Shown here piece after piece: positions 1 through 64,000 of a stretch of DNA of 64,000 nt (the first letter of the stretch is position 1; every line of letters begins with the position of its first letter). This DNA comes from an uncultured Actinomycetes bacterium (GTDB taxonomy: Bacteria; Actinomycetota; UBA4738; HRBIN12), in contig CAVPIB010000007.1 in assembly GCA_963704885.1 (NCBI GenBank), positions 160,001-224,000 on the forward strand, read 5' to 3'. The translations under genes were made by a program, and so were the position numbers. The notes beneath the pieces are model-generated. The model did no database searches. It saw only the letters and a program-made list of their open reading frames with translations, and was not told where the DNA came from.

Positions 1-1599
1 TTCCAGATGCTTCGGATCGAACCCCAGCACCCGGTCGGCCGACGGGCTCGCGTAACCCACCGTCGTGTCTAGCTCGATCACCGTCACGACGTCGGACGAG
101 TTCTTCACGAGCGACGCGAACCGCGCCTCGCTCTGCTTGGTCAGCAGGTCCTGGGTGAGCGCAGCGCTTTCGAGCGCCAGAGCGACCTGTGAGGACAGCG
201 CCCGGAGGCTGTCGATCACCGAGGCCGGCATCTGCGTAGGCGTTGCCACCACGATCATGCCTTGGAACTGGTCGCGCATGAACAGAGGTCCAGTGAGCAC
301 AGCACCCTCGGCTTCGGTGGACAGTGCCAGAGGTTCCCTCAGCATGCTCTCGGAGGAATGGACGATGTAGGCGTCGCGCTCGAGCAGCCGCTGTCGCTTC
401 CACTCCTGCAGGATCGACAGCGAGAACCGCATGCCCAACACGTCGCCGGCCCCGCCGGCGGCGGCCACGACGACGAGCTCGTCGGCATCATCATCGGCTT
501 CCTCGCAGAGGCGCACCGCGGCGTCTTGTCCCGCGAGCGTCCGTGCGGCCTGGATCGCCGCCTCGTGGATCGCGGCTCGGTTCGTGGCGGTCACGAGCGC
601 AAGACCAGCCTCGCGCAACGCCCGTTCGCGCGCGGCCGACTGCTCCTGGGTCCTCACGAGTCCCGCCATCCGTGCGATCACCAGCAGGAACAAGACGATG
701 GAGGCGGCGACGACCACGAGCTCGTCCGTCCGTGCCAAGCTCGCCTGGGGCGAATCGCCGAACCGCGAGAGCAGCACAGCCCCCGTGATCGGCGCGATCA
801 GCGACACGATCGCCAGAACCGCGAGCCTCACGCCGGAAAGTGGACGCCGTACCTCGGTCTGTCGCTGCGAGAACAACCGTGCCTCCGGATGAAGGGCAGC
901 CGCGCCGATCAAGAGATAGAACGCCGCCCACCCACCCTCTAGGTAGCCCGTCTGGTTGTCGTATCCGCCGTGTAGGCCTGCCCAGCCGTACGCGGCGTCC
1001 GTTACGAAGAGCGTGATCACAGCGGTGAGCAGCAGGTAGAAGGCGGCGTTCTTCCGCCCACCGCCCACGACCAATCTGATGGCGCCGGTGATCAGCATCA
1101 GGTCGACGACCGGGTAGCCGATCGCCACCAGTTTCTGCAGCGATGTCAGCGAGGAGTCATGGGTGTACGGCGCGATCAGGAATACCCAGGACAGGACACC
1201 AACCCCGACCGCGACGATCATGGAGTCGATCGCGCTATCGCGGTCTCGTCCTGGGGTTCGCCTTCGGATCAGTAGGAACAGTCCACCTAGGACGCAGGGG
1301 TAGACCGCTAGATACAGCACGTCGCCGATCGACGGGAAGGGCAACTCCTTCATGAAGAGCCGGTCGTAGTTGTACGTGATCACGTCGCCGGCCACGAAGA
1401 ACACCTGTCCGAGCGCGATCAGCATCCACGGCAACCTGTACTCCAACCGGTTGGTCCGAAGCGCCACCAGGATCACGACCGGCGACGACAGCGCGATGAG
1501 GTTCAGCACGACGCCGATCCGGAGTCCGGGAACGAACAGGAACATCAGCGTCGCGGCGACCCCCGCGGCGACGTACACGAGCCACGCCCGGCCTCTCAT
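1..1599 (-). CDS. Multi-TM membrane sensor with GAF-like and PAS domains; 3' part runs off the window, output domain not visible
   Basis: Absent from the ORF track because there is no stop in the window. ATG at 1599 reads MRGRAWLVYVAAGVAA..., with TM segments paralogous to 3111-5258 (FPSIGDVLYL, AIGYPVVDL), and ends in PAS-like SEARFASLVKNSSDVVTVIELDTTVGYASPSADRVLGF. Confidence 0.85.
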   Translation of the reverse strand, partial: MRGRAWLVYVAAGVAATLMFLFVPGLRIGVVLNLIALSSPVVILVALRTNRLEYRLPWMLIALGQVFFVAGDVITYNYDRLFMKELPFPSIGDVLYLAVYPCVLGGLFLLIRRRTPGRDRDSAIDSMIVAVGVGVLSWVFLIAPYTHDSSLTSLQKLVAIGYPVVDLMLITGAIRLVVGGGRKNAAFYLLLTAVITLFVTDAAYGWAGLHGGYDNQTGYLEGGWAAFYLLIGAAALHPEARLFSQRQTEVRRPLSGVRLAVLAIVSLIAPITGAVLLSRFGDSPQASLARTDELVVVAASIVLFLLVIARMAGLVRTQEQSAARERALREAGLALVTATNRAAIHEAAIQAARTLAGQDAAVRLCEEADDDADELVVVAAAGGAGDVLGMRFSLSILQEWKRQRLLERDAYIVHSSESMLREPLALSTEAEGAVLTGPLFMRDQFQGMIVVATPTQMPASVIDSLRALSSQVALALESAALTQDLLTKQSEARFASLVKNSSDVVTVIELDTTVGYASPSADRVLGFDPKHLE

Positions 1600-1606
1600 G
1601 GACCTT

Positions 1607-1634
1607 GTATCGACATGGAGCGGGAGGAGCCTTA
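1607..1634 (-). promoter_or_regulatory. sigma28/WhiG-like promoter TAAGG-N15-GTCGATAC
   Basis: Lies just upstream of ATG 1599; the same spaced motif precedes the three neighbouring genes. Confidence 0.5.
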
Positions 1635-1645
1635 GACCGTACGGC

Positions 1646-2998
1646 TCATCTGGTGATGTCGGCCGGATGGGGGATGGCGAATGCCTCGGTTCCGGCGGAT
1701 CCCTCTTCGTCCCCGGCTTCTTCGCCGGTCCGCTCGACATCGCGCATCCCGGGGAGGAACAGGAAGGAGAACGTGACGACGGCTCCCAGAACTCCTGCGC
1801 CGATCAGGGTGGCACGGGTGCCGATCAGCGCGGCCACTGGGGCCGTGAGCGCGAACGACAGTGGAAGCAACCCGATGGAGACGAACCAGTCGAGGCTGGA
1901 GACCCTGCCGAGCAGGTGACGGGGAACCAGCCGCTGCTTCGTGGTCGCCCACACGATCGTTCCGGCCGTCTCCAGTGCGTTGAACACGAAGCAGGCGAGC
2001 ATCGCCTCCCACGGCAGGTGGGCCAAGCCGTATCCGGCCACGGCGAGCGTCGAACCTGTCCAGGCCAGGTACATGAACGTCATGAACCGGCGAGGTGTGC
2101 CCTTCTGCCCCAGGAAGAGCGCCGCTCCGACCGCACCGACGCCGCCCATGGCCAGGATCGCCCCGAGGTAGAGGGGGCTGCCGCCCAGTTCGTTCTTCAC
2201 CAGGAGCGGCAAGAGCACCTCCTGAGGTCCGATGAAGAGCAGATATGAGAAAGCCGCGGCGACCAGCGTTCCCCACAACCACACACGCTGACGGACGAAC
2301 CGGAACCCCTCTCGTACGTCGGCGAACGCGGACATGCTGGTCGGGCTCTGCGGGCGTTCCAGCGGATGCGGGTGCATCGCCAGGATCGCGCCGATCGACA
2401 CGGCGAACGTGGCGGCGTCGACCAGGAAGGCACCACCCACGCTCCATGACGCCAGCCAGCCGCCGATGAGCGGACCCACCATGCGCCACGCCGCTGGCCG
2501 AACGAACTGCTCCACGGAGTTCGCCTGCGTGAGCAGGTCCGTAGCCACCAGATCGGGAACGATCGCGTCGAACGCAGGACCGAAGAAGGCCGTTCCGCCT
2601 CCGTAGAAGGCCGCCAGGACCATGATGTGCCAGACCTCGATCTGCTGGGTCAGGGATAGTAGGCCCATCGCCGCTACGGCGAGACCTCTGACGACGTCCG
2701 CCCCTATCAGCACGCGTCTTCGATCGAACCGGTCGCTAACCACTCCGCCTATCAGCAGGAACAAGACGTTGGGAACCGTCATGGACAACCCGACGAGTGA
2801 GAACGCCGTGGCGGCGTCCGACAGCTCGTAGACCTGCCAGGCCAGGGTGATCAGGAAGATCCCGTCTCCGATGAGGGACACGGTCATGCCGGACCAGAGC
2901 AGCCGGAAATCCCGCTGCCGGAGCGGTTCGAGGATGATGGGGATCCGCCGGCGTGACGGGTCCCCGCTCCCCCTTGGCTCGGGTGTCGTTGACCCCAT
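1646..2998 (-). CDS. MFS transporter (MFS_3/EntS-like exporter)
   Basis: About 12 hydrophobic segments, motif A GGVVSDRFDRRRVL, N-terminal PLRQRDFRLLWSG. Confidence 0.9.
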   Translation of the reverse strand: MGSTTPEPRGSGDPSRRRIPIILEPLRQRDFRLLWSGMTVSLIGDGIFLITLAWQVYELSDAATAFSLVGLSMTVPNVLFLLIGGVVSDRFDRRRVLIGADVVRGLAVAAMGLLSLTQQIEVWHIMVLAAFYGGGTAFFGPAFDAIVPDLVATDLLTQANSVEQFVRPAAWRMVGPLIGGWLASWSVGGAFLVDAATFAVSIGAILAMHPHPLERPQSPTSMSAFADVREGFRFVRQRVWLWGTLVAAAFSYLLFIGPQEVLLPLLVKNELGGSPLYLGAILAMGGVGAVGAALFLGQKGTPRRFMTFMYLAWTGSTLAVAGYGLAHLPWEAMLACFVFNALETAGTIVWATTKQRLVPRHLLGRVSSLDWFVSIGLLPLSFALTAPVAALIGTRATLIGAGVLGAVVTFSFLFLPGMRDVERTGEEAGDEEGSAGTEAFAIPHPADITR

Positions 2999-3008
2999 CG
3001 CTTCTTCC

Positions 3009-3035
3009 GTATCGGCCGTTCGGCGAGGCTCTTGA
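3009..3035 (-). promoter_or_regulatory. sigma28-like promoter TCAAG-N14-GCCGATAC
   Basis: Close match to the FliA/WhiG -10 GCCGATA, 10 nt upstream of the MFS ATG. Confidence 0.55.
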
Positions 3036-3110
3036 CCCGGAGCGGTGTCGGCGTCTAAAGGCGGCGTGCCGCAGGAGTCGGTTCGTAGCCGTGCGTCGGA
3101 TCCGTGTGCT

Positions 3111-5258
3111 TCAGGCCGATAGGGAGGCTTCGCCCGACTGAGCGACCAGCGACCCGGTCCCTTCGTCGTCGAGCTTTTCGGGCGTTCCGAATGGCAGGTA
3201 GACGCGGAAGGAGGCTCCGCCTCCGTCGCGATCCTCCACCCAAGCTCGCCCGCCGTGCAGCTCCGCGAACCGGGTCACGAGCGAGAGGCCGATCCCCACA
3301 CCCGGGTTGTGAGAGATGATCTCGTCGCCCTGACGGAACGGCTCGAAGATGGAGTCGCGCAGCTCCATCGGGACCCCGTGACCCGCATCCTCTACGACGA
3401 GGAGGACGCTCTCGCCGTCGGTGGTTGCCTTGACCCATATCGGGGTGCCGTTCGGCGTGTAGCGGATGGCGTTCGCTACCAGGTTCTCCACTATGCGCTC
3501 CACCTGTGCGGCATCGACGCGTCCGGGGACGGGCTCGGTGGTCGTGAGCTCGATCGGGTGCGTATCCGTTGTGCTCTCCTGTACGACCCGAGTGAGGATG
3601 TCCAGCACGTCCACGTCATCCCTGTTAGGGGCGACGATGCCGCGCGACATGCGGTCCAGGTCGAGCAGGTTGGTCAGCAGGCGGTGGAGCTTGCGGGAGT
3701 TGGCGGCGATCCGTCCGATGAGGTCATGCTCGTCCTCCCGGGACAGGGATTCCTGCGTCAGGCTCCCCTCCAGCGTGAGCGCGCAGCCGAGGATGCTCGT
3801 CAGAGGCGTCCGAAGGTCGTGGGAGACCGCCTGGAGGAAGGAGTTCTGCATCTCCTGCAAGATCCGCAGTCCCGCGGCGGCTTCCTTCTCCGCGTCGAGG
3901 GCTTTGATCAGCTGTGTTTCGGCGAGCTTCTGCTCGGTCACGTCGTACATCACGCCCTGCAGGTTCACCGGGTGTCCGTCATCGCCCTCCAGAGCCTCTG
4001 CTTCCTCGTGGATCCAGACGACGCTGCCATCCTTGCCGACGATCCGGTACTCGCACTGCATGCGACTCTCGCCGCTCAGCAGTCGGAGCTCGGCGTCAAG
4101 CGCCCGTTCACGATCCTCCGGGAGGATGCGCTCGCGCCATAGTTCGGCCTGCCCCATCCACTCCTCGGGGGTGAACCCCAGGATCGATTCGATCTTCGGG
4201 CTTAGGTAGCGCCAAGCGCCGTCCTTACCGAACTCCGCGATGTAGACGACCGCCGGGAGCCCCTCGACCAAGGAGCGGTACTTGGCCTCGGCCTCTCGTA
4301 ACTGTCTCTCCGCCCTTCGGTACGCGCCGATATCCACCATCAGACCGTTCAAGCGAACCAGAACCAGGATGAATAAGAGCGCCGAGCACGTAGCCAGAAC
4401 AGGCCTGTCGACCGGTTCCCCGCGGGCCGCCTGAAGGATCTGGACGGCAGGGGCCATCAGTGAGGCTCCGGCCAGGATCACCAACCTGCGGCGCGGGTGC
4501 CGCAGGTCGGCCTCCGCCGTCGGCTCGTCCAGGTAGACCATGGAGCCGTGCAGGGCGGCGGCACCCCACAGCAGGTAGAAGAACCCCCAACCCAGCTCGA
4601 GCAGGCCGGTGGTGTTGTCGTAGGTCCCGTGCAGGAGGATGTACGTGTAGATCGAGTCCGTCGTGAACAAGACGGCGATCGAGCCGATCAGCAGGTAGAA
4701 GGCCGGAGTACGCCGACCGCGGTCGACCGCCAGTCGAACGGCCACGCCGAACAGGATCAGATCCATGATCGGATACGCCATCGCCGTGAGCTTCTCGACG
4801 AGGGTTAGCGACGGGTCGTGTGCGTAAGGCGCGAGCAGGAATACCCATGAGAGCGTGCCGACGCCAACCGCGATGATCAGCGAGTCGATCAGACTTGCGC
4901 GGTCGCGTCCCGGGCTGCGCTGGCGGACCAGCATCAGCACGCCCGCGATGAGGAACGGGTAGACGCTCAGGTACAGCACGTCGCCGATCGACGGGAACGG
5001 AGGCTCGGTCCCGAAGAACCGCTCGTAGTTGTAGGTGATCACGTCGCCGGCGACGAACAGGGCCTGACCGATGGCGACCAGGTACCAAGGGAGCCGCTGG
5101 CGAGGGGTGTGCATCCGAACTGCGATGAGGATCGCGATCGGCGCCGAGAGCCCGATGACGTTGAAGATCGGACCCACGCGGATGGGATGGACGAACACGA
5201 ACGCGGTCAACACCGCGCCGCCGATCGAGAGGTAGAGAGCCCACGCTCGAGCTTTCAT
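3111..5258 (-). CDS. Membrane-bound PAS sensor histidine kinase
   Basis: Multi-TM N-terminus, PAS/PAC, H-box SHDLRTPLTSI, N-box NLVANAIRY, G boxes DAGHGV and GVGIGL. Confidence 0.93.
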   Translation of the reverse strand: MKARAWALYLSIGGAVLTAFVFVHPIRVGPIFNVIGLSAPIAILIAVRMHTPRQRLPWYLVAIGQALFVAGDVITYNYERFFGTEPPFPSIGDVLYLSVYPFLIAGVLMLVRQRSPGRDRASLIDSLIIAVGVGTLSWVFLLAPYAHDPSLTLVEKLTAMAYPIMDLILFGVAVRLAVDRGRRTPAFYLLIGSIAVLFTTDSIYTYILLHGTYDNTTGLLELGWGFFYLLWGAAALHGSMVYLDEPTAEADLRHPRRRLVILAGASLMAPAVQILQAARGEPVDRPVLATCSALLFILVLVRLNGLMVDIGAYRRAERQLREAEAKYRSLVEGLPAVVYIAEFGKDGAWRYLSPKIESILGFTPEEWMGQAELWRERILPEDRERALDAELRLLSGESRMQCEYRIVGKDGSVVWIHEEAEALEGDDGHPVNLQGVMYDVTEQKLAETQLIKALDAEKEAAAGLRILQEMQNSFLQAVSHDLRTPLTSILGCALTLEGSLTQESLSREDEHDLIGRIAANSRKLHRLLTNLLDLDRMSRGIVAPNRDDVDVLDILTRVVQESTTDTHPIELTTTEPVPGRVDAAQVERIVENLVANAIRYTPNGTPIWVKATTDGESVLLVVEDAGHGVPMELRDSIFEPFRQGDEIISHNPGVGIGLSLVTRFAELHGGRAWVEDRDGGGASFRVYLPFGTPEKLDDEGTGSLVAQSGEASLSA

Positions 5259-5268
5259 CGCATCCTTC

Positions 5269-5296
5269 GTATCGGGAGGCTTCGAGGGAGACCTTA
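5269..5296 (-). promoter_or_regulatory. sigma28/WhiG-like promoter TAAGG-N15-CCCGATAC
   Basis: Lies 10 nt upstream of the kinase ATG, same architecture as the neighbours. Confidence 0.5.
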
Positions 5297-6667
5297 GGCA
5301 GTGGAGACTGATGTGCCGGCTGTCTGCTTGAGTTGGAATCGATCCCGGAGCGACCCGAGGACCGCGATGAGCTGATCGATCTCCTCATCCGTGTTGGCGG
5401 CGGTGATCTGTATCCGGAAGCCAACCTCGTCCTTGGGCACCAACGGGTACGCGGCCATCGTGGCGTAGACCCCTTCGTCGAACAGGTATCGGCCGACGTC
5501 GTCTATCTCGTGGTGGTCTGTGAGCGACACCTCGATGATGGGGAACCCGCTCACGTTCGGGGTGCGGATACCCAGCCGGTCGAGAGCATCCAGCGTGCGG
5601 TGCGTCCGCTGCCACATGGCGAACCGGGCCTGGTCTCCGCGTGCGCGGTTGATCTCCAGTCCGGCGATCGTCGTGGCGAGGGATGCTACCGGCGAGGGAC
5701 CGGAGTACAGGTAGGGCGGAGCGAGCACCTTGAGGGCGTCCTTCAGCCTGGTCGGCAGCGCCAGGAACGCCAGCAGGGACGAGTAGGATTTCGAGAACCC
5801 GGCGACCAGGATCACGTTCTCGTAGCCCACGCCCTGGTGGCGGAAGAGGCTGTTCCCCTTCGTACCGTAATCACAGAGCTCGTCCGGCGAGCGTTCGCCG
5901 ATGACACCGAACCCGTGCGCGTCGTCCAGGTAGAGAAGAGCATCGTGCTCGATCGCGATGCGGGACAAGGCGGCGACGTCGGGCGCGTTGCCCGTCATGG
6001 AGTTCACGCCGTCCATCGCTATCACGCGTGGCAGCCCCGGATCGCTGGCTACGAGCAGTTCCTCCAGATGCGCGGCGTCGTTGTGCCGGAATCGCACGAC
6101 CCGCGCGCCGTGGCCGGCCGCCACCATGGCTCCGTCGTAGATCGTCTTGTGCGCCCTCCCATCGAGGAACAAGGTGCCGTCTCCAACCAAGACGGGGATC
6201 ACGGACATGTGGATGTGCGTGATCGTGGGGAGAAGCAGCACGTCCTCGCAGGCGAGGAGCTCGGTCATCTCCTCCTCGATCTCCTGATACAGGCGAGGAC
6301 TGCCGAGAAGTCGCGACCAACTGGGGTGGGTGCCCCACGCCGCCAGGTACTCGGGCACGGCGCTCATGATCTCAGGATCCAGGTCGAAGCCCAGGTAGTT
6401 GCAGGAGGCGAAGTCGGTGAGCCAGTGATCGCCGATCCGGATCCGCCGGCCGATCTGCTCGTCGATCACGGCGTCCACCATCGGGTGCTCGTGCTTCAGC
6501 CGAGTGAGGTCGGCGGTGGTCGCGACCCAGCGGTCCAGCCAGCCGTCGCTCTTCCTGCGTCGAGGCTTGCCGTTCGGAGAGGGCTCCACGGCGAGGTCGG
6601 TCGCCCTGCGCCGCGTCGCGGGAACGGCCCGCGGCTGGGCCCCGTGGTCGGTCGATGGGAGTTCCAT
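5294..6667 (-). CDS. PLP-dependent alpha-oxoamine synthase family enzyme (BioF/Kbl/SPT/CqsA-like)
   Basis: FASCNYLG, SRLLG, FRHND, DGVNSMTG, DDAHGFGVIG, FSKS (PLP lysine), FRIQITAANT. ATG 6667 preferred over GTG 6733. Confidence 0.88.
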   Translation of the reverse strand: MELPSTDHGAQPRAVPATRRRATDLAVEPSPNGKPRRRKSDGWLDRWVATTADLTRLKHEHPMVDAVIDEQIGRRIRIGDHWLTDFASCNYLGFDLDPEIMSAVPEYLAAWGTHPSWSRLLGSPRLYQEIEEEMTELLACEDVLLLPTITHIHMSVIPVLVGDGTLFLDGRAHKTIYDGAMVAAGHGARVVRFRHNDAAHLEELLVASDPGLPRVIAMDGVNSMTGNAPDVAALSRIAIEHDALLYLDDAHGFGVIGERSPDELCDYGTKGNSLFRHQGVGYENVILVAGFSKSYSSLLAFLALPTRLKDALKVLAPPYLYSGPSPVASLATTIAGLEINRARGDQARFAMWQRTHRTLDALDRLGIRTPNVSGFPIIEVSLTDHHEIDDVGRYLFDEGVYATMAAYPLVPKDEVGFRIQITAANTDEEIDQLIAVLGSLRDRFQLKQTAGTSVSTA

Positions 6668-6678
6668 GGAGTACCCAC

Positions 6679-6704
6679 ATCGGCTCGTCTCGACCTCGAC
6701 TTTA
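6679..6704 (-). promoter_or_regulatory. sigma28/WhiG-like promoter TAAA-N16-GCCGAT
   Basis: TAAAG tcgaggtcgagacga GCCGAT on the minus strand, 11 nt before ATG 6667. Confidence 0.6.
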
Positions 6705-6779
6705 CGGGTTGCGCGGGGTGATGCCGGAACCACCCGTTCGAGGGGCCCGATAGAGTGAAGCCTCTGCCGTCCAGGAGGT

Positions 6780-8150
6780 TTGCGCGTGCGAACTATCGAC
6801 CGATCCAGGCTCCACGACCTGATGCAGCGTGAACGTCAGACGTTCCGCGAGCGACACCCCAGGAGTGGTGAGCTCTCGGATGAAGCCAAGGGTTCCTTAC
6901 TCTTCGGCGTTCCGATGACCTGGATGACCCGGTGGCCTGGAGACTGGCCGGTGTTCGTCGATCGAGCCGAGGGGGCTGGCTTCACCGACGTAGACGGCAA
7001 CCGATTCGTGGACTTCTGTCTGGGGGATACTGGTGGCATGGCCGGCCACGCCCCGAAGGTGGCGGTCGATGCCATCGCCGAGCAGGTGGCGAAGGGCATC
7101 ACCCTGATGCTTCCGACCCAAGACGCTGCTTGGGTCGGTCGAGAGATGGGGCGACGCTTCGGCGTTCCCTATTGGCAGTTCACGCTCACGGCAACCGACG
7201 CCAACCGATTCGTGCTCCGGTGGGCGCGCGAGCTCACAGGGCGCTCGAAGATCGTGGTCCATAACTGGAACTACCATGGCTCGGTCGACGAGACGTTCGC
7301 GACGCTGGACCCCGACGGGCGGGTGCGGGCTCGTGCGGGACTGGTAGGGGCGCCGGTTCCCCTGGACCTGACCACGCGCGTCGTGGAGTTCAACGACCTG
7401 GAGGGGCTCGAGGCGGTGCTCGCGCAAGGCGACGTGGCGTGTGCGCTGTTCGAGCCGGCGCTCACCAACATCGGCATCGTGCTCCCCGAACCCGGGTACC
7501 ACGACGGTGTCAGGGAGCTCTGCTCCCGGTACGGCACGCTCCTGGTGATCGATGAGACCCATACGATCTGCGCCGGTCCGGGGGGATGTACGCGCGCCTG
7601 GGGCCTTCACCCGGACATAGTCACGATCGGCAAGACGTTGGGGGCGGGGATCCCGAGCGCGGCCTACGGCGTGAGTGAGGAGGTCTCGCGGCGGATCGTG
7701 GGATGCACCGATCTGCCGCATATCGACGTGAACGGCACCGGGGGGACGCTCGCCGGCAACGCCCTCTCGCTCGCGGCTATGCGCGCGACGCTCGGTGGCG
7801 TGCTCACCGACCAGGCGTTCGACCGCATGATCTCGCTCGGCGAGCGGTTCGAGCTGGGCGTCGCCCAGGTGATCTCCTCACGGGAGCTGCCGTGGCACGT
7901 TACGCGACTGGGCTGCAGGGTCGAATACCTGTTCCGCCCAGACGCCGCCAGCGACGGAGCTGCCGCCGCGGCCGGGCAGGACGAGGAGCTGGACCCTTTC
8001 ATCCACCTGTACATGTTGAACCGCGGCATCCTTATGACGCCGTTCCACAACATGGCGTTGATGTCGCCTGCCACCACGGAAGAGGATGTCGATCGCCACA
8101 CCGAGGTCTACGCAGAGGCCGCCGACGAGCTGATCGGAGGGCATCGATGA
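6780..8150 (+). CDS. Class III aminotransferase (HemL/GSA-mutase-like)
   Basis: DVDGNRFVDFCLG, YHG, LVIDETHT, PDIVTIGK, GGTLAGN; GGAGG RBS upstream (start may be GTG 6786). Confidence 0.9.
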   Translation: MRVRTIDRSRLHDLMQRERQTFRERHPRSGELSDEAKGSLLFGVPMTWMTRWPGDWPVFVDRAEGAGFTDVDGNRFVDFCLGDTGGMAGHAPKVAVDAIAEQVAKGITLMLPTQDAAWVGREMGRRFGVPYWQFTLTATDANRFVLRWARELTGRSKIVVHNWNYHGSVDETFATLDPDGRVRARAGLVGAPVPLDLTTRVVEFNDLEGLEAVLAQGDVACALFEPALTNIGIVLPEPGYHDGVRELCSRYGTLLVIDETHTICAGPGGCTRAWGLHPDIVTIGKTLGAGIPSAAYGVSEEVSRRIVGCTDLPHIDVNGTGGTLAGNALSLAAMRATLGGVLTDQAFDRMISLGERFELGVAQVISSRELPWHVTRLGCRVEYLFRPDAASDGAAAAAGQDEELDPFIHLYMLNRGILMTPFHNMALMSPATTEEDVDRHTEVYAEAADELIGGHR

Positions 8151-8515
8151 GGAACGCGAGGATGGTGTTCGTATTGATGGACACCGTCGACCCGGAGCAG
8201 ATCTCTTCGTTCTGGAGCGACCTGTTGGGCGTGGGGGTCGCCGCGACGGTGAGCGCCGGAGACTTCGTGGTGCTGGAGCCAGGCGGCGAAGGGATACCCG
8301 CGCTCGCGTTCCAGAAGGTCCCGGAGGCCAAGGTCGTCAAGAACCGCATGCACCTCGACCTGATGGTCGACGATCTGGAGGCGGCCACCCAGCAGATCAC
8401 GGAGCTGGGCGGCGTCTGGCTGGACGGCGAGACCCGCGAGGTCGAGGGCTACCGCTGGCGCTGCATGGCAGATCCCCAGGGGAACGAGTTCGATATCGTC
8501 CCGGCCGATAACTAG
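8147..8515 (+). CDS. VOC/glyoxalase family protein
   Basis: LAFQKVPEAKVVKNRMHLDL and MADPQGNEF; ATGA overlap with the upstream stop. Confidence 0.88.
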   Translation: MRNARMVFVLMDTVDPEQISSFWSDLLGVGVAATVSAGDFVVLEPGGEGIPALAFQKVPEAKVVKNRMHLDLMVDDLEAATQQITELGGVWLDGETREVEGYRWRCMADPQGNEFDIVPADN

Positions 8516-8599
8516 TCTGGGGCAGACTAGTTGCGGGTACAGCGAGGGCGCCTATGAAGCGCCCGGGGTATCGTGGCGCCCGCATCCGGAGGGCTAGAC

Positions 8600-9610
8600 A
8601 TGGCGTACAAACGGATCTTGTTCGGTACCGACGGCTCTGCGGCTGCCCGGGCAGCCGGGGCAGTGGCCGCTGCGCTCGCGAAGGCGGGTGCCGCGCAGCT
8701 GATCGTCGCGTGCGCGTTCGACCGGCCGACGGATGCTGAGCGAACGGTCGGCGCGGCCGTCGAGCACGCCAAGGTGGCCGGCGTTCGTCGGGTCACCAGC
8801 GAGATCCGTGCGGGAGTGCCGGCCGATGTGCTGATCGCGCTGGCGGAGGAACATGACGTGGGTTTGGTCGTCGTCTCCGGGGGCAGCGGTCAGAAGTTCG
8901 GCCTTGGGCAGGTGGCGCACAGATTGGCGGTCAGGTCTACGCGCGACGTACTGCTCGTGGCGGGATCGGCGTCGCCGGACGGTTCCGAAGAGCCGGTCTA
9001 CCGCAGGGTCGCGATCGCCACCGACGGATCATCCACGGCCGATCGCGCGGCGCGGAAGGGGTTCGAGCTGGCCGAGACGCTCGGCGCGCCCGTCACGATC
9101 GTCTTCGTGGGTCATCCGAAGACCGGTGAGCTGATCTCTCAGGACACGATCGCCACATACGCAGGCGAGATCCCAACGGAAGTGATGCTCCGTGAAGGGG
9201 ACCCGTCGGCGCAGATCCTGGCCGCGGCCGACGAGGTGAACGCAGGCGTGATCATCGTCGGCAACAAAGGGATGACCGGCGCCAAGGGTTTCCTCCTAGG
9301 CTCGGTCCCGCACGAGGTCAGCGAGCGCTCCACGCGCGACGTGCTGATCGCGCGCACGGTGACCCAGGTGGTGTCCGAGCTCGGCCGCGGCGAAGGCGGC
9401 ATCATCGAACGAGCGAGCGAGAAGCTCGCGGTGAGCGTCGACGAGCGGGGCGAGCTCCACGTGATGAGCGCGCGCTGCACTCACATGGGGTGTACCGTCG
9501 CCTGGAACCCCGGGGAGCACACCTTCGACTGTCCGTGTCACGGTTCGCGGTTCGCTCCGACCGGCGAGGTCGTCAATGGTCCCGCCGCGCGCCCGCTGCC
9601 TCCGGCCTGA
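8600..9610 (+). CDS. Tandem universal stress protein fused to a C-terminal Rieske [2Fe-2S] domain
   Basis: Two USP repeats (ILFGTDGS; VAIATDGS...VGNKGMTG..LLGSV), then CTHMGC...CPCHGSRF. Confidence 0.88.
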   Translation: MAYKRILFGTDGSAAARAAGAVAAALAKAGAAQLIVACAFDRPTDAERTVGAAVEHAKVAGVRRVTSEIRAGVPADVLIALAEEHDVGLVVVSGGSGQKFGLGQVAHRLAVRSTRDVLLVAGSASPDGSEEPVYRRVAIATDGSSTADRAARKGFELAETLGAPVTIVFVGHPKTGELISQDTIATYAGEIPTEVMLREGDPSAQILAAADEVNAGVIIVGNKGMTGAKGFLLGSVPHEVSERSTRDVLIARTVTQVVSELGRGEGGIIERASEKLAVSVDERGELHVMSARCTHMGCTVAWNPGEHTFDCPCHGSRFAPTGEVVNGPAARPLPPA

Positions 9611-9663
9611 CGCGCGCCGCCGGGAGAAGATACTCGTCCCGCAGTGCCCGCAGGTCGCGGACC

Positions 9664-10134
9664 TCAGAACGGCTTGAACATCATGAGGTAGAGGATCACG
9701 AGCAGGCCGATACCGCCGATCGCGGTGATCATGTGAGCGTCACCCGAACGCAGCAGTTGTTCCAGCTCTTCGTCTGATACGCGCGGGACCCCGCTCGGAC
9801 GGACCTCGCACGCCGCCGTGATCTTGCGGAAGTAAGGGGAGGCCAACCCGGACATCAGTCCGATCGTGGTGAGCAGGATCACGATCGAGGTCCAGAGCCA
9901 CCAGGCGGTGAACAGGTTCAGCGTGACCCCCGCCCCGATCCCGCCGATCGTGAGGACGCCGAGCGCGATGTACATGGGGCGGGTTGTCGTTCCACTGAAC
10001 GCGATCAGCCCGGCGATCCGCTGCCGGTCGTGCTCGCCGCGCACCTTGTACAGCACGAACAGCGAGATGCCGTGGGCGCCGACGAACGCCAGCACCCCCA
10101 CGATGTGTAAGAACAGCCACCACTGCCATGCCAC
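9664..10134 (-). CDS. DUF2269-like membrane protein
   Basis: LFLHIVG N-terminal helix, four TM segments, C-terminal LMMFKPF; start estimated at GTG 10134. Confidence 0.75.
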   Translation of the reverse strand: MAWQWWLFLHIVGVLAFVGAHGISLFVLYKVRGEHDRQRIAGLIAFSGTTTRPMYIALGVLTIGGIGAGVTLNLFTAWWLWTSIVILLTTIGLMSGLASPYFRKITAACEVRPSGVPRVSDEELEQLLRSGDAHMITAIGGIGLLVILYLMMFKPF

Positions 10135-10166
10135 GGCGTGGAAGATACCTGAGACGACGGGCCGCC

Positions 10167-10340
10167 TCAGCGAGTCTGCTGCCCGCGGTGGTGGTGGATC
10201 CGCAGGATGTGACCCTTGCGCCGGTCCCCCCGTCGTAGGTGCGAGCGGTTGGGGAGGACGCCCCACCGTTGCCCACGCGGGCGATCCGGGTCGTGGTACC
10301 CGAACCGGCGGATGAGCTCCGTAAGCGAGCGGGTCCTCAT
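10167..10340 (-). CDS. Small Arg/His-rich hypothetical protein (57 aa)
   Basis: GGAGGT RBS 7 nt before ATG 10340; fills the gap between two minus-strand genes. Confidence 0.5.
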   Translation of the reverse strand: MRTRSLTELIRRFGYHDPDRPRGQRWGVLPNRSHLRRGDRRKGHILRIHHHRGQQTR

Positions 10341-10419
10341 GAGCTTCACCTCCATCTTTGACGGTAGCCGACCCCGCGCGGCGCAGCCGGTGCCGGAGGT
10401 CCCTGCCATCTGGGGTCGC

Positions 10420-11268
10420 TCAGCCGCGTTCGAGCGGCCGCGTGAGACAGGTCGGTCCCCCGTCGCCCTTGCGGGAGATCTCATCACCTCGGTAGGACCG
10501 CACATCCACCCCGGCCGCCTCCATGCGTCGCCGGGTCTGCGGGTTGCCCTCCAACGCCAACGCGATCCGCGGCCCGAGCGCCAGGACGTTCGGGCCCATG
10601 GAATCGAATTCCTGATCTGGCACCTCGATCAGCCGGACGCCGCGATCTCTGAGTAGATCCAGCAGTCGAACCGGCATCATAGGCGGGTAGGCGACGGCCA
10701 GATCCACATCGAGCGGTGAGATGAACGACATCAGATGCAGGCACTCGTTGGGACCGTGGAAGTGCGGCAGGTCGAAGTCTACGACCGCCACATCGGGACC
10801 GAGCATCTCGCGGAGCTGGGTGATGCCGGCATCGTTCGTGCGATAGCCGCGACCCACCAGCAGCGTCGAGGCGTCGAGCCAGAACATGTCGCCCCCTTCG
10901 GCGATCCCGGGAGGGGTGAGGCGAGCCCTGATCGGGATCCCGGCGGCGGTTAGGTCGGCCTCGAAAGCGGCCGGCTCCCCGCGGCGCCCCTCCTTCCCGG
11001 GGCGCAGGGAGATGGCTCCCGCGTCGGTCATCAAGATGGGGTCGTAGGCGTAGATCGCGTCGGGATCGCCCACGGTAGGCGTCCGGCCGACGACCACCGT
11101 GGCGCCCGATCCCTCCAGCTGGGCACGGAACGCTGCGTGCTCGTCGGCGGCCCGGGCCGGGTCCGGGGCATCGTGCCAGCCGTAGGTCTTCCAGGCGAGC
11201 AGATCGTCTCGGTTGGGCTCGCGGACCAGCACGCGGGTGAGGGAGGACGTCTGATCTTGGATCGGCAC
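10420..11268 (-). CDS. Amidinotransferase / dimethylarginine dimethylaminohydrolase family protein
   Basis: DAIYAYD, EGGD, GYRTN, LHL, C-terminal GGPTCLTRPL with catalytic Cys. Confidence 0.9.
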   Translation of the reverse strand: MPIQDQTSSLTRVLVREPNRDDLLAWKTYGWHDAPDPARAADEHAAFRAQLEGSGATVVVGRTPTVGDPDAIYAYDPILMTDAGAISLRPGKEGRRGEPAAFEADLTAAGIPIRARLTPPGIAEGGDMFWLDASTLLVGRGYRTNDAGITQLREMLGPDVAVVDFDLPHFHGPNECLHLMSFISPLDVDLAVAYPPMMPVRLLDLLRDRGVRLIEVPDQEFDSMGPNVLALGPRIALALEGNPQTRRRMEAAGVDVRSYRGDEISRKGDGGPTCLTRPLERG

Positions 11269-11295
11269 GTCGACAGTATGGTCAACGCGGGGGCG

Positions 11296-11874
11296 TCACG
11301 GCTGCGGTTCGCGCTCTATCACGGGCGTAACCGGCAGTATCAGGATCGGGGCGGGATCCCGATCGACCACGATGGGCTCATCTCCCCGCACGCCCCGCCG
11401 CGCCACGCCGGGCCCCGGGAGGACGTCTCCCATCCCCGCGCTCGGACGCTGGTGCCCGGACGGAGCCGTCCGCACGGGGAGCTTCCTGATGGCGGCGGTC
11501 GTCGGCTCGGGGTCGGGGATCCCGCAGGCGAGCTGCACGGCGGGGCCGAGCTCCCGGAGTACCTCCGTCGGATCCACGGTCGCGTCACCGTTGATCGGGT
11601 GTACGTCCGGCGGCCAGACCAGGACGATCTTGGCTTCGGGCCGCATCTCACGGGCGATCACGATCGCCGTCGTACCGATGGCATCGTCCAACACCACGGC
11701 GTCGGGTCGATGGACCGAGAGCGCCTGAACGAGTTCTACGGTCGTCGCCGCATCGCTCAACACCAGGAAGCCCTCGCCCTCGAGGACGAATCGGAGCAAG
11801 CCTCGGCGCATCGGATGTCCTTCGCCGACGACCACGCCGATGCGCGGACGCTCAGGGATTGCGTCCCGTTCCAC
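11296..11874 (-). CDS. Atypical receiver-domain protein with Pro-rich tail
   Basis: VVVGEG..RRGLLRFVLEGEGF...HRPDAVVLDD; paralogous to the N-terminus of the next gene. Confidence 0.65.
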   Translation of the reverse strand: MERDAIPERPRIGVVVGEGHPMRRGLLRFVLEGEGFLVLSDAATTVELVQALSVHRPDAVVLDDAIGTTAIVIAREMRPEAKIVLVWPPDVHPINGDATVDPTEVLRELGPAVQLACGIPDPEPTTAAIRKLPVRTAPSGHQRPSAGMGDVLPGPGVARRGVRGDEPIVVDRDPAPILILPVTPVIEREPQP

Positions 11875-11989
11875 GGCTCGGAGCCTACTCCAGCGTCCCG
11901 GAACGGGCGACGGACCAAGGAACGAGTGGGTGGCCGGGGGACCTAGGGCGAACGGCGATCTCGCTGGTCAACGCGTTCACCGACGCGCA

Positions 11990-13138
11990 TCAGATCGGCG
12001 TGTGATGGATCAAGAAGCGTCCGCTGCCAGAGATCTTCACTACACCCTCGCTCCGTCCTACCAGGGACCCCTGGATGCGCAGTTGCACCCGGCCGTCCTC
12101 GACGGTGATGCGGATCGTGCCGTTGCCACGCACCCGAACCGCGCGCGAGGAGATGTCCTTCACCACGCCGTCACCGCGCACCTTCACGTCACCGTATGCG
12201 ATCAGATGGACGAGCCCGTCCAGACGGAGTCGGGTGTTACCTGTCGCCGCCAGGCGCAGCGTGCCGTCGGCCTGCATCCGAACCATACCCACGAAGGTGC
12301 CCGGCTGATCGGTGACGCCGCCAGTGCCGGTGTCCCCCCCATCGTCGGGGAGCTCGAACTCGCCCACCGTTCCGGAGATGCTCCGCAGGACCACGACTCG
12401 GTCGTTCAGCGCGACGGTGCCGAGAGCGATCGCCAACACGGCGACCAACACGGCGAGCACAGCGATGATCCCCCGAAGCCGGTGTCTGTCGGGACTCGTG
12501 TTCTGGCCGGAGGCGGAGTACGTCCAGGAGGGGGCCTCCAGGGGAGTCGGCTCCATCACGACGTCAGAGAGTGCCTCCGGCACAACGATGATGGGCACGT
12601 CCTCGACGCGCGGGGCCTCCACGGCCACGGTCGCCGTGGAGGGTTGCTCCTGGGGTGCGGCGCCCGTGGGGGAGGCGGCAGCCGTCGCGGCGCCCTTTCC
12701 GGCTGCGTCGCCCGCGAGGGATGTCTCCGGCTCCGGCTCCGGCACGACGATCACGTCGGGTACCGGCAACCTCGGCCTGAGGGGCGGGATCGATACCCCG
12801 CCGCGCCGAACCCGCTCCACCGTGGAGCCGAGCGAGGTCATGACCTCGGATGGCTCCAGCCTCGCGTCGGCCCCTATCGCTGCGACACCGCGTGGCCAGA
12901 CCAGGACCACCTTCGCCGAGGGCAGGACCTCGCGCATCATGCCCACGGCGCTCGCATCGATCCCGTCGTCCAGCACCACGACGTCGGGCCGGTGGACCGC
13001 CAGCTGCTGCGCGAGCTCGAGCGTGGACCGTGCCTCGGCTACCACGTCGTAGCCCTCGTTCTCGAGGACGAAACGAAGCAAGCCCTTCCTGGCCGATCGG
13101 CCTTCGCCGACCAACACGCGTACGCGGCGCTCGCTCAT
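11990..13138 (-). CDS. Atypical receiver domain + Pro/Ala linker + single TM + beta-rich C-terminal domain
   Basis: MSERRVRVLVGEG...HRPDVVVLDD; TM GIIAVLAVLVAVLAIALGTVAL; start set at ATG 13138. Confidence 0.65.
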   Translation of the reverse strand: MSERRVRVLVGEGRSARKGLLRFVLENEGYDVVAEARSTLELAQQLAVHRPDVVVLDDGIDASAVGMMREVLPSAKVVLVWPRGVAAIGADARLEPSEVMTSLGSTVERVRRGGVSIPPLRPRLPVPDVIVVPEPEPETSLAGDAAGKGAATAAASPTGAAPQEQPSTATVAVEAPRVEDVPIIVVPEALSDVVMEPTPLEAPSWTYSASGQNTSPDRHRLRGIIAVLAVLVAVLAIALGTVALNDRVVVLRSISGTVGEFELPDDGGDTGTGGVTDQPGTFVGMVRMQADGTLRLAATGNTRLRLDGLVHLIAYGDVKVRGDGVVKDISSRAVRVRGNGTIRITVEDGRVQLRIQGSLVGRSEGVVKISGSGRFLIHHTPI

Positions 13139-13234
13139 GTCCGTCGGCCAGCCTACTTCCGCGCCCCAGGCGGAACGACGGACGAAAGTCGCGAGGCACT
13201 GCCGAACGTCGGGGGTCGATAGACTGCCCCTGAC

Positions 13235-13642
13235 GTGGGAGAACAGCGATTGATCTGGAGCGGAACGGGGCTCCAGTTCGAAGGCGTCACCAGCTACGGT
13301 GAGCCCGTCCTCGTCGGCGGTGATGACGAAGGACCGGGAGCCAAGCCCTCGGACCTCATGCCGGTATCGCTGGCTGCCTGCACCGCCTACGACGTCGTCG
13401 TGATCCTCCGCAAGCAACGTCAGGACCTGCGTGGGCTGGAGGTCCAGATCACCACCGTTCAGGACCCCGATCCCCCGTGGACCTTCCGGTCCATCCATTG
13501 CCACTTCGTCCTGACGGGAGCGGTCGACCACGCCAAAGCGGGGCGGGCCATCGAGCTGGCCGAATCTAAGTACTGCGCCGTGGCGGCCACGCTTCGTTCG
13601 AGCGTCGAGATCTCGCACTCGCACGAAGTGGTTCTCGCCTGA
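13235..13642 (+). CDS. OsmC family protein
   Basis: PSDL..SLAACTAYDVVVIL and KYCAVAATL, the two conserved Cys. Confidence 0.9.
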   Translation: MGEQRLIWSGTGLQFEGVTSYGEPVLVGGDDEGPGAKPSDLMPVSLAACTAYDVVVILRKQRQDLRGLEVQITTVQDPDPPWTFRSIHCHFVLTGAVDHAKAGRAIELAESKYCAVAATLRSSVEISHSHEVVLA

Positions 13643-13694
13643 AGTGCCAGACCCACGACGGTAACGCAGTCGGTAGCCCCAGACGTCTGGCAGA

Positions 13695-16600
13695 ATGGCG
13701 GCCTTAGGCCATCGACGCAGAGGCTACGTGTCGAACGCGGCAGAACACGCAGAGGCGACAGACTCCACCACGCGCGCGGGCGACCGACGCGCCGCCCAAG
13801 CGACCTCCGAGGGCCGGCCCTCCCTGGCGCCGGTACTCGCGCTGATCGAGGAGCGAACCCCGGTCGAGCGGAGGGACGTCGTCACGGCGTTCGCCAAGGC
13901 ATACCTGCGAAGGCTGGGTGACGACGAGATAGACGCCGCTCCACCCGAGCAGTTCTTCGGCCTTATCCGATCAACGTTCGACTTCGTGGACTCCCGCGGG
14001 TCGCAGTCATCGGTGGTTCGCGTCTTCAACCCCGACCCCGCGACCGATGGGTTCGAATGCCCAACCACGGTGCTCGAATCGAACGTGGACGACTCGCCGT
14101 TCCTGGTGGACTCCGTGAGGGAGGAGCTGACGGCGCGCTCCATAGCCGTGCGCCGGGTACTTCACCCGGTGATCGGAACGTCTCGCGACGAGGACGGGCG
14201 GCTGGAGCGCATCTCGTCGGCGCGCGACGCCTCACGTCGAGAGTCCGTCATGCACTTCGAGCTCGACCGTCGCCTCGCCGGCGACGAGCGAGCCGACCTG
14301 CAGGATCGCGTCCAGACGATCTTGCGCGACGTGCATCTGGTCGTGCGCGACTTCGAGCCCATGCAGGATCGCGCGCACCACATGCTGGACATGGCGAGGC
14401 AGGCCGCCGTCCGTTACTCCCCTCAGGAGGTCGGCGAGACGGTGGACTTCCTGAACTGGCTGCTAGAGCTGAACTTCGTATTCCTGGGGTATCGCGACTA
14501 CGAGCTTGTGGACACACCGGATGGGCGTGCCATCCATGTGGTGCCCGGCAGCGGGCTGGGGATCCTGTCCGACGTGGGGCGGTCCACCTTCGCCGAGATG
14601 ACACCGCTCGATTCGTTGGAGCTCAGCCTGCGTCGTCGCATCGAGGATGGCGACCTGCTCGTCTTCTCCAAGACCAACGCCTACTCCACCGTGCACCGAC
14701 GGGCGCGGATGGACTACATCGGGGTTCGCCGTGTGAACGCGGAGGGCGAGATCGTGGGCGAGGCTCGGATGATCGGCCTGTTCACCTCGAAGGCCTACAT
14801 GGAGCCGGCTGCCAAGACCCCACTCCTGCACCACAAGCTGGAGCAGGTCCTCACCGCGGAAGACATGATCCCCGGATCGCACGACTACAAGGCCGCCACG
14901 GCCCTCTTCGAGTCCTTCCCGAAGGACGAACTGTTCCAGGCGTCGGCGAGTGAGCTCCGGAGGCTCATCACCGGGCTGCTGCAGCTCGAACGCCATGGTG
15001 GCATCCGCGTGTTGGTCCGTCGAGACCTGTACGGCAGGAGCGTCTCCATAGTGGTGGCGCTACCTCGCGACCGCTTCAACGCCGATCTGCGCAAGAGCCT
15101 CCAGAAGCTCTTCGTGGAGCGCTTCCATGGTTCGACGGTCGACTACCACTTGTCGCTGGGTGAAACCGAGAGCGCGAAGATCTTCTTCACCGTCCACGTC
15201 GATCCCGGCGTGCAGATCCCCGAAGTGCCTTACGAGACGCTCGAGGAGGAGGTCGAACGTCTCGCCCGCACATGGGACGACGATCTCCATGACGCTCTGG
15301 TCGATCGGGTCGGTGCCCAACGAGGCGCCGCTCTCGCCGAGGCGTACGCACCCCGCTTCCCCGACTACTTCAAGTCGAACCGGGACTGGACGCTGATCGT
15401 CGACGATGTGTTGTGCCTCGATGAGCTGGAGCGAGGTACGGAGGGGTTCCTGGTCGGGCTCGGCAACGAGTCCGCAGGCGAGCGCCTCACCCGCGTCAAG
15501 CTCTACAAGACGGGTGGCAAGGTCGACCTCTCGGCGTTCATGCCCATCCTGGAGGCGCTCGGCCTGCGCGTGGTCGAGGAGGTCCCTACCGGACTCCTGG
15601 GCGAAGGCAAGGCCTACATCCACGACTTCGGCGTGTTGGACTCCCGTGGCGCCGTGCTCGACCTGGAGCACAGCTCGGATCGGGTCGAAGAGTGCATCAG
15701 CGCGGTGTGGCGGGGCCGTGCCGAATCGGATCCCCTCAACCGGCTGGTGGTTTCCGGTGGCCTCACATGGAAGCAGGTGGGCGTCCTGCGGGCCTATCGC
15801 AAGTACCGCCAGCGCATCTCGCCGCAGTTCACCGAGGAGTATCGCAACGACGCGCTAGCCGAGAACGCGACGATAGCCGCCAAGCTCGTGTCCTACTTCG
15901 AGGCCCGATTCGACCCCGATCGCGGGTCGACCGAGGAGGAGCTCGAGGCGATCCGGCGTGACATCGTGAACGATCTCCGTCAGGTAACGTCGCTCGACCA
16001 GGACCAGATCCTGCGTCATATGCTCGGGACCATCCGGGCCACCGTTCGAACGAACGCCTACCTACCCGGTCGTTCGACCCTCTCGTTCAAGCTCCGGTCG
16101 GCCGAGGTGCCGGACATGGTCAAGCCGTTCCCGCTCTTCGAGATCTTCGTGTACTCCGCCGAGATGGAAGCGATCCACCTCCGTGGCGGCTCGGTCGCGC
16201 GAGGGGGCATCCGCTGGTCCGACCGTAGGGAGGACTATCGGACCGAGGTACTGGGTCTGATGAAGGCTCAGAAGGTGAAGAACGCGGTGATCGTGCCCGA
16301 CGGTTCTAAGGGCGGTTTCATCCTGAAGCGCAGCCCTGCCACGCCCGACCTGTTGAGGGCGGAAGTGACGAAGCAGTACATCGCCTTCATCCGGGGCCTG
16401 CTCGATATCACGGACAACCTCGAGCAGGGGAAGATCGTGCATCCCGATCGGGTCCGGGTCCTGGACGACGACGACCCCTACCTGGTGGTGGCTGCGGACA
16501 AAGGAACGGCGACGTTCTCCGACACAGCCAACAGCGTGTCGGCCGAGTACGGGTTCTGGTTGGGCGATGCCTTCGCGTCCGGCGGCAGCGCGGGGTTCGA

Positions 16601-18593
16601 CCACAAGGGATTGGGCATCACGGCCCGCGGCGCATGGGAGTCCGTGAAGCGGCACTTCCGCGAGCTGGGTATCGACGTCATGTCGACGCCGTTCGCCGTG
16701 ATCGGCATCGGTGACATGTCGGGCGACGTCTTCGGCAACGGGATGTTGCTCTCGCCGTTCATCAAGCTGGTCGCCGCGTTCGATCATCGGCACGTGTTCG
16801 TGGATCCAGATCCCGACGTGACGGTCAGTTTCGAGGAACGCCGCCGCCTGTTCGCCATGTCCGGCTCATCTTGGGACGACTACGACCGCACCAAGATCTC
16901 GCCCACGGGGGCGGTGTTCGACCGCAAGGCCAAGAGCGTCACCCCGTCGCCTCAGGTCCGCGCGGTCCTGGGCATCTCCGACGAGGCGCCGGAGGAGATG
17001 ACGCCGAACGAGCTCATCAAGGCGATCCTGAAGGCACCCGTCGACCTGCTCTGGAACGGCGGGATCGGTACGTATATGAAGTCCTCCGGGGAGTCGAACT
17101 CCGACGCCGGCGACCGCACCAACGACCGCGTCCGTGTCAACGGGAACGAGGTCCGGGCCCGGGTGGTGGGGGAGGGCGGCAACCTGGGGTGTACTCAGCT
17201 CGGCCGGATCGAATACGCCCTCTCGGGCGGCCGGATCAACACAGACTTCATCGACAACTCCGCCGGCGTCGACACATCCGACCACGAGGTGAACTGGAAG
17301 ATCCTCCTCGGTCTCGCCGTGAGCCGTGGCGAACTTACCTGGGAGGGACGCAACGAGCTGTTGGAAGCGTGCGCCGGCGACGTGGTCGCGCACGTCCTTT
17401 ACGACAACTACCTTCAGGCGCAGATCCTGTCGCAGGAGATGGAGTTCTCGGCTTCGCGGATCGACGCGTACGAGGGACTGATGCAGCAGCTGGTCGTCGA
17501 CGGCGAGCTGGAGCGAGACGTGGAGTTCCTGCCCACGTCCGAAGAGATGCTCGAGCGTCGAGCGAACAAGCAAGGGATGGTGCGGCCGGAGCTGGCGGTC
17601 CTGCTCGCGTACGCGAAGCGCTCGATAGTCAAGGCGCTGCTCGCGTCGGACCTGCCTGACTCCGAGTACCTGCAGCAGGATGATCTTCAACGCTATTTCC
17701 CCCCGGCGATCGTGGATCGGTTCGGCCACCTGATCGCCGAGCATCCGCTCAAGCGCGAGCTGGTTGCCACCATCGTCGCGAACGACGTCGTCAACTCGTC
17801 GGGCATCACCTTCGTGTCGCGCATGGTGCGGGAGACGGGCTCACGCCCGGCCGATGTCGTCCGCGCCTATCGGATCGCGCGGGACGTGACGGGGGCTGTT
17901 CAAAGGTGGGAAGCGATCGAGGCGCTTGACGTCTCGATCGCCCCGAACGTCCAGAGTGAGCTCATGAACGGGGTGGACTACCTGGTCGAGACGGCCTCGC
18001 GCTGGTACCTGGCCCAGTCCCACGGCCAGCGTCTTTGGGATGCGATCGCCGGCCAACGGACGTCGTTCGCTGAGCTCTCGTCCTTGATCGGACGTATCGG
18101 ACCCGACGCGTGGCGTGAAGAACACGAAGAGCGGGTCCAGGGGATGACGTCTGAGGGCGTTCCGGAGGAGATCGCGCGACGCCATGCGTTCCAAGGCGAG
18201 CTGGTACACGGCCCCGACATCATCGCGGTGGCCCACGCGACCGGCTGGGAGGTGCTCGAGGTCGCACGCGCGTTCTTCGTGGTGGGCGAACGGGTGGGTC
18301 TGGATTGGCTCGAGCATCAGCTGGAGGCCCTGCCGGTTGGCACGCACTGGCAGCGATGGGCCGCGCAGTCCATGGAGGACGATCTGTTCTTGGTCCGACG
18401 TCAGTTGGTCGAACGCGTGATCGCCGAGGGTCCGAAGGTCACGGTCGACGAAGCGACCACAGCGTTCTTCGCGCAGCGGGTCGAGGCGGAGGATCGACTC
18501 CAAGGGTTCATGCAGAACCTGTCGGTGGAAGGCGTGACCGACCTGACGCAGTTCACGGTTGCCCTGAGACAGATCCGCGCGCTCGCCGGCTAG
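13695..18593 (+). CDS. gdhB: Large NAD-specific glutamate dehydrogenase
   Basis: 1632 aa; ARGGIRWSDRREDYRTEVLGLMKAQKVKNAVIVP, DPYLVVAADKGTATFSD, GIGDMSGDVFGNGML. Confidence 0.96.
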   Translation: MAALGHRRRGYVSNAAEHAEATDSTTRAGDRRAAQATSEGRPSLAPVLALIEERTPVERRDVVTAFAKAYLRRLGDDEIDAAPPEQFFGLIRSTFDFVDSRGSQSSVVRVFNPDPATDGFECPTTVLESNVDDSPFLVDSVREELTARSIAVRRVLHPVIGTSRDEDGRLERISSARDASRRESVMHFELDRRLAGDERADLQDRVQTILRDVHLVVRDFEPMQDRAHHMLDMARQAAVRYSPQEVGETVDFLNWLLELNFVFLGYRDYELVDTPDGRAIHVVPGSGLGILSDVGRSTFAEMTPLDSLELSLRRRIEDGDLLVFSKTNAYSTVHRRARMDYIGVRRVNAEGEIVGEARMIGLFTSKAYMEPAAKTPLLHHKLEQVLTAEDMIPGSHDYKAATALFESFPKDELFQASASELRRLITGLLQLERHGGIRVLVRRDLYGRSVSIVVALPRDRFNADLRKSLQKLFVERFHGSTVDYHLSLGETESAKIFFTVHVDPGVQIPEVPYETLEEEVERLARTWDDDLHDALVDRVGAQRGAALAEAYAPRFPDYFKSNRDWTLIVDDVLCLDELERGTEGFLVGLGNESAGERLTRVKLYKTGGKVDLSAFMPILEALGLRVVEEVPTGLLGEGKAYIHDFGVLDSRGAVLDLEHSSDRVEECISAVWRGRAESDPLNRLVVSGGLTWKQVGVLRAYRKYRQRISPQFTEEYRNDALAENATIAAKLVSYFEARFDPDRGSTEEELEAIRRDIVNDLRQVTSLDQDQILRHMLGTIRATVRTNAYLPGRSTLSFKLRSAEVPDMVKPFPLFEIFVYSAEMEAIHLRGGSVARGGIRWSDRREDYRTEVLGLMKAQKVKNAVIVPDGSKGGFILKRSPATPDLLRAEVTKQYIAFIRGLLDITDNLEQGKIVHPDRVRVLDDDDPYLVVAADKGTATFSDTANSVSAEYGFWLGDAFASGGSAGFDHKGLGITARGAWESVKRHFRELGIDVMSTPFAVIGIGDMSGDVFGNGMLLSPFIKLVAAFDHRHVFVDPDPDVTVSFEERRRLFAMSGSSWDDYDRTKISPTGAVFDRKAKSVTPSPQVRAVLGISDEAPEEMTPNELIKAILKAPVDLLWNGGIGTYMKSSGESNSDAGDRTNDRVRVNGNEVRARVVGEGGNLGCTQLGRIEYALSGGRINTDFIDNSAGVDTSDHEVNWKILLGLAVSRGELTWEGRNELLEACAGDVVAHVLYDNYLQAQILSQEMEFSASRIDAYEGLMQQLVVDGELERDVEFLPTSEEMLERRANKQGMVRPELAVLLAYAKRSIVKALLASDLPDSEYLQQDDLQRYFPPAIVDRFGHLIAEHPLKRELVATIVANDVVNSSGITFVSRMVRETGSRPADVVRAYRIARDVTGAVQRWEAIEALDVSIAPNVQSELMNGVDYLVETASRWYLAQSHGQRLWDAIAGQRTSFAELSSLIGRIGPDAWREEHEERVQGMTSEGVPEEIARRHAFQGELVHGPDIIAVAHATGWEVLEVARAFFVVGERVGLDWLEHQLEALPVGTHWQRWAAQSMEDDLFLVRRQLVERVIAEGPKVTVDEATTAFFAQRVEAEDRLQGFMQNLSVEGVTDLTQFTVALRQIRALAG

Positions 18594-18621
18594 CGGCTAG
18601 GGAGCGACCGGCGACCGAGTC

Positions 18622-19104
18622 TCAGTTGAAGACCTGCAGCGTGACCCAGTAGAGGCCGTCCACGTGGACGACGCCCAAGCCCACGTGACGGAACCTGGGA
18701 TCGAGCAGGATGCGGCGGGTGCTCCGACCTCGGAGCCAGGCGTTGCGGATCCCACGGAGGCCACGCCCCTTGCCTATGTTCTCCCCGAAGGCGGTGCCGC
18801 CCACGGCGCTGATCAGCTCGGCGAGGTTCGGCGTGTGCGTCAGCTCGTTCCTACTTGCCATCCGTCGAGCGTGAGCGTGGGCCGCTCGGCTCAACCGGAC
18901 GCTGACCTCCAGGCGCGGTAGTCCCCTGATACCACGGGAGCGGTTGACCAACCTGAGCACCTTGTCGGCCAGCTCGGCATCGGACGGGCGTCTTTGAGAG
19001 ACGTTCGGTCGCGCCTCGACCGAGGGCGCTGCGAACGTAGCGGTCAGGGTCGCGCCGAGGGCAAGAAGCACGACTAAACGCGAACGCGTTCGGGGGGTGG
19101 TCAT
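18622..19104 (-). CDS. Secreted CAP (SCP/PR-1) domain protein
   Basis: Signal peptide; LVNRSR..GL, HARRMA, GENIG, ILLDPRFRHVGLGV. Confidence 0.85.
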   Translation of the reverse strand: MTTPRTRSRLVVLLALGATLTATFAAPSVEARPNVSQRRPSDAELADKVLRLVNRSRGIRGLPRLEVSVRLSRAAHAHARRMASRNELTHTPNLAELISAVGGTAFGENIGKGRGLRGIRNAWLRGRSTRRILLDPRFRHVGLGVVHVDGLYWVTLQVFN

Positions 19105-19150
19105 GTCAGCGGGAGCCTATCGCTTCGCCCGGCTCCGTGGCCAGGCGGGG

Positions 19151-19609
19151 TCAGCCGTACAGCTGGAGCGTGACCCAGAGCCATCCCGCCGACTTCACGA
19201 CGCCGATCGCGGCCCACCGGAACGAGGGGTTCAACAGGTTCACGCGGTGGTCGTGGCTGTTCATCCAGAGCCGCTCCACCCGGCGCAGGGTGTCGGCGTA
19301 CGCCACGTTCTCGCCCCACACCCTGGCGTCATACGGCTGCACCAGCGATCCGATGTTCGACGTGTGGAACAGCGCGTAACGCCGGCCCATCTCAACGCTG
19401 TGACGCCAGGCCTCGCGCGATAATTGGCCGTTCAACCGCAGGGTTTGAAGCCCATGTGAGCTGCGGGTCCCGTTGACCAACAGCAGCATCTCGGTGCGGA
19501 ATCGCTCCGATCGGCTGTCGGCCACGGCGGGTTGCGCCGTGAACGCCAGGAGGGTGATGAGTAGGAGGGAGGCGGCCAGGAACCGCAGGAGCCGCCGACC
19601 GTCGATCAT
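19151..19609 (-). CDS. Secreted CAP domain protein (tandem paralogue)
   Basis: Signal peptide; HSVEM, GENVA, WMNSHDHRVNLLNP. Confidence 0.88.
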   Translation of the reverse strand: MIDGRRLLRFLAASLLLITLLAFTAQPAVADSRSERFRTEMLLLVNGTRSSHGLQTLRLNGQLSREAWRHSVEMGRRYALFHTSNIGSLVQPYDARVWGENVAYADTLRRVERLWMNSHDHRVNLLNPSFRWAAIGVVKSAGWLWVTLQLYG

Positions 19610-19655
19610 GCCGAAGGAGCCTATCGACGGAGCTCCGAGGTCGCAAACGCCCCGG

Positions 19656-19967
19656 TCAGGCTGGTGTTCGGGACTTCGAACGCCTCTTGCGAGGCGTGAG
19701 CGAGCGCCCAACCAGGTGGACGGTGACGGCTATCAGGACCACGAACATCGAGGTCAGGAGCACGAACCCGACCACGATCGTGACCGGGTTCTGGCCCGCG
19801 CCGGGTCCGATCGCGCGAACGATCGCGTAGATGGTCATGAACAGGTAGAGCACCACGATGACGACGAAGGACAACGTCGTGAAGAACGTGACCAGCACGC
19901 CGGCAACCGCCAGGCCGACGCCCTTGGATCCCTCGGAAGCGGTAGATGCGGATCGTCGTTTCGGCAC
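19656..19967 (-). CDS. Small two-TM hypothetical membrane protein
   Basis: Two strongly hydrophobic segments with basic ends. Confidence 0.6.
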   Translation of the reverse strand: MPKRRSASTASEGSKGVGLAVAGVLVTFFTTLSFVVIVVLYLFMTIYAIVRAIGPGAGQNPVTIVVGFVLLTSMFVVLIAVTVHLVGRSLTPRKRRSKSRTPA

Positions 19968-20066
19968 GACGGCAGTCTAGCCTCGGATGCTCGTTGCAGC
20001 TGGTTCAAGTGGGGCCCGTACCAACCGATGTTCTATGGGTACGGATCTACCTCTAGGAGCGTTGCG

Positions 20067-20786
20067 ATGCAGGTCGAAGAGCGCAAGGCGTGTCCGTCGT
20101 GCGGCACAGAGAACCCCGGGACCGTCGACTTCTGCTGGAAGTGCTACACGGCGTTCGCTGCGCCGGCACCGGTGCGTCAAGGGATGACGGTGCGTCCGGG
20201 AACAGACATGCCTCTTCCTCCATCCGTGCCGCCTCCGTCGCGGATCCCAGGTCCCACGAAGACGACCGGGGCTCCGCTGATCGCGCGCGTCGTGGTTGGC
20301 CTGTTCGCGGCCCTCCTGGGCATGTACGGGGTGCGCCTCCTGTTCGACAGGGGACCTTCGCTCCCGGATCGGATGGCTGGCCAACCGCGTTTGTCCACGC
20401 AGGAGATCCGGGACTTCGAGGAGCAGATGGCGGAGGAAGCCGAGGGCTACGACCTTAAGGTGGCCGCGGCCGCCTACGGGACCGGCGCTACGCCTGCGTT
20501 CCTGGTGATGCTGGTGGAGGGTCGCGCGATAGAGACTACGGACCAGCTGTTCGACTCGCTCGTCCAGGGGATGGCGCAGGGCGGAGCCACCGTGAACGAG
20601 AGCGCGACCGACAGCGGCGAGCGCGACGGGACCGAGTACCGGTGCGTTCCGTTCTCCGGCCAGGGCGTCACCGCCGCAGCGTGTATGTGGCGTGACGATG
20701 GCACGGTTGGGATCGTTGTCGACCTGAGCGCCGGTCTCGATGAGACGCGAGAGCTCCTGTTCACCGTGCACGCCACCGTCACCTGA
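20067..20786 (+). CDS. Zinc-ribbon membrane protein
   Basis: CPSCGTEN...FCWKC, Pro-rich linker, one TM, extracytoplasmic domain. Confidence 0.75.
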   Translation: MQVEERKACPSCGTENPGTVDFCWKCYTAFAAPAPVRQGMTVRPGTDMPLPPSVPPPSRIPGPTKTTGAPLIARVVVGLFAALLGMYGVRLLFDRGPSLPDRMAGQPRLSTQEIRDFEEQMAEEAEGYDLKVAAAAYGTGATPAFLVMLVEGRAIETTDQLFDSLVQGMAQGGATVNESATDSGERDGTEYRCVPFSGQGVTAAACMWRDDGTVGIVVDLSAGLDETRELLFTVHATVT

Positions 20787-20862
20787 GACGCACTCGCTCA
20801 GGGCGACCGGATCAGCCTGCTCTTCGGCGTTCGAGGATCCAGCCGCGCGATACATTCACCGG

Positions 20863-21228
20863 ATGCCTGTCGTGCATGTCCGTGCGCTACGGCCCCCCGG
20901 CGGGGGCAAGCAGATCGATCGCACCCTCCGCGGGATATCGGTCGACGTGTCCCACGCCCTGGACGCCGATACGAGCGGCACCTGGTGCACGTTCGCCGCG
21001 CTCGACCGGCAGTCGATCGGTGAAGAGGTCGTAGGGCTCGATCGACAGATCGTCTACCTCGACCTGTGGATCCGGTCGCGGGGTCCGGAGCTCGACGGCC
21101 GAGTGTTGGCGGCCGCCTGTGCCGCCGCGGCGCGGGAGCTCGCGGCTCCGCTGGAGGATGTGTGGGGAACCCTTCGTCACGCGGAACCCGGCCGGGTGTT
21201 CGCCGGTGGTGGGTCGCTCGAGGATTGA
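20863..21228 (+). CDS. Hypothetical protein, possible tautomerase/MIF fold
   Basis: Starts MPVVHV (Pro-1 after Met removal), apparent two-fold beta-alpha-beta pattern. Confidence 0.55.
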   Translation: MPVVHVRALRPPGGGKQIDRTLRGISVDVSHALDADTSGTWCTFAALDRQSIGEEVVGLDRQIVYLDLWIRSRGPELDGRVLAAACAAAARELAAPLEDVWGTLRHAEPGRVFAGGGSLED

Positions 21229-21261
21229 CGGCGGAGGCGGCTGGCGTCAGGAGGCTGTCCA

Positions 21262-22434
21262 TTGAGTGGAGGTGGTTCGTCGGTGCAACGTCCGTCGCTC
21301 GCCGAGTGGCAGTTGGCGCCTTTCAATAGGTGGAGCTTCTGGCACGTCCGCGAGCTGATCCCGACCGAGCGGATCGCCCGAGGCGACGGGCCCGTGGTCG
21401 AACTACCGCCTGAGGACCGCGATGTGGTCTCCACGCCGTTCGAACACGCGGACCGCGCCCACACCATCGCGTCGATGTTGGAGGACACGTTCACAGATGC
21501 CTTCTTGGTGGTGCATCGGGGGGCGTTGGTGCACGAGTGGTACGCGCCCGGGGGCGGCCCCGACCAGCCACATCTGCTGATGAGCGTGTCGAAGTCGCTC
21601 ACGTCTGCGCTGGTGGGTGCGCTCGCCGACCAGGGTCGGTTGGATCCTGAGGCGGCGATCACTGATGTCGTCTCAGACCTGCAGGCAACATCGTTCGAAG
21701 GGGCAACCGTTCAGCAACTGCTCGATATGCGGACCGGAACCCGGTTCGCCGAGGACTACGACGACCCCACCTCGGACGCACCGGTGCTGGACCGGGTAGC
21801 GGGCTGGGCTCCGGCTAACGGGGAGGAGCCAGCCGAGCTCCACGGCTACATCGCGTCGCTGGAGAACGACCAGGAGCACGGGGGAGCGTTCCGGTACCGC
21901 TCGGTGCTGACGGACCTGCTGGGATGGGTGGTGGAGGAGGCCGGCCAGGCGCGGTTCGCCGAGCTCTTCTCGCGTGAGATCTGGTCCAAGCTCGGATGCG
22001 AGCAGGATGCTGACATCACCCTGGATCCGGGCGGCAACGCGTTCACCGATGGAGGGATCTGCACGACCGCCCGCGACCTGGCCCGATTCGGGTTGCTCTT
22101 CCTAGGGCGAGGTGAACTCGCCGACCGGCGCGTCCTGAGCGACGGTTGGGTGCAGAGGATCCTCACGCCCAACCCGGAGCTGGTGGATGCGTTCCGAGGG
22201 GCGCCCGACCTCGCCTACATGCCAGGCGGCTTCTACCACGACTGCTGGTGGATCCGCGATGACAAGGGCATCTACGCGGGGGAGGGGATCCACGGCCAGC
22301 TCGTGTACGTACACGCGCCGTCGGAGACGGTCGTGGTGAAGTTCTCCACCTGGCCCAGGGCCTGGATGGACGACATGGCGTCTCTCACGGAGGCTGGGGT
22401 CGCCGCCATGTGTCAGGCGCTCTCCGGCCGATAG
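21262..22434 (+). CDS. Beta-lactamase-family serine hydrolase (NylB/6-aminohexanoate-dimer hydrolase-like)
   Basis: WQLAPFNRWSF, HLLMSVSKS (SxxK), LLDMRTG, FRYRS, GIHGQ. Confidence 0.88.
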   Translation: MSGGGSSVQRPSLAEWQLAPFNRWSFWHVRELIPTERIARGDGPVVELPPEDRDVVSTPFEHADRAHTIASMLEDTFTDAFLVVHRGALVHEWYAPGGGPDQPHLLMSVSKSLTSALVGALADQGRLDPEAAITDVVSDLQATSFEGATVQQLLDMRTGTRFAEDYDDPTSDAPVLDRVAGWAPANGEEPAELHGYIASLENDQEHGGAFRYRSVLTDLLGWVVEEAGQARFAELFSREIWSKLGCEQDADITLDPGGNAFTDGGICTTARDLARFGLLFLGRGELADRRVLSDGWVQRILTPNPELVDAFRGAPDLAYMPGGFYHDCWWIRDDKGIYAGEGIHGQLVYVHAPSETVVVKFSTWPRAWMDDMASLTEAGVAAMCQALSGR

Positions 22435-22445
22435 GCTCGGGCACG

Positions 22446-22652
22446 ATGGAAGAGGTCGAGGCGGAGGTCGTAGAGGTCAAGCCGTTCGACCTGCACGGCG
22501 TGCGCTACCACGACGTGACCATCGCCTACCCGGACCGAACCGTCGACAACGCACGCCTGGGTCCAGAGGGCGTACCCGCGGAGCTCAGTGTCGGCGAGAC
22601 GGTGATCGCGACCAAAGTCATGAACATGGTTGTGTCCCTCCGACGCCCTTAG
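22446..22652 (+). CDS. Small hypothetical protein (OB-fold-like)
   Basis: 68 aa beta-rich ORF downstream of the hydrolase with typical codon use. Confidence 0.6.
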   Translation: MEEVEAEVVEVKPFDLHGVRYHDVTIAYPDRTVDNARLGPEGVPAELSVGETVIATKVMNMVVSLRRP

Positions 22653-22820
22653 TCGGCAGCGGCGATCCCGCGCGCAACCCGATCGCAGGTCGGCGGCACG
22701 CCGTGCGATAGGCTTCCGTGTTCTCGTGATCGGCATCGCACTCCTCCACACGTTCCCGAAGACGTTCTGATCGGGCGCCCAGGCGTCCGAGTGACCGGCA
22801 CTCGTCAGCTCCTCGACCCG

Positions 22821-23474
22821 CTAGTCGAGCCCCATGAGCCGACGGGCGATGGCGACCGCGTTCACCGCGTCCTCGCCGTAGGCGTCCGCTCCCACCTGCT
22901 CAGCCCAGGTCGGCGTCACGGGCGCGCCCCCAACCAGGATCTTCACCTGGGAGCGCAGGCCCGCGGCTTCCAGGGCCCGGATCGTTTCGCCCTGGGCGGG
23001 CATCGTCGTCGTGAGGAGTGCGGATAGTCCCACCAGGTCGGCGTGCACGTCGCGGACCGCCTCGACGATGGCTGCCGGGGCCACGTTGACGCCCAGGTCG
23101 ACCACGCGGAACCCGTGCGCGGACAGGATCGTCCCGACCAGGCTCTTGCCTATGTCGTGGACGTCGCCCCGGACGGTTGCGAGCACCACCGTGCCGTGTT
23201 GCTCTCGTGAGGTCCCGCTCTTCACCATCTCGGGCTCGAGCACCGCGATGGCGGTCTTCATGGCGCCGCCGGCCATGACCAGCTCCGGCAGGAACGCCAG
23301 TCCGGCCCCGAACGAGTCACCGACCTCGGTCATGCCCGGTAGGTAGCCCTCGTTGATCGCCTCGAGCGGGTCGATCCCCGCCTCCAGGGAACGCACCGCG
23401 AGCTCGGCTGCGACCTCCGCGTCTCCGTCCAGGATGCTCCGTGTCATGGACTCGAACAGCTCGTCAGCCTGCAT
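22821..23474 (-). CDS. Cobalamin-binding corrinoid protein (MttC/MtbC-like)
   Basis: Cap domain FLPELV, DVHDIG (DxHxxG), SALLTTTM, VGGAPV. Confidence 0.93.
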   Translation of the reverse strand: MQADELFESMTRSILDGDAEVAAELAVRSLEAGIDPLEAINEGYLPGMTEVGDSFGAGLAFLPELVMAGGAMKTAIAVLEPEMVKSGTSREQHGTVVLATVRGDVHDIGKSLVGTILSAHGFRVVDLGVNVAPAAIVEAVRDVHADLVGLSALLTTTMPAQGETIRALEAAGLRSQVKILVGGAPVTPTWAEQVGADAYGEDAVNAVAIARRLMGLD

Positions 23475-23578
23475 CCAACGACTCTGTGAGTGAGTGTCTG
23501 CCACTGATAGGACCCTTCGACCCTGCACGACAGGGCCCTCGGTCCCTGCTCATGCCAGCCTGCCGCGGTCAGCATCCG

Positions 23579-25024
23579 GTGGACGTGACGACGCTACGTC
23601 TGCTCGCCGACGGCGATCTCGACCGGGTTCACGACGCCGCCCTCCGCGTGCTATCCGAGGTCGGGGCCCGGATCATGACCGAGGAGGGGCGGGCGCTCCT
23701 CGTCGATCACGGCGGCACCCTTGAGAGTGATGTCGTCCGGATCCCGTCCGAGCTCGTCGAGCGGGCGCTGGAGACGGCGCCCTCCCGGTTCGCGATCTTC
23801 GACCGCGGCGGCGAGCCTGCGTTGCACCTGGGGGAGGGCAACGTCTACGTCGGAGCCGGCGTCACGAACCTGAACTACCTGGATCCGCGCACCGGCGAGG
23901 TCGAGGACTTCAGCCTCCGCGCGACGGCCGAGTCGACCCGCCTGGCCGACGCGCTCGCCCACATCGACTTCGTCGCGACGCCCGGCGTGACCCGGCCCTC
24001 GGACGAGCTGCCGCTCCACATCGTGAACCAATGCGAGTTCGTGGAGATGGTGACGAACACGACGAAGCCGCTCATGGTGCTGATCGCGGGTGGCCCCGAG
24101 CTCAGCGACATCTACGACATGGCCGAGCTGGTTGCCGGCGGCCCCGACGCCTTGCGGGAGCGGCCGTTCGTCGTGCCCTACCTGAACTCCGTCTCCCCGT
24201 TGACCTTCAACCCGGAGACCGTGGACAAGCTGTTCGTGGCGGCCGACCGGGGGCTGCCCGTGTGCTGCCAGGCGGCTCCACAGGTGGGCGCCACCGGCCC
24301 GGCGACGATCGCCGGCACGCTGGTGATCTCCGCGGCCGAGACGCTGTTAGGACTGGTGCTCGCCCAGCTCCGCGCGCCCGGCGTCCCGTTCATCAGCGGA
24401 ACGGTTCCGTTCCTGATGGACATGCGCAGCGGCAGCGTCACGACGGGGGGTCCCGACGGCTTCCGGTTCATGGTCGCGATGGGACAGCTCTGCCGCCGTT
24501 GGGGGCTCCCGTCGGTCGGCATGAGTTTCGGTGGCGACTCGAAGCAGATGGACGAGCAGGCAGCGCTCGAGGCAGCCTTCTACGGGCTCGGGGCTACGCT
24601 CGGCGGTGTCGACCTCGTCTTCGACGCGGGGTGCATCGAGGGGGGATTGCTCTTCTCGCCCGAGCTGCTCGTGATCGCCGACGAGCTCGTCGACATGTCC
24701 CGGAAGGCGACGACGCCCTTCGAGGTGAGCGGGGAGGCGATCGCCCTCGACACGATCGCCGCGGTCGGGCCGGGAGGGCAGTTCCTGGGCGAACGCCACA
24801 CGCGCGAGCGCTTCCGAGATCTCTGGCTACCCTCCGTGCTGTCGTGGGAGTCACGAGTGACTTGGACGGCCGCCGGCTCGACGACGCTGCGCGAGCGAGC
24901 CAGGGCGAAGGTCTTCGAGGTCTGGGAAGGGCACTTCGTTGAGCCGCTGCCCGAAGACGTGCTTCAGGGGATGCAGGCCATAGTCGAAGCTCGCCGCGCA
25001 GCGCCACCCGAGGTCGAGCTTTAG
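23579..25024 (+). CDS. Trimethylamine:corrinoid methyltransferase (MttB) superfamily protein, non-pyrrolysine
   Basis: HDAALRVLSEVG, SPL, GATGPATIAGTL...AE, MDMRSG, DSKQMDEQA, VGPGGQFL..HT; no in-frame TAG; start approximate. Confidence 0.9.
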   Translation: MDVTTLRLLADGDLDRVHDAALRVLSEVGARIMTEEGRALLVDHGGTLESDVVRIPSELVERALETAPSRFAIFDRGGEPALHLGEGNVYVGAGVTNLNYLDPRTGEVEDFSLRATAESTRLADALAHIDFVATPGVTRPSDELPLHIVNQCEFVEMVTNTTKPLMVLIAGGPELSDIYDMAELVAGGPDALRERPFVVPYLNSVSPLTFNPETVDKLFVAADRGLPVCCQAAPQVGATGPATIAGTLVISAAETLLGLVLAQLRAPGVPFISGTVPFLMDMRSGSVTTGGPDGFRFMVAMGQLCRRWGLPSVGMSFGGDSKQMDEQAALEAAFYGLGATLGGVDLVFDAGCIEGGLLFSPELLVIADELVDMSRKATTPFEVSGEAIALDTIAAVGPGGQFLGERHTRERFRDLWLPSVLSWESRVTWTAAGSTTLRERARAKVFEVWEGHFVEPLPEDVLQGMQAIVEARRAAPPEVEL

Positions 25025-25153
25025 GCGGACCCCGGACCTCGACCATCACCGGTCTACGGAGGTGTGCAGTCGGTCGGGTGAGGGTGGCCGCTTCCGGCTC
25101 CGGGACCTCGTCCGGCCCTTGTCGTTGGCGCTGGCGCCCCGCAAGATGCCCCG

Positions 25154-26368
25154 ATGGCAGCCTCCAGTGACCGTCAGCGCTTAGCGACCTCTCGGTTCCT
25201 GCATGCGCCAGAGGGGCAGTCCGTCGCATTCGTCGAGCTGTTCTTCGACCTCGTGTTCGTGTTCGCCGTCACTCGGGTGACGACCGTCACGGCGGAACAC
25301 CTCGACCTGCCACAGGTCGGTAGGGCGGTGTTGATCTTCTGGCTGATCTGGTGGGCGTGGACGCAGTTCACTTGGACGCTGAACCCCGCTGACACGACGC
25401 ATGTCGTGGTGCAGGTGGTCACCTTGCTGGCGACGGCCGCCGCGTTCGTGATGGCCTCCTCGGTATCGCTGGCCTTCGGTGACGAAGCGTTGTGGTTCGC
25501 GATCCCCTACGTCGTGGTCCGCGCACTGGGACTGGGGCTCCAGGTGCGCATCGCCGCCGAAGACGAACAGGGCACGGTCGGCGGGGCTCCGCGGTCGTCT
25601 CGACAGGTCATGCGGTGGGTGGGCCTGTCTTTCCTCGGTCTGGTCGCGGTCCTCGCGGGCGCGTTCGTCCAACCGCCCGGGCGAACATGGATCTGGGTGC
25701 TTGCGATCGCACTCGACCTGCTGGCCGCCACGATCGGTGCCAGGTCCGAAGACCCGTGGGACATCGGCGCCGCGCACCTTTCGGAGCGCCATGGATTGTT
25801 CGTCATCATCGCGCTCGGCGAGTCGTTGATCATCGCTGGCACGGCCGCCGCGAACGAATCGCGATCGCTCGACCTCGTGGGCTTGGCCGGGGCAGGGCTG
25901 GCCGTCGTGGGGCTGCTCTGGTGGAGCTATTTCGCCTGGTTCAAGGACGACCTCGAGGCCGCCTTCGAAGCTGTCGCGCCCGCCGACCGTGGGGCCGCTG
26001 CTCGCGACGCATACAGCCTGGCGCACTTCCCGCTGGTGGGGGGCATCGTGGGCTTCGCGATCGCCGCCGATCTGATGGTGTTGCACCCCGCCGACCCCGT
26101 GGAAGCCTCGGTGATGGCCGCGCTCGGGATCGGCACCACCCTGTTCATGAGCGCCACGGTCCTGTCCTACTGGCGCCTGCACCGACGGGTGCTGGTGCCG
26201 CGGCTGGTCATCACCCTGGTGGCCGCTGGCGCGCTCGCGTTGGTCGTCGGCGCTTCACCGGTCTGGCCACTCACGATCGTGGCCGTGGGCCTCGCCGCGG
26301 TTGCATTCGCCGAACGGGGTCGGTTGCCAGGGCGTCGCTCTGCCTCGGATCCGCCCCACGCCGCGTAG
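25154..26368 (+). CDS. ltrA: Low temperature requirement protein A family
   Basis: ELFFDLVFVFAV, WWAW, HLSERHGLFVIIALGES, LWWSYF. Confidence 0.9.
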   Translation: MAASSDRQRLATSRFLHAPEGQSVAFVELFFDLVFVFAVTRVTTVTAEHLDLPQVGRAVLIFWLIWWAWTQFTWTLNPADTTHVVVQVVTLLATAAAFVMASSVSLAFGDEALWFAIPYVVVRALGLGLQVRIAAEDEQGTVGGAPRSSRQVMRWVGLSFLGLVAVLAGAFVQPPGRTWIWVLAIALDLLAATIGARSEDPWDIGAAHLSERHGLFVIIALGESLIIAGTAAANESRSLDLVGLAGAGLAVVGLLWWSYFAWFKDDLEAAFEAVAPADRGAAARDAYSLAHFPLVGGIVGFAIAADLMVLHPADPVEASVMAALGIGTTLFMSATVLSYWRLHRRVLVPRLVITLVAAGALALVVGASPVWPLTIVAVGLAAVAFAERGRLPGRRSASDPPHAA

Positions 26369-26431
26369 GCCGTCGACGGGTCACCGCCGATGGAGCCACG
26401 TCTCCGACCTTGGATCAGGCTGTGGTCCGGA

Positions 26432-26704
26432 TCACTTCTGGTGCCAGATGAACGTGTCCCACTGGACGCCTTCTGTGCCAGCAGCAGCGTTCATCTCGTC
26501 ACCGTACTTCTCCGAGGCCGCATGCATCGCGTCGTGCGAATCCCACTCGCTGATCAGCGACATCTGGGATGGATCGGCCTCGCTTTGGAGCGTGCGCCGG
26601 TTCCGCGCCCCCATCTCATCCATCAAAGGCCCGAACTTCTCCGCCGCTGCGATGAAGCGATCCACGTCGGGAACCTTCACCGACATCTGAACTAGAACTG
26701 CCAT
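26432..26704 (-). CDS. Small dimeric alpha-beta barrel (ABM-like) protein
   Basis: GGAGG/GGAG RBS before ATG 26704; LISEWDSHDA pattern. Confidence 0.7.
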   Translation of the reverse strand: MAVLVQMSVKVPDVDRFIAAAEKFGPLMDEMGARNRRTLQSEADPSQMSLISEWDSHDAMHAASEKYGDEMNAAAGTEGVQWDTFIWHQK

Positions 26705-26835
26705 TTCTCCACCTCCTGTTCCACCCATGATGAACCTATACCGCGATCTGCGACAGCCTCCTTCGGAGCGGAAACGCCGGAAAAGGGGCGACTCGGTCAG
26801 CCGCACCCTTCCGGGTCGTACGCGAACCTCGCCGC

Positions 26836-29148
26836 TCAGCTGCTCGGCTCGCTCGCCTCCACCAGCTCGGGTACCATCACCGCATCGCCGTGTCCTTCCA
26901 CGTCGATCTTCGGCAACCACTGCAGCCACTTCGGCAGGTACCAGTTGCGATCCCCGAGCAGCTTCATCGCCGACGGCACGAGGATCGACCGAACGATGGT
27001 CGCATCCAAGAACACCGCCACAGCCAGGCCGAAGCCCATCTGCTCGAGCCCGGCGATCCGTCCCGCGGAGAAGGCGGCGAACACGGCCACCATGATGATG
27101 GCGGCGCCGGTGATGATCCCACCGGTGGTTCGCAGCCCATACGCCACGGCCTCGGCGTTGTCGCCCGTCTTGTCGTACTCCTCACGGATCCGAGTTAGCA
27201 AGAAGACCTGGTAGTCCATCGAGAGCCCGAACAATATCGAGAACAGGAACAGGGGCAGCCACGACTCGATCGCATCTACCTGGATGAACCCGAATCCGTC
27301 CGCGATCGACTTCGCGAAGGCCGGACCGCCCTTCTGGAAGATCATCACGATCAGTCCGTACGCCGCCCCCACCGAAAGCAGGTTCATCACGATCGCTTTC
27401 GCCGGCACCACGATCGATCGGAACACGACCGTGAGCAGCAGGAACGAGAGCAGGAGTACGAGCACGATGATGATGGGCGTGTACTCCTCCGAGATGTCGA
27501 AGAAGTCTTTGACGATCGCGGTGTCGCCGCCGACGAGAACGCCCGCGTCTTGCCCGAACGCCTCCGGCACGTACACGTCGCGCAGCTCCGTGAGCGCCGC
27601 GACCGCGACCTCGCTTGACGCGTCGGCCGCCGCGCCGGCCATCGGGATCCGGACCAGGATCACCGCGCCGTCCTCGCTGGTGAGCGGAGGGTGCGGCTCG
27701 CCGAAGGCTGGGTTCTCGGCGACCGAATCGGTCAGCGCCTGGATGCCCTGCTCCACCGATCCGTCGGGTGCGGGGATGACCACCTCTGCCGTAGCCTGCT
27801 GACCGGCCTCGGGGAACTTCGCGATAAGGATGTTGAAGGCATCCTTCGTCTGGATCCCGTCGGGGATGGTGCTGATGCCGGAGAACCCGGTCTTGATGCC
27901 CCGCCCGTCGTCCTCGGGGTGACCCTGCGCCCAGTACGGTATGGACAGCGCGATCATGAAGGCCGAGGTCAGCACGAGCCACATGACCGGTCGCGCCATA
28001 ACGGCGCGACTCATCTTGTCCCAGAACCCGCCCACACGCCCGTGTTCCAGCGTGCGGCCGCGACCGAACACCCGACCCGGCTTGACTATCTTGTCTCCGA
28101 ACAAGGCCATGATCGCCGGGAGCATCGTCATCGACAGCGCGATCGAAACCAGAACCACGAGGATCGCGCCTCCACCGAGTGCCTTGAAGATCGTGGTCGG
28201 GACGATGAGCATCCCCGCGAGGGCAAGCACGACCGTCACACCGCTGAAGAACACCGCGCGGTTCGCGGTGGCCCCCGATCGACCGATCGCCTCGAGCGTG
28301 TCACGACCTCGCGCTCGCTCCTCTCGGAACCGAGACACGATGAACAACGAGTAGTCGATCCCGACCGCCAAGCCCATCATCGAGATCAGGTTCGTGACGA
28401 AGAAGCTGAAGTTCCAGATCTGGCCGATCAACGCTACGAGTCCCAGGGCAGTCGTGATCGCCAGGATGCCGATAGCGATAGGGGTCATACCCGCGAGCAG
28501 CGAGCCGAACACGACGAGCAGCACGATGATCGCTGCGAAGATGCCGATGGCGTCGCCCTTCTTGAAGTCCTCCTCGGAGATCTTCTTGAAGTCCTCGGTG
28601 GACGTGGGCTCCCCGAGCGCGTACATCTGCGTCGTGTCGCTGGAGTAGTGTTCGCGGATCGTCTCCAGATCCGCGACGTGCGATGCGGTTTGATCCGTGT
28701 CCCCGGAGAGTACGACGGTGAACAAGACGGCGGTGCCGTCCTCGGATGCGATCGGGCCGAGCGCGGCCACCTCAGGGTCGGCTTGCTGATCGTCGGGAAG
28801 CGGGTACATCGAGGGCACGGTCGTGACCACCTCGGAGCCCAGGGCGCGAAGATCGTCCAGAGCCGCGTTGACCGTCGTGGAGAACTCCGGATCCTGTACG
28901 GCGCCGTCGGCGCCCACCAGCACGAAGGTCTCCAGGATCAGGTCCTGTTTGAGGTCGCTCGCTGAAAGGACCTGTGCAGCCCGCTTGGCCTCAGGGTTGT
29001 TCGTGAAATCGAAGTCCGTGGTCAGGACCGGTCCAAGAAGCGTGGCTGCCGCGACGATGCCCGCCACGAGGACCGCGCCCCAGATACCCACGGTGCGCCA
29101 TGGATGCCGGCTGCTCGCTCGTGCCAATGACTCAGGATTGATCTTCAT
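26836..29148 (-). CDS. MmpL/RND family transporter
   Basis: GLAVGIDYSLFIVSRFREE, LFGLSMDYQVFLLTRIREE, DATIVRSILVP. Confidence 0.95.
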   Translation of the reverse strand: MKINPESLARASSRHPWRTVGIWGAVLVAGIVAAATLLGPVLTTDFDFTNNPEAKRAAQVLSASDLKQDLILETFVLVGADGAVQDPEFSTTVNAALDDLRALGSEVVTTVPSMYPLPDDQQADPEVAALGPIASEDGTAVLFTVVLSGDTDQTASHVADLETIREHYSSDTTQMYALGEPTSTEDFKKISEEDFKKGDAIGIFAAIIVLLVVFGSLLAGMTPIAIGILAITTALGLVALIGQIWNFSFFVTNLISMMGLAVGIDYSLFIVSRFREERARGRDTLEAIGRSGATANRAVFFSGVTVVLALAGMLIVPTTIFKALGGGAILVVLVSIALSMTMLPAIMALFGDKIVKPGRVFGRGRTLEHGRVGGFWDKMSRAVMARPVMWLVLTSAFMIALSIPYWAQGHPEDDGRGIKTGFSGISTIPDGIQTKDAFNILIAKFPEAGQQATAEVVIPAPDGSVEQGIQALTDSVAENPAFGEPHPPLTSEDGAVILVRIPMAGAAADASSEVAVAALTELRDVYVPEAFGQDAGVLVGGDTAIVKDFFDISEEYTPIIIVLVLLLSFLLLTVVFRSIVVPAKAIVMNLLSVGAAYGLIVMIFQKGGPAFAKSIADGFGFIQVDAIESWLPLFLFSILFGLSMDYQVFLLTRIREEYDKTGDNAEAVAYGLRTTGGIITGAAIIMVAVFAAFSAGRIAGLEQMGFGLAVAVFLDATIVRSILVPSAMKLLGDRNWYLPKWLQWLPKIDVEGHGDAVMVPELVEASEPSS

Positions 29149-29194
29149 GTGTGCCCCCCTCGGCCCGCCAGTCCGCCTTGGCTGACGGTGTATG

Positions 29195-29237
29195 CTTACA
29201 GTGTACGGAGGGTATGCATACGGCGTAAGTGTGTCAA
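29195..29237. promoter_or_regulatory. Two imperfect palindromic TetR operators overlapping a TTGACA-N17-TACCCT promoter for mmpL
   Basis: CTTACAGTGTACG (29195-29207) and CATACGGCGTAAG (29217-29229); minus-strand TTGACA at 29237-29232. Confidence 0.65.
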
Positions 29238-29265
29238 CCCTTCCGGAGAGGAAGCCTCCAACAAC

Positions 29266-29928
29266 ATGCCTCGAACGCCAGCACCAGCCAAGCAACGTGT
29301 TCCGCTCACCCGCGAGCGGATCGCTGGCGCAGCCCTCCACATCATGGACACCGAAGGCCTGGACGCCGTCTCCATGAGGCACGTCGCCCGCGAGGTCGGA
29401 GTCGAAGCGATGTCGCTTTACAACCACGTACAGGACAAGGACGACCTGCTTGGGTGTGTCCTCGAACAAGTGATGAAGGAGTTCTCGTACCCGCCCGCGA
29501 TCGATGGCGAGGACTGGCTACATCAAGCCCGGGCGCTCGCCCATGCCTGGCGGCATTTGTTGCACGATCACCCGGGCGCGCTCCAACTGTTCGCGGAACA
29601 CAAGACACCCATGGACTCCGTCGGCGGCCTGCGCCCGATGGACGCGGCCCTGACGACGCTTCGCAGCGCCGGCCTGTCTGACTCCGACGCCGTGCAGGCC
29701 TTCCACGCGATGGGTGGGTACATCTTCGGCTTCGTGATGATGGAGTCCGGTCGGCTCTTCGGCGCCGGCGAGGCCGACCCGAGGGTTTTCCCGCAGATCC
29801 CGGCCGGACAATTGCAGAGCGTCTCTGCGTGCCTGCCTTACCTCGCGGAGTGCGACATCGACGAGCAGTTCGAGTTCGGACTCGAGCTGATGCTGGAGGG
29901 ACTTCGCGCCAAGGTCAGCAGCGGCTGA
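29266..29928 (+). CDS. TetR/AcrR family regulator (TetR_C type)
   Basis: LTRERI..AAL...GLDAVSMRHVAREVGVEAMSLYNHV; C-terminal FEFGLELMLEGL. Confidence 0.93.
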   Translation: MPRTPAPAKQRVPLTRERIAGAALHIMDTEGLDAVSMRHVAREVGVEAMSLYNHVQDKDDLLGCVLEQVMKEFSYPPAIDGEDWLHQARALAHAWRHLLHDHPGALQLFAEHKTPMDSVGGLRPMDAALTTLRSAGLSDSDAVQAFHAMGGYIFGFVMMESGRLFGAGEADPRVFPQIPAGQLQSVSACLPYLAECDIDEQFEFGLELMLEGLRAKVSSG

Positions 29929-30391
29929 TCGCGGTCGAGGCGTCGCTGGCGGACTCCGTGCAGGCGTCGAAACGGCATGCTCGTAGCCAGGTCAGGAGCT
30001 TGAGATGGGTGCCCAACGGGGGGGGCGAGCGCTTCCAGCGGTCGAGTGACGCTTGTAGCGCTGGGAGGAAGGCAGGCGGTTCATGTCCAGGCGAGGATCC
30101 GCACACGCTGAGGTGCTCACTGGATGCGCCGGCCGGTCGGCGCGATGCCCGTGGAGAACCATCGACGAGGGTAGAGCTGGCGCGAGATCCCGTAATAGCG
30201 GCACGTCCGGGGACGTGCCGGTCACCTCCTCGGCATGGCGAAGGATCGCCAGCCGCCTGAGCAGCTGCCGTGAGAGCTCTCAACTACAACCGGCCGCACG
30301 GCGGCCTCGGGGGTCAGACCCCGTATGAGAGGCTGAGGCAGAAGACGACGAGCCCGGTGTGAACGAACACCGTCAGTCGCACAGAGATGGG

Positions 30392-30464
30392 TGCCCTCGG
30401 CAGGAATCGGACCTGCGACACCCGGTTTAGGAAACCGGTGCTCTATCCACTGAGCTACGAGGGC
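30392..30464 (-). tRNA. tRNA-Arg(CCT)
   Basis: GCCCTCG acceptor stem, GCTC/GAGC D arm, CCGGT-TTCCTAA-ACCGG anticodon arm, GCAGG-TCCGATT-CCTGC T arm. Confidence 0.93.
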
Positions 30465-30540
30465 GCTGACCTGCGAGCTTACCGTCCGAATCATCCGAGT
30501 TCCTGTTCCGGAACGGACGGCGATCGGACGACGTTCGGCC

Positions 30541-32936
30541 TCACTCGCTCAGCGACCACTCGACGGTCGTGCCCGGCGCGAGTTCGGCGACCTCGTCGCG
30601 GAATCCCACCTCGATCGTCGCTACATCGTTCGGCGGCGTGCTCAGTTTCAGGACGTCGGGAGCGACGTAAACGTGGAGAAGGTGACCCCGGTAGTGGACG
30701 TCGAACTCTAGCGCTCGGATCTCCTCGGGGATCGCTGGGTTGAACCACAAGACGTCTCCCCGTGCCTCCATACCCGTGTACCCGCGTTGGAGCAGGTCGA
30801 CGGTGCCCGCCATCGCGCCCAGGTGGATCCCTTCGGACGTCGTGCCGCCCTGCACGTCAGCGACGTCGCTCTCGAGGGCCTCGGAGAACAGCCCCCAGGA
30901 GAGCTCGCGGTCCGAACGAGCCACGACCCACGCATGGACGACACGGGACAGGGTGGAGCCGTGCGATGTGCGCGAGAGGTAGTAGTCGATGGTCCTCGGG
31001 ATCGCCTCGGGCGGCAGCTCGTAGCCGAGTCGCTCGAGGAGCTCCCGCAGCTCGTCGGCGGACAGCAGGTAGAAGAGCATGAGCACATCGGCCTGCTTCG
31101 AGACCTTGTACCGGTTCGGAGTGTCGCCCTCGGCTTCGAGGATCCGGTCCAGACGCGTGATGTCCCCGTATCGCTCCCGGTACCCGCCCAGTCGAATTCC
31201 TCCAGGAGCTCCTCGTACCCGTCGAACTGACTGATGACGCCGTCGTGGAAGGGGACGAACATCTTCCGGCTGATGTCCTCCCATCGTTCGAGCTCCTCAA
31301 GGGTGAGGCGGAGCGTCGCGGAGAGCGCCTCGCGATCGTGGACCGCCAGTCCGTCGATCAGCTCCAGCGTGCGGCAGAACAGCCAAACGGCCATGACGTT
31401 GGTGTACGCGTTGTTGTTCAAGCCGGGCTCGTCGCGGTCGGGGTACGCATCGTGATACTCGTCAGGCCCCATCACACCGCAGATCTCGTATCGATCGGAC
31501 GCAGGATCGAAGGTGGCGGCGCTCGCGAAGAACCGGGCGATCTCGATCAGCAGCGGAGCCCCACGGTAGCGCAGGAACTCGGCGTCCCCGCTGATCTGGT
31601 GGTACTGCCAGACGTTGTAAGCCACGGCGAGACCGATATGCCGCTGGAGGTAGGAGTGGTCGGGGAGCCACCGTCCCGAATGGGGGTTCAGATGCAGGGA
31701 TTGGCTCTCCTCCCTCCCGCTGCTCCCCGATTGCCAGGGGAAGAGCGCGCCCTCGAAGCCGGCCCTGCGTGCGGCCGACCTCGCCTCCGGGAGCCGTCGG
31801 AACCGGTAGTTCAGCAGGCTCCTCGTGAGGACCGGGAGCCGGAAGCTCAACAGGGGGAAGATGAACAGCTCGTCCCAGAAGATATGCCCGCGGTACGCCT
31901 CGCCATGCAGTCCGCGCGCCGGGACGCTCACGTCCAGCCCGATGATGTTCGGCGAGACGGTCTGCAGCAAGTGGAAGACGTGCAGGCGCAGGATCATCTG
32001 CGCGCGCTCGGATCCTTCGATCTGGATGTCGAAGCGCCTCCACAGCTGATGCCAGGCCAGCTCGTGGGGTGAGCGGAGCTCGTCGAACCCACCCGCGCGC
32101 ACCACCAGCCGGGCGGCGTCGGCGCCCGGCTCGTAGATCGCGTCCGTCCTCGAAGTGACGAGGCACGCCACCTTCTCGACGGTCAGGGCCTCGCCGGCCC
32201 GCATGTCGACCGTCATCTCCTGGGCGATGAAGCCCTCTTCGCCGACCGTCCTCCGCTCGACATCGAGCGGCGCCTCGCCGTGAAACAGCCGCGTGCGCAC
32301 GGCCTCCCCGATCCGGACGTGGGAGTCGCGGGTCTCCACCACCAGCCCGATCACGTCACCGGCGACCACATCGGTCGAGAGCGGGACGAGGTGATCGCCG
32401 CGGAGGTTCCGGTAACGGGCCACGCCGGAGTTCGTGACCGTCCCGTCGAGCGCGGATCTGACAACGAGACGTCCGGACCAGTCTTCGGGGACGACGGTGA
32501 CCTCTATCGCGGCGAGCCGCGGGTCGGCCATGCTCACGAGGCGGCGCTCGGTCACGGCGGTGGTCCGGCCGGCGGCATCCCGGTATCGGAACGAGCGGGT
32601 CAGGACACCTGCGCGAAGATCGAGCTCCTGCCGGTACCTGAGGATCTCGGTACGGGCGAGGTCGAGCCAGTCGCCATCTTCCGGGCGGAACGTCAGGGGG
32701 AGCCAGTTCGGGAGGTTCACGAGGTCCTCGTTCTCGACGACGCGCCCGGCGACCTCGGTCCGAAGGCGGTCGTAGAGGCCGGCGGCGTAGGTGCCCGGGT
32801 AGTGGACGTCGTCGGCGACGGCCTCCGGCGCGGCGCCGCGCGTGGCGAAGACGCCGTTGCCCAGGGTGCAAAGGGCCTCGCGGAGCCCCTCTTCCTCCGG
32901 GACGAAGTCGTCGAAGACGAGCGCCCACGCGCTCAC
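30541..32936 (-). pseudogene. GH65 glycoside phosphorylase/hydrolase (trehalose/maltose type) with a one-base frameshift near 31185; may be a sequencing error
   Basis: REALCTLGNG, ARGLHGEAYRGHIFWDE, VMGPDEYH in one frame; YRERYGDI..KQADVLML, SHGSTLS, GIHLGAMAG in another. Confidence 0.85.
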
Positions 32937-34531
32937 GCGGGATCGCCTTCCGACACCGCGTCGGCTATGAGTTCGAGGAACGCGCGTGCCTCCTCGGTGT
33001 CGCGAAGCGCGAGGCGCGCGACCGTCGGGCGATCGTCGTTCTCTCCACGAACCACGACTCCCAGGCCGTCGATCCGGACCGCCCTGAACGCGTCTTCGTC
33101 GGTCTCATCGTCGCCGACGTAGACGGGCAGGACGTCCGCGCCCGCGAGCCCCATCACCTCGAGGAGCCATCGCAAGGCTTCCCCTTTGTTCCAGTCGATG
33201 CCTGGCCGCAGCTCGAAGATCTTCTTCCCGCCGGTCCTTCGCAGGCGCGGGTGGGCGGTGGCGACCTCCTCCAACCTCGCCTCGACCTCGGTCACCCGTT
33301 CCGGATCAACCTGCCTGAAGTGCACGGCGATCGCGAACGCCTTCCTCTCGACCCGCGCTCCCGTGACGGACCTGAGCCGCGACTCGAGCTCTGCCTCGGC
33401 AGCGTCTAGCTCTGGGATGGACTCCCGTCCCTTCTGATGGGAGGCGCCGTCGGGAAGCACGAGGTCGAACCCGTGGCTCCCCGCGTAGGCGATCCGCTCC
33501 ACGCCGACCATCCGCCGCACGTCCCTGAGATCACGGCCGCTCAGGACCGCCACCGGGACGAGCCCGGCCAGCCGTTGGATCGCGGCTCTCGCCCCCGGCG
33601 ACAGCACCGCGTCCTCGGGCCGCTCCACGATCGGCGTGAGCGTTCCGTCATAGTCGAGGAAGACCGCGGGCGCCCGCCCGGCGAGCATCGCGCGGAGCTC
33701 CGCCACATGGTCGAGCGCCAAGGGGAGGCCGCCGACGCTCGGGAGGGGATCGTCGGGTGGCTGGAGTTGGATCTCGGCGAGGTCGTCAACGACGACGTCG
33801 GCGCCGGCTGCGACGAGCGCGTCCGGGTGTCCGGTGCGATCGACGCCGACGACCAATCCGAACCCACTGCGCCTGCCGGCCGCTACGCCTGCGAGCGCAT
33901 CCTCGAAGATCGCCGCGCGAGACGGGTCCACGCGCAGGCGGCGGGCGGCCTCCTCGAACATGGCGGGGTCGGGCTTCCCCCGCAGACCGAGCTCATCCGC
34001 GACCACACCATCGACCGTGGTATCGAACAGGTCGGCCACGCCGGCGGCGTCAAGCACGGCCGACATGTTCCTGCTCGCCGAGATCGCGGCGATCTTGATC
34101 CCGCGTCTGCGGAGCTCGCGCACGAGCTTGACCGTCGAGGGATAGGGTTTCGCCCCATGCTCCAGGAGGTGTTGCTGGTACTGGGCATTCTTCTGGTTCC
34201 CGAGACCGCACACCGACGGCCGGTCGGGAGGGTCAGTCGGATCGCCCCGCGGCAGCCGGATGTTCCGGGAAGCGAGGAAGCTCTGGACGCCGTCGTAGCG
34301 GGCCTTGCCGTCGACGTAGAGGCGGTAGTCACGGTCGATATCGAACGGGTCGAAAGGCTGGCCGATCCGGTCTGCTCGCTCGCGCAGGAACCCGTCGAAG
34401 ACCTTCTTCCAGACCGCCGCATGCACGGAAGCGGTATCTGTGATCACCCCATCCATGTCGAGGATCACGGCTTCGATGTGGGTCCCTTGCAGATCCAGAC
34501 CCTGGGGCCGCCGGCCCGCCGGGCCGGTCAC
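32933..34531 (-). CDS. otsB: Beta-phosphoglucomutase-like HAD fused to trehalose-6-phosphate phosphatase
   Basis: DMDGVITDT...GKPDP..FED, then FLDYDGTLTPIV, GSHG, ELRP..WNKG, GDDETDEDAF; GTG 34531 preferred. Confidence 0.9.
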   Translation of the reverse strand: MTGPAGRRPQGLDLQGTHIEAVILDMDGVITDTASVHAAVWKKVFDGFLRERADRIGQPFDPFDIDRDYRLYVDGKARYDGVQSFLASRNIRLPRGDPTDPPDRPSVCGLGNQKNAQYQQHLLEHGAKPYPSTVKLVRELRRRGIKIAAISASRNMSAVLDAAGVADLFDTTVDGVVADELGLRGKPDPAMFEEAARRLRVDPSRAAIFEDALAGVAAGRRSGFGLVVGVDRTGHPDALVAAGADVVVDDLAEIQLQPPDDPLPSVGGLPLALDHVAELRAMLAGRAPAVFLDYDGTLTPIVERPEDAVLSPGARAAIQRLAGLVPVAVLSGRDLRDVRRMVGVERIAYAGSHGFDLVLPDGASHQKGRESIPELDAAEAELESRLRSVTGARVERKAFAIAVHFRQVDPERVTEVEARLEEVATAHPRLRRTGGKKIFELRPGIDWNKGEALRWLLEVMGLAGADVLPVYVGDDETDEDAFRAVRIDGLGVVVRGENDDRPTVARLALRDTEEARAFLELIADAVSEGDPA

Positions 34532-34822
34532 TTCACCGCGTGGAGCGTGAGCAGCACGAACCCCTCCTCGAACGTTGCCGGCACGGTCGTCGCTCCGGCG
34601 ATCGCCTCGGACATCGTCACCGACACCACGACCCGACCGCAAGCCATCTTCGGTCGGAGGTCTGGCGCCAGCAACTCGGGCGCTTGATCGGGGGGTGCTC
34701 CGACGCCCCTGCAGGGGAGTAGAACCCCAAGCACCCAGCGTCGAACGTCTCGTGATGGCCCCGGTGGCTGAGGTCCGGTCCTAGCCGTTCAGCTCCCGCC
34801 CTGGGTGAATGCGCCCTATAGG

Positions 34823-35416
34823 ATGTGGTCGTTGTCCGCCTATCTCGCGCTCTTCGCATCCTCGATCGGACCCGTGTCGCTGTTCCTGGCGTTGCTAGCC
34901 GTGCTCGCGCAGGTGAGCGTGCTCGTCGCCGTCGTGTTATGGGTGGCGGCGAGGTTCTCGGACGGTGCGGCCCGAACCAAGGCACGTCTCCTGGGCGCGA
35001 TCGGTCCATCGGCATCGTGGCTCGCCTGGGGGGTGGCACTCGTTTGCACCCTTGGCAGCCTCTACTACTCCGAGGTTGCCCACTTCGTTCCGTGCAAGCT
35101 CTGTTGGTACCAGCGGATCGCTATGTATCCGCTGGTGGTGGTGCTTGGCGTGGCGGCATGGCGCCAGCGAACCGAGATCGCTCGTGCCACCTTGCCTCTC
35201 GTCGCCATCGGCGCGGCGATCTCGACCTACCACTACCTGCTGGAGCGGTTCCCTTCGTTGGAGAGCGCTGCCAGTTGTGACCCCTCCGCGCCATGCACGG
35301 TGGTGTGGGTGTGGCGGTTCCACTACCTGTCGATCCCGGCCATGGCCCTGAGCGGCTTCGCGTTGATCGCCGTCCTCATCCTCATCGCGACCGACCCCGA
35401 CCCCGGAACGGAGTGA
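34823..35416 (+). CDS. dsbB: Disulfide bond formation protein B (BdbC/DsbB family)
   Basis: GSLYYSE...[14 protein letters not shown] and second Cys pair SCDPSAPC. Confidence 0.9.
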
Positions 35417-36075
35417 CCACGATGCCGTCAGCCAGCAAACGTCGAGCGATGGAGCGGGAGCACCGGCGACGTCAGATGCGCACCGTCGGTATCGCGGTGG
35501 CGGCTGTCGCCGCGGTCGCGATCGCGGCGATCGTGGTGAGCGCGCTCGGGGGTGAGGAGTCAACCGACCCCCGGGTCAGTCAGACAAGGCCCGTCACCGT
35601 AGCGGGCGAGCCGCTCCCGGCCTTCGGCGCGGAGCCAGATCCCGCCGTCGGGATGGCGGCGCCGGGCCTCGAAGGAGAGACGTTCGACGGTTCGCCGATC
35701 TCGATCACGCCAGGCCAGGGGCCGATGGCGATCTGGTTCGTGGCGCACTGGTGTCCGCACTGCCAAGCCGAGGTGCCCCGTATCGTCGCGCTCGCGGAAC
35801 AGGGCAAGCTCCCTGACGGTGTCCAGATCGCCGCGGTGTCCACGGGCGAAGATCCCGCCGGGCCCAACTACCCCCCGTCGGCCTGGCTCGAGGTCGAAGG
35901 GTGGCCCTTCCCCGTGCTGGCCGACGACGAGAACGGCACGGCCGCCACCGCATACGGGTTGGGGGGGTTCCCGTTCCTCGTACTGGTCGATGCCGACGGG
36001 AACGTCACGGCTCGCGCCTCAGGCGAATTGGGGGACGATGGCATCGTCGCCGCCCTGAACAGCCTGGCGGGCTAG
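35413..36075 (+). CDS. Membrane-anchored thioredoxin-fold oxidoreductase (CPHC, DsbA-like motif on a TlpA scaffold)
   Basis: N-terminal TM; WFVAHWCPHCQAEVP; cis-Pro loop GFP; GTGA overlap with dsbB. Confidence 0.88.
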   Translation: MTTMPSASKRRAMEREHRRRQMRTVGIAVAAVAAVAIAAIVVSALGGEESTDPRVSQTRPVTVAGEPLPAFGAEPDPAVGMAAPGLEGETFDGSPISITPGQGPMAIWFVAHWCPHCQAEVPRIVALAEQGKLPDGVQIAAVSTGEDPAGPNYPPSAWLEVEGWPFPVLADDENGTAATAYGLGGFPFLVLVDADGNVTARASGELGDDGIVAALNSLAG

Positions 36076-36125
36076 ACCGGATGACGCAGCCTTCAGGCGT
36101 CGTCGGTGTGTGTGGGGAAGCTTGC

Positions 36126-36151
36126 GGAATAGACCCGGGCTTTCCGGTGTC
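36126..36151 (+). promoter_or_regulatory. ECF-type promoter GGAATA-N16-TGTC
   Basis: Ends 9 nt before GTG 36161; variant of the local GGAATC-N16-CGTC motif. Confidence 0.55.
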
Positions 36152-36160
36152 CACACTGTT

Positions 36161-36733
36161 GTGAAGTCACCGCGGGCCTTCGCTGGCCTATCCTTGCTCG
36201 TCGGAGCCTTGGCCATGCTCGCGGCCGCGTGCTCGTCAGCGGCCGCTCCTATCGCCGATACGCCTTCGGCCACGAGAAGCACGCCGTCTCCTAGCGTAGC
36301 GGCCTCCGTCGCAGGTCCCGCCACGGTCCCCGAGGTGCTGGACTTCGAGGCTCCCGCTCTGGCCGGCGGGACCCTGAAGGGAGCCGACTACTCGGGCAAG
36401 GACCTCGCCATATGGTTCTGGGCGCCGTGGTGAACGACTTGTCAGGGGGAAGCCCCTGAAGTCGCGCGGGTCTCGCGCGCCTACGCAGGTCAGGTCGAGT
36501 TCCTCGGCATGGCGGGACGCGACTCGACCGACGCCATGCAGAGGTTCGTCGACAACTTCTCCCTGACGTTCCCGCAGGCTGTTTCCGAAGACGGCTCCTT
36601 ATGGGCGCGCTTCGGTGTCCCTTACCAGCCTGCCTGGGTCTTCGTGAACGACGACGGCCACGCTCAGGTCGTCTCCGGTGCGATCCCCGAGGACGATCTG
36701 AAGAAGATCCTCGATCAGCTGATCGCGGCTTAG
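36161..36733 (+). CDS. Selenocysteine-containing TlpA/redoxin lipoprotein (UxxC); TGA 36431-36433 read as Sec
   Basis: Lipobox LAAAC; IWFWAPW-TGA-TTCQGEAPEV continues in frame into ORF 36509-36733 (FGVPYQPAWVFVN); hairpin directly 3' of the TGA. Confidence 0.88.
36435..36464 (+). promoter_or_regulatory. Bacterial SECIS-like hairpin
   Basis: CGACT-(TG bulge)-TCAGGGG-[GAAG loop]-CCCCTGA-AGTCG, starting at the second base after the TGA. Confidence 0.8.
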
Positions 36734-36737
36734 CGTC

Positions 36738-37100
36738 CTACTCGGTCGACCCTCGGAACTCCAGGGCATAGGTCCACCGGGCTGGGTCTTCTGCGTGCTC
36801 GAAGCGCAGGAGCCTGCCCTCCTCGCCGCCGGGCAGGACGACGGGCAGTCCGACGTGCTCGTCCGTCGGCCACAACTCCTGCCTGACATCGTCCTCCAGC
36901 ACCAGGAGGGTCATCGGGTGTTCTCCATCTCGTTCGAGAGGTGGGTGCCAATCGTCGTCCTCGAGCCGCCGGACCCGGACGAAGCGGGGTACCGCGTGCA
37001 GGAGCACCGGCTCACCGGGAGACTTCCAGGCCTTACCGAAGAATCGCCAGCGCTCCCCATCCTTGGACGTCTCGATCACCCAACATTCCTCCGCACCCAT
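36738..37100 (-). CDS. Hypothetical protein, last gene of the tlpA-ccdA operon
   Basis: GGAGG RBS; Trp-rich 120 aa ORF directly after ccdA. Confidence 0.6.
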   Translation of the reverse strand: MGAEECWVIETSKDGERWRFFGKAWKSPGEPVLLHAVPRFVRVRRLEDDDWHPPLERDGEHPMTLLVLEDDVRQELWPTDEHVGLPVVLPGGEEGRLLRFEHAEDPARWTYALEFRGSTE

Positions 37101-37120
37101 GGGCCGCGGTCCTCCCTTCA

Positions 37121-37873
37121 TCACAGCGGGGGCTCGAAGTTGTTGACCAACCGAAGCACCGGCCCCATGACCTGGGTCCATAGACCAGAGATGAGCAACA
37201 CGCCGATCGAGACCATGATGACACCCGATACCAAGGAGATCGCCTCGTGGTGCCGCTTGAGTACGTCGAGGGCTCCCATCAGCCGGCCGACGCCCAGGCC
37301 GAGCAGGATGAACGGCAAGCCGAGGCCCATCGAGTACACGAACAGCAGCAACGATCCCCTTGCAGAGTTGCCCTGAACCGTGGCGAGCGCCAGCGTTCCG
37401 GCCAGGACCGGACCGATGCAAGGGGTCCATCCCGCGGCGAAGGCCATCCCCAAGGGATAGGCCGATGCGCGACCCGGGCGTAGCTTGGTCAGGAAGGGGC
37501 GCCTATCCGCATACAGCGCCGCCGTTCCGGCTCGGAGTCCCTGCAGGATCAAGATCATCCCGACGCCCGCCACCACGACTCCCGCGATCCGCTGCCCCGT
37601 CTGCGACCGAACGATGGGCACGAGCGTTCCCGCGAACGCACCCAGCGCGGTGAACACGGTGGCGAACCCCGCCACGAAGAACAGCATGGGTGCGATGTCG
37701 GGTCGCGTCGTCACACCGCTCGTTCCACCTACCGCCGCACGCGCTTGCGTGCCGGAGACGAACGAGAGATAGCCGGGCACGAGCGGCAACACGCATGGTG
37801 AGGCGAAAGAGACCACGCCCGCTGCGAACGCTATGAGTGGCGCCCACCAAGCCGTGAGATCGAAGACCGACAT
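37121..37873 (-). CDS. ccdA: Cytochrome c biogenesis / thiol-disulfide transporter CcdA
   Basis: AGVVSFASPCVLPLVPGYL and FAAGWTPCIGPVL; six TM segments. Confidence 0.93.
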   Translation of the reverse strand: MSVFDLTAWWAPLIAFAAGVVSFASPCVLPLVPGYLSFVSGTQARAAVGGTSGVTTRPDIAPMLFFVAGFATVFTALGAFAGTLVPIVRSQTGQRIAGVVVAGVGMILILQGLRAGTAALYADRRPFLTKLRPGRASAYPLGMAFAAGWTPCIGPVLAGTLALATVQGNSARGSLLLFVYSMGLGLPFILLGLGVGRLMGALDVLKRHHEAISLVSGVIMVSIGVLLISGLWTQVMGPVLRLVNNFEPPL

Positions 37874-37876
37874 CGG

Positions 37877-38500
37877 TCAGGCTGTGACGCCGAGATCGGT
37901 TTCGATCAGCTGCTCCAGGGACGCGGCGTCCAACCCACCGACCCAGACCTCGGCGATCTCCCCTCCGGGACGGATGAAGATCGTGGTCGGCATCCCCACC
38001 CCACCTGAGGCATTGAAGAAGACCCCGCTGCGGTCGATCGCTGTCGGATAGGTGATCCCGGTCTCCTTGGCGAGCGCGATGCTGGCGCTCGCGGCATCGC
38101 TCTGTGAGATCCCAAGGAAGGCGACCTGGTCACCAAGCTTCTTATGTACCTGCTCGAAGTCCGGCATCTCACCGATGCAGTTGGGGCACCACGACGCGAA
38201 GAAGTTGATAACGAGCGGCTTGTCGGCCAGCGTCGAGTACTCGACCGTGCCGCCCCCTTCGAGCGCCGGCAACTCCAAACTCTCCAGGGTCCCGCCGGTC
38301 CGGATATCCCCCGCGTAGGCGACTCCGCCGGCGCCGTTGCGGATCAGGAGGAAACCGATCCCCACGACGGCGATCAAGACCACGGCTGCGATACCCGCCG
38401 AGCGCAGTCGGGCCTTGTGACGGGCGTGCTTCGCTCGCCTCTCACGAGCTGCTCGCGCCTGTACATTCCTCTCGCCTTTGCTCGCGGCGCGCTCAGCCAC
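37877..38500 (-). CDS. TlpA/ResA-like membrane-anchored disulfide reductase
   Basis: PLVINFFASWCPNCIGEMP, GMPTTIFI; AGGAGG RBS before GTG 38500. Confidence 0.9.
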   Translation of the reverse strand: MAERAASKGERNVQARAARERRAKHARHKARLRSAGIAAVVLIAVVGIGFLLIRNGAGGVAYAGDIRTGGTLESLELPALEGGGTVEYSTLADKPLVINFFASWCPNCIGEMPDFEQVHKKLGDQVAFLGISQSDAASASIALAKETGITYPTAIDRSGVFFNASGGVGMPTTIFIRPGGEIAEVWVGGLDAASLEQLIETDLGVTA

Positions 38501-38564
38501 CCGTCCTCCTGTCGGTCGGGGTTTCCTCGCATGGCCGCGGTCACCCCGCGGCCTCAGCATGTCC

Positions 38565-38626
38565 GACGCCCGTGGACACCGCGCGATTCCGCACCTAGGG
38601 GGAATCTTCGAACAGGGAGCGGCGTC
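38565..38626. promoter_or_regulatory. Back-to-back ECF-type promoters, both GGAATC-N16-CGTC
   Basis: Minus strand 38590->38565 toward tlpA-ccdA; plus strand 38601->38626 toward DUF3179. Confidence 0.75.
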
Positions 38627-38663
38627 CCAAGAGAAAGATGTTCATGCCAGGGAGTCAGCGCCG

Positions 38664-39815
38664 ATGAGGATCGGGCGCATCGCCGCGCTGATAGCGGCGC
38701 TCGCGGTCTTCGCCGCAGCTTGCAGCGGCGGAGCCACCCGCTCGCCGGATGCCGGTGAAAGCGCCTCCGCATCCGATAGCTCGTCGGAGGGAGTGACGCC
38801 ACCGCTCATCGATCTCGACGACATCATCTCCGGCGGTCCTCCGCCCGACGGCATCCCGCCGATCGACGACCCGAAGTTCCTGGCGCCTGAAGACGTCACG
38901 TTCCTGGTTCCCCAGGAACCAGTGATCGCGGTCGAGGTCGAGGGTGTGGCGAAGGCGTACCCGATCCGCATCCTGATGTGGCACGAGATCGTGAACGACG
39001 TCTTCGACGGCACGCCCGTCGTAGTGACGTACTGCCCTCTATGTAACACGGGGATCGCATACCTCCGCCCAACCATCGACGGAGAGCTCCTCGACTTCGG
39101 GACCAGCGGAAAGCTCTACAACTCGAACCTGATCATGTACGACCGCCAGACCAACTCTTACTGGCCCCAGGCGATGGGTAAGGCGGTCGTCGGGCCACTC
39201 ACGGGTGAGGAGTTGGAGTTCGTGCCGGCTCGGATCCTGTCGTGGGGGGACTGGTTGCTGGCCTACCCCGACGGGTTCGTGCTCTCGACCGACACGGGGG
39301 TGTCTCGGACGTACGGGAGCAATCCGTACGCCGGGTACGACCACGAATCGGTCCCATTCCTGTTCGCCGGCGAAACCGACCCACGGCTTCGCGCTAAGGA
39401 GCACATCCTGGGGATCGCCGGCGAGGGCGGCGCGATCGCGTTCCCGTTTTCCGAGCTCGCGAGTCGGGCGACGGGTGGCGCGACCGTGGTTCAAGGTTCG
39501 TTCGGCGGCCCGCGCCTGGTGGTCTTCTGGCAGGCGGGAACGGTGTCCGCTCTTGACGCGGCAGAGATCCCCGAGTCAGAGGATGTGGGTGCCGCCGCTG
39601 CGTACGTCCCCGTCGTCGATGGGCAGCGCCTGACTTTCGAGGTGCAAGGCGGGCGCTTCGTAGACCAGCAGACGGGGTCGGTGTGGTCGATCGACGGCCG
39701 CGCGCTCACCGGTCAGCTGGCGGGTTCCCGGCTCGAGGTGGCCTTGGCTATCGATAGCTTCTGGTTCGACTGGGCAGCCTTCCATCCTGAAACGGAGATA
39801 TTCGGACAGGCGTGA
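38664..39815 (+). CDS. DUF3179 domain lipoprotein (CxxC form)
   Basis: Lipobox FAAAC; GGPPPDGIPPIDDP, WHEIVND, TYCPLCNTG, SGKLYNSNLIMYDRQT, FWFDWAAFHP. Confidence 0.88.
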   Translation: MRIGRIAALIAALAVFAAACSGGATRSPDAGESASASDSSSEGVTPPLIDLDDIISGGPPPDGIPPIDDPKFLAPEDVTFLVPQEPVIAVEVEGVAKAYPIRILMWHEIVNDVFDGTPVVVTYCPLCNTGIAYLRPTIDGELLDFGTSGKLYNSNLIMYDRQTNSYWPQAMGKAVVGPLTGEELEFVPARILSWGDWLLAYPDGFVLSTDTGVSRTYGSNPYAGYDHESVPFLFAGETDPRLRAKEHILGIAGEGGAIAFPFSELASRATGGATVVQGSFGGPRLVVFWQAGTVSALDAAEIPESEDVGAAAAYVPVVDGQRLTFEVQGGRFVDQQTGSVWSIDGRALTGQLAGSRLEVALAIDSFWFDWAAFHPETEIFGQA

Positions 39816-39872
39816 ATGCGGTCATCCGGTTCGATGGTGGCGAGGTCACTCGCGTGGTTGTCGGCTCGCCCC

Positions 39873-40541
39873 TCAGCCGTCGATATCCAGGATCTGGTCG
39901 ACGACTTCGTCGAGATCGCGGCCGACCACGTCGGGGGGACCGACGAGAGGCGCCCACGTCTGGCCTGGGCGTGCGACGAACGCTGCCGCCCACCCCGCAC
40001 TCTTCGCCCCGATAACGTCCCAGTCGTGCGCCGCCACGAGCCGAAGCGCCTCCGGCGCGACACCCAACCGCTCCGAGGCCATCAGGTAGGCCTCGGGCGC
40101 CGGCTTGAATCGCCCAACGGTCTCTACGGAGAGCACGGGATCGAGCAGATCCTCCAGACCTGCGTGCGAGAGTTGAGCGTCGGCGACCGCGGCGGTGGAG
40201 TTCGTCAGAGCACAGGTGTGGAACCCGGCGCTCCGCAGCCGCCGGATGGCTGCGGGCACTTCGGGATGCGCGGGCAGCTCGCGCATCTTGCCGAGCAGCC
40301 GCTCCAGCGCGGGCCCGTCCAGATGTCGGCCGCGGCGGTCGGCGACCGCCAGGAGCGCGGCCCGACCCACCTGCCCGAAGTCGCTGTCCAGGCCCGTGAG
40401 CGTGGCCACGAGCGACAGGTGGAGCATGCGAGCGAACCACTCACGGAGTGCGTCGTCATCGCCGAGGGCTTCGGCGAACGGCTCTCGCATGACAGATAGG
40501 TCCAGCAGCGTCTGGTTCACGTCGAACACGATCGTCCTCAT
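39873..40541 (-). CDS. Haloacid dehalogenase type II
   Basis: IVFDVNQTLLD, LTNS, FKP, VAAHDWDVIGA. Confidence 0.9.
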   Translation of the reverse strand: MRTIVFDVNQTLLDLSVMREPFAEALGDDDALREWFARMLHLSLVATLTGLDSDFGQVGRAALLAVADRRGRHLDGPALERLLGKMRELPAHPEVPAAIRRLRSAGFHTCALTNSTAAVADAQLSHAGLEDLLDPVLSVETVGRFKPAPEAYLMASERLGVAPEALRLVAAHDWDVIGAKSAGWAAAFVARPGQTWAPLVGPPDVVGRDLDEVVDQILDIDG

Positions 40542-40585
40542 GGGATGCCTCCCGTGCGCTTCCTTCCAGACGATATGCAGGTCGG

Positions 40586-41794
40586 TCAGGCGCCGACCGC
40601 GGCGTCCGCCTTGTCCATGAAAGCCCGGATCTGCAGCGCCACCGCCGCACCTTCTCCAACCGCCGATGCGAGCTGCTTCGTCGATCCCGCTCGGACGTCG
40701 CCGGCCGCGAACACACCCCGCGCGGAAGTCATCAGCGTGGATGGATCGGTGACGACGAATCCCCACTGGTCGAGCTCGATCTGACCTCGCAGGAACTCGG
40801 TGTTCGGATCCAGCCCGACGAAGATGAACGCGGCAGCCGGATCGAACTCCTTGAGCGCTCCCGTCGCGCGATCTTCGACGATCACGGTCCCGAGCTTGCC
40901 TCCGTCCGTCGCCTTGAACTCCTTGACCGCGTGCGAAGTGAGGACGTCCATCCTCGGATGAGACCGCACCCGGTCCTGCAGGATCTTGGAAGCCTTCAGC
41001 GTGTCGGCGAACTCGATCACTGTCACGTGATCGGTGAACTGCGTGAGGAAGAGCCCCTCTTCTAGGCCCGAGTTACCGCCGCCGACCACCATCAGCTCCT
41101 TCGAGCCCTTGTAGAACGGCCCGTCACACGTCGAGCAGAAGTGGATGCCCCCGCCGATCAACTCTTCTTCTCCGGGGGCGCCTGTGCGCCGGTACGACGA
41201 CCCGGTCGCGACCAGCACGGCACGGGCTTCGTAGTGGTCGCCGGTAGCGGTCATCACAGCGAGGCAGGTCTCGTCGAGATGCGAGATCGACGTAACGCTC
41301 ACGGCCTGCAGCATCTCCACGCCGTAGCGCTCCGCCTGCTCGACGAACCGATCGGCGAGCTCCGCCCCCCCGATGCCCTCGGGGAAGCCCGGGTAGTTGT
41401 CCAGGCGCTCCGTTACGCCGGCCTGTCCGCCCAGGCCCTTGGAGTCGATGACCAGGGTCTCGAGGTCCTCGCGCGCCGAGTAGATGGAGGTGGTCAGGCC
41501 GGTCGGGCCCCCGCCGATGATGATCAGGTCGTAGATGTGCATGCTCGCGACCCGGGAGATCCCGAGCTTGTCCGCCAGCTCTTCGTTCGAAGGCTCTGAC
41601 AGATGGGACCCGTCCGGGAACACGATCGTTGGGATCACGTTGTTCCCGTCGTTGCGCTCCTGCACGATGCGCTGACCCTCGGGTTCGACGCCGATGTCGT
41701 GCCATTCGAACGGGACACGCTGGTCGGCCAGGAACTTCTTCGAACGCTTGCAGTCGGGGCACCAGTCGGCGCCGTAGAGCTTGATGTCGGCCAT
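40586..41794 (-). CDS. trxB: Glutaredoxin/mycoredoxin-like domain fused to thioredoxin reductase
   Basis: YGADWCPDC...IPTIVFPDG, then IIGGGPTG, HFCSTCDG, VGGGNSG, GVFAAGD. Confidence 0.9.
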   Translation of the reverse strand: MADIKLYGADWCPDCKRSKKFLADQRVPFEWHDIGVEPEGQRIVQERNDGNNVIPTIVFPDGSHLSEPSNEELADKLGISRVASMHIYDLIIIGGGPTGLTTSIYSAREDLETLVIDSKGLGGQAGVTERLDNYPGFPEGIGGAELADRFVEQAERYGVEMLQAVSVTSISHLDETCLAVMTATGDHYEARAVLVATGSSYRRTGAPGEEELIGGGIHFCSTCDGPFYKGSKELMVVGGGNSGLEEGLFLTQFTDHVTVIEFADTLKASKILQDRVRSHPRMDVLTSHAVKEFKATDGGKLGTVIVEDRATGALKEFDPAAAFIFVGLDPNTEFLRGQIELDQWGFVVTDPSTLMTSARGVFAAGDVRAGSTKQLASAVGEGAAVALQIRAFMDKADAAVGA

Positions 41795-41849
41795 CGATGG
41801 ACTCCTTACCGTGGATGCGAGTGGGCGCGTCCGGTCTCGTACCTAGGGG

Positions 41850-41875
41850 AACGCTCAGCGATCACGTGCGATTCC
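41850..41875 (-). promoter_or_regulatory. ECF-type promoter GGAATC-N16-CGTT (SigH/SigR-like GGAAT-N18-GTT)
   Basis: Located 55 nt upstream of the Grx-TrxB start. Confidence 0.65.
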
Positions 41876-42460
41876 ATCGACGCGCCCCCGGCGTTGTGCC
41901 ATCTTCTCGGCCGACATCTGCAGGCCAGCCAGGGAGGTCTCCACGGTGCGCTCCCAGTGTCGGGCAACGACCCGTCCCCAAAGAGCGCCGATCGCCCAGC
42001 CGTCGGTTCCCATCTCACCCGTGTATTCGAGCTGCGTGCCGCTGCCGTCGTCGACCTCCGTCAGGACGAACCGCTCGGTCACGGACGGAACGGGGCCGCG
42101 GACCAGCCGGAACCCGATGCGCTCGGGGCGGTCGAACGAAACCGTCTCGACCGTGACCGCCGTCAGCCCGCCGGCCTTCGTGCGATGCGCGGCAAGCACC
42201 AGATCCGCGCCGGCGTCTAGGACCTCGACCTTCTCCCGTAGCGCTCGAGGCGGGTTCTTCGATAGATAGGGAACGGCGACGAGGTCGAAGACCGTCTCTC
42301 TCGGCGCTCCGATCTTCACGACCTGGGGCCCGAGCGGGCGGGTCCGTCGTCCGAGGCCCGTATCGAGCGTGAGCCTGCCTGTGGCAACGAGCACGAAGGT
42401 CACTCCGGCGGCGATCACCGCCAGGACGCCCAACAGGACGAGCGCGATGACCCAGCTCAT
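41855..42460 (-). CDS. SRPBCC (polyketide cyclase/dehydrase-like) protein with N-terminal TM
   Basis: VKIGAPRETVFD, ETVSFDRPERIGFRLVRGP, TQLEYTGE. Confidence 0.75.
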   Translation of the reverse strand: MSWVIALVLLGVLAVIAAGVTFVLVATGRLTLDTGLGRRTRPLGPQVVKIGAPRETVFDLVAVPYLSKNPPRALREKVEVLDAGADLVLAAHRTKAGGLTAVTVETVSFDRPERIGFRLVRGPVPSVTERFVLTEVDDGSGTQLEYTGEMGTDGWAIGALWGRVVARHWERTVETSLAGLQMSAEKMAQRRGRVDGIARDR

Positions 42461-42636
42461 CGGCCCCTCACGATGAACCAGATCCACAAGGGGACCGTGA
42501 GCAGCTGGAGCTTCTGTGCCCAACAGGTGTCACGCCACCAGGCCCGGAGCCCAGGCTCCCGCTCGGAAGTCGAGCACGACGAGGAACGGCGATCGTCGCG
42601 CGCCCGCGTTGCTCGGTCAGGTTCTTCGAGAGTCAT
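42457..42636 (-). CDS. Small Trp-rich membrane peptide (59 aa), below the ORF-track cutoff
   Basis: MTLEEPDR...AWWRDTCWAQKLQLLTVPLWIWFIVRGR*; ATGA overlap with the SRPBCC start. Confidence 0.55.
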   Translation of the reverse strand: MTLEEPDRATRARDDRRSSSCSTSEREPGLRAWWRDTCWAQKLQLLTVPLWIWFIVRGR

Positions 42637-42714
42637 GAGTTCAGCCTAAGGGACGCCGGGAGGTCGCCCGGATCTCCCACGTGATCACCATGCCCGGTTG
42701 ATCGGATGATGAAG

Positions 42715-42740
42715 GGAATCATCGCTGCCTTCGCTGCGTC
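42715..42740 (+). promoter_or_regulatory. ECF autoregulatory promoter GGAATC-N16-CGTC
   Basis: Directly upstream of the GGAGG RBS and ATG of the ECF sigma gene. Confidence 0.75.
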
Positions 42741-42759
42741 TTGTTGATGGAGGAGGCAG

Positions 42760-43287
42760 ATGGGTACCGAACACGACGCATTCCTGCGAGCCACGATGGG
42801 TTGTATGGACCTGGTCTACAACATCGCCAGGCGCATGGTCTTCTCGGCCGAGGATGCTGAGGACCTGGTGCAGGAGACCTATCTGGCGGCCTTCCGCGCC
42901 TGGGAGGACGAGCGCCGTCCGGACAAGGTGGAGCCGTGGATGGCGACGATCTGCCTGAATCTAGGGCGGTCTCTCTATCGGCGGCGTGCTCGTCGGCCCC
43001 AGGAGGTGCCCCTGGAAGCTCGCCTGCTGGTGTTGCCCGACCAGGCCGACCCGGAGCGCGAGGCGCTGGCGTCGCTCGATCGCGACGCGCTGCACAGAGC
43101 GATGTGGCAGCTCCCCGAGGAGCAGTGCACCGCGCTCACCCTGGTGGACCTCGGAGGTCTCAGCACGGCCGAGGCCGCGTCGGTGATGGCGACGCCCCGG
43201 GGAACCGTGCTCTCGCGCCTGCACCGAGGGCGCCGGGCCCTCGCGCTGCTATTGGCTGACGAAGTACCTGACCGGGAGGTGACGTGA
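42760..43287 (+). CDS. ECF RNA polymerase sigma factor
   Basis: DAEDLVQETYLAAFRAW (region 2), EAASVMATPRGTVLSRLHRGR (region 4). Confidence 0.93.
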   Translation: MGTEHDAFLRATMGCMDLVYNIARRMVFSAEDAEDLVQETYLAAFRAWEDERRPDKVEPWMATICLNLGRSLYRRRARRPQEVPLEARLLVLPDQADPEREALASLDRDALHRAMWQLPEEQCTALTLVDLGGLSTAEAASVMATPRGTVLSRLHRGRRALALLLADEVPDREVT

Positions 43288-43610
43288 TGAGCCGAGACCG
43301 ATCCGACACCGAGGTCGACATCCGGCGTGCGCACGACCCTGACGTGAACGCCTCGGTCTACGTGGCAGGAGAACTGTCCCGCCGTGTCGCTCGATGGTTC
43401 GAGCATCATCTCCTCGAGTGCGACGACTGCTGGCGAGAGGTCTGGCTCGCTCGAAGAGGCCGGTTCGTCGCCGAGCACGCCCGCGAGCTCGCGCCCGCCT
43501 CGCTGAGGGACGCGGTGCGTGGAGCGATCCAGCTCTCGTCCGTAGCCTCCGAGGGAACGGGCCGTCGACGCTGGGCCTGGTTCCGTAGGCGCCCGACGGG
43601 ACGAGGATGA
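43284..43610 (+). CDS. Zinc-binding (zf-HC2/ZAS) anti-sigma factor, soluble
   Basis: YVAGEL...FEHHLLECDDC (HxxxCxxC); overlaps the sigma stop; no TM. Confidence 0.85.
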   Translation: MMSRDRSDTEVDIRRAHDPDVNASVYVAGELSRRVARWFEHHLLECDDCWREVWLARRGRFVAEHARELAPASLRDAVRGAIQLSSVASEGTGRRRWAWFRRRPTGRG

Positions 43611-43999
43611 CCCCGCCGGACGGCACCATGGGGATCGGATCGAGCGACGCGGTCGGCCACCAGATCGACGGTGGTCGCCCTCCGGTGATCGCCGGTCTCC
43701 TCGGCGGGGCGATCGGGGCGGTGTGCTGCATAGGTCCAGCCGTAGGGGTGGCCATCGGGGCGAGCTCAGGGTCCTTCCTGATAGGGCTGAGCCGGTATCG
43801 TCCGGCGACGTTCGCTCTGGGGGCGGTGTTCGCCGCAGGAGCGGTGTGGCTCCAACTCCGCAGGCGCAGGGCCTCGTGTCCGACGCCTCAGTCGTTCCGA
43901 GTGCTCAGGAGTCGCTGGATCGACGTTTCCTTACTGGCGTTCGTGCTGACCTATGCGATCGGCCGGTTCGTGGTGCCGCCGCTCATCGAGCGTCTGTGA
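43607..43999 (+). CDS. MerT-like three-TM metal-transport protein
   Basis: AVCCIGP vicinal Cys in TM1, YRP before TM2, RRRASC loop. Confidence 0.65.
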   Translation: MTPPDGTMGIGSSDAVGHQIDGGRPPVIAGLLGGAIGAVCCIGPAVGVAIGASSGSFLIGLSRYRPATFALGAVFAAGAVWLQLRRRRASCPTPQSFRVLRSRWIDVSLLAFVLTYAIGRFVVPPLIERL

Positions 44000-44067
44000 A
44001 ACTCCGAGGCCGAGCGATCTCTTCGCCTTGGTTCCGCTACTTGGAGGTGACCGCGACTGCCATCGGT

Positions 44068-44103
44068 CGGGCAACAGCAGGGCATAGGGCAACAGCAGGG
44101 CAT
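44068..44103. repeat. Perfect 18-bp tandem duplication GGGCAACAGCAGGGCATA x2
   Basis: Seen directly in the intergenic region. Confidence 0.85.
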
Positions 44104-44220
44104 AGAAGGACGAGCGCTATGGCGGCGGCTGCGACCAGCGAGCCCCGCGCAGCAGGCGATGATCGGCGCCATCGAACATGAGATCGCTGCGTCCTCGCGG
44201 GCTGCTCAGCAGCATGCAGG

Positions 44221-45351
44221 TCAGCCGGTGATTGCGACGCCGAGCAGACTACCGATGCCGTAGGTGAGCCCGGCGGCGGCGAGCCCGAGCACCGCCTGAC
44301 GGAGCCCCGAACGCCATGGGCCCCGGCCGGTCACGAGGGTGATGGCCGCCCCGGTTCCGAACAGGGCGAGGCTCGCCAGGGAGAGGCTGGTGAGCACCGC
44401 GGTGGCCCCGCTCGTGAATAGGAACGGGATCACGGGGATGATGGCGCCGAGGGCGAAGAGGACGAACGAGGCAGTGGCGGCTTCCCACGGGGAACCGCCC
44501 AGCTCGTCGGGGTCGATGCCGAGCTCCTCCCGTGCCAGGGTGTCGAGCGCCGTGTCGTGGTCGGCCATGACCCGGGCCGCCAACTGGCGGGCCTGGGCCT
44601 CGGGCAGCCCCTTGGCCTGGTAGATCAGGGCGAGCTCCTCTTCCTCCTCCTCGGGGAACTCCTCGATCTCGCGAGCTTCGATGTCGATCTGGCGTTGGTA
44701 CAGCTCGCGGGAGGATTGCACCGAGAGCCATTCGCCGAGGGCCATGGACGACGCCCCGGCGAGGAGGCCGGCGAACCCGGCGATCAGCACCGCCTGGTTC
44801 GAGATGTCGGCGCCGGCCACACCCATCACCAGAGCGAGGTTCGACACGAGCCCGTCGTTGGCGCCCAGCACGGCGGCACGTAGCGCGTTGCCGCCGATCG
44901 TCCGGTGGCGTCCCTCGAGCCTTGCCAACGCACCGCCCTCGACGCCGCCGTTACCGCTCGTGAGCGTGCGCAACAGTCGGGCGTGAGACCGTTCGTCGGC
45001 AGGCATCGAGGTGCCGTCGGTCTCGGGCTGGTCGTCGTACATGAACTGGCCCGTCTGCTCCTCCCTCGCCAACGTGGACGCCAGCACGCCCGGTCCGAGC
45101 CGGCGCGCGGACCAGGCCAGGATGCGGGCGCGTCGGGTCGGCGTCCGGGGCGGAACCGGTTGGCCTGCGGCGCGGATCTTGTCCTCCCAGAACGAGGCGT
45201 GTCGTTCTTCCGTGGCCGCGAGGCGCTCGTACAGCTCGGCCAGCTGCGGCTGGTCCTCGAGCTCGGCCAGCGCCCGGTACTGGAACGCCCCGTCGGTCTC
45301 TTCCTGGATGTTCTCGCGGTAGCGGGCGATGTCGTCGCGATCCGCCTTCAT
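44221..45351 (-). CDS. VIT1/CCC1 family transporter with ferritin/rubrerythrin-like N-terminal domain
   Basis: EERH and DERSH motifs; LRAAVLGANDGLVS, AGASSMALGEWLSV, REELG. Confidence 0.9.
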   Translation of the reverse strand: MKADRDDIARYRENIQEETDGAFQYRALAELEDQPQLAELYERLAATEERHASFWEDKIRAAGQPVPPRTPTRRARILAWSARRLGPGVLASTLAREEQTGQFMYDDQPETDGTSMPADERSHARLLRTLTSGNGGVEGGALARLEGRHRTIGGNALRAAVLGANDGLVSNLALVMGVAGADISNQAVLIAGFAGLLAGASSMALGEWLSVQSSRELYQRQIDIEAREIEEFPEEEEEELALIYQAKGLPEAQARQLAARVMADHDTALDTLAREELGIDPDELGGSPWEAATASFVLFALGAIIPVIPFLFTSGATAVLTSLSLASLALFGTGAAITLVTGRGPWRSGLRQAVLGLAAAGLTYGIGSLLGVAITG

Positions 45352-45989
45352 CCCGTCGGTTCCTTCCTTCTGGTCGGGCGCCGGGCGGGTTGGGCCTGCC
45401 CGAACCCTCTTTCGAGGAGTCCCAAGCCCTCTTCCACCGTCGTGCGGGGGTCCGAGGCGCCGCCGGATCCCACCCACAGGCGCATCGCAGCGCGCAGCGC
45501 CCCGAGTGCGGCCCCGGCCACGACGCGAGGTCGTGGATCGAGGTCGGCGTCCACACCGAGACGTGTGGCGACCTCGCGGGCTATGGCGTCCTCGTAGGCC
45601 GCTTGCAGTTCGAGGCTCCTCGCCAACACCGAGGGCTCCGTGGAGACGATCCGGGCGCGAACCGATCCCTCGGCGGGGTCGGCCGCGACCTCACCCACCA
45701 TCGCCAACACCGCGCGGCGGACAGGTGCGGTGACCGGCTCGTCGGGTGGACCGGCTGCGAGCGCGTCGCGGATCGCCGCGAGGCGGCGCTCGTGGTCGGC
45801 TAGGGCCGCGTCCTCCTTCGTCGCGAAGTATCGGAAGAACGTGCGCGGTGAGACGTCGGCGGCCGCCGCGATCTCGTCGACCGTCGTCTCGCGGAAGCCG
45901 CGCTCGGCGAACAGACGGAGCGCGGCGGACGCGATCGCCTTGCGCGTTCGGAGCTTCTTCCGCTCCCGCAAGCCCTGCTCCGCGACCAT
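45348..45989 (-). CDS. TetR family regulator (MftR-like)
   Basis: GLRERKKLRTR..AALRLFAERGF..TTVDEIAAAADVSPRTFFRYF. Confidence 0.93.
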   Translation of the reverse strand: MVAEQGLRERKKLRTRKAIASAALRLFAERGFRETTVDEIAAAADVSPRTFFRYFATKEDAALADHERRLAAIRDALAAGPPDEPVTAPVRRAVLAMVGEVAADPAEGSVRARIVSTEPSVLARSLELQAAYEDAIAREVATRLGVDADLDPRPRVVAGAALGALRAAMRLWVGSGGASDPRTTVEEGLGLLERGFGQAQPARRPTRRKEPTG

Positions 45990-46035
45990 GTGTCAAGCCT
46001 AGCAGTGAGTGGCGTCCAGTGTCAGATGGCGGAGG

Positions 46036-46065
46036 TTGTCAAATGACAGAAGCTGTCAGTATGCT
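46036..46065 (+). promoter_or_regulatory. TetR operator TGACAG-AAG-CTGTCA within a TTGTCA-N18-TATGCT promoter
   Basis: Perfect 6-3-6 inverted repeat at 46044-46058 between divergent tetR and mmpL. Confidence 0.7.
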
Positions 46066-46109
46066 GATCCCAAGTGACCCGAGTGGCCGCGAGAAGAAGG
46101 GAGCGCCAC

Positions 46110-48320
46110 ATGTCGTTGTCAGGGGCCCTTTACCGCCTGGGGCGAGGGTCGGTGCGTCGGCGTCGGCTCGTCGTGGCCGTCTGGATAGTGTCGGCGGTGG
46201 GGATGCTGCTTACCGGGCGTGCCCTGGGCGCGAGCTCGGTGGACGACTTCCGGGTGCCCGGGACTGAATCCCAGCAGGCGCTTGACCTGTTGAGGGAGCG
46301 GTTCCCCGCGGCCTCCGGCACCGAGGCCACCGTGGTGTTCCATATAGCCACGGGCACGGCACGCGACGCCCAGAACGTCGTGCTGATCGGCGAGACGCTC
46401 AGCCAGGTCGCGCGACTTCCGCACGTGCTTGGTGTGGAGAGCCCCGTGGCCGACTCCACCCCATCGGGTCGGGCGGGTGTGTCCGCAGACGGGACGATCG
46501 CCTTCGCGACGGTCCACTACGACTCCGACGCGTCGGCACTCGGTATCCGGGCCGTCGATGCGCTCGAGGAGGCCGTTGGCCCGGCTCGCGAAGCCGGGAT
46601 GCAGACGGAGCTCGGTGGCGCGCTGCTGCAATCGGTCGACCGGGCGGAACCGAAATCCTCAGAGCTGTTCGGCTTGGTGGCCGCGGTGCTGGTGTTGCTG
46701 CTGGCGTTCGGGTCAGTGGTCGCGATGGGGCTGCCGATCGGCACCGCGATCCTCGGCCTGCTCACCGGCATGTCGGTCGTGAAGCTCGTGAGCCTGTTCG
46801 TCGACATGCCCACTGTGGCGCCGACGCTCGCGACGATGATCGGGTTGGGCGTGGGGATCGACTACGCCCTGTTCATCGTCACACGACACCGCGAGTACCT
46901 CCATGCAGGACTCACGGTCGAGGAGGCCGCCGGTCGCGCGATCGCGACCTCGGGCCAGGCGGTCGTGGTCGCCGGTGCCACCGTTGTGATCGCGATCTTG
47001 GGCCTATGGATCTCGGGGATCCCGTTCGTCGGCCTCCTCGGAACCGCATCGGCGATCGTCGTGACCGTGGCGGTGCTCGCCGCCATCACGGCGCTGCCCG
47101 CGCTGCTCGGGTTCGCCGGGCAGGCGATCGATCGTCTCCGCGTCCCGCGGTTCGGCCGTCGGTCCTCCAACGCCGAAGCGTCGCCGGGTTGGCGGCGGTT
47201 CGGTCGCCACGTGGTCGACCAACCTTGGCGTCACCTGGCGCTCAGCCTCGCGATCCTCGGCGCGCTGGCGGTTCCCCTGTTCTCGATGCGGCTAGGCCAG
47301 GTGGACGCGGGGACGGCCTCGGCCGAGACTACCCAGCGCCGCGCCTTCGACCTCATGACGCAGGGCTTCGGACCGGGCTTCAACGGTCCACTGCTGTTGA
47401 CCGTCGAGGGCGCCGACGCGGCAACCCTGGGATCGATCGGCGTTGCTGTGGCTGCCGACCCCGACGTCGTCGCGGTGAAGCCGCCGATGGCGAGCCCCGA
47501 CGGAACGACCGCCGTCATCACCGTCGTCCCGGGGTCCTCGCCGCAGAGCGAGGCAACTACCGAGTTGGTGTCGCGCCTCCGCGATCAGGTGCTGCCCGGC
47601 GTCGTCGAGGGAACCGACGCGCAGGTCTTCGTCGGCGGCCAGACCGCCACCTATGTCGACCTGGCGGCGAAGGTCGGTGACGCCCTTCCGCTGTTCATCG
47701 GCGCGGTCGTGCTGCTTTCGTTCGTGTTGCTGACCGTGGTCTTCCGCTCGATCCTCGTGCCGCTCAAGGCCGCCCTGATGAACCTGCTGTCGATCGGCGC
47801 CGCATACGGCGTGGTCGTCGCTATCTTCCAGTGGGGGTGGGGCAAAGGTCTCGTCGGCCTCGAGGAGACGGTCCCGATCGTCTCGTTCGTGCCGATGATG
47901 ATGTTCGCGATCCTGTTCGGCCTCTCGATGGACTACGAGGTGTTCCTGCTCTCGCGGATCCGCGAGGAGTACGTGCAACGGCGCGACAACGCGGAGAGCA
48001 TCGTGACCGGGTTGGCATCGACAGCGAGGGTTATCACCTCGGCCGCCCTCATCATGATCGCCGTGTTCCTCTCCTTCCTGTTGAACGACGACCCGACCGT
48101 GAAGATGGTGGGCATCGGACTGGCGACCGCGGTGGCCGTGGATGCCACGATCGTCAGGATGATCTTGGTGCCCTCGACGATGGCGTTGCTCGGTGACGCG
48201 AACTGGTGGCTGCCCCGGTGGCTCGACCGCCTGCTACCGAGGATCGACATCGAGGGCGAGGCCGGACTTCCTCTTGGAAGCGAGGCACGGGTAACCGGAG
48301 CTACAGTCGAGGTCGTTTGA
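46110..48320 (+). CDS. MmpL/RND family transporter
   Basis: GLGVGIDYALFIVTRHRE, GFGPGFNGPL, LFGLSMDYEVFLLSRIREE. Confidence 0.95.
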   Translation: MSLSGALYRLGRGSVRRRRLVVAVWIVSAVGMLLTGRALGASSVDDFRVPGTESQQALDLLRERFPAASGTEATVVFHIATGTARDAQNVVLIGETLSQVARLPHVLGVESPVADSTPSGRAGVSADGTIAFATVHYDSDASALGIRAVDALEEAVGPAREAGMQTELGGALLQSVDRAEPKSSELFGLVAAVLVLLLAFGSVVAMGLPIGTAILGLLTGMSVVKLVSLFVDMPTVAPTLATMIGLGVGIDYALFIVTRHREYLHAGLTVEEAAGRAIATSGQAVVVAGATVVIAILGLWISGIPFVGLLGTASAIVVTVAVLAAITALPALLGFAGQAIDRLRVPRFGRRSSNAEASPGWRRFGRHVVDQPWRHLALSLAILGALAVPLFSMRLGQVDAGTASAETTQRRAFDLMTQGFGPGFNGPLLLTVEGADAATLGSIGVAVAADPDVVAVKPPMASPDGTTAVITVVPGSSPQSEATTELVSRLRDQVLPGVVEGTDAQVFVGGQTATYVDLAAKVGDALPLFIGAVVLLSFVLLTVVFRSILVPLKAALMNLLSIGAAYGVVVAIFQWGWGKGLVGLEETVPIVSFVPMMMFAILFGLSMDYEVFLLSRIREEYVQRRDNAESIVTGLASTARVITSAALIMIAVFLSFLLNDDPTVKMVGIGLATAVAVDATIVRMILVPSTMALLGDANWWLPRWLDRLLPRIDIEGEAGLPLGSEARVTGATVEVV

Positions 48321-48346
48321 CCTCTCGGCGTGAGGAGGTATGAGGG

Positions 48347-48751
48347 ATGGACCGACGGAACCGGGTGTTATGGATCATCCAATGGGTGTTCGGTGTCATA
48401 TTCATCTTGGTTGGCGTGATGCACTTCATCGTTCCGGACGGCCTTCCTGGACCGATGAGCTGGATGTACGACCTCAGCGATCCTCTCCACACGGTGGCCG
48501 GCATCGCGGAGATCCTCGGAGGACTCGGTCTGATCCTGCCGGGGCTCACCAAGATCAGCCCCGGACTGACCGTGTTCGCTGCCGTCGGCTTGATCTTCGT
48601 GATGGTGGGAGCCGCAGCCTGGCACCTGTCGCGCGGCGAGGTGCAAAACGTCGTGCAGAACCTGATCATCGCCGGCGCCCTGGCCTACCTGGCGTACGGC
48701 AGGTGGAAGCTGAGCCCGCTTCCGGCCAAGGGGGCGGGCAACGTCGCCTAG
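48347..48751 (+). CDS. DoxX family membrane protein
   Basis: LWIIQ, GIAEILGGLGLILP, MVGAAAWH; GAGGAGG RBS. Confidence 0.88.
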   Translation: MDRRNRVLWIIQWVFGVIFILVGVMHFIVPDGLPGPMSWMYDLSDPLHTVAGIAEILGGLGLILPGLTKISPGLTVFAAVGLIFVMVGAAAWHLSRGEVQNVVQNLIIAGALAYLAYGRWKLSPLPAKGAGNVA

Positions 48752-48776
48752 CGCTCAGCGGAGGGATGCGGCCGCG

Positions 48777-49181
48777 TCAGACGAGCTTCTCGACGGCGAG
48801 CTTGCCGTACTTGTGCCTGGCGTGCGCCCCGTGGCGGACGAGGATCTCGTCGGCGGCCGTGGTGAGTTCCTGGGTGGGGGCGTGCACGGCCAGCAGAGTG
48901 GCCCCCGCTTCGGCGGCTGACAGGTACTCGGCCTCGCGTTGACCCTCTTCGGAGGGGAGCTGCCGGAGCACCCGCCCCACCGGGCCGAGGCCCTCGGCGA
49001 TGCCGCGCGAGAGACGAACCGCCTCGTCGCCGGTCAGCACCTCGAGCTCGTCGAACCCCTCGTCGCGCAGCTCCGAGGCGGCGGCGTCGGCTTCGGCTCG
49101 CGCATGGAACCACGCTACGACGTACCCCGTGGGGTACGGTCGCCCAGCCAGCTTCCCAGGGAACGAGCTCTCGTCGGTCAT
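48777..49181 (-). CDS. Hypothetical protein
   Basis: YPTGYVVAWF..A..A..EL..GF and YL...AG..LLAV..L..HGA; typical codon use. Confidence 0.65.
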   Translation of the reverse strand: MTDESSFPGKLAGRPYPTGYVVAWFHARAEADAAASELRDEGFDELEVLTGDEAVRLSRGIAEGLGPVGRVLRQLPSEEGQREAEYLSAAEAGATLLAVHAPTQELTTAADEILVRHGAHARHKYGKLAVEKLV

Positions 49182-49270
49182 GGCAGCATCATATGGCCTC
49201 GTCCTCCGCCGTCGCCAGCCTGCCGCCCGAGGCGTCCGTGGCGAGAACCGATGAAGCAGGAGATAGGTGA

Positions 49271-50116
49271 CTACGGGAGCCGTCGGCCGACCAGCGTGGC
49301 GCGCGCGTGCCTGGCCACGCGGTCGCTCACTGATCCCAGGAGCGTCCGACTCACCGGACCGAGACCTCTCGAGCCGACGACCACCAGGTCGGCCTCCCCG
49401 GACTCCGCCTCCTGGAGGAGAGAGGCTGCCGGCGTTCCGACGACCACCGTAGGCTCCGCCTGGAACCCGGTCGATGACAGACGCTCGGCGGCGTGCTCGG
49501 CGACGCCCCACGTGAGCTCCTTCAGCTTGCGCAGGAGTTCCGGGTTGGGCGACAGGGTTCCCCCGAACGGGTTGAGGACCGAAGCCGGCGTCGGCACCTC
49601 CTCGACGCAGAGGATCTTGAGGACGGCGCGCGCGGGATCGGCGAACGCTACCAGCGTCTCCACGGCGAACTTCGCGTCGTCGGAGCCATCCACACCCACC
49701 AGGATCGGTGCGGGCACCCGGCTACCGGGTGGCTCGTGTGCCACCAGGACCGAGCTGGGCGCCGAATGGAGGACACGCATGCTGACGCTGCCGAGGAGTA
49801 GCCGACCGAGCCACCTCGTGCTCCCGGCGCCGACGGCTGTGAGGTCGTATCCGTCCTGCTCGACGATGCGCAGGATCTCCATCGCGGGGTGTCCTCGTTC
49901 GACCCGTGTCGCCACCTCGAACCCGGCATCAGCAAGGATCCTCGCGCCCAGTCCGGCGATCTCCTCCGTGGCGGAGCCGTCGGCTGCACCCGAACGGACG
50001 GGGGCGTCGATCGAGACGACCGTCACCTCGGTGCGCGTCGGATCGGCGATCTTCGCGATGATCTGACCGGCGGCATCGGCGGACGGTGACCCATCGGTGG
50101 CCCAGAGGATCCTCAT
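49271..50116 (-). CDS. Tandem universal stress protein
   Basis: ILWATDGS...LLGSVS; ILVGVDGS...VVGSRGLG..LLGSVSDRV. Confidence 0.92.
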   Translation of the reverse strand: MRILWATDGSPSADAAGQIIAKIADPTRTEVTVVSIDAPVRSGAADGSATEEIAGLGARILADAGFEVATRVERGHPAMEILRIVEQDGYDLTAVGAGSTRWLGRLLLGSVSMRVLHSAPSSVLVAHEPPGSRVPAPILVGVDGSDDAKFAVETLVAFADPARAVLKILCVEEVPTPASVLNPFGGTLSPNPELLRKLKELTWGVAEHAAERLSSTGFQAEPTVVVGTPAASLLQEAESGEADLVVVGSRGLGPVSRTLLGSVSDRVARHARATLVGRRLP

Positions 50117-50318
50117 CACCTGCAGCTCCTTCCGTCTTGTCCATAGTGACACTACGTAACGGCATCCAAGCAGGCCCGTGACGTTCAGCTCGTTATGGGA
50201 AGGCCATCCGGTCCCGTCCTCGCTAGCGGCTCCTAGGCGCCTCTGGAACTACGCGGTTCCGAGGACCCTCTGGCCGATCTCCTGATCGAGCTGTCGGGTC
50301 CTCGGGCTGCGAAGCGCC

Positions 50319-50915
50319 TCAGACGAGACCAAGGAGACGCCAGACAGCGATGCCGATCGTCACGAGGATGAGGATCCCGATCGCGTCGAGGGGCGCGCCG
50401 ATACGGAAGATCTCGCGGACCGAGTACATCTTCGTCGAGTAGGCGAGCATCGTGGGCGGCGTCCCGATCACGAGGGCGAAGTCGATCGAGGAAGCGATCG
50501 CCACGACCACGACTAGGAGGACGGGATCCACGCCGATCACCGCCGCCAAGGGGATCGCCAGCGGGATCATCATCGCAGCCGAGGCCGTGTTCGACGCGAC
50601 GGCTGTTAGCAGCAGCGTCACCACAGCCATCACGGTCACGGCGAGCGGTGCAGGAACATCGGCGAGCCCACCGAGGCGCGTGGCCAGCCAATCGGCCGTT
50701 CCCGATCTGACCAGGAACACGCCGAGTGCGAGGCCGCCCCCGAAGATGATCAATACCGTCCAAGAGATCCGGCCGAGATCGGACGGGATCACCTTGCCGA
50801 GGACCGCCAGGACGACGACGCCGCCGATGGCGACGATCCCCGTATCGAGGCCGGTCGACACACACCCATAGGGCGGCGACGATCACGAGCTTCTGCGTCG
50901 ACGTCACCGAGCAAG
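50319..50915 (-). pseudogene. 5'-truncated SLC13/DASS anion transporter remnant
   Basis: Only the C-terminal ~180 aa: ISWTVLIIFGGGLALG, SNTASA, IGTPPTMLAY; the upstream space is occupied by a divergent gene. Confidence 0.75.
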
Positions 50916-51057
50916 GTTGGTCGAGGGCATCCGCGGGCGCCTGCGGCCGTCCGCCCCGTCGCCGCAGAGGCGTGTGACCTCCCCACGGGCGCCGCTCTCG
51001 CCCGAGACTGTCGGGGCTTGGGTTAGGTTGGTTCGTCTCGATCGAGGGGTGGGGCGG

Positions 51058-52095
51058 TTGACGGAGGGCTTCGGGTTGTGGCACTGGATCGCGATCTTCC
51101 TCGTCTCGGCGGCAGCCCTCGTCTGGGCTGGCATCACGCTGGCGCGGGCCGGCGACGAGATCGCAACTCGGACCGGACTCGGCGGCCTTGTCGTCGGCAT
51201 GTTCCTCATGGCAGTAGCCACTTCCTTGCCGGAGATCGTGACCGACGTGAGCGCGGCTATCGCTCACGCGCCGGACCTCGCCGTCGGTGACCTCTTTGGG
51301 AGCAACATGGCGAACATGGCGATCTTGGCGGTCATCGACCTGATCGCGCAGCGGAAGGTCTGGCCTTCCGTGGAACTCGGGCACGCGCGTGTCGCTTCCG
51401 TCGCGATCGCCCTGACGACGCTCGCCGTCCTCGGGATCGTCACACCGGTAGGGGTCTCGATCGGCTGGGTGGGCCTCGACACGATCGGGATCGTCGCGGC
51501 CTACCTGCTCGCGGTGGCGTGGGTGCGGCGAACCCGGACCCACGCTCCAGCAAGCAGGATCGATCTGGGGGAGCTGCCGGTTGCCACAGGGTGGACCCGA
51601 TCGTCGCGCGCGCCCCGGCTGTTCCGAAGCGCCGCGGCGAGGTTCGGGCTGGCGGCCGCCGTCGTATTCGTGACCGGCCCGTTCGTGGCGATCGCGGGGA
51701 AGGGGATCGCCGATACCTCCGGTCTCGGTCAGACGTTCGTGGGGGTGGCGATGCTCGCGGTCGCGACGTCCCTCCCGGAACTCGTGGCCTCCGTGGCCGC
51801 GGTGCGGATCGGGGCGTTCGACTTGGCGGTCGGGAACTTGTTCGGGAGCAACGCGATCAACATGGCGATGCTCGTGGTCGTCGACGTGGCCTTCGCGCGC
51901 GGGCCCCTGTTGTCGGCCGTGACGGGTTCCGGCGTGGTCGTTGCGGGCGTCGGGGCCATCTTGCTCATGTCGATCGCCCTGGCGGCGGTCGTGCACGGTC
52001 AGGAGACCCGTATCAAGCGGCTCGAGCCCGATGCCGTCGTCCTGTTGCTTGCCTACATCGGCGCGCTGGCGGCGGTCGCAGCCGCCGCCATGTAG
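51058..52095 (+). CDS. Na+/Ca2+ (CaCA, YrbG-like) cation antiporter
   Basis: Two alpha repeats ATSLPE...GDLFGSN and ATSLPE...GNLFGSN; start approximate. Confidence 0.88.
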   Translation: MTEGFGLWHWIAIFLVSAAALVWAGITLARAGDEIATRTGLGGLVVGMFLMAVATSLPEIVTDVSAAIAHAPDLAVGDLFGSNMANMAILAVIDLIAQRKVWPSVELGHARVASVAIALTTLAVLGIVTPVGVSIGWVGLDTIGIVAAYLLAVAWVRRTRTHAPASRIDLGELPVATGWTRSSRAPRLFRSAAARFGLAAAVVFVTGPFVAIAGKGIADTSGLGQTFVGVAMLAVATSLPELVASVAAVRIGAFDLAVGNLFGSNAINMAMLVVVDVAFARGPLLSAVTGSGVVVAGVGAILLMSIALAAVVHGQETRIKRLEPDAVVLLLAYIGALAAVAAAAM

Positions 52096-52197
52096 CAGGG
52101 ACGAGCACCACCCGGCTCGGGGGGAGCGGGTCTTTCGGCCGGGCGAGACGCGGGATGACGGCGCCTAGGGTTGCTTCCAGGGCTGATGGGAGGTGCG

Positions 52198-52810
52198 GTG
52201 AAGATCTGTGTTCCCAGGGAGCGTGCTGCGGGTGAGCGGCGCGTTGCTCTGACGCCGCAGGGCGCCTCCGCCCTCGTCGTGCGCGGCTTCTCCGTGCTCG
52301 TCGAGCAGGGGCCGGGCTCGGAGCCGGCTTCACCGACGACGGATATGTGACGTCGGGCGCGTACGTCGTACCGGGTGCAGCGTCTGCATCTGCCGTCGAC
52401 ATCGTGCTGCGAGTGGGGCCCCCGCGACCCGAGGAGCTCGACCCGATCCCTCCGGGGACCGTCCTCGTCGGCTTCCTGGCTCTGTTCACCGACGGACCGC
52501 TTGTCCGACGCGTGGTCGAGCGGAGCTTGACCGCGCTCGCCCTCGAGGCGATGCCACGGAAGATGCTGGCCCAGAGTCTCGACGCCCTTTCCTCGCAGGC
52601 GAGCGCAGCGGGCAACGCGGCCGCCGTCTCGGCCGCGCGTGCATCTGGGCGGATCGTCCCGATGCTCACCACCGCTGCCGGCACGGTGCGGCCCGTGAAG
52701 GTGCTAGTTCGTCTCGGCCTACGACATCCGTCCGGAAACCAGGTTGAGATCGAGAGCCTCGGAGCCCGATTCGTCGAAGCGTCGGAGGCGGAGCGATCGG
52801 ACCTTCCCGA
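52198..52810 (+). pseudogene. pntA: Degraded NAD(P) transhydrogenase alpha subunit
   Basis: MKICVPRERAAGERRVALTP; frameshift near 52310; AQSLDALSSQA..PMLTTAAGTVRPVKVLV; GAGVAG loop missing; IESLGARFV; no C-terminus and no pntB. Confidence 0.8.
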
Positions 52811-53040
52811 CGGCGCCGAGGAGGTCACGGGCTGGATGGTTCGCAGTCGATCACCACGGCCCACTGCCAGAACTCGAACCCCTCCGTCAACGGGCGACCC
52901 CCGATCCGGTCGAGCCAACCTACCCGAGCCCTCACGGCGGTCTCCGCGCCGGGGTGTACCCCTTCCAGGGGCCACTCGCCTCATCCGTGGCGGGGCGGAC
53001 GGCCGAGGGCGCTGCGGTTAGTTCCGTCTAACCTAGCTCT

Positions 53041-53655
53041 ATGACGACGACACAGACGCTCGGGATCATCGCCGCCCTGTGGGTGCTGATCGGTGTGACC
53101 GCCTCGATCGTGATGGGTCGGCGCGGACACAGCTCGTTCACCTGGCTGCTCCTCGGAGCGCTGCTCGGACCGCTGGTGATCCCCCTGGGACTGAGTGCCG
53201 TCAGGGCCGAGCGACGGGACCCCGGGACGCGGTCCAGGATCCTGCGCGAGGGCACGGCGCGTACCGGGACCGTGGATCTGCTCGTTGGGATCGACGGGTC
53301 GGTGCAGTCCGCCGCCGCGCTCCGTGCCGTGCTCAGCCTTTTCGCGGATCGCATCGGCCGCCTCACGCTTGCGAGCGTCATCGACTACGACAGCGCCATC
53401 TCGTCCCGGCCCTGGGATTCCGAGCGGCTGGCCGCGGAGCAACTCGGAAGTCTCGCGGCCACCGTGGAGGGCGCCCGGCCTACCACGATGGTGCTGGTGG
53501 GGCAGCCTTCTGCCGCGCTCGCGAAGCACGCGGCGGAGGACGGCTATGAACTGATCGTGGTCGGGCGTCGAGGCCACGGAGCGAGCAAGGCCCTGATCGG
53601 CAGCACGGCGATGCGTCTCGGGCACGGGGATGGTGCCCCGGTCCTCATCGTCTGA
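53041..53655 (+). CDS. Membrane-anchored universal stress protein
   Basis: Two TM (MGRRGH..W..LG..LGPL) plus USP LLVGIDGS...VGRRGHG..LIGST. Confidence 0.85.
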   Translation: MTTTQTLGIIAALWVLIGVTASIVMGRRGHSSFTWLLLGALLGPLVIPLGLSAVRAERRDPGTRSRILREGTARTGTVDLLVGIDGSVQSAAALRAVLSLFADRIGRLTLASVIDYDSAISSRPWDSERLAAEQLGSLAATVEGARPTTMVLVGQPSAALAKHAAEDGYELIVVGRRGHGASKALIGSTAMRLGHGDGAPVLIV

Positions 53656-53675
53656 TCGCAGAGAGGGGGATGACC

Positions 53676-54281
53676 ATGAACAGCACGCAGGTCGGGATCC
53701 TCATCGTGGCCGCATGGGTGTCGGTGGGCCTGGTCATCGGGCTCGTGATGGGCCGACGTGGACACAACACGCTCACATGGATGATCTTGGGTGTGGTGCT
53801 CGGTCCCTTGACCGTTCCCCTGACGTGGCGAGCGGTCCGCGACGAACGAACGTCGAGGTCCCACGAGCTGTCACAGGGCTCGCCCGGACCCGGAACCGCC
53901 GACGTGCTCGTCGGGATCGACGGCTCCGCTCAGTCCGAAGCCGCGCTCCGAACCGTCGTCGCACTCCTGGGCGGCCGGCTGGGCCGTCTCACATTGGCGG
54001 GCGTCGTCGACTTCGACAGCGTGGGATCAACGCCGCCGTGGGACAACGAGGCTCAGGTCCTTGAGGTCCTGGAGCGTCTACGAGGCTCCCTGCCGGACCT
54101 GAGCCCCGGGACCACGGTTCTCGGCGGGCATCCCGCGACCGCTCTCATGAAGGAAGCCGTGGAGGGTGGTTACGAGATGCTGGCTATCGGGCGACGGGGC
54201 CACGGAGCCGCGAAGGCCCTGATGGGGAGCACCGCGAACCGGCTCGCGCACGGCGCCAACATCCCCGTGCTCATCGTCTGA
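53676..54281 (+). CDS. Membrane-anchored universal stress protein (tandem paralogue)
   Basis: Same architecture and motifs as 53041-53655. Confidence 0.85.
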   Translation: MNSTQVGILIVAAWVSVGLVIGLVMGRRGHNTLTWMILGVVLGPLTVPLTWRAVRDERTSRSHELSQGSPGPGTADVLVGIDGSAQSEAALRTVVALLGGRLGRLTLAGVVDFDSVGSTPPWDNEAQVLEVLERLRGSLPDLSPGTTVLGGHPATALMKEAVEGGYEMLAIGRRGHGAAKALMGSTANRLAHGANIPVLIV

Positions 54282-54297
54282 TCGGGGTGCCCTGCTT

Positions 54298-57174
54298 GTG
54301 AGCCTGGCCGGGTCGACGTCGTCGGCCAGCCTGGGGGACAGACGAGTGGCGACACGCGGTCAGGATCGAGGTGACTCCCGGCGACCGACATCCGGGCTCA
54401 CTCCGCATGTGTGCACGGTCGCCGAGATCGCGGCGGAGCTGGCCTGTGATCTGGATCGCGGCCTGACATCCGACGAGGCGCTGCGGAGGATCGCGCGTCA
54501 CGGGCCGAACGAACTCCCGGCCCCGGCCCCCCCTCTCCGCTGGCGCCGGTTCCTCGAGCAGTTCCGCGATCCACTGGTGTTGCTGCTGCTTGCGGCCACG
54601 GTCATCTCCTTCGCCGTCTGGCTCCTCGAGGGGGCCCACGGCATCCCGGTGGAGGCCCTCGTCATCGTGGGGATCGTGGTCTTCAACGCGACCCTGGGCT
54701 TCCTGCAGGAGGAACGCGCCGAACGAGCCGTCGCGGCCCTCCGGGTGATGACCGTCCCTACCGCGACCGTGATCCGTGATGGTGCGCGCTCACGTATCGC
54801 ATCTCGCGATGTGGTGCCCGGCGACCTGATGCTGATCGAGGAAGGGGATGCCGTCGCCGCCGACGGACGACTGTTCGAAATCACCTCGCTTCAACTCGCC
54901 GAAGCGGCTCTCACGGGCGAGAGCGAGGCGGTCGCGAAGAAGCTCGAGCCTGTCGACATCGATGCCGCTCTCGGCGACCGCACGAACATGGTGTTCACCG
55001 GGACGGTCGCGACGTTCGGGCGCGGTCGGGCGATCGTGACTGGGACCGGTGCGGACACGGAGATCGGGCGGATCGCCTCGATGCTCGTATCCACCCCCGA
55101 ACGACAGACGCCCCTGCAGCGCGAGATCGAACGGGTAGGACGCGCGCTCGGGATCGCGGTGCTCGTGGTCGCTGTGGTCGTCGTCGGCTCGAGCCTGCTC
55201 ACGAGTGAGATCCGAACGACGGCCGATGTCGTCGAGGTGCTCTTGTTGGGGGTCTCCCTCGCCGTGGCCGCCGTGCCCGAGGGCCTCGCGGCGGTCCTGA
55301 CCGTGGTGCTGGCTCTCGGAGTGGAGCGGATGGCGAAGCGGAACGCGATCGTGAAGAAACTGTCGGCGGTCGAGACGCTGGGGTCCGCGTCGGTGATCGG
55401 GTCGGACAAGACCGGCACGCTGACCAAGAACGAGATGGCGGTCCGAGCGGTGCTGAGCGCGAGCGGAAGATGCGAGCTATCGGGCGACGGTCGCGTGCGG
55501 CCGGATCCGGCTGTGTCGAACGAAGCTCCGTCGGACGACCGAACCCTGCGGGCTGAACTGGCGGCGCTTCTCGCCGCCGCTGCCACGGCGACGAACGCGG
55601 TCGTGGAGGAGGGCAAGGGCGGGCGGGTCATCCACGGCGACCCGACCGAGGCGGCGCTCATCGTCGCCGCCCGGAGCATCGATGCGCCGATCGAGGATCG
55701 TGCGGAACGGGTCGGCGAGGTGCCGTTCTCGTCGGAGCGCAAGCTGATGAGCGTCGTGCACGCCGACCCCCGGGACGCCGAGCACATGACGGTGTTCGTG
55801 AAGGGCGCGCCCGACGTCTTGTTGGAGCGGTGCACGCACGAGGTCGTCGGCTCGGCTGCCCGTCCGCTGACGGAGAGGCGCCGGTCGGAGATCGAGTCGA
55901 GCGTGGAGCAGATGGCGGCGACCGGTCTCCGAACGATCGGCGTGGCGCGGCGGTCCGTCATGAGGGACTCTTACACCGAGGCGACCGAAGACCTGGAGAG
56001 GGACCTCGCGTTCCTCGGCGTCGCCGGGATGAACGATCCGCCGCGGTCGGAGTCGCGCGAAGCGGCCGGGACGGCGCGTGCCGCCGGGATCAGGGTGATC
56101 ATGATCACCGGAGACCATCCCGCGACCGCTGCTGCGATCGCGTCCGAGATCGGCATCTCACAGGCCGGCGTCTCCGCGGCGGCGACGGGACAGGAGCTCG
56201 CGCGCCTGGACGACGACGGGTTCCTGGCGGTCGTGCGAAACACGGACGTCTTCGCCCGTGTTTCCCCCGAGCACAAGCTGCGGATCGTGGAGAGCCTTGA
56301 GCTCGACGGCCACGTGGTGGCGATGACCGGAGACGGGGTGAACGACGCGCCGGCGCTGAAGACGGCCGACATCGGCATCGCCATGGGGATCACAGGTACG
56401 GAGGTGGCGAAGCAGGCGGCGGACGTGATCCTGACGGATGACAACTTCGCCACCATCGTCGCCGCGGTCGAGGAGGGCCGCACGATCTACTCGAACATCA
56501 GGAAGTTCATCCGCTACCTGCTCTCGTCGAACGTAGGTGAGGTCTTCACGGTGTTCTTCGGAGTCGCCCTGGCGGACGTGATCGGTCTGACCGCCGTGGA
56601 CGGATCGTTCGTCGCGCCGCTCCTCGCTACTCAGATCCTTTGGATCAACCTGCTCACAGACGCGGCACCCGCGTTGGCGCTCGGGGTCGACCCGGCCAGC
56701 CCAGGGCTGATGGCGCGTCCTCCGAGGTCTTCCAAGGACCGGCTGATCGATGTCGAGATGTGGCTCGGGATCTTGGTCGTGGGCTCTGCGATGGCCATCG
56801 GGACGCTGCTCACGCTGGACCTGGCACTAGTGGGTGGCCTCATCGAAGGGGATCGCTCGCTCGACGAGGCTCGGACGATGGCGTTCACCGTTCTCGTCCT
56901 GGCGCAACTGTTCAACGTATTCAACTCGCGTTCGGACCGGTCGAGCGCCTTCCGCTCCGGCCCCGTGAACCGAAGCGTATGGGGCGCGGTCGGCATCTCG
57001 GTTGGCCTCCAGGTCCTGGTGGTCTACGTCCCCGGACTCGGTCGGGCGTTCGGCACCGTCGCGATCGGCGCGGCCGACTGGGGCATCTGCATCGCCATGG
57101 CGAGCCTCGTCCTGTGGGCCGATGAGGCGTGGAAGCTGGTGAAGCGCGGCAAGAGCTCGCCACAGGAGTCCTGA
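54298..57174 (+). CDS. Cation-transporting P-type ATPase (type IIA, Ca2+-like)
   Basis: LTGES, VPEGL, DKTGTLT, KGAPD, MITGD, TGDGVNDAPAL, QILWINLLTD. Confidence 0.95.
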   Translation: MSLAGSTSSASLGDRRVATRGQDRGDSRRPTSGLTPHVCTVAEIAAELACDLDRGLTSDEALRRIARHGPNELPAPAPPLRWRRFLEQFRDPLVLLLLAATVISFAVWLLEGAHGIPVEALVIVGIVVFNATLGFLQEERAERAVAALRVMTVPTATVIRDGARSRIASRDVVPGDLMLIEEGDAVAADGRLFEITSLQLAEAALTGESEAVAKKLEPVDIDAALGDRTNMVFTGTVATFGRGRAIVTGTGADTEIGRIASMLVSTPERQTPLQREIERVGRALGIAVLVVAVVVVGSSLLTSEIRTTADVVEVLLLGVSLAVAAVPEGLAAVLTVVLALGVERMAKRNAIVKKLSAVETLGSASVIGSDKTGTLTKNEMAVRAVLSASGRCELSGDGRVRPDPAVSNEAPSDDRTLRAELAALLAAAATATNAVVEEGKGGRVIHGDPTEAALIVAARSIDAPIEDRAERVGEVPFSSERKLMSVVHADPRDAEHMTVFVKGAPDVLLERCTHEVVGSAARPLTERRRSEIESSVEQMAATGLRTIGVARRSVMRDSYTEATEDLERDLAFLGVAGMNDPPRSESREAAGTARAAGIRVIMITGDHPATAAAIASEIGISQAGVSAAATGQELARLDDDGFLAVVRNTDVFARVSPEHKLRIVESLELDGHVVAMTGDGVNDAPALKTADIGIAMGITGTEVAKQAADVILTDDNFATIVAAVEEGRTIYSNIRKFIRYLLSSNVGEVFTVFFGVALADVIGLTAVDGSFVAPLLATQILWINLLTDAAPALALGVDPASPGLMARPPRSSKDRLIDVEMWLGILVVGSAMAIGTLLTLDLALVGGLIEGDRSLDEARTMAFTVLVLAQLFNVFNSRSDRSSAFRSGPVNRSVWGAVGISVGLQVLVVYVPGLGRAFGTVAIGAADWGICIAMASLVLWADEAWKLVKRGKSSPQES

Positions 57175-57184
57175 GTTGGGTACC

Positions 57185-57223
57185 TGGGCCGAACTGCCCT
57201 CTGCGGCAGGGACGTTCGGCCCG
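57185..57223 (+). promoter_or_regulatory. Two DosR/OsdR-like palindromic boxes
   Basis: TGGGCCGAACTGCCCT (57185-57200) and AGGGACGTTCGGCCCG (57208-57223), pattern GGGnCnnnnGnCCC (first copy has one mismatch). Confidence 0.5.
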
Positions 57224-57276
57224 TCCAGATGTGTGCGAGTAGAGGGCTAGACTCCGTCCAGAAAGGGGGGATCGGG

Positions 57277-57846
57277 ATGTATGACCTCTCGAACCGCGAG
57301 TTCTGGACGGTGGTCCATGGGCTCGTTCTGGGAACGGTCTTCCTGCTCCTGTTCGGCGGGGGGCTCGCGGGATTATGGAGTCTTCGCCCCGGGTTCCTGA
57401 CGACCAAGGGCGTGCAAGAGCGCATGCGCCGTCTCTACGTGGGGATGTGGGCGATGGCGCTCACCGCCTGGGCGACGGTGATAACGGGCACGTGGATCGT
57501 CTATCCCTGGTACCGCGCTGCGTTGGCGGGCGACGACTACTCCGGCTGCGCCGGGGCGGTCGTGCCGACGTCGGGCTGCTCCCCACGTGACTTCTTGAAG
57601 TCCAACGTCTCGGGCAACACCGAGAGCTGGCATGGCTTCGGGATGGAGTGGAAGGAGCACATCACGTGGGCGGCGCCGATCCTGGCCACCGCGGCCGCGT
57701 TCATCGTTGCCTACTACGGGGCACGTCTGATCCAACGACCCTGGTTGCGGGTGGCAACCCTCGTGATGATCGTGGGGGCGTTCGGAGCGGCCGTCATCGG
57801 CGGCTTCTACGGGGCGTTCCTGAACAAGATCGCGCCGATCGTGTGA
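57277..57846 (+). CDS. Uncharacterised four-TM membrane protein (HG...WHGFGMEWKEH)
   Basis: Four hydrophobic segments, three His near TM ends, one Cys pair in a loop. Confidence 0.75.
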   Translation: MYDLSNREFWTVVHGLVLGTVFLLLFGGGLAGLWSLRPGFLTTKGVQERMRRLYVGMWAMALTAWATVITGTWIVYPWYRAALAGDDYSGCAGAVVPTSGCSPRDFLKSNVSGNTESWHGFGMEWKEHITWAAPILATAAAFIVAYYGARLIQRPWLRVATLVMIVGAFGAAVIGGFYGAFLNKIAPIV

Positions 57847-57857
57847 GGTGATATGAG

Positions 57858-58259
57858 ATGGCAACCAAGGAATGGAGCACGAAGGGCGATCCGATCGTGG
57901 ATGCGCCCGAATTGGAGCCCCTGAACCTGGAGGCTAAGCCCGACGGGCCGGGGGCGGCGGTGATGCTTTCGGCCGGCGTAGGGATCTTCATCCTGGGTCT
58001 CTTCACGGTCCTGTCTGAGGCCTCCGCCGGGATCCACGACTGGCTCGAGACGCTCGACTTCGACAAGGGTGTCGGGCCGCTGGCCGGCAAGACGATCCTG
58101 GCCTCGGTTGGCTTCTTCGCGAGCTGGCTGATCTTCGGGATCGCCCTCCGCGACAAGGAGGTCAACCTCCCGAAGTGGTTCTGGTGGAGCCTGGGCCTGG
58201 GCGTGCTGGGAGCGATCATGATGTTCCCGCCTGTCTTCACGGCCTTCGCGGCGGAGTAG
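57858..58259 (+). CDS. Uncharacterised three-TM membrane protein
   Basis: KPDGPGAAVMLSAGVG, GVGPLAGK, FPPVF; GAGGTG RBS. Confidence 0.75.
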   Translation: MATKEWSTKGDPIVDAPELEPLNLEAKPDGPGAAVMLSAGVGIFILGLFTVLSEASAGIHDWLETLDFDKGVGPLAGKTILASVGFFASWLIFGIALRDKEVNLPKWFWWSLGLGVLGAIMMFPPVFTAFAAE

Positions 58260-58264
58260 GTGCG

Positions 58265-58510
58265 GTGAGGAGGATCATCGAGGCGACGACGGCCGATCGG
58301 GTGGCCGCCCGGGTCGTGGGCCTGGGAGTGGGCCTGATAGCCCTGATGGTGACCTGGCTCGTGGGCAACCGAGTGGCCGGGCTCATCTGGGCTGCGCCCG
58401 TCGGGCCCAAGGTTGCATTCGGGGCTGCGATCGCCGTCGGGGTCGTCGTGGCCGTCATCGCGGGGATCCGGTTGGATCGCTCTTTGAGGACCAACGCCTC
58501 CAAGGAGTAG
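58265..58510 (+). CDS. Small two-TM membrane protein
   Basis: GTG 5 nt after the upstream stop; two hydrophobic helices. Confidence 0.65.
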   Translation: MRRIIEATTADRVAARVVGLGVGLIALMVTWLVGNRVAGLIWAAPVGPKVAFGAAIAVGVVVAVIAGIRLDRSLRTNASKE

Positions 58511-58534
58511 CAAGGGAGCAGCACCACCCTGGAA

Positions 58535-58567
58535 CGCAGGGTTCGGACCGCAGGTCCGAACCCTGCG
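58535..58567. terminator. Perfect 15-bp hairpin, probable terminator
   Basis: CGCAGGGTTCGGACC-GCA-GGTCCGAACCCTGCG, 24 nt after the operon stop; no U tail. Confidence 0.65.
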
Positions 58568-58583
58568 CTAGGCTCTGCGCCTA

Positions 58584-58712
58584 GACATCCACGACGCGTA
58601 CGACCTGGCAGACCGGATCAGCGTGATGCTCCAGGGGAAGCTGGGCGGCACGGTCAAGCAGGAAGACGTGACCGTGGACGAGGTCCTTGCCATGATCATC
58701 ATGGGGAAGGCC
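58584..58712 (+). pseudogene. C-terminal remnant of a sugar ABC transporter ATPase
   Basis: [42 protein letters not shown] resembles the post-H-loop end of XylG-type ATPases; no Walker motifs upstream. Confidence 0.65.
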
Positions 58713-58879
58713 CGGCGAGCTGACTCCGACCGACATCGCCCAGCTCCACTGAAGCGCTCTCGCCGTGTTGGCCTGACGCCTCTGGATAGTTTCGGGTTTG
58801 GCAAGGATCGCGTTATCGGTCCGCAACCCGCCGCTCGTTAGCGTCATCGGCGTCCGGTATGTCGAGCTAAGGAGGATCC

Positions 58880-59239
58880 ATGCGGCGACGGGGGATCACT
58901 GTGATCGCGATGTCGGCGGTCTTGACGCTGTTCGGTGGGAGCGCCGCGCTGGCCGCGGTTCCCAGCACCATCTCGATCGGGTTCAACCAGGAAACCGAGC
59001 ACTTCCACGGCAAGGTGCGTTCCTCAGATGACGAATGCTCGGCAGGGCGGACCGTGAAGCTCTTCGAGAAGACGGCCGACGGGCGAACGCTCCAAGGCAA
59101 GGCCACCACCAACGCTAACGGCAAGTGGGACATCGAGCTCATGCAGGCTGAGGGCTTCTACTTCGCAGTGACGCCCAAGCAGAAGGCCATGCACGCCAAG
59201 TGCGGGCGAGCGGTCTCGCGCATGGTCGACGTGATGTAG
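58880..59239 (+). CDS. Secreted hypothetical protein (beta-rich, one Cys pair)
   Basis: AAGGAGG RBS; signal peptide ending AALA. Confidence 0.75.
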   Translation: MRRRGITVIAMSAVLTLFGGSAALAAVPSTISIGFNQETEHFHGKVRSSDDECSAGRTVKLFEKTADGRTLQGKATTNANGKWDIELMQAEGFYFAVTPKQKAMHAKCGRAVSRMVDVM

Positions 59240-59256
59240 GGATCTGTCTCACGGAG

Positions 59257-59292
59257 ACGCCGGGCCGCCGCAGCGGGGCCCGGCGTTCTTCT
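59257..59292 (+). terminator. Probable intrinsic terminator
   Basis: ACGCCGGGCC...GGCCCGGCGT stem followed by TCTTCT, 17 nt after the stop. Confidence 0.55.
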
Positions 59293-59393
59293 GTCACGGG
59301 GTGACCGGTCGGACAGCGTCCGTGGAGAACAGCGCCATCGGAGCCCCCGCGTGGTCGAAGCGAGCGAGGAGACCGATCCGAACCAGGAGTACC

Positions 59394-60116
59394 GTGGCTC
59401 TGGTGTCGCCGCAACGACAGGAGCACGAGGTCTATCTGGAGGTGGCGACGAAGCGCGCCTTCGCCGGGGCGATCGGTTGGCCGGGGTGGTGTCGGAGCGG
59501 TCGTGACGCGGACGCCGCACTCGAGGCGCTGTTGGCGTATGGGTCCCGCTACGCGAATATCGTCCGTGGTCTGCGGCCTGCATTTCACTCGCCGATCGCC
59601 CTTGGGGACCTACGTGTGGTGGAGCGGCTGACCGGCGACGCCACCACCGAGTTCGGTGCGCCCTCCATCGCGCCATCCGCCGACGCACGCCCGATGGACG
59701 CGAAAGAGTTCGACCGGTCGCTGTCGGTGCTGCGATCGTGCTGGTCGGCCTTCGACCGAGCCGTCGCGACCGCTCGAGGTGTGGAACTCACGAAGGGTCC
59801 GCGTGGCGGGGGTCGTGGGCTAGACGCGATCGTCTCGCACGTGGTCAGCGCGGAAGCTAGCTATGTAGGCAAGCTAGGTATGAAGCGCCCGAGGGTCGAC
59901 GCTGACGAGACGGCACACGCTCGCGACGACGTCCGCATGGTGGTCCTTGAGGCCCTGTCGCGCGCGCTGACCGATGGGCTTCCCGAGGCCGGGCCTCGCG
60001 GCGGGAAGATGTGGACGCCGTCGTACTTCGTTCGCCGAGCCTCGTGGCACGTGACCGATCACCTGTGGGAGATACAGGACCGGTCCGGGACCGAAGCGTC
60101 AGCCGGTTCCTGCTGA
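59394..60116 (+). CDS. Hypothetical protein with DinB-like C-terminus
   Basis: WPGWCRSG, TTEFGAP, KGPRGGGR..HV..AE, W...YFVRRASWH..DH.WEI; AGGAG RBS. Confidence 0.75.
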   Translation: MALVSPQRQEHEVYLEVATKRAFAGAIGWPGWCRSGRDADAALEALLAYGSRYANIVRGLRPAFHSPIALGDLRVVERLTGDATTEFGAPSIAPSADARPMDAKEFDRSLSVLRSCWSAFDRAVATARGVELTKGPRGGGRGLDAIVSHVVSAEASYVGKLGMKRPRVDADETAHARDDVRMVVLEALSRALTDGLPEAGPRGGKMWTPSYFVRRASWHVTDHLWEIQDRSGTEASAGSC

Positions 60117-60818
60117 AGTCGTCGCCCCGCCAACGATCGCTTCGTCCGCGAACGCCACCACCTGATCCATCAGTCCCGGGTTATCTCTGAACATCCCTGT
60201 CCCGTGTCCATCGCCGCTTACGACCACGGGCTCGATCCCAAGCGCATCGGCCAGCTGTCGAGCGTCTGAGTCGTAGGGTTCATTACCCTCGGCCACCGCC
60301 AGCATCACGGGCGTGGTGCGGGGCAGTTCGCCCGCGACCTGGAGCGCATCGAAGGAACTCGCCGGTGCAGAAAGGCCGACCACAGCGTCCACGGCCAGCT
60401 CTCGTGCCATCGCGATGGACAAAGAGCCGCCGAGGGACCCACCGACGAGCACGATCGCCGAGGCGCCGGAGTCGCGCGCATATCCCACAACTGCCCGCAG
60501 ATCCTCCTGGCGATCCAGGCCGCTTCCAGTGGAATCTCCGACCCCACGCGCGTCGTAGGCGATCACCCGCCAGCCGTGATCGGCGAACACTGTGGCCAGA
60601 TCGTAGAAGCCCTCCTTGGTGCCGGTGGCGCCGTGAGAGAGCACGGCGACCTGTTCGCCGTTCCCGAGCTCGATCGCATCGAGCTCGACGCCATCCGTCG
60701 TGCTGATCCGGATGCGCGACGCGCCCGTTGGGGGATCGGGCTGGTCGGCCTCGCATGCCGAGAGGACTACTCCGGCCAGAACCACGACGGTGAGGATAGG
60801 AAGGAGGTCTCGCCGCAT
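60099..60818 (-). CDS. Alpha/beta hydrolase lipoprotein
   Basis: Lipobox LSAC; HG, YDARGVGDS, GGSLGG nucleophile elbow, GHGT. Confidence 0.85.
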   Translation of the reverse strand: MRRDLLPILTVVVLAGVVLSACEADQPDPPTGASRIRISTTDGVELDAIELGNGEQVAVLSHGATGTKEGFYDLATVFADHGWRVIAYDARGVGDSTGSGLDRQEDLRAVVGYARDSGASAIVLVGGSLGGSLSIAMARELAVDAVVGLSAPASSFDALQVAGELPRTTPVMLAVAEGNEPYDSDARQLADALGIEPVVVSGDGHGTGMFRDNPGLMDQVVAFADEAIVGGATTSAGTG

Positions 60819-60925
60819 GGTACGACCGACGATAGGACCAGGGGGTGCTCCTGGTGTGGCGTGGGTGTGCTGATCCGGTGACGGTCGGGCACCCGTGGCT
60901 CCGATGGACGGTGTCGAACTCGGCC

Positions 60926-61372
60926 CTACGCGATCCGGATCTCACCGCGCATGCCGTATGCATAGTGGCCCGGCAGATGACATCCGAAGATGAGTCCGCC
61001 GACCTGTTCGGGGAACGGATAGGTCGTGACGACCGTCTCCCCGGCCGCGATCGAGATCTCCCCGGGCCTCGGCGTGTGGTGAGCCTCACTCCCGGTCTCG
61101 TGGACCTGCTGCATGTACTCGTCGCCTACGACGAATTCGTGGTCGATGGGATCGGCGTTCTCCACCACGAACCGGATCGTCTGGCCCGGTTCGACGTCGA
61201 TCTCCTGCGGCTCGAAGAGGGAGAAGTGGATCCGGATCTGGATCGTGCGAGTAGGAGCCGAGGCTGTCGATCGCTCTAGCCAACCCGACGCGAGCGCCGC
61301 GGTGGCTCCGACGAGTAGGAGTGCCAGGATGAGCACACCGATCCCCGCCGTGCGCGTGCCGCTGGTTCTCAT
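60926..61372 (-). CDS. Exported cupredoxin (plastocyanin/azurin-like)
   Basis: NADPIDHEFVVG and FGCHLPGHYAYGM type-1 copper ligands; ATGA overlap with the upstream gene. Confidence 0.88.
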   Translation of the reverse strand: MRTSGTRTAGIGVLILALLLVGATAALASGWLERSTASAPTRTIQIRIHFSLFEPQEIDVEPGQTIRFVVENADPIDHEFVVGDEYMQQVHETGSEAHHTPRPGEISIAAGETVVTTYPFPEQVGGLIFGCHLPGHYAYGMRGEIRIA

Positions 61373-62463
61373 CGTGCCGTTGCGTGCGACGTGGAACGAC
61401 GGCTGGTCAAGATCCCCACGCCGCCCAGCACCACCACGGACGCCAGTGCGACCCAAAGGATCGGCCACAGCGACGCGTTCGAGATCGGCAGGTGCGATGG
61501 TCGCAGCCCCGCCGCCGCCGGGCTCGGCTGGCCGAACCCGCTCGCGTCCACGGCGAGGTCGTGGGTGAGCGTACCGGCGGTGGCGTTGACGTTGATCTTG
61601 GTCAGCCACATCTGATCGGTGGGCATCCACTTCATGCCGCGATCCGAACGCAGATCGGCGAGCAGCGATGTCGAAGCGGGCTCGCTCACCTCCTGGATCA
61701 AGCCGCGCTGGTCCGGGTCACCGTTGGGACGAACGGCCAAGGGAAGGGTGGCCGGGCGAACGTCGGTCAGCAGGTAGACGTCGGCCTGAACCAGCTCGGC
61801 TTCTTGACGTCCAAGCGCCAAGATCCGCAGAGGGACCCAGGGGTTCGGCGTGGGGATCACCACGTGGACCGGCGTGCCCTGCCCCTGCTGGACACCTTGC
61901 TCGTTCGCGCGGCCCACGTCGAACTTCACTGCCATGAAGATCGGACTGCGTTGCGCGTAGAACTCCAGCACCTCTGGAGCATCCGGTGGCAGGAAGAAGC
62001 CGTGATCGCTCGCCCAGGTCCCCACGGCGACCGCGCCACCCTCCAAGACCGTGATGTCGAGCGCGTCGATCTGAGTCTCCAGGAGCACCGTCGCGGAGTC
62101 GGCGGCTCCGGCTTCCGCCGCCAGGGCGAAGGTCCGTTGTTCAGGAGGTTGTGTCTCGAGGATCAAGCGCTGCAGGGTCCAGTCGCCGCCTTTGATCACC
62201 TTGGTTGGCACGCCAGGCAGGGGAACGATCGACCCGACCTCGGTGGCATCCACGCCCGCGAACTCGAACGAAGTCACGTAGTGCTCGACCCCCGCGTGGT
62301 AGGCGGCGAGGGTCGTGGTGCGGACAAGGTTGACGGTTCCGTTCGGGGTCACCAAGCCTCCACACGCGAGCGCGCTCGCCGCGGGAACAACTACGGCGAG
62401 CGAGACGGTTGCGGCGAAGATGGTCCTGCGGGCGAGGCGGCGATGGGCCTTGCGGTGGGCCAT
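61369..62463 (-). CDS. DUF2330-like exported protein with C-terminal TM; alternative in-frame start at 62646
   Basis: Signal peptide then ACGG, GSIVPLP, WASDHGF, PWVPLRILALG. Confidence 0.75.
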   Translation of the reverse strand: MAHRKAHRRLARRTIFAATVSLAVVVPAASALACGGLVTPNGTVNLVRTTTLAAYHAGVEHYVTSFEFAGVDATEVGSIVPLPGVPTKVIKGGDWTLQRLILETQPPEQRTFALAAEAGAADSATVLLETQIDALDITVLEGGAVAVGTWASDHGFFLPPDAPEVLEFYAQRSPIFMAVKFDVGRANEQGVQQGQGTPVHVVIPTPNPWVPLRILALGRQEAELVQADVYLLTDVRPATLPLAVRPNGDPDQRGLIQEVSEPASTSLLADLRSDRGMKWMPTDQMWLTKINVNATAGTLTHDLAVDASGFGQPSPAAAGLRPSHLPISNASLWPILWVALASVVVLGGVGILTSRRSTSHATAR

Positions 62464-62703
62464 GGGGGGCTCCTCCTTCGCGAGATCGCGGTTGGACGGA
62501 AGAACCCGAGCCTCGGTTCCCTCGTTCGGAGTCACCAGGCCTCCACACGCGAGCGCGCTCGCCGCGGGAACGAACACGGCGAGCGAGACGGTTGCGGCGA
62601 AGATCGTCCTGCGGGCGAGGCGGCGATGAGCCTTGCGGTGGGCCATGGGGCTCCTCCTTCGCGAGATCGCGGTTGGACGGAAGAACCCGAGCCTCGGTTC
62701 CCT
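62340..62703. repeat. Diverged ~182-bp tandem duplication of promoter, RBS and signal-peptide region
   Basis: 62340-62522 vs 62523-62703; several substitutions and a G6/G4 difference. Confidence 0.92.
62495..62701 (-). promoter_or_regulatory. Two copies of ECF-type promoter GGAACC-N16-CGTC
   Basis: 62520->62495 and 62701->62676, each upstream of AAGGAGGAG and an ATG. Confidence 0.65.
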
Positions 62704-63810
62704 TTAGGCGGAAGGACCTGCCGGCGCCGGCGCCGCTACGTCCGCCGGGTAGGCGATGCCGGCCCGCTCGGGCCAGCCGATCGACAGCCGCTCGCCTGGA
62801 GCCCGTGGCTCCCGCAGTCGCAGTCGGCAGGATCCGATAGTGGTTGAGGTCAACACGTCGAAGTGCGAGCCGAAGAACGAACAGGTCTCCACGGAGCCCG
62901 TGAGCGCTCCTTCGCCATCGGCTCGGATCTCCAATTCCTCGGGGCGTAGAAGCACTTGCGCTCCGGCTCCGGGTCGTGCTCCGGCGTCGAGCGCTCTGAA
63001 CCGTCGTCCTGCCACTTCCACCTCCACGTTGCCCTCACCGGCGGATATGACGGTCGCCGGGAAGAACGAGCCGGCACCGATGAATCGCGCGGTGAACAAC
63101 GTCGCGGGCGAACGGTAGATGGTTTGCGGGTCGGCCATCTGTTCCAAGCGGCCCTGGTTCATCACGCCGACAAGCTGAGAGATGCTTAGGGCCTCGTCCT
63201 GGTCATGCGTCACGAACACGAAGGTAGTCCCGAGCTCCTGATGGATCCGGAGCAGCTCCTCTCGGAGCGCGAACCGAACGTTGCGGTCGAGCGCGCTGAG
63301 CGGCTCGTCCAAGAGCAACACGCGAGGACGGTTGATCAACGCACGCGCGACCGCCACCCGCTGCGCCTGCCCGCCCGAGAGCTCCGACGGGTAGCGTGCG
63401 CCCAATCCCTCCAGTCCTACTAGCTGAAGCATGTCGGCCACGCGCTGCGAACGCTCCGCCGCAGATGGTCGCGAGTTCTTCGACTGAGTGGTCAAACCGA
63501 ACCCGACGTTCTCGGTGATCGTCATGTGGGGGAAGAGTGCGTAGTGCTGGAACACCATGTTGAAGGGACGGCGCTCGGGCGGCCTCCGTGTGATGTCGGT
63601 CCCGTCGGTGAGGACCAGCCCACTATCCGGCGACTCCAGCCCAGCGACGATCCGCAGAAGCGTCGTCTTCCCACACCCGCTCGGCCCGAGCAGGCTGAAG
63701 AACGAGCCGGCCGGGATATCCAGATCGAGCGCGTGCAGCGCCACCACATCGCCGAACCGCTTCGACACCCCTTCGATCGAGATAGCGCCCTTAGGGCCGG
63801 CGCCCGTCAT
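62704..63810 (-). CDS. PotA-like polyamine/amine ABC transporter ATP-binding protein
   Basis: GPSGCGKTT, LSGGQAQR, LLLDEP, VTHDQDEA, C-terminal TOBE. Confidence 0.92.
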   Translation of the reverse strand: MTGAGPKGAISIEGVSKRFGDVVALHALDLDIPAGSFFSLLGPSGCGKTTLLRIVAGLESPDSGLVLTDGTDITRRPPERRPFNMVFQHYALFPHMTITENVGFGLTTQSKNSRPSAAERSQRVADMLQLVGLEGLGARYPSELSGGQAQRVAVARALINRPRVLLLDEPLSALDRNVRFALREELLRIHQELGTTFVFVTHDQDEALSISQLVGVMNQGRLEQMADPQTIYRSPATLFTARFIGAGSFFPATVISAGEGNVEVEVAGRRFRALDAGARPGAGAQVLLRPEELEIRADGEGALTGSVETCSFFGSHFDVLTSTTIGSCRLRLREPRAPGERLSIGWPERAGIAYPADVAAPAPAGPSA

Positions 63811-64000
63811 GCCACCCTCGCGAGCGCCTCGGCTTGGGAGCGCAAAGCGGATCGGGACGACCGTCGCCGCTGAATGGCGAACGACAACGCAACCGCCACC
63901 CATGGCACCACTAATAGGATCGTCGCGACCGCGTTGATGGACGGGTCGATCGTGCGTCGCAGGCGGGACAGAACGAAGAGCGGCAGCGTCACCCGCGTCC
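63807..64000 (-). CDS. PotC-like ABC permease, 3' end only
   Basis: TLPLFVLSRLRRTIDPSINAVATI; overlaps the ATPase start. Confidence 0.8.
   Translation of the reverse strand, partial: TRVTLPLFVLSRLRRTIDPSINAVATILLVVPWVAVALSFAIQRRRSSRSALRSQAEALARVA

Follow-up and report, generated by a model that had tools for sequence, protein, structure and literature searches.

The window, i.e. the whole 64,000-nt stretch of DNA analysed, carries on its plus strand a frame at 36161-36733 that is crossed by one TGA, and with this TGA read as selenocysteine (Sec, U) the frame gives 190 residues with no further stop before a TAG. The frame, the elements proposed within it and the genes in its vicinity are as follows.

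34805-35416, plus strand: DsbB-like membrane protein (context, upstream)
about 35419-36075, plus strand: membrane-anchored TlpA-like protein with CPHC (context, upstream)
36161-36733, plus strand: putative selenoprotein gene of 190 codons, with GTG start, TGA as predicted Sec codon 91, and TAG stop at 36731-36733
36161-36232, plus strand: predicted lipoprotein signal peptide, MKSPRAFAGLSLLVGALAMLAAA-C, with putatively lipidated Cys24 at 36230-36232 (from the sequence, and from conservation of the Cys in homologues)
36431-36433, plus strand: UGA, presumably read as Sec (U91), the N-terminal attacking residue of UxxC (from alignment with WFWAPWCPTC of DsbF, at its first Cys)
36435-36464, plus strand: hairpin 1 (from folding, covariation and synonymous-recoding controls)
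36440-36442, plus strand: TGT, resolving Cys94 of UxxC (the same codon is TGA in three relatives)
36463-36479, plus strand: hairpin 2, proposed SelB-binding apical hairpin (from a loop shared with the FdhA SECIS, an invariant G, and covariation)
37121-37873, minus strand: CcdA/DsbD_TM electron transporter (context, convergent)
37877-38560, minus strand: second TlpA-like protein, with CPNC (context, convergent)

The open reading frame 36110-36433 closes with the TGA directly after ...IWFWAPW, the codons ACG ACT TGT come next, and the peptide context of the site, with TGA as U, is ...DLAIWFWAPW-U-TTCQGEAPEVAR. A single frame leading through a TGA at the first Cys of a thioredoxin motif had been proposed from the letters alone (the sequence-only reading), and it was recovered here at the same positions with all 190 residues. 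With a probability of roughly 0.88, 36161-36733 constitutes one gene for an exported thioredoxin-fold lipoprotein with Sec in place of the first active-site Cys, i.e. WFWAPW-U-TT-C; Sec insertion at UGA 36431-36433 is predicted from sequence. While the choice of start codon is not settled, as the upstream GTG 36110 is also open, GTG 36161 appears to fit the signal peptide best. Scanning of 35300-37200 for promoters and terminators returned none, and among the public sequencing runs no RNA run was listed, the best DNA run matching 0.24 of the words.

From GTG 36161 the N-terminus is MKSPRAFAGLSLLVGALAMLAAAC|SS, and the lipobox Cys noticed earlier (LAAAC) is present as Cys24, behind a hydrophobic stretch. 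The Cys is kept in the orthologues inspected, and alignment A2 shows it nearly invariant (at least 90%) among the Cys homologues. Alanine occupies positions -1, -2 and -3 and leucine position -4 (...LAMLAAA-C), a sequence that we take to match the relaxed lipobox pattern rather than the strict L-[AS]-[GA]-C. The genome contains lspA (97 bits, above cut-off) and lgt-like genes of 111 and 99 bits, just below the cut-off of 118.9, and Cys24 is a putative site of lipidation. The signal peptide would take the protein across the membrane, and with Cys24 lipidated it would reside on the outer face of the cytoplasmic membrane.

Two Pfam domains span the TGA, AhpC-TSA (46.8 bits, cut-off 26, residues 59-167) and Redoxin (39.7 bits, cut-off 26.6, residues 61-171), and Thioredoxin was matched with 38.1 bits (cut-off 23.5). 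In the NCBIfam scan of the protein no model reached its cut-off, the best being the ResA subfamily with 60 bits against 170, and neither did any of the NCBIfam selenoprotein models (WAxxUGC_long, 25 bits against 300). In the AlphaFold model (pLDDT at least 93 for residues 61-190), helix 92-107 begins directly after U91, which places U-x-x-C at the N-terminus of helix 1. The protein was similar to Mycobacterium tuberculosis DsbF (Rv1677, 3IOS; E 1.8e-34, 46% identity), in which WFWAPWCPTCQGEAP was aligned to WFWAPW-U-TTCQGEAP, and to DsbE/Mpt53 (Rv2878c, 1LU4; E 1.3e-27, 40% identity). Foldseek searches with the model returned 3IOS with TMt 0.95 (rmsd 1.1 Å over 134 columns) and 1LU4 with TMt 0.92, followed by ResA structures at TMt of about 0.85. 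Opposite the active site, the Pro loop YQPAW aligns with QPAY of DsbF, and Q156 is invariant in alignment A2.

DsbF and DsbE share with the protein of the window the motif context WFWAPW-x-xx-C-QGEAP, one thioredoxin-like domain to which a hairpin region is added at the N-terminus, and an exported or membrane-tethered location, the latter predicted for the window's protein. DsbF is annotated as a lipoprotein. They differ in the first active-site residue, which is Cys in DsbF and DsbE and by prediction Sec in the window, and in the middle residues of the motif, PT or PF as against TT. The ResA/TlpA/CcmG (DsbE) reductases have the same fold and a membrane-anchored extracytoplasmic location; they are dedicated reductants with CxxC and have 21–24% identity to the window's protein. 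Sequence, fold and the WFWAPWCxxC context together support a protein of DsbE/DsbF (TlpA/ResA-like) type.

Orthologues were identified at E≤1e-28 in 43 of the 223 genomes of the family and in 50 of the 294 genomes of the order. The TGA was kept in 51 of 52 orthologue rows, the 52nd being a contig-end fragment (G047, residues 94-189) which falls short of the site, and no Cys orthologue was found at this threshold among the 294 order genomes, as every row covering the site has TGA. The TGA orthologues span two families at 46–80% protein identity; the frame is open before and after the TGA, which stands in the same column in all 33 UxxC orthologues read and in four UxxU forms. The UxxU motif, in which the Cys94 codon is also TGA, was present in three relatives of one genus (G159, G160, G162). 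In other Actinomycetota the homologues carry Cys (35–49% identity, WFWAPWCxxC, lipobox Cys), and the first Cys of this motif is the counterpart of U91 in the alignment of 11 Cys homologues as well as in DsbF and DsbE. The homologue comparison suggested by the sequence-only reading hence gave a positive outcome: close relatives retain both TGA and hairpin, the latter with compensatory changes, and Cys homologues occupy the same column. Four weaker redoxin matches with one TGA in relatives (L128-L131) were rejected, as they had no Sec-like site and their stops are probably outside the domain.

The machinery for Sec that the earlier reading had implied was found in full by profile search of the genome, with selA (493 bits), selB (321 bits, at C1:361112-362935) and selD (373 bits) all above cut-off, and tRNA-Sec at 70.9 bits (called SeC, anticodon TCA, by ARAGORN). 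selA was detected in 208 of the 223 genomes of the family. The FdhA of the genome contains Sec (CNRT-U-H), as do the FdhA proteins found in 57 of the 61 family genomes searched, and its SECIS consists of a 6-bp G+C stem and a GGUCU loop beginning at a distance of 18 nt from the UGA; this loop was present in 30 of 30 family FdhA genes. When the genome was scanned for GGTCN loops on stems of at least 5 bp with an in-frame TGA 12–40 nt upstream and an open frame, 12 candidates were obtained, among which only FdhA and the window gene resemble coding selenoproteins, the other ten having been judged by eye. In the proposed mechanism, SelB with Sec-tRNA(Sec) would decode UGA 36431-36433 owing to RNA structure immediately 3′ of it within the coding sequence. 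Recognition of SECIS elements differs between lineages.

Two hairpins follow the UGA. Hairpin 1, the one noticed from the sequence alone, folds as it had been described, with a lower stem of 5 bp (36435-36439/36460-36464), a UG bulge (36440-36441), an upper stem of 7 bp (36442-36448/36453-36459) and a GAAG loop (36449-36452) that begins 15 nt after the UGA. The 66-nt stretch was hardly more stable than dinucleotide shuffles (z = -1.6 only; 19 of 200 shuffles fold as well), and in G+C-rich DNA the fold of one sequence would not convince by itself. Folding of the 30 nt that follow the TGA yields -16.3 kcal/mol as against -8.36 ± 2.67 for 2000 synonymous recodings, 0.4% of which fold as well, and across the orthologues hairpin 1 gave -11.9 versus -5.65 for recoded sequences (≤5% in 25 of 32 sequences); the codon-usage table, drawn from long open frames, includes contaminating ORFs that are off-frame. 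In the alignment, 83% of the hairpin 1 cells were paired (slid controls at most 60.6%), and covariation for both helices together was 0.154 compared with 0.075 ± 0.009, a value reached by 0 of 500 shuffles, although the relatives are not independent and shuffle counts therefore overstate the support. Compensatory pairs include 20-33 (AU 22, GC 8) and 23-30 (GC 21, CG 8, AU 1, GU 1). The structure is conserved while the loop sequence is not, and about 8 of 33 orthologues are without G in the first two loop positions.

Hairpin 2 has a 6-bp G+C stem and a loop GGUCU (36469-36473) that starts 34–35 nt after the UGA and has the same sequence as the SECIS loop of FdhA in this genome and in 30 of 30 family genes. 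Hairpins of this kind number 65 in 6.03 Mb counting both strands, corresponding to 2.4e-4 expected per stretch of 22 nt. Pairing in the orthologues was 96.3% (slid controls at most 69.1%), covariation was 0.151 compared with 0.061 ± 0.011 (likewise reached by 0 of 500 shuffles), folding against synonymous recoding was -11.5 versus -6.3 (18 of 32 sequences at ≤5%), and the G at alignment column 45 was invariant in 42 of 42 sequences. Synonymous stem positions are fixed and a loop third position varies. Pair 42-50 (GC 34, UA 6, UG 1) carries the main compensatory change, GC to UA, which involves a synonymous site, probably represents one event in one family, and is contributed for two of its six UA sequences by genomes flagged unpublished (G243, G248). 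The near-invariance of the hairpin could in part be due to the conserved peptide VA(R/Q)VAR.

The bSECIS model, as set out in the legend to Fig. 2 of PMC13188914, asks for an apical loop of 3–9 nt, an upper stem of 4–16 bp, a G in the first two loop positions, 16–37 nt from UGA to loop, and a minimum free energy of at most -7.5 kcal/mol. Hairpin 2 agrees with the model on each count (5-nt GGUCU loop, 6 bp, 35 nt, -11.5 kcal/mol as orthologue mean), with a spacing near the upper limit and far from the 18 nt of FdhA. The GAAG loop and 7-bp stem of hairpin 1 fit as well, and its spacing lies one nucleotide below the range. An Rfam E-value scan of 36380-36540 retrieved no SECIS family, only three noise matches with E of 5–7.

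Of the earlier proposal that hairpin 1 is the SECIS, the structure was thus borne out and the assignment as SelB site was not, as hairpin 2 is probably the likelier site for SelB because its loop equals that of the FdhA SECIS and its stem covaries. That hairpin 1 itself is the element bound by SelB, with hairpin 2 as a by-product of VA(R/Q)VAR in G+C-rich codons, appears unlikely to us. It would have the canonical spacing, the conserved loop G lying about 20 nt after the UGA according to the consulted section of PMC4605307 and the FdhA loop of this genome being close to that; its covariation is the clearest, including register shifts that preserve the helix when Glu is replaced by Leu; and the loop of G000 begins with G. 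Yet its loop sequence is variable, whereas the SelB of the same family meets an invariant GGUCU throughout the FdhA genes, and it is hairpin 2 that holds the fixed G45, the fixed synonymous stem sites and the compensatory GC to UA. In the UxxU forms, moreover, the second UGA abuts hairpin 1 with zero spacing. Hairpin 1 rather looks like a conserved spacer helix. With hairpin 2 as the SelB site, the element may consist of two parts: SelB would bind the GGUCU loop of hairpin 2, and hairpin 1 (36442-36459), selected for pairing only, would fold away 18 nt and thereby bring hairpin 2 near the UGA. As the binding loop is distal, one such element could serve two UGAs 9 nt apart, and we tentatively suggest, as a possibility below even odds, that a composite SECIS of a distal GGU-loop hairpin and a covarying spacer helix does so and that a DsbF-like lipoprotein with UxxU, which would form a diselenide, arose in the one genus in this way. 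The FdhA SECIS differs from it in having its shorter spacing without an intervening helix. The redoxin gene and FdhA, which have the loop in common, differ by 16–17 nt in spacing and by the covarying helix, and provide a test case for the reach and flexibility of SelB; SECIS-based gene finders would probably report hairpin 1.

Two other explanations concern the TGA itself. A pseudogene or an assembly error, with the two ORFs as remnants of a CxxC redoxin, would agree with the two fragments that standard gene calling yields. It is nevertheless highly improbable: all 51 rows covering the site, from two families, have the TGA in the same column of a frame open on both sides, a conserved structured RNA lies exactly 3′ of it, and the Sec machinery is complete. 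A check of the reads for TGC or TGT had also been called for, and contigs of four public runs from three studies that span 36431-36433 contained no other letter. Cysteine can be inserted at UGA via the Sec pathway under selenium limitation, and the codon might be read by something other than Sec, i.e. by Cys carried on tRNA-Sec at low selenium, by near-cognate Trp or Cys, or through a lineage-wide reassignment of TGA. This we regard as improbable. TGA is an ordinary stop here and ends the own frame of 23 of the 33 orthologue genes; the site is a redox Cys position with Cys homologues, a classic Sec/Cys pair, and a SECIS-like loop is common to the window gene and FdhA.

The putative selenoprotein gene lies 85 nt behind the DsbB-like/CPHC pair on the same strand. 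Seven neighbours in the window (DsbB-like, CPHC TlpA-like, DUF7712, CcdA, CPNC TlpA-like, DUF3179 and HAD/TPP) were queried by tblastn against 36 orthologue loci with flanks of 1.5 kb (4 kb for two), and none was found; the CPNC TlpA-like protein cross-matched the selenoprotein gene itself, and there were no other matches. No partner is therefore indicated, because no Dsb-type neighbour of the window stands beside the 36 orthologues. Clustering of stop-to-stop ORFs in the flanks gave no usable partner either and was swamped by off-frame ORFs of the G+C-rich DNA. As to the chemistry, Sec91, which heads helix 1, would exchange with substrate thiols and disulfides via a mixed Se-S bond, Cys94 would resolve this bond, and the enzyme would cycle between selenol/thiol and selenenylsulfide.

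The direction of the redox reaction can be argued both ways. Motifs of this type usually have a lower redox potential with Sec, which speaks for a reductant of the ResA/TlpA/CcmG kind that would be kept reduced by CcdA (37121-37873) and serve cytochrome or copper-protein maturation or the repair of oxidised exported proteins. Within 2 kb the window also encodes CcdA and two further TlpA-like proteins, ResA scores highest among the NCBIfam subfamilies, and DsbD or Rv2877c is the supposed partner of Mt-DsbE/F according to PMC3853704. In the same source, however, the nearest characterised relatives Mt-DsbE and Mt-DsbF fold hirudin oxidatively in vitro and are without insulin reductase or isomerase activity. 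CcdA adjoins none of the 36 orthologues examined, and the gene follows the DsbB-like/CPHC pair. We therefore consider a reductant role less probable than not, and a disulfide-forming (oxidant) role, by likeness to Mt-DsbF, about evenly balanced. If the protein is an oxidant like Mt-DsbF, its selenenylsulfide or diselenide site might need no membrane partner of its own for re-oxidation, and the lack of a conserved Dsb neighbour would be in keeping with this.

UxxC and UxxU Prx-like/redoxin selenoproteins are among the families listed in the table of PMC13188914 and in Table 3 of PMC1088965, UxxU being given for the Prx-like family, and the gene belongs to this already known kind of bacterial selenoprotein. 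As described in these and in Table 1 of PMC1794560, the known members have a thioredoxin fold with Sec first in a CxxC-type motif, homologues with Cys, and a hairpin downstream of the UGA; the window's protein matches the same Pfam families, and the likeness consists of the shared Pfam family and motif alone. The gene would provide a natural Sec/Cys pair for an extracytoplasmic oxidoreductase of DsbE/DsbF type, with UxxC and UxxU to be set against CxxC proteins of known structure, and the set could help to find out which advantage selenium gives outside the cytoplasm. The expectation that standard pipelines would split the gene held true: the public protein sets contain fragments which end at ...IWFWAPW (e.g. 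P0028, P0033), so gene callers cut at the TGA. In these sets a conserved redox enzyme, predicted to be exported, is shortened or absent, and as no NCBIfam model recognises it, it will go unnoticed in 50 or more species-level genomes of the order.

The gene at 36161–36733 (+) is, judged from its own sequence and those of its relatives, a genuine and conserved selenoprotein gene, for which the sequence-only reading was right apart from one refinement concerning the SECIS element. Two ORFs (36110–36433 and 36509–36733, translation table 11) share one frame, and the first ends at the TGA at 36431–36433 within ATA TGG TTC TGG GCG CCG TGG TGA ACG ACT TGT CAG; with this TGA read as Sec (U91), 36161–36733 is a single frame of 190 codons with zero further stops, as had been proposed. 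The predicted product begins with MKSPRAFAGLSLLVGALAMLAAAC-SS and carries the active-site motif WFWAPW-U-TT-C. No NCBIfam model attained its cut-off with this protein, and public protein sets contain N-terminal fragments of 105 and 123 residues (P0028, with 8 members, and P0033) that finish at ...IWFWAPW and are evidently orthologues that gene calling has truncated at the Sec codon, so that the earlier description of the gene as hidden from pipelines was fair. The contigs (not raw reads) of four public runs from three studies list no other letter at 36431–36433, though nearby sites differ.

Six-frame searches with the read-through protein as query (threshold E ≤1e-28, identity 46–80%) retrieved an orthologue from 43 of 223 family genomes and 50 of 294 order genomes, distributed over two families (42/222 and 7/27, the window's own genome excluded). 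Four of the counted genomes are flagged as unpublished: two belong to the family (G142, G200), and the order adds two more (G243, G248). Leaving them out gave 41/221 and 46/290 and did not alter the outcome. The TGA was retained in 51 of the 52 hit rows, the last being a contig-end fragment in genome G047 (residues 94–189) that does not cover the site. From the family searches, 36 loci were retrieved: 33 with WFWAPW-U-xx-C in register, two with TGA at both redox positions (UxxU), and the G047 fragment. No Cys orthologue at E ≤1e-28 was found among the order's genomes searched; in one family search the E-values were separated by a gap from 9e-42 to 5e-24, beneath which were CxxC paralogues of at most 39% identity. 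Full-length Cys homologues with WFWAPWCxxC and a lipobox Cys (35–49% identity) were present in other Actinomycetota, and together with the TGA orthologues they form the usual Sec/Cys pairing. Since 23 of 33 orthologues terminate their own frame with TGA, this codon remains an ordinary stop in their genomes.

The Sec machinery implied by the sequence-only reading was located in full in the genome (assembly of 3.0 Mb in 20 contigs, 97% complete, the window being on contig 7): selA (493 bits) adjoins selB (321 bits) on contig 1, selD (373 bits) is found twice, on contigs 14 and 20, and tRNA-Sec was identified by an Rfam match of 70.9 bits and by ARAGORN as SeC with anticodon TCA. The twin selD matches have equal scores (372.7 bits; contig 20, 5731–6654, +; contig 14, 8433–9356, −), and these matches on small contigs are either a true duplication or one region assembled twice. 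A molybdopterin oxidoreductase gene with a single in-frame TGA within ...IDSCNRT-U-HAPSVVGL, and with an fdhD-like sequence immediately upstream, is classed as a Sec formate dehydrogenase:

Contig 4 of the same genome, 58831–~60800 (+), TGA at 59077, outside the window: Sec FdhA (formate dehydrogenase alpha subunit)

The Sec trait is family-wide, with selA in 208 of 223 family genomes (83/85 of the good-quality ones) and Sec-FdhA with one TGA in 57 of the 61 family genomes searched.

The Pfam models AhpC-TSA (residues 59–167), Redoxin (61–171) and Thioredoxin all matched the selenoprotein above cut-off and across residue 91. The nearest solved relative was Mycobacterium tuberculosis DsbF (3IOS, E 1.8e-34), followed by DsbE/Mpt53 (1LU4, E 1.3e-27), and in the DsbF alignment WFWAPWCPTCQGEAP is placed opposite WFWAPW-U-TTCQGEAP; the mycobacterial proteins have Cys at the first active-site position, whereas Sec occurs there, in the same WFWAPW context, in the window protein. 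The AlphaFold model, which rested on 12 sequences, had pLDDT of at least 93 over residues 61–190, with a helix (92–107) beginning immediately past U91, and residues 1–55 were disordered, as expected for a signal peptide and linker. Foldseek placed 3IOS at the top (TMt 0.95, rmsd 1.1 Å), with 1LU4 next (TMt 0.92) and ResA structures after it. The Pfam matches, DsbF/DsbE alignments, model and ranking all show one domain that spans the TGA. The protein is assigned a thioredoxin fold of DsbE/DsbF type, in which Sec occupies the attacking position and Cys follows three residues later. The N-terminus is a signal peptide with a conserved Cys (box AAA-C, Leu at −4); lspA was found in the genome and lgt matched slightly below cut-off, and lipidation is considered likely.

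In a thioredoxin fold, the N-terminal residue of the motif is the exposed nucleophile and the second is the resolving residue. The selenoprotein is predicted to be an extracytoplasmic catalyst of thiol-disulfide exchange, acting via a selenenylsulfide. The M. tuberculosis DsbE and DsbF proteins were reported to fold reduced hirudin, with insulin not reduced and RNase not unscrambled, and the membrane partner suggested for them was DsbD or Rv2877c (PMC3853704). The following features accompany the gene in the window.

34805–38560 (both strands): five clustered genes for extracytoplasmic redox proteins (DsbB-like, TlpA-like with DsbA-type CPHC, the selenoprotein, CcdA/DsbD_TM, TlpA-like with CPNC)
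36738–~37130 (−): DUF7712 ORF, ending 4 nt past the selenoprotein stop
38478–39815 (+): DUF3179 protein (338 bits) with signal-peptide-like N-terminus, adjoining the redox cluster

The DsbB-like and CPHC genes precede the selenoprotein gene on the same strand, with a gap of 85 nt, and the CcdA and CPNC genes face it from the opposite strand. An oxidant role, by homology, is given an even chance and is favoured over a reductant role in which CcdA would feed the selenoprotein, which is a possible but more tentative reading. No partner is named by the neighbourhood, since none of the four accompanying redox genes is found beside the orthologues (0/36 loci).

Thioredoxin-fold UxxC selenoproteins, the two-Sec form included, are an already known kind and have appeared in catalogues ever since prokaryotic selenoproteomes were first surveyed. 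Entries in the Sargasso Sea survey include a "Prx-like protein" with thioredoxin-like UXXC, alongside a "thiol-disulfide isomerase-like protein" (PMC1088965, text and Table 3), those in the 2006 survey a "Prx-like thiol:disulfide oxidoreductase" and a "thiol:disulfide interchange protein" (PMC1794560, Table 1), and the table of a 2026 review includes, among others, Prx-like thiol:disulfide oxidoreductase (PF00578; UxxC, UxxU) and Redoxin family protein (PF08534; UxxC) (PMC13188914). The words Actinobacteria, Actinomycetota, Acidimicrobiia and lipoprotein are absent from the text of that review. A limited literature search of main texts turned up nothing describing a DsbE/DsbF protein of mycobacterial type with Sec; unpublished status is not claimed for such a form.

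The RNA 3′ of the TGA folds, as the sequence-only reading described, into a 5-bp stem, a UG bulge and a 7-bp stem with a GAAG loop (hairpin 1, 36435–36464), followed by a second hairpin with the loop GGUCU (hairpin 2, 36463–36479). The single-sequence fold was unremarkable against dinucleotide shuffles (z = −1.6; 19/200 equally stable), and the case therefore depends on comparison with other genomes, for which 66 nt around the TGA were aligned from 33 orthologues, gap-free and in codon register. In the upper stem of hairpin 1 (columns 18–24 with 29–35), pairs were exchanged at 20–33 (A-U 22, G-C 8), 23–30 (G-C 21, C-G 8, A-U 1, G-U 1) and 18–35 (U-A 5, C-G 4), and in two sequences with Glu→Leu the helix was preserved via a one-base slide of the 3′ arm. 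Its loop is unconstrained (among others GAAG, GCGG, GCCG, UCCG, ACCG and CACCGC). Hairpin 2 (columns 38–43 with 49–54) is near-invariant in the first family, including synonymous third stem positions (GTC 32/33, GCG 33/33, and 26/33 for the uncommon CGA), and the third position in the loop is variable. With the second family added, pair 42–50 was G-C in 34, U-A in 6 (two of them from the flagged genomes G243 and G248) and U-G in 1; this compensatory change, probably one event, combines a synonymous switch from GCG to GCU in one arm with Ala-to-Glu in the other. In all, 96.3% of hairpin 2 cells were paired, with covariation of 0.151 vs 0.061 ± 0.011, and slid controls reached at most 69.1%.

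Both hairpins are too stable for the coding of their peptides alone: under synonymous recoding, the means were −11.9 vs −5.65 kcal/mol for hairpin 1 (25/32 sequences in the lowest 5%) and −11.5 vs −6.3 kcal/mol for hairpin 2 (18/32), and the window sequence alone gave −16.3 vs −8.36 ± 2.67 kcal/mol. The same 30 nt fold less stably in CxxC paralogues (−9.0 in 14 genes vs −13.3 in 35), and 16 more distant Cys homologues had no consistent hairpin pair, in a loose comparison with several from A+T-richer genomes.

The hairpin proposed earlier as the SECIS element, hairpin 1, stands as a folded and covarying structure, but the likelier SelB site is hairpin 2, with hairpin 1 as a spacer helix (probability roughly 0.6). 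In FdhA of the same genome, the UGA is followed after 18 nt by the loop GGUCU on a 6-bp stem; this loop was found in 30/30 family FdhA genes examined, among whose stems G-C is exchanged for C-G, and is identical to that of hairpin 2 in the window, where it is instead 34–35 nt past the UGA. Only 65 GGTCT-loop hairpins of 5 bp or more occur across both strands of the genome (2.4e-4 expected per 22-nt stretch). The orthologues have GGGUC (17), AGGUC (8), AGGUG (5), AGGUU (2) and AGUUG (1), and column 45 is G in 42/42 sequences. Hairpin 2 agrees with every item of the published bacterial model (loop 3–9 nt, stem 4–16 bp, G in the first two loop positions, spacing 16–37 nt, MFE ≤ −7.5 kcal/mol; PMC13188914, Fig. 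2), whereas hairpin 1 is counted as one nucleotide short in spacing, and its loop G is missing in about 8 of 33 orthologues. Counting against hairpin 2, a structural paper puts the conserved G roughly 20 nt past the UGA (PMC4605307), the position of the hairpin 1 loop. With hairpin 1 folded away, 8 + 2 + 6 = 16 nt would separate the UGA from the second loop, near the 18 nt of FdhA.

Binding at hairpin 2 would also explain the UxxU forms, since their second UGA abuts hairpin 1 yet lies 25 nt from loop 2. These forms occur in one genus, in three of its genomes, and read WFWAPW-U-ST-U or WFWAPW-U-HT-U; their two UGA codons are spaced 9 nt apart and precede the same hairpin pair. In G147, a fourth genome from that genus, there is a single TGA. 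A diselenide is possible in the UxxU form.

UxxU orthologues, with motifs WFWAPW-U-ST-U-RGEAPL and WFWAPW-U-HT-U-QGEAPL
Locus L074, genome G160
Locus L075, genome G159
Locus L140, genome G162

Elsewhere in the window's genome, on contig 1 at ~211886 (+), a hairpin with a GGTCC loop and a 7-bp stem is located 32 nt past an in-frame TGA, the flanks of which are open, hydrophobic, protein-like frames (..AGWSALHGP-U-GLSMVETITPVVHGG..); this site could be two adjacent genes or a further Sec candidate.
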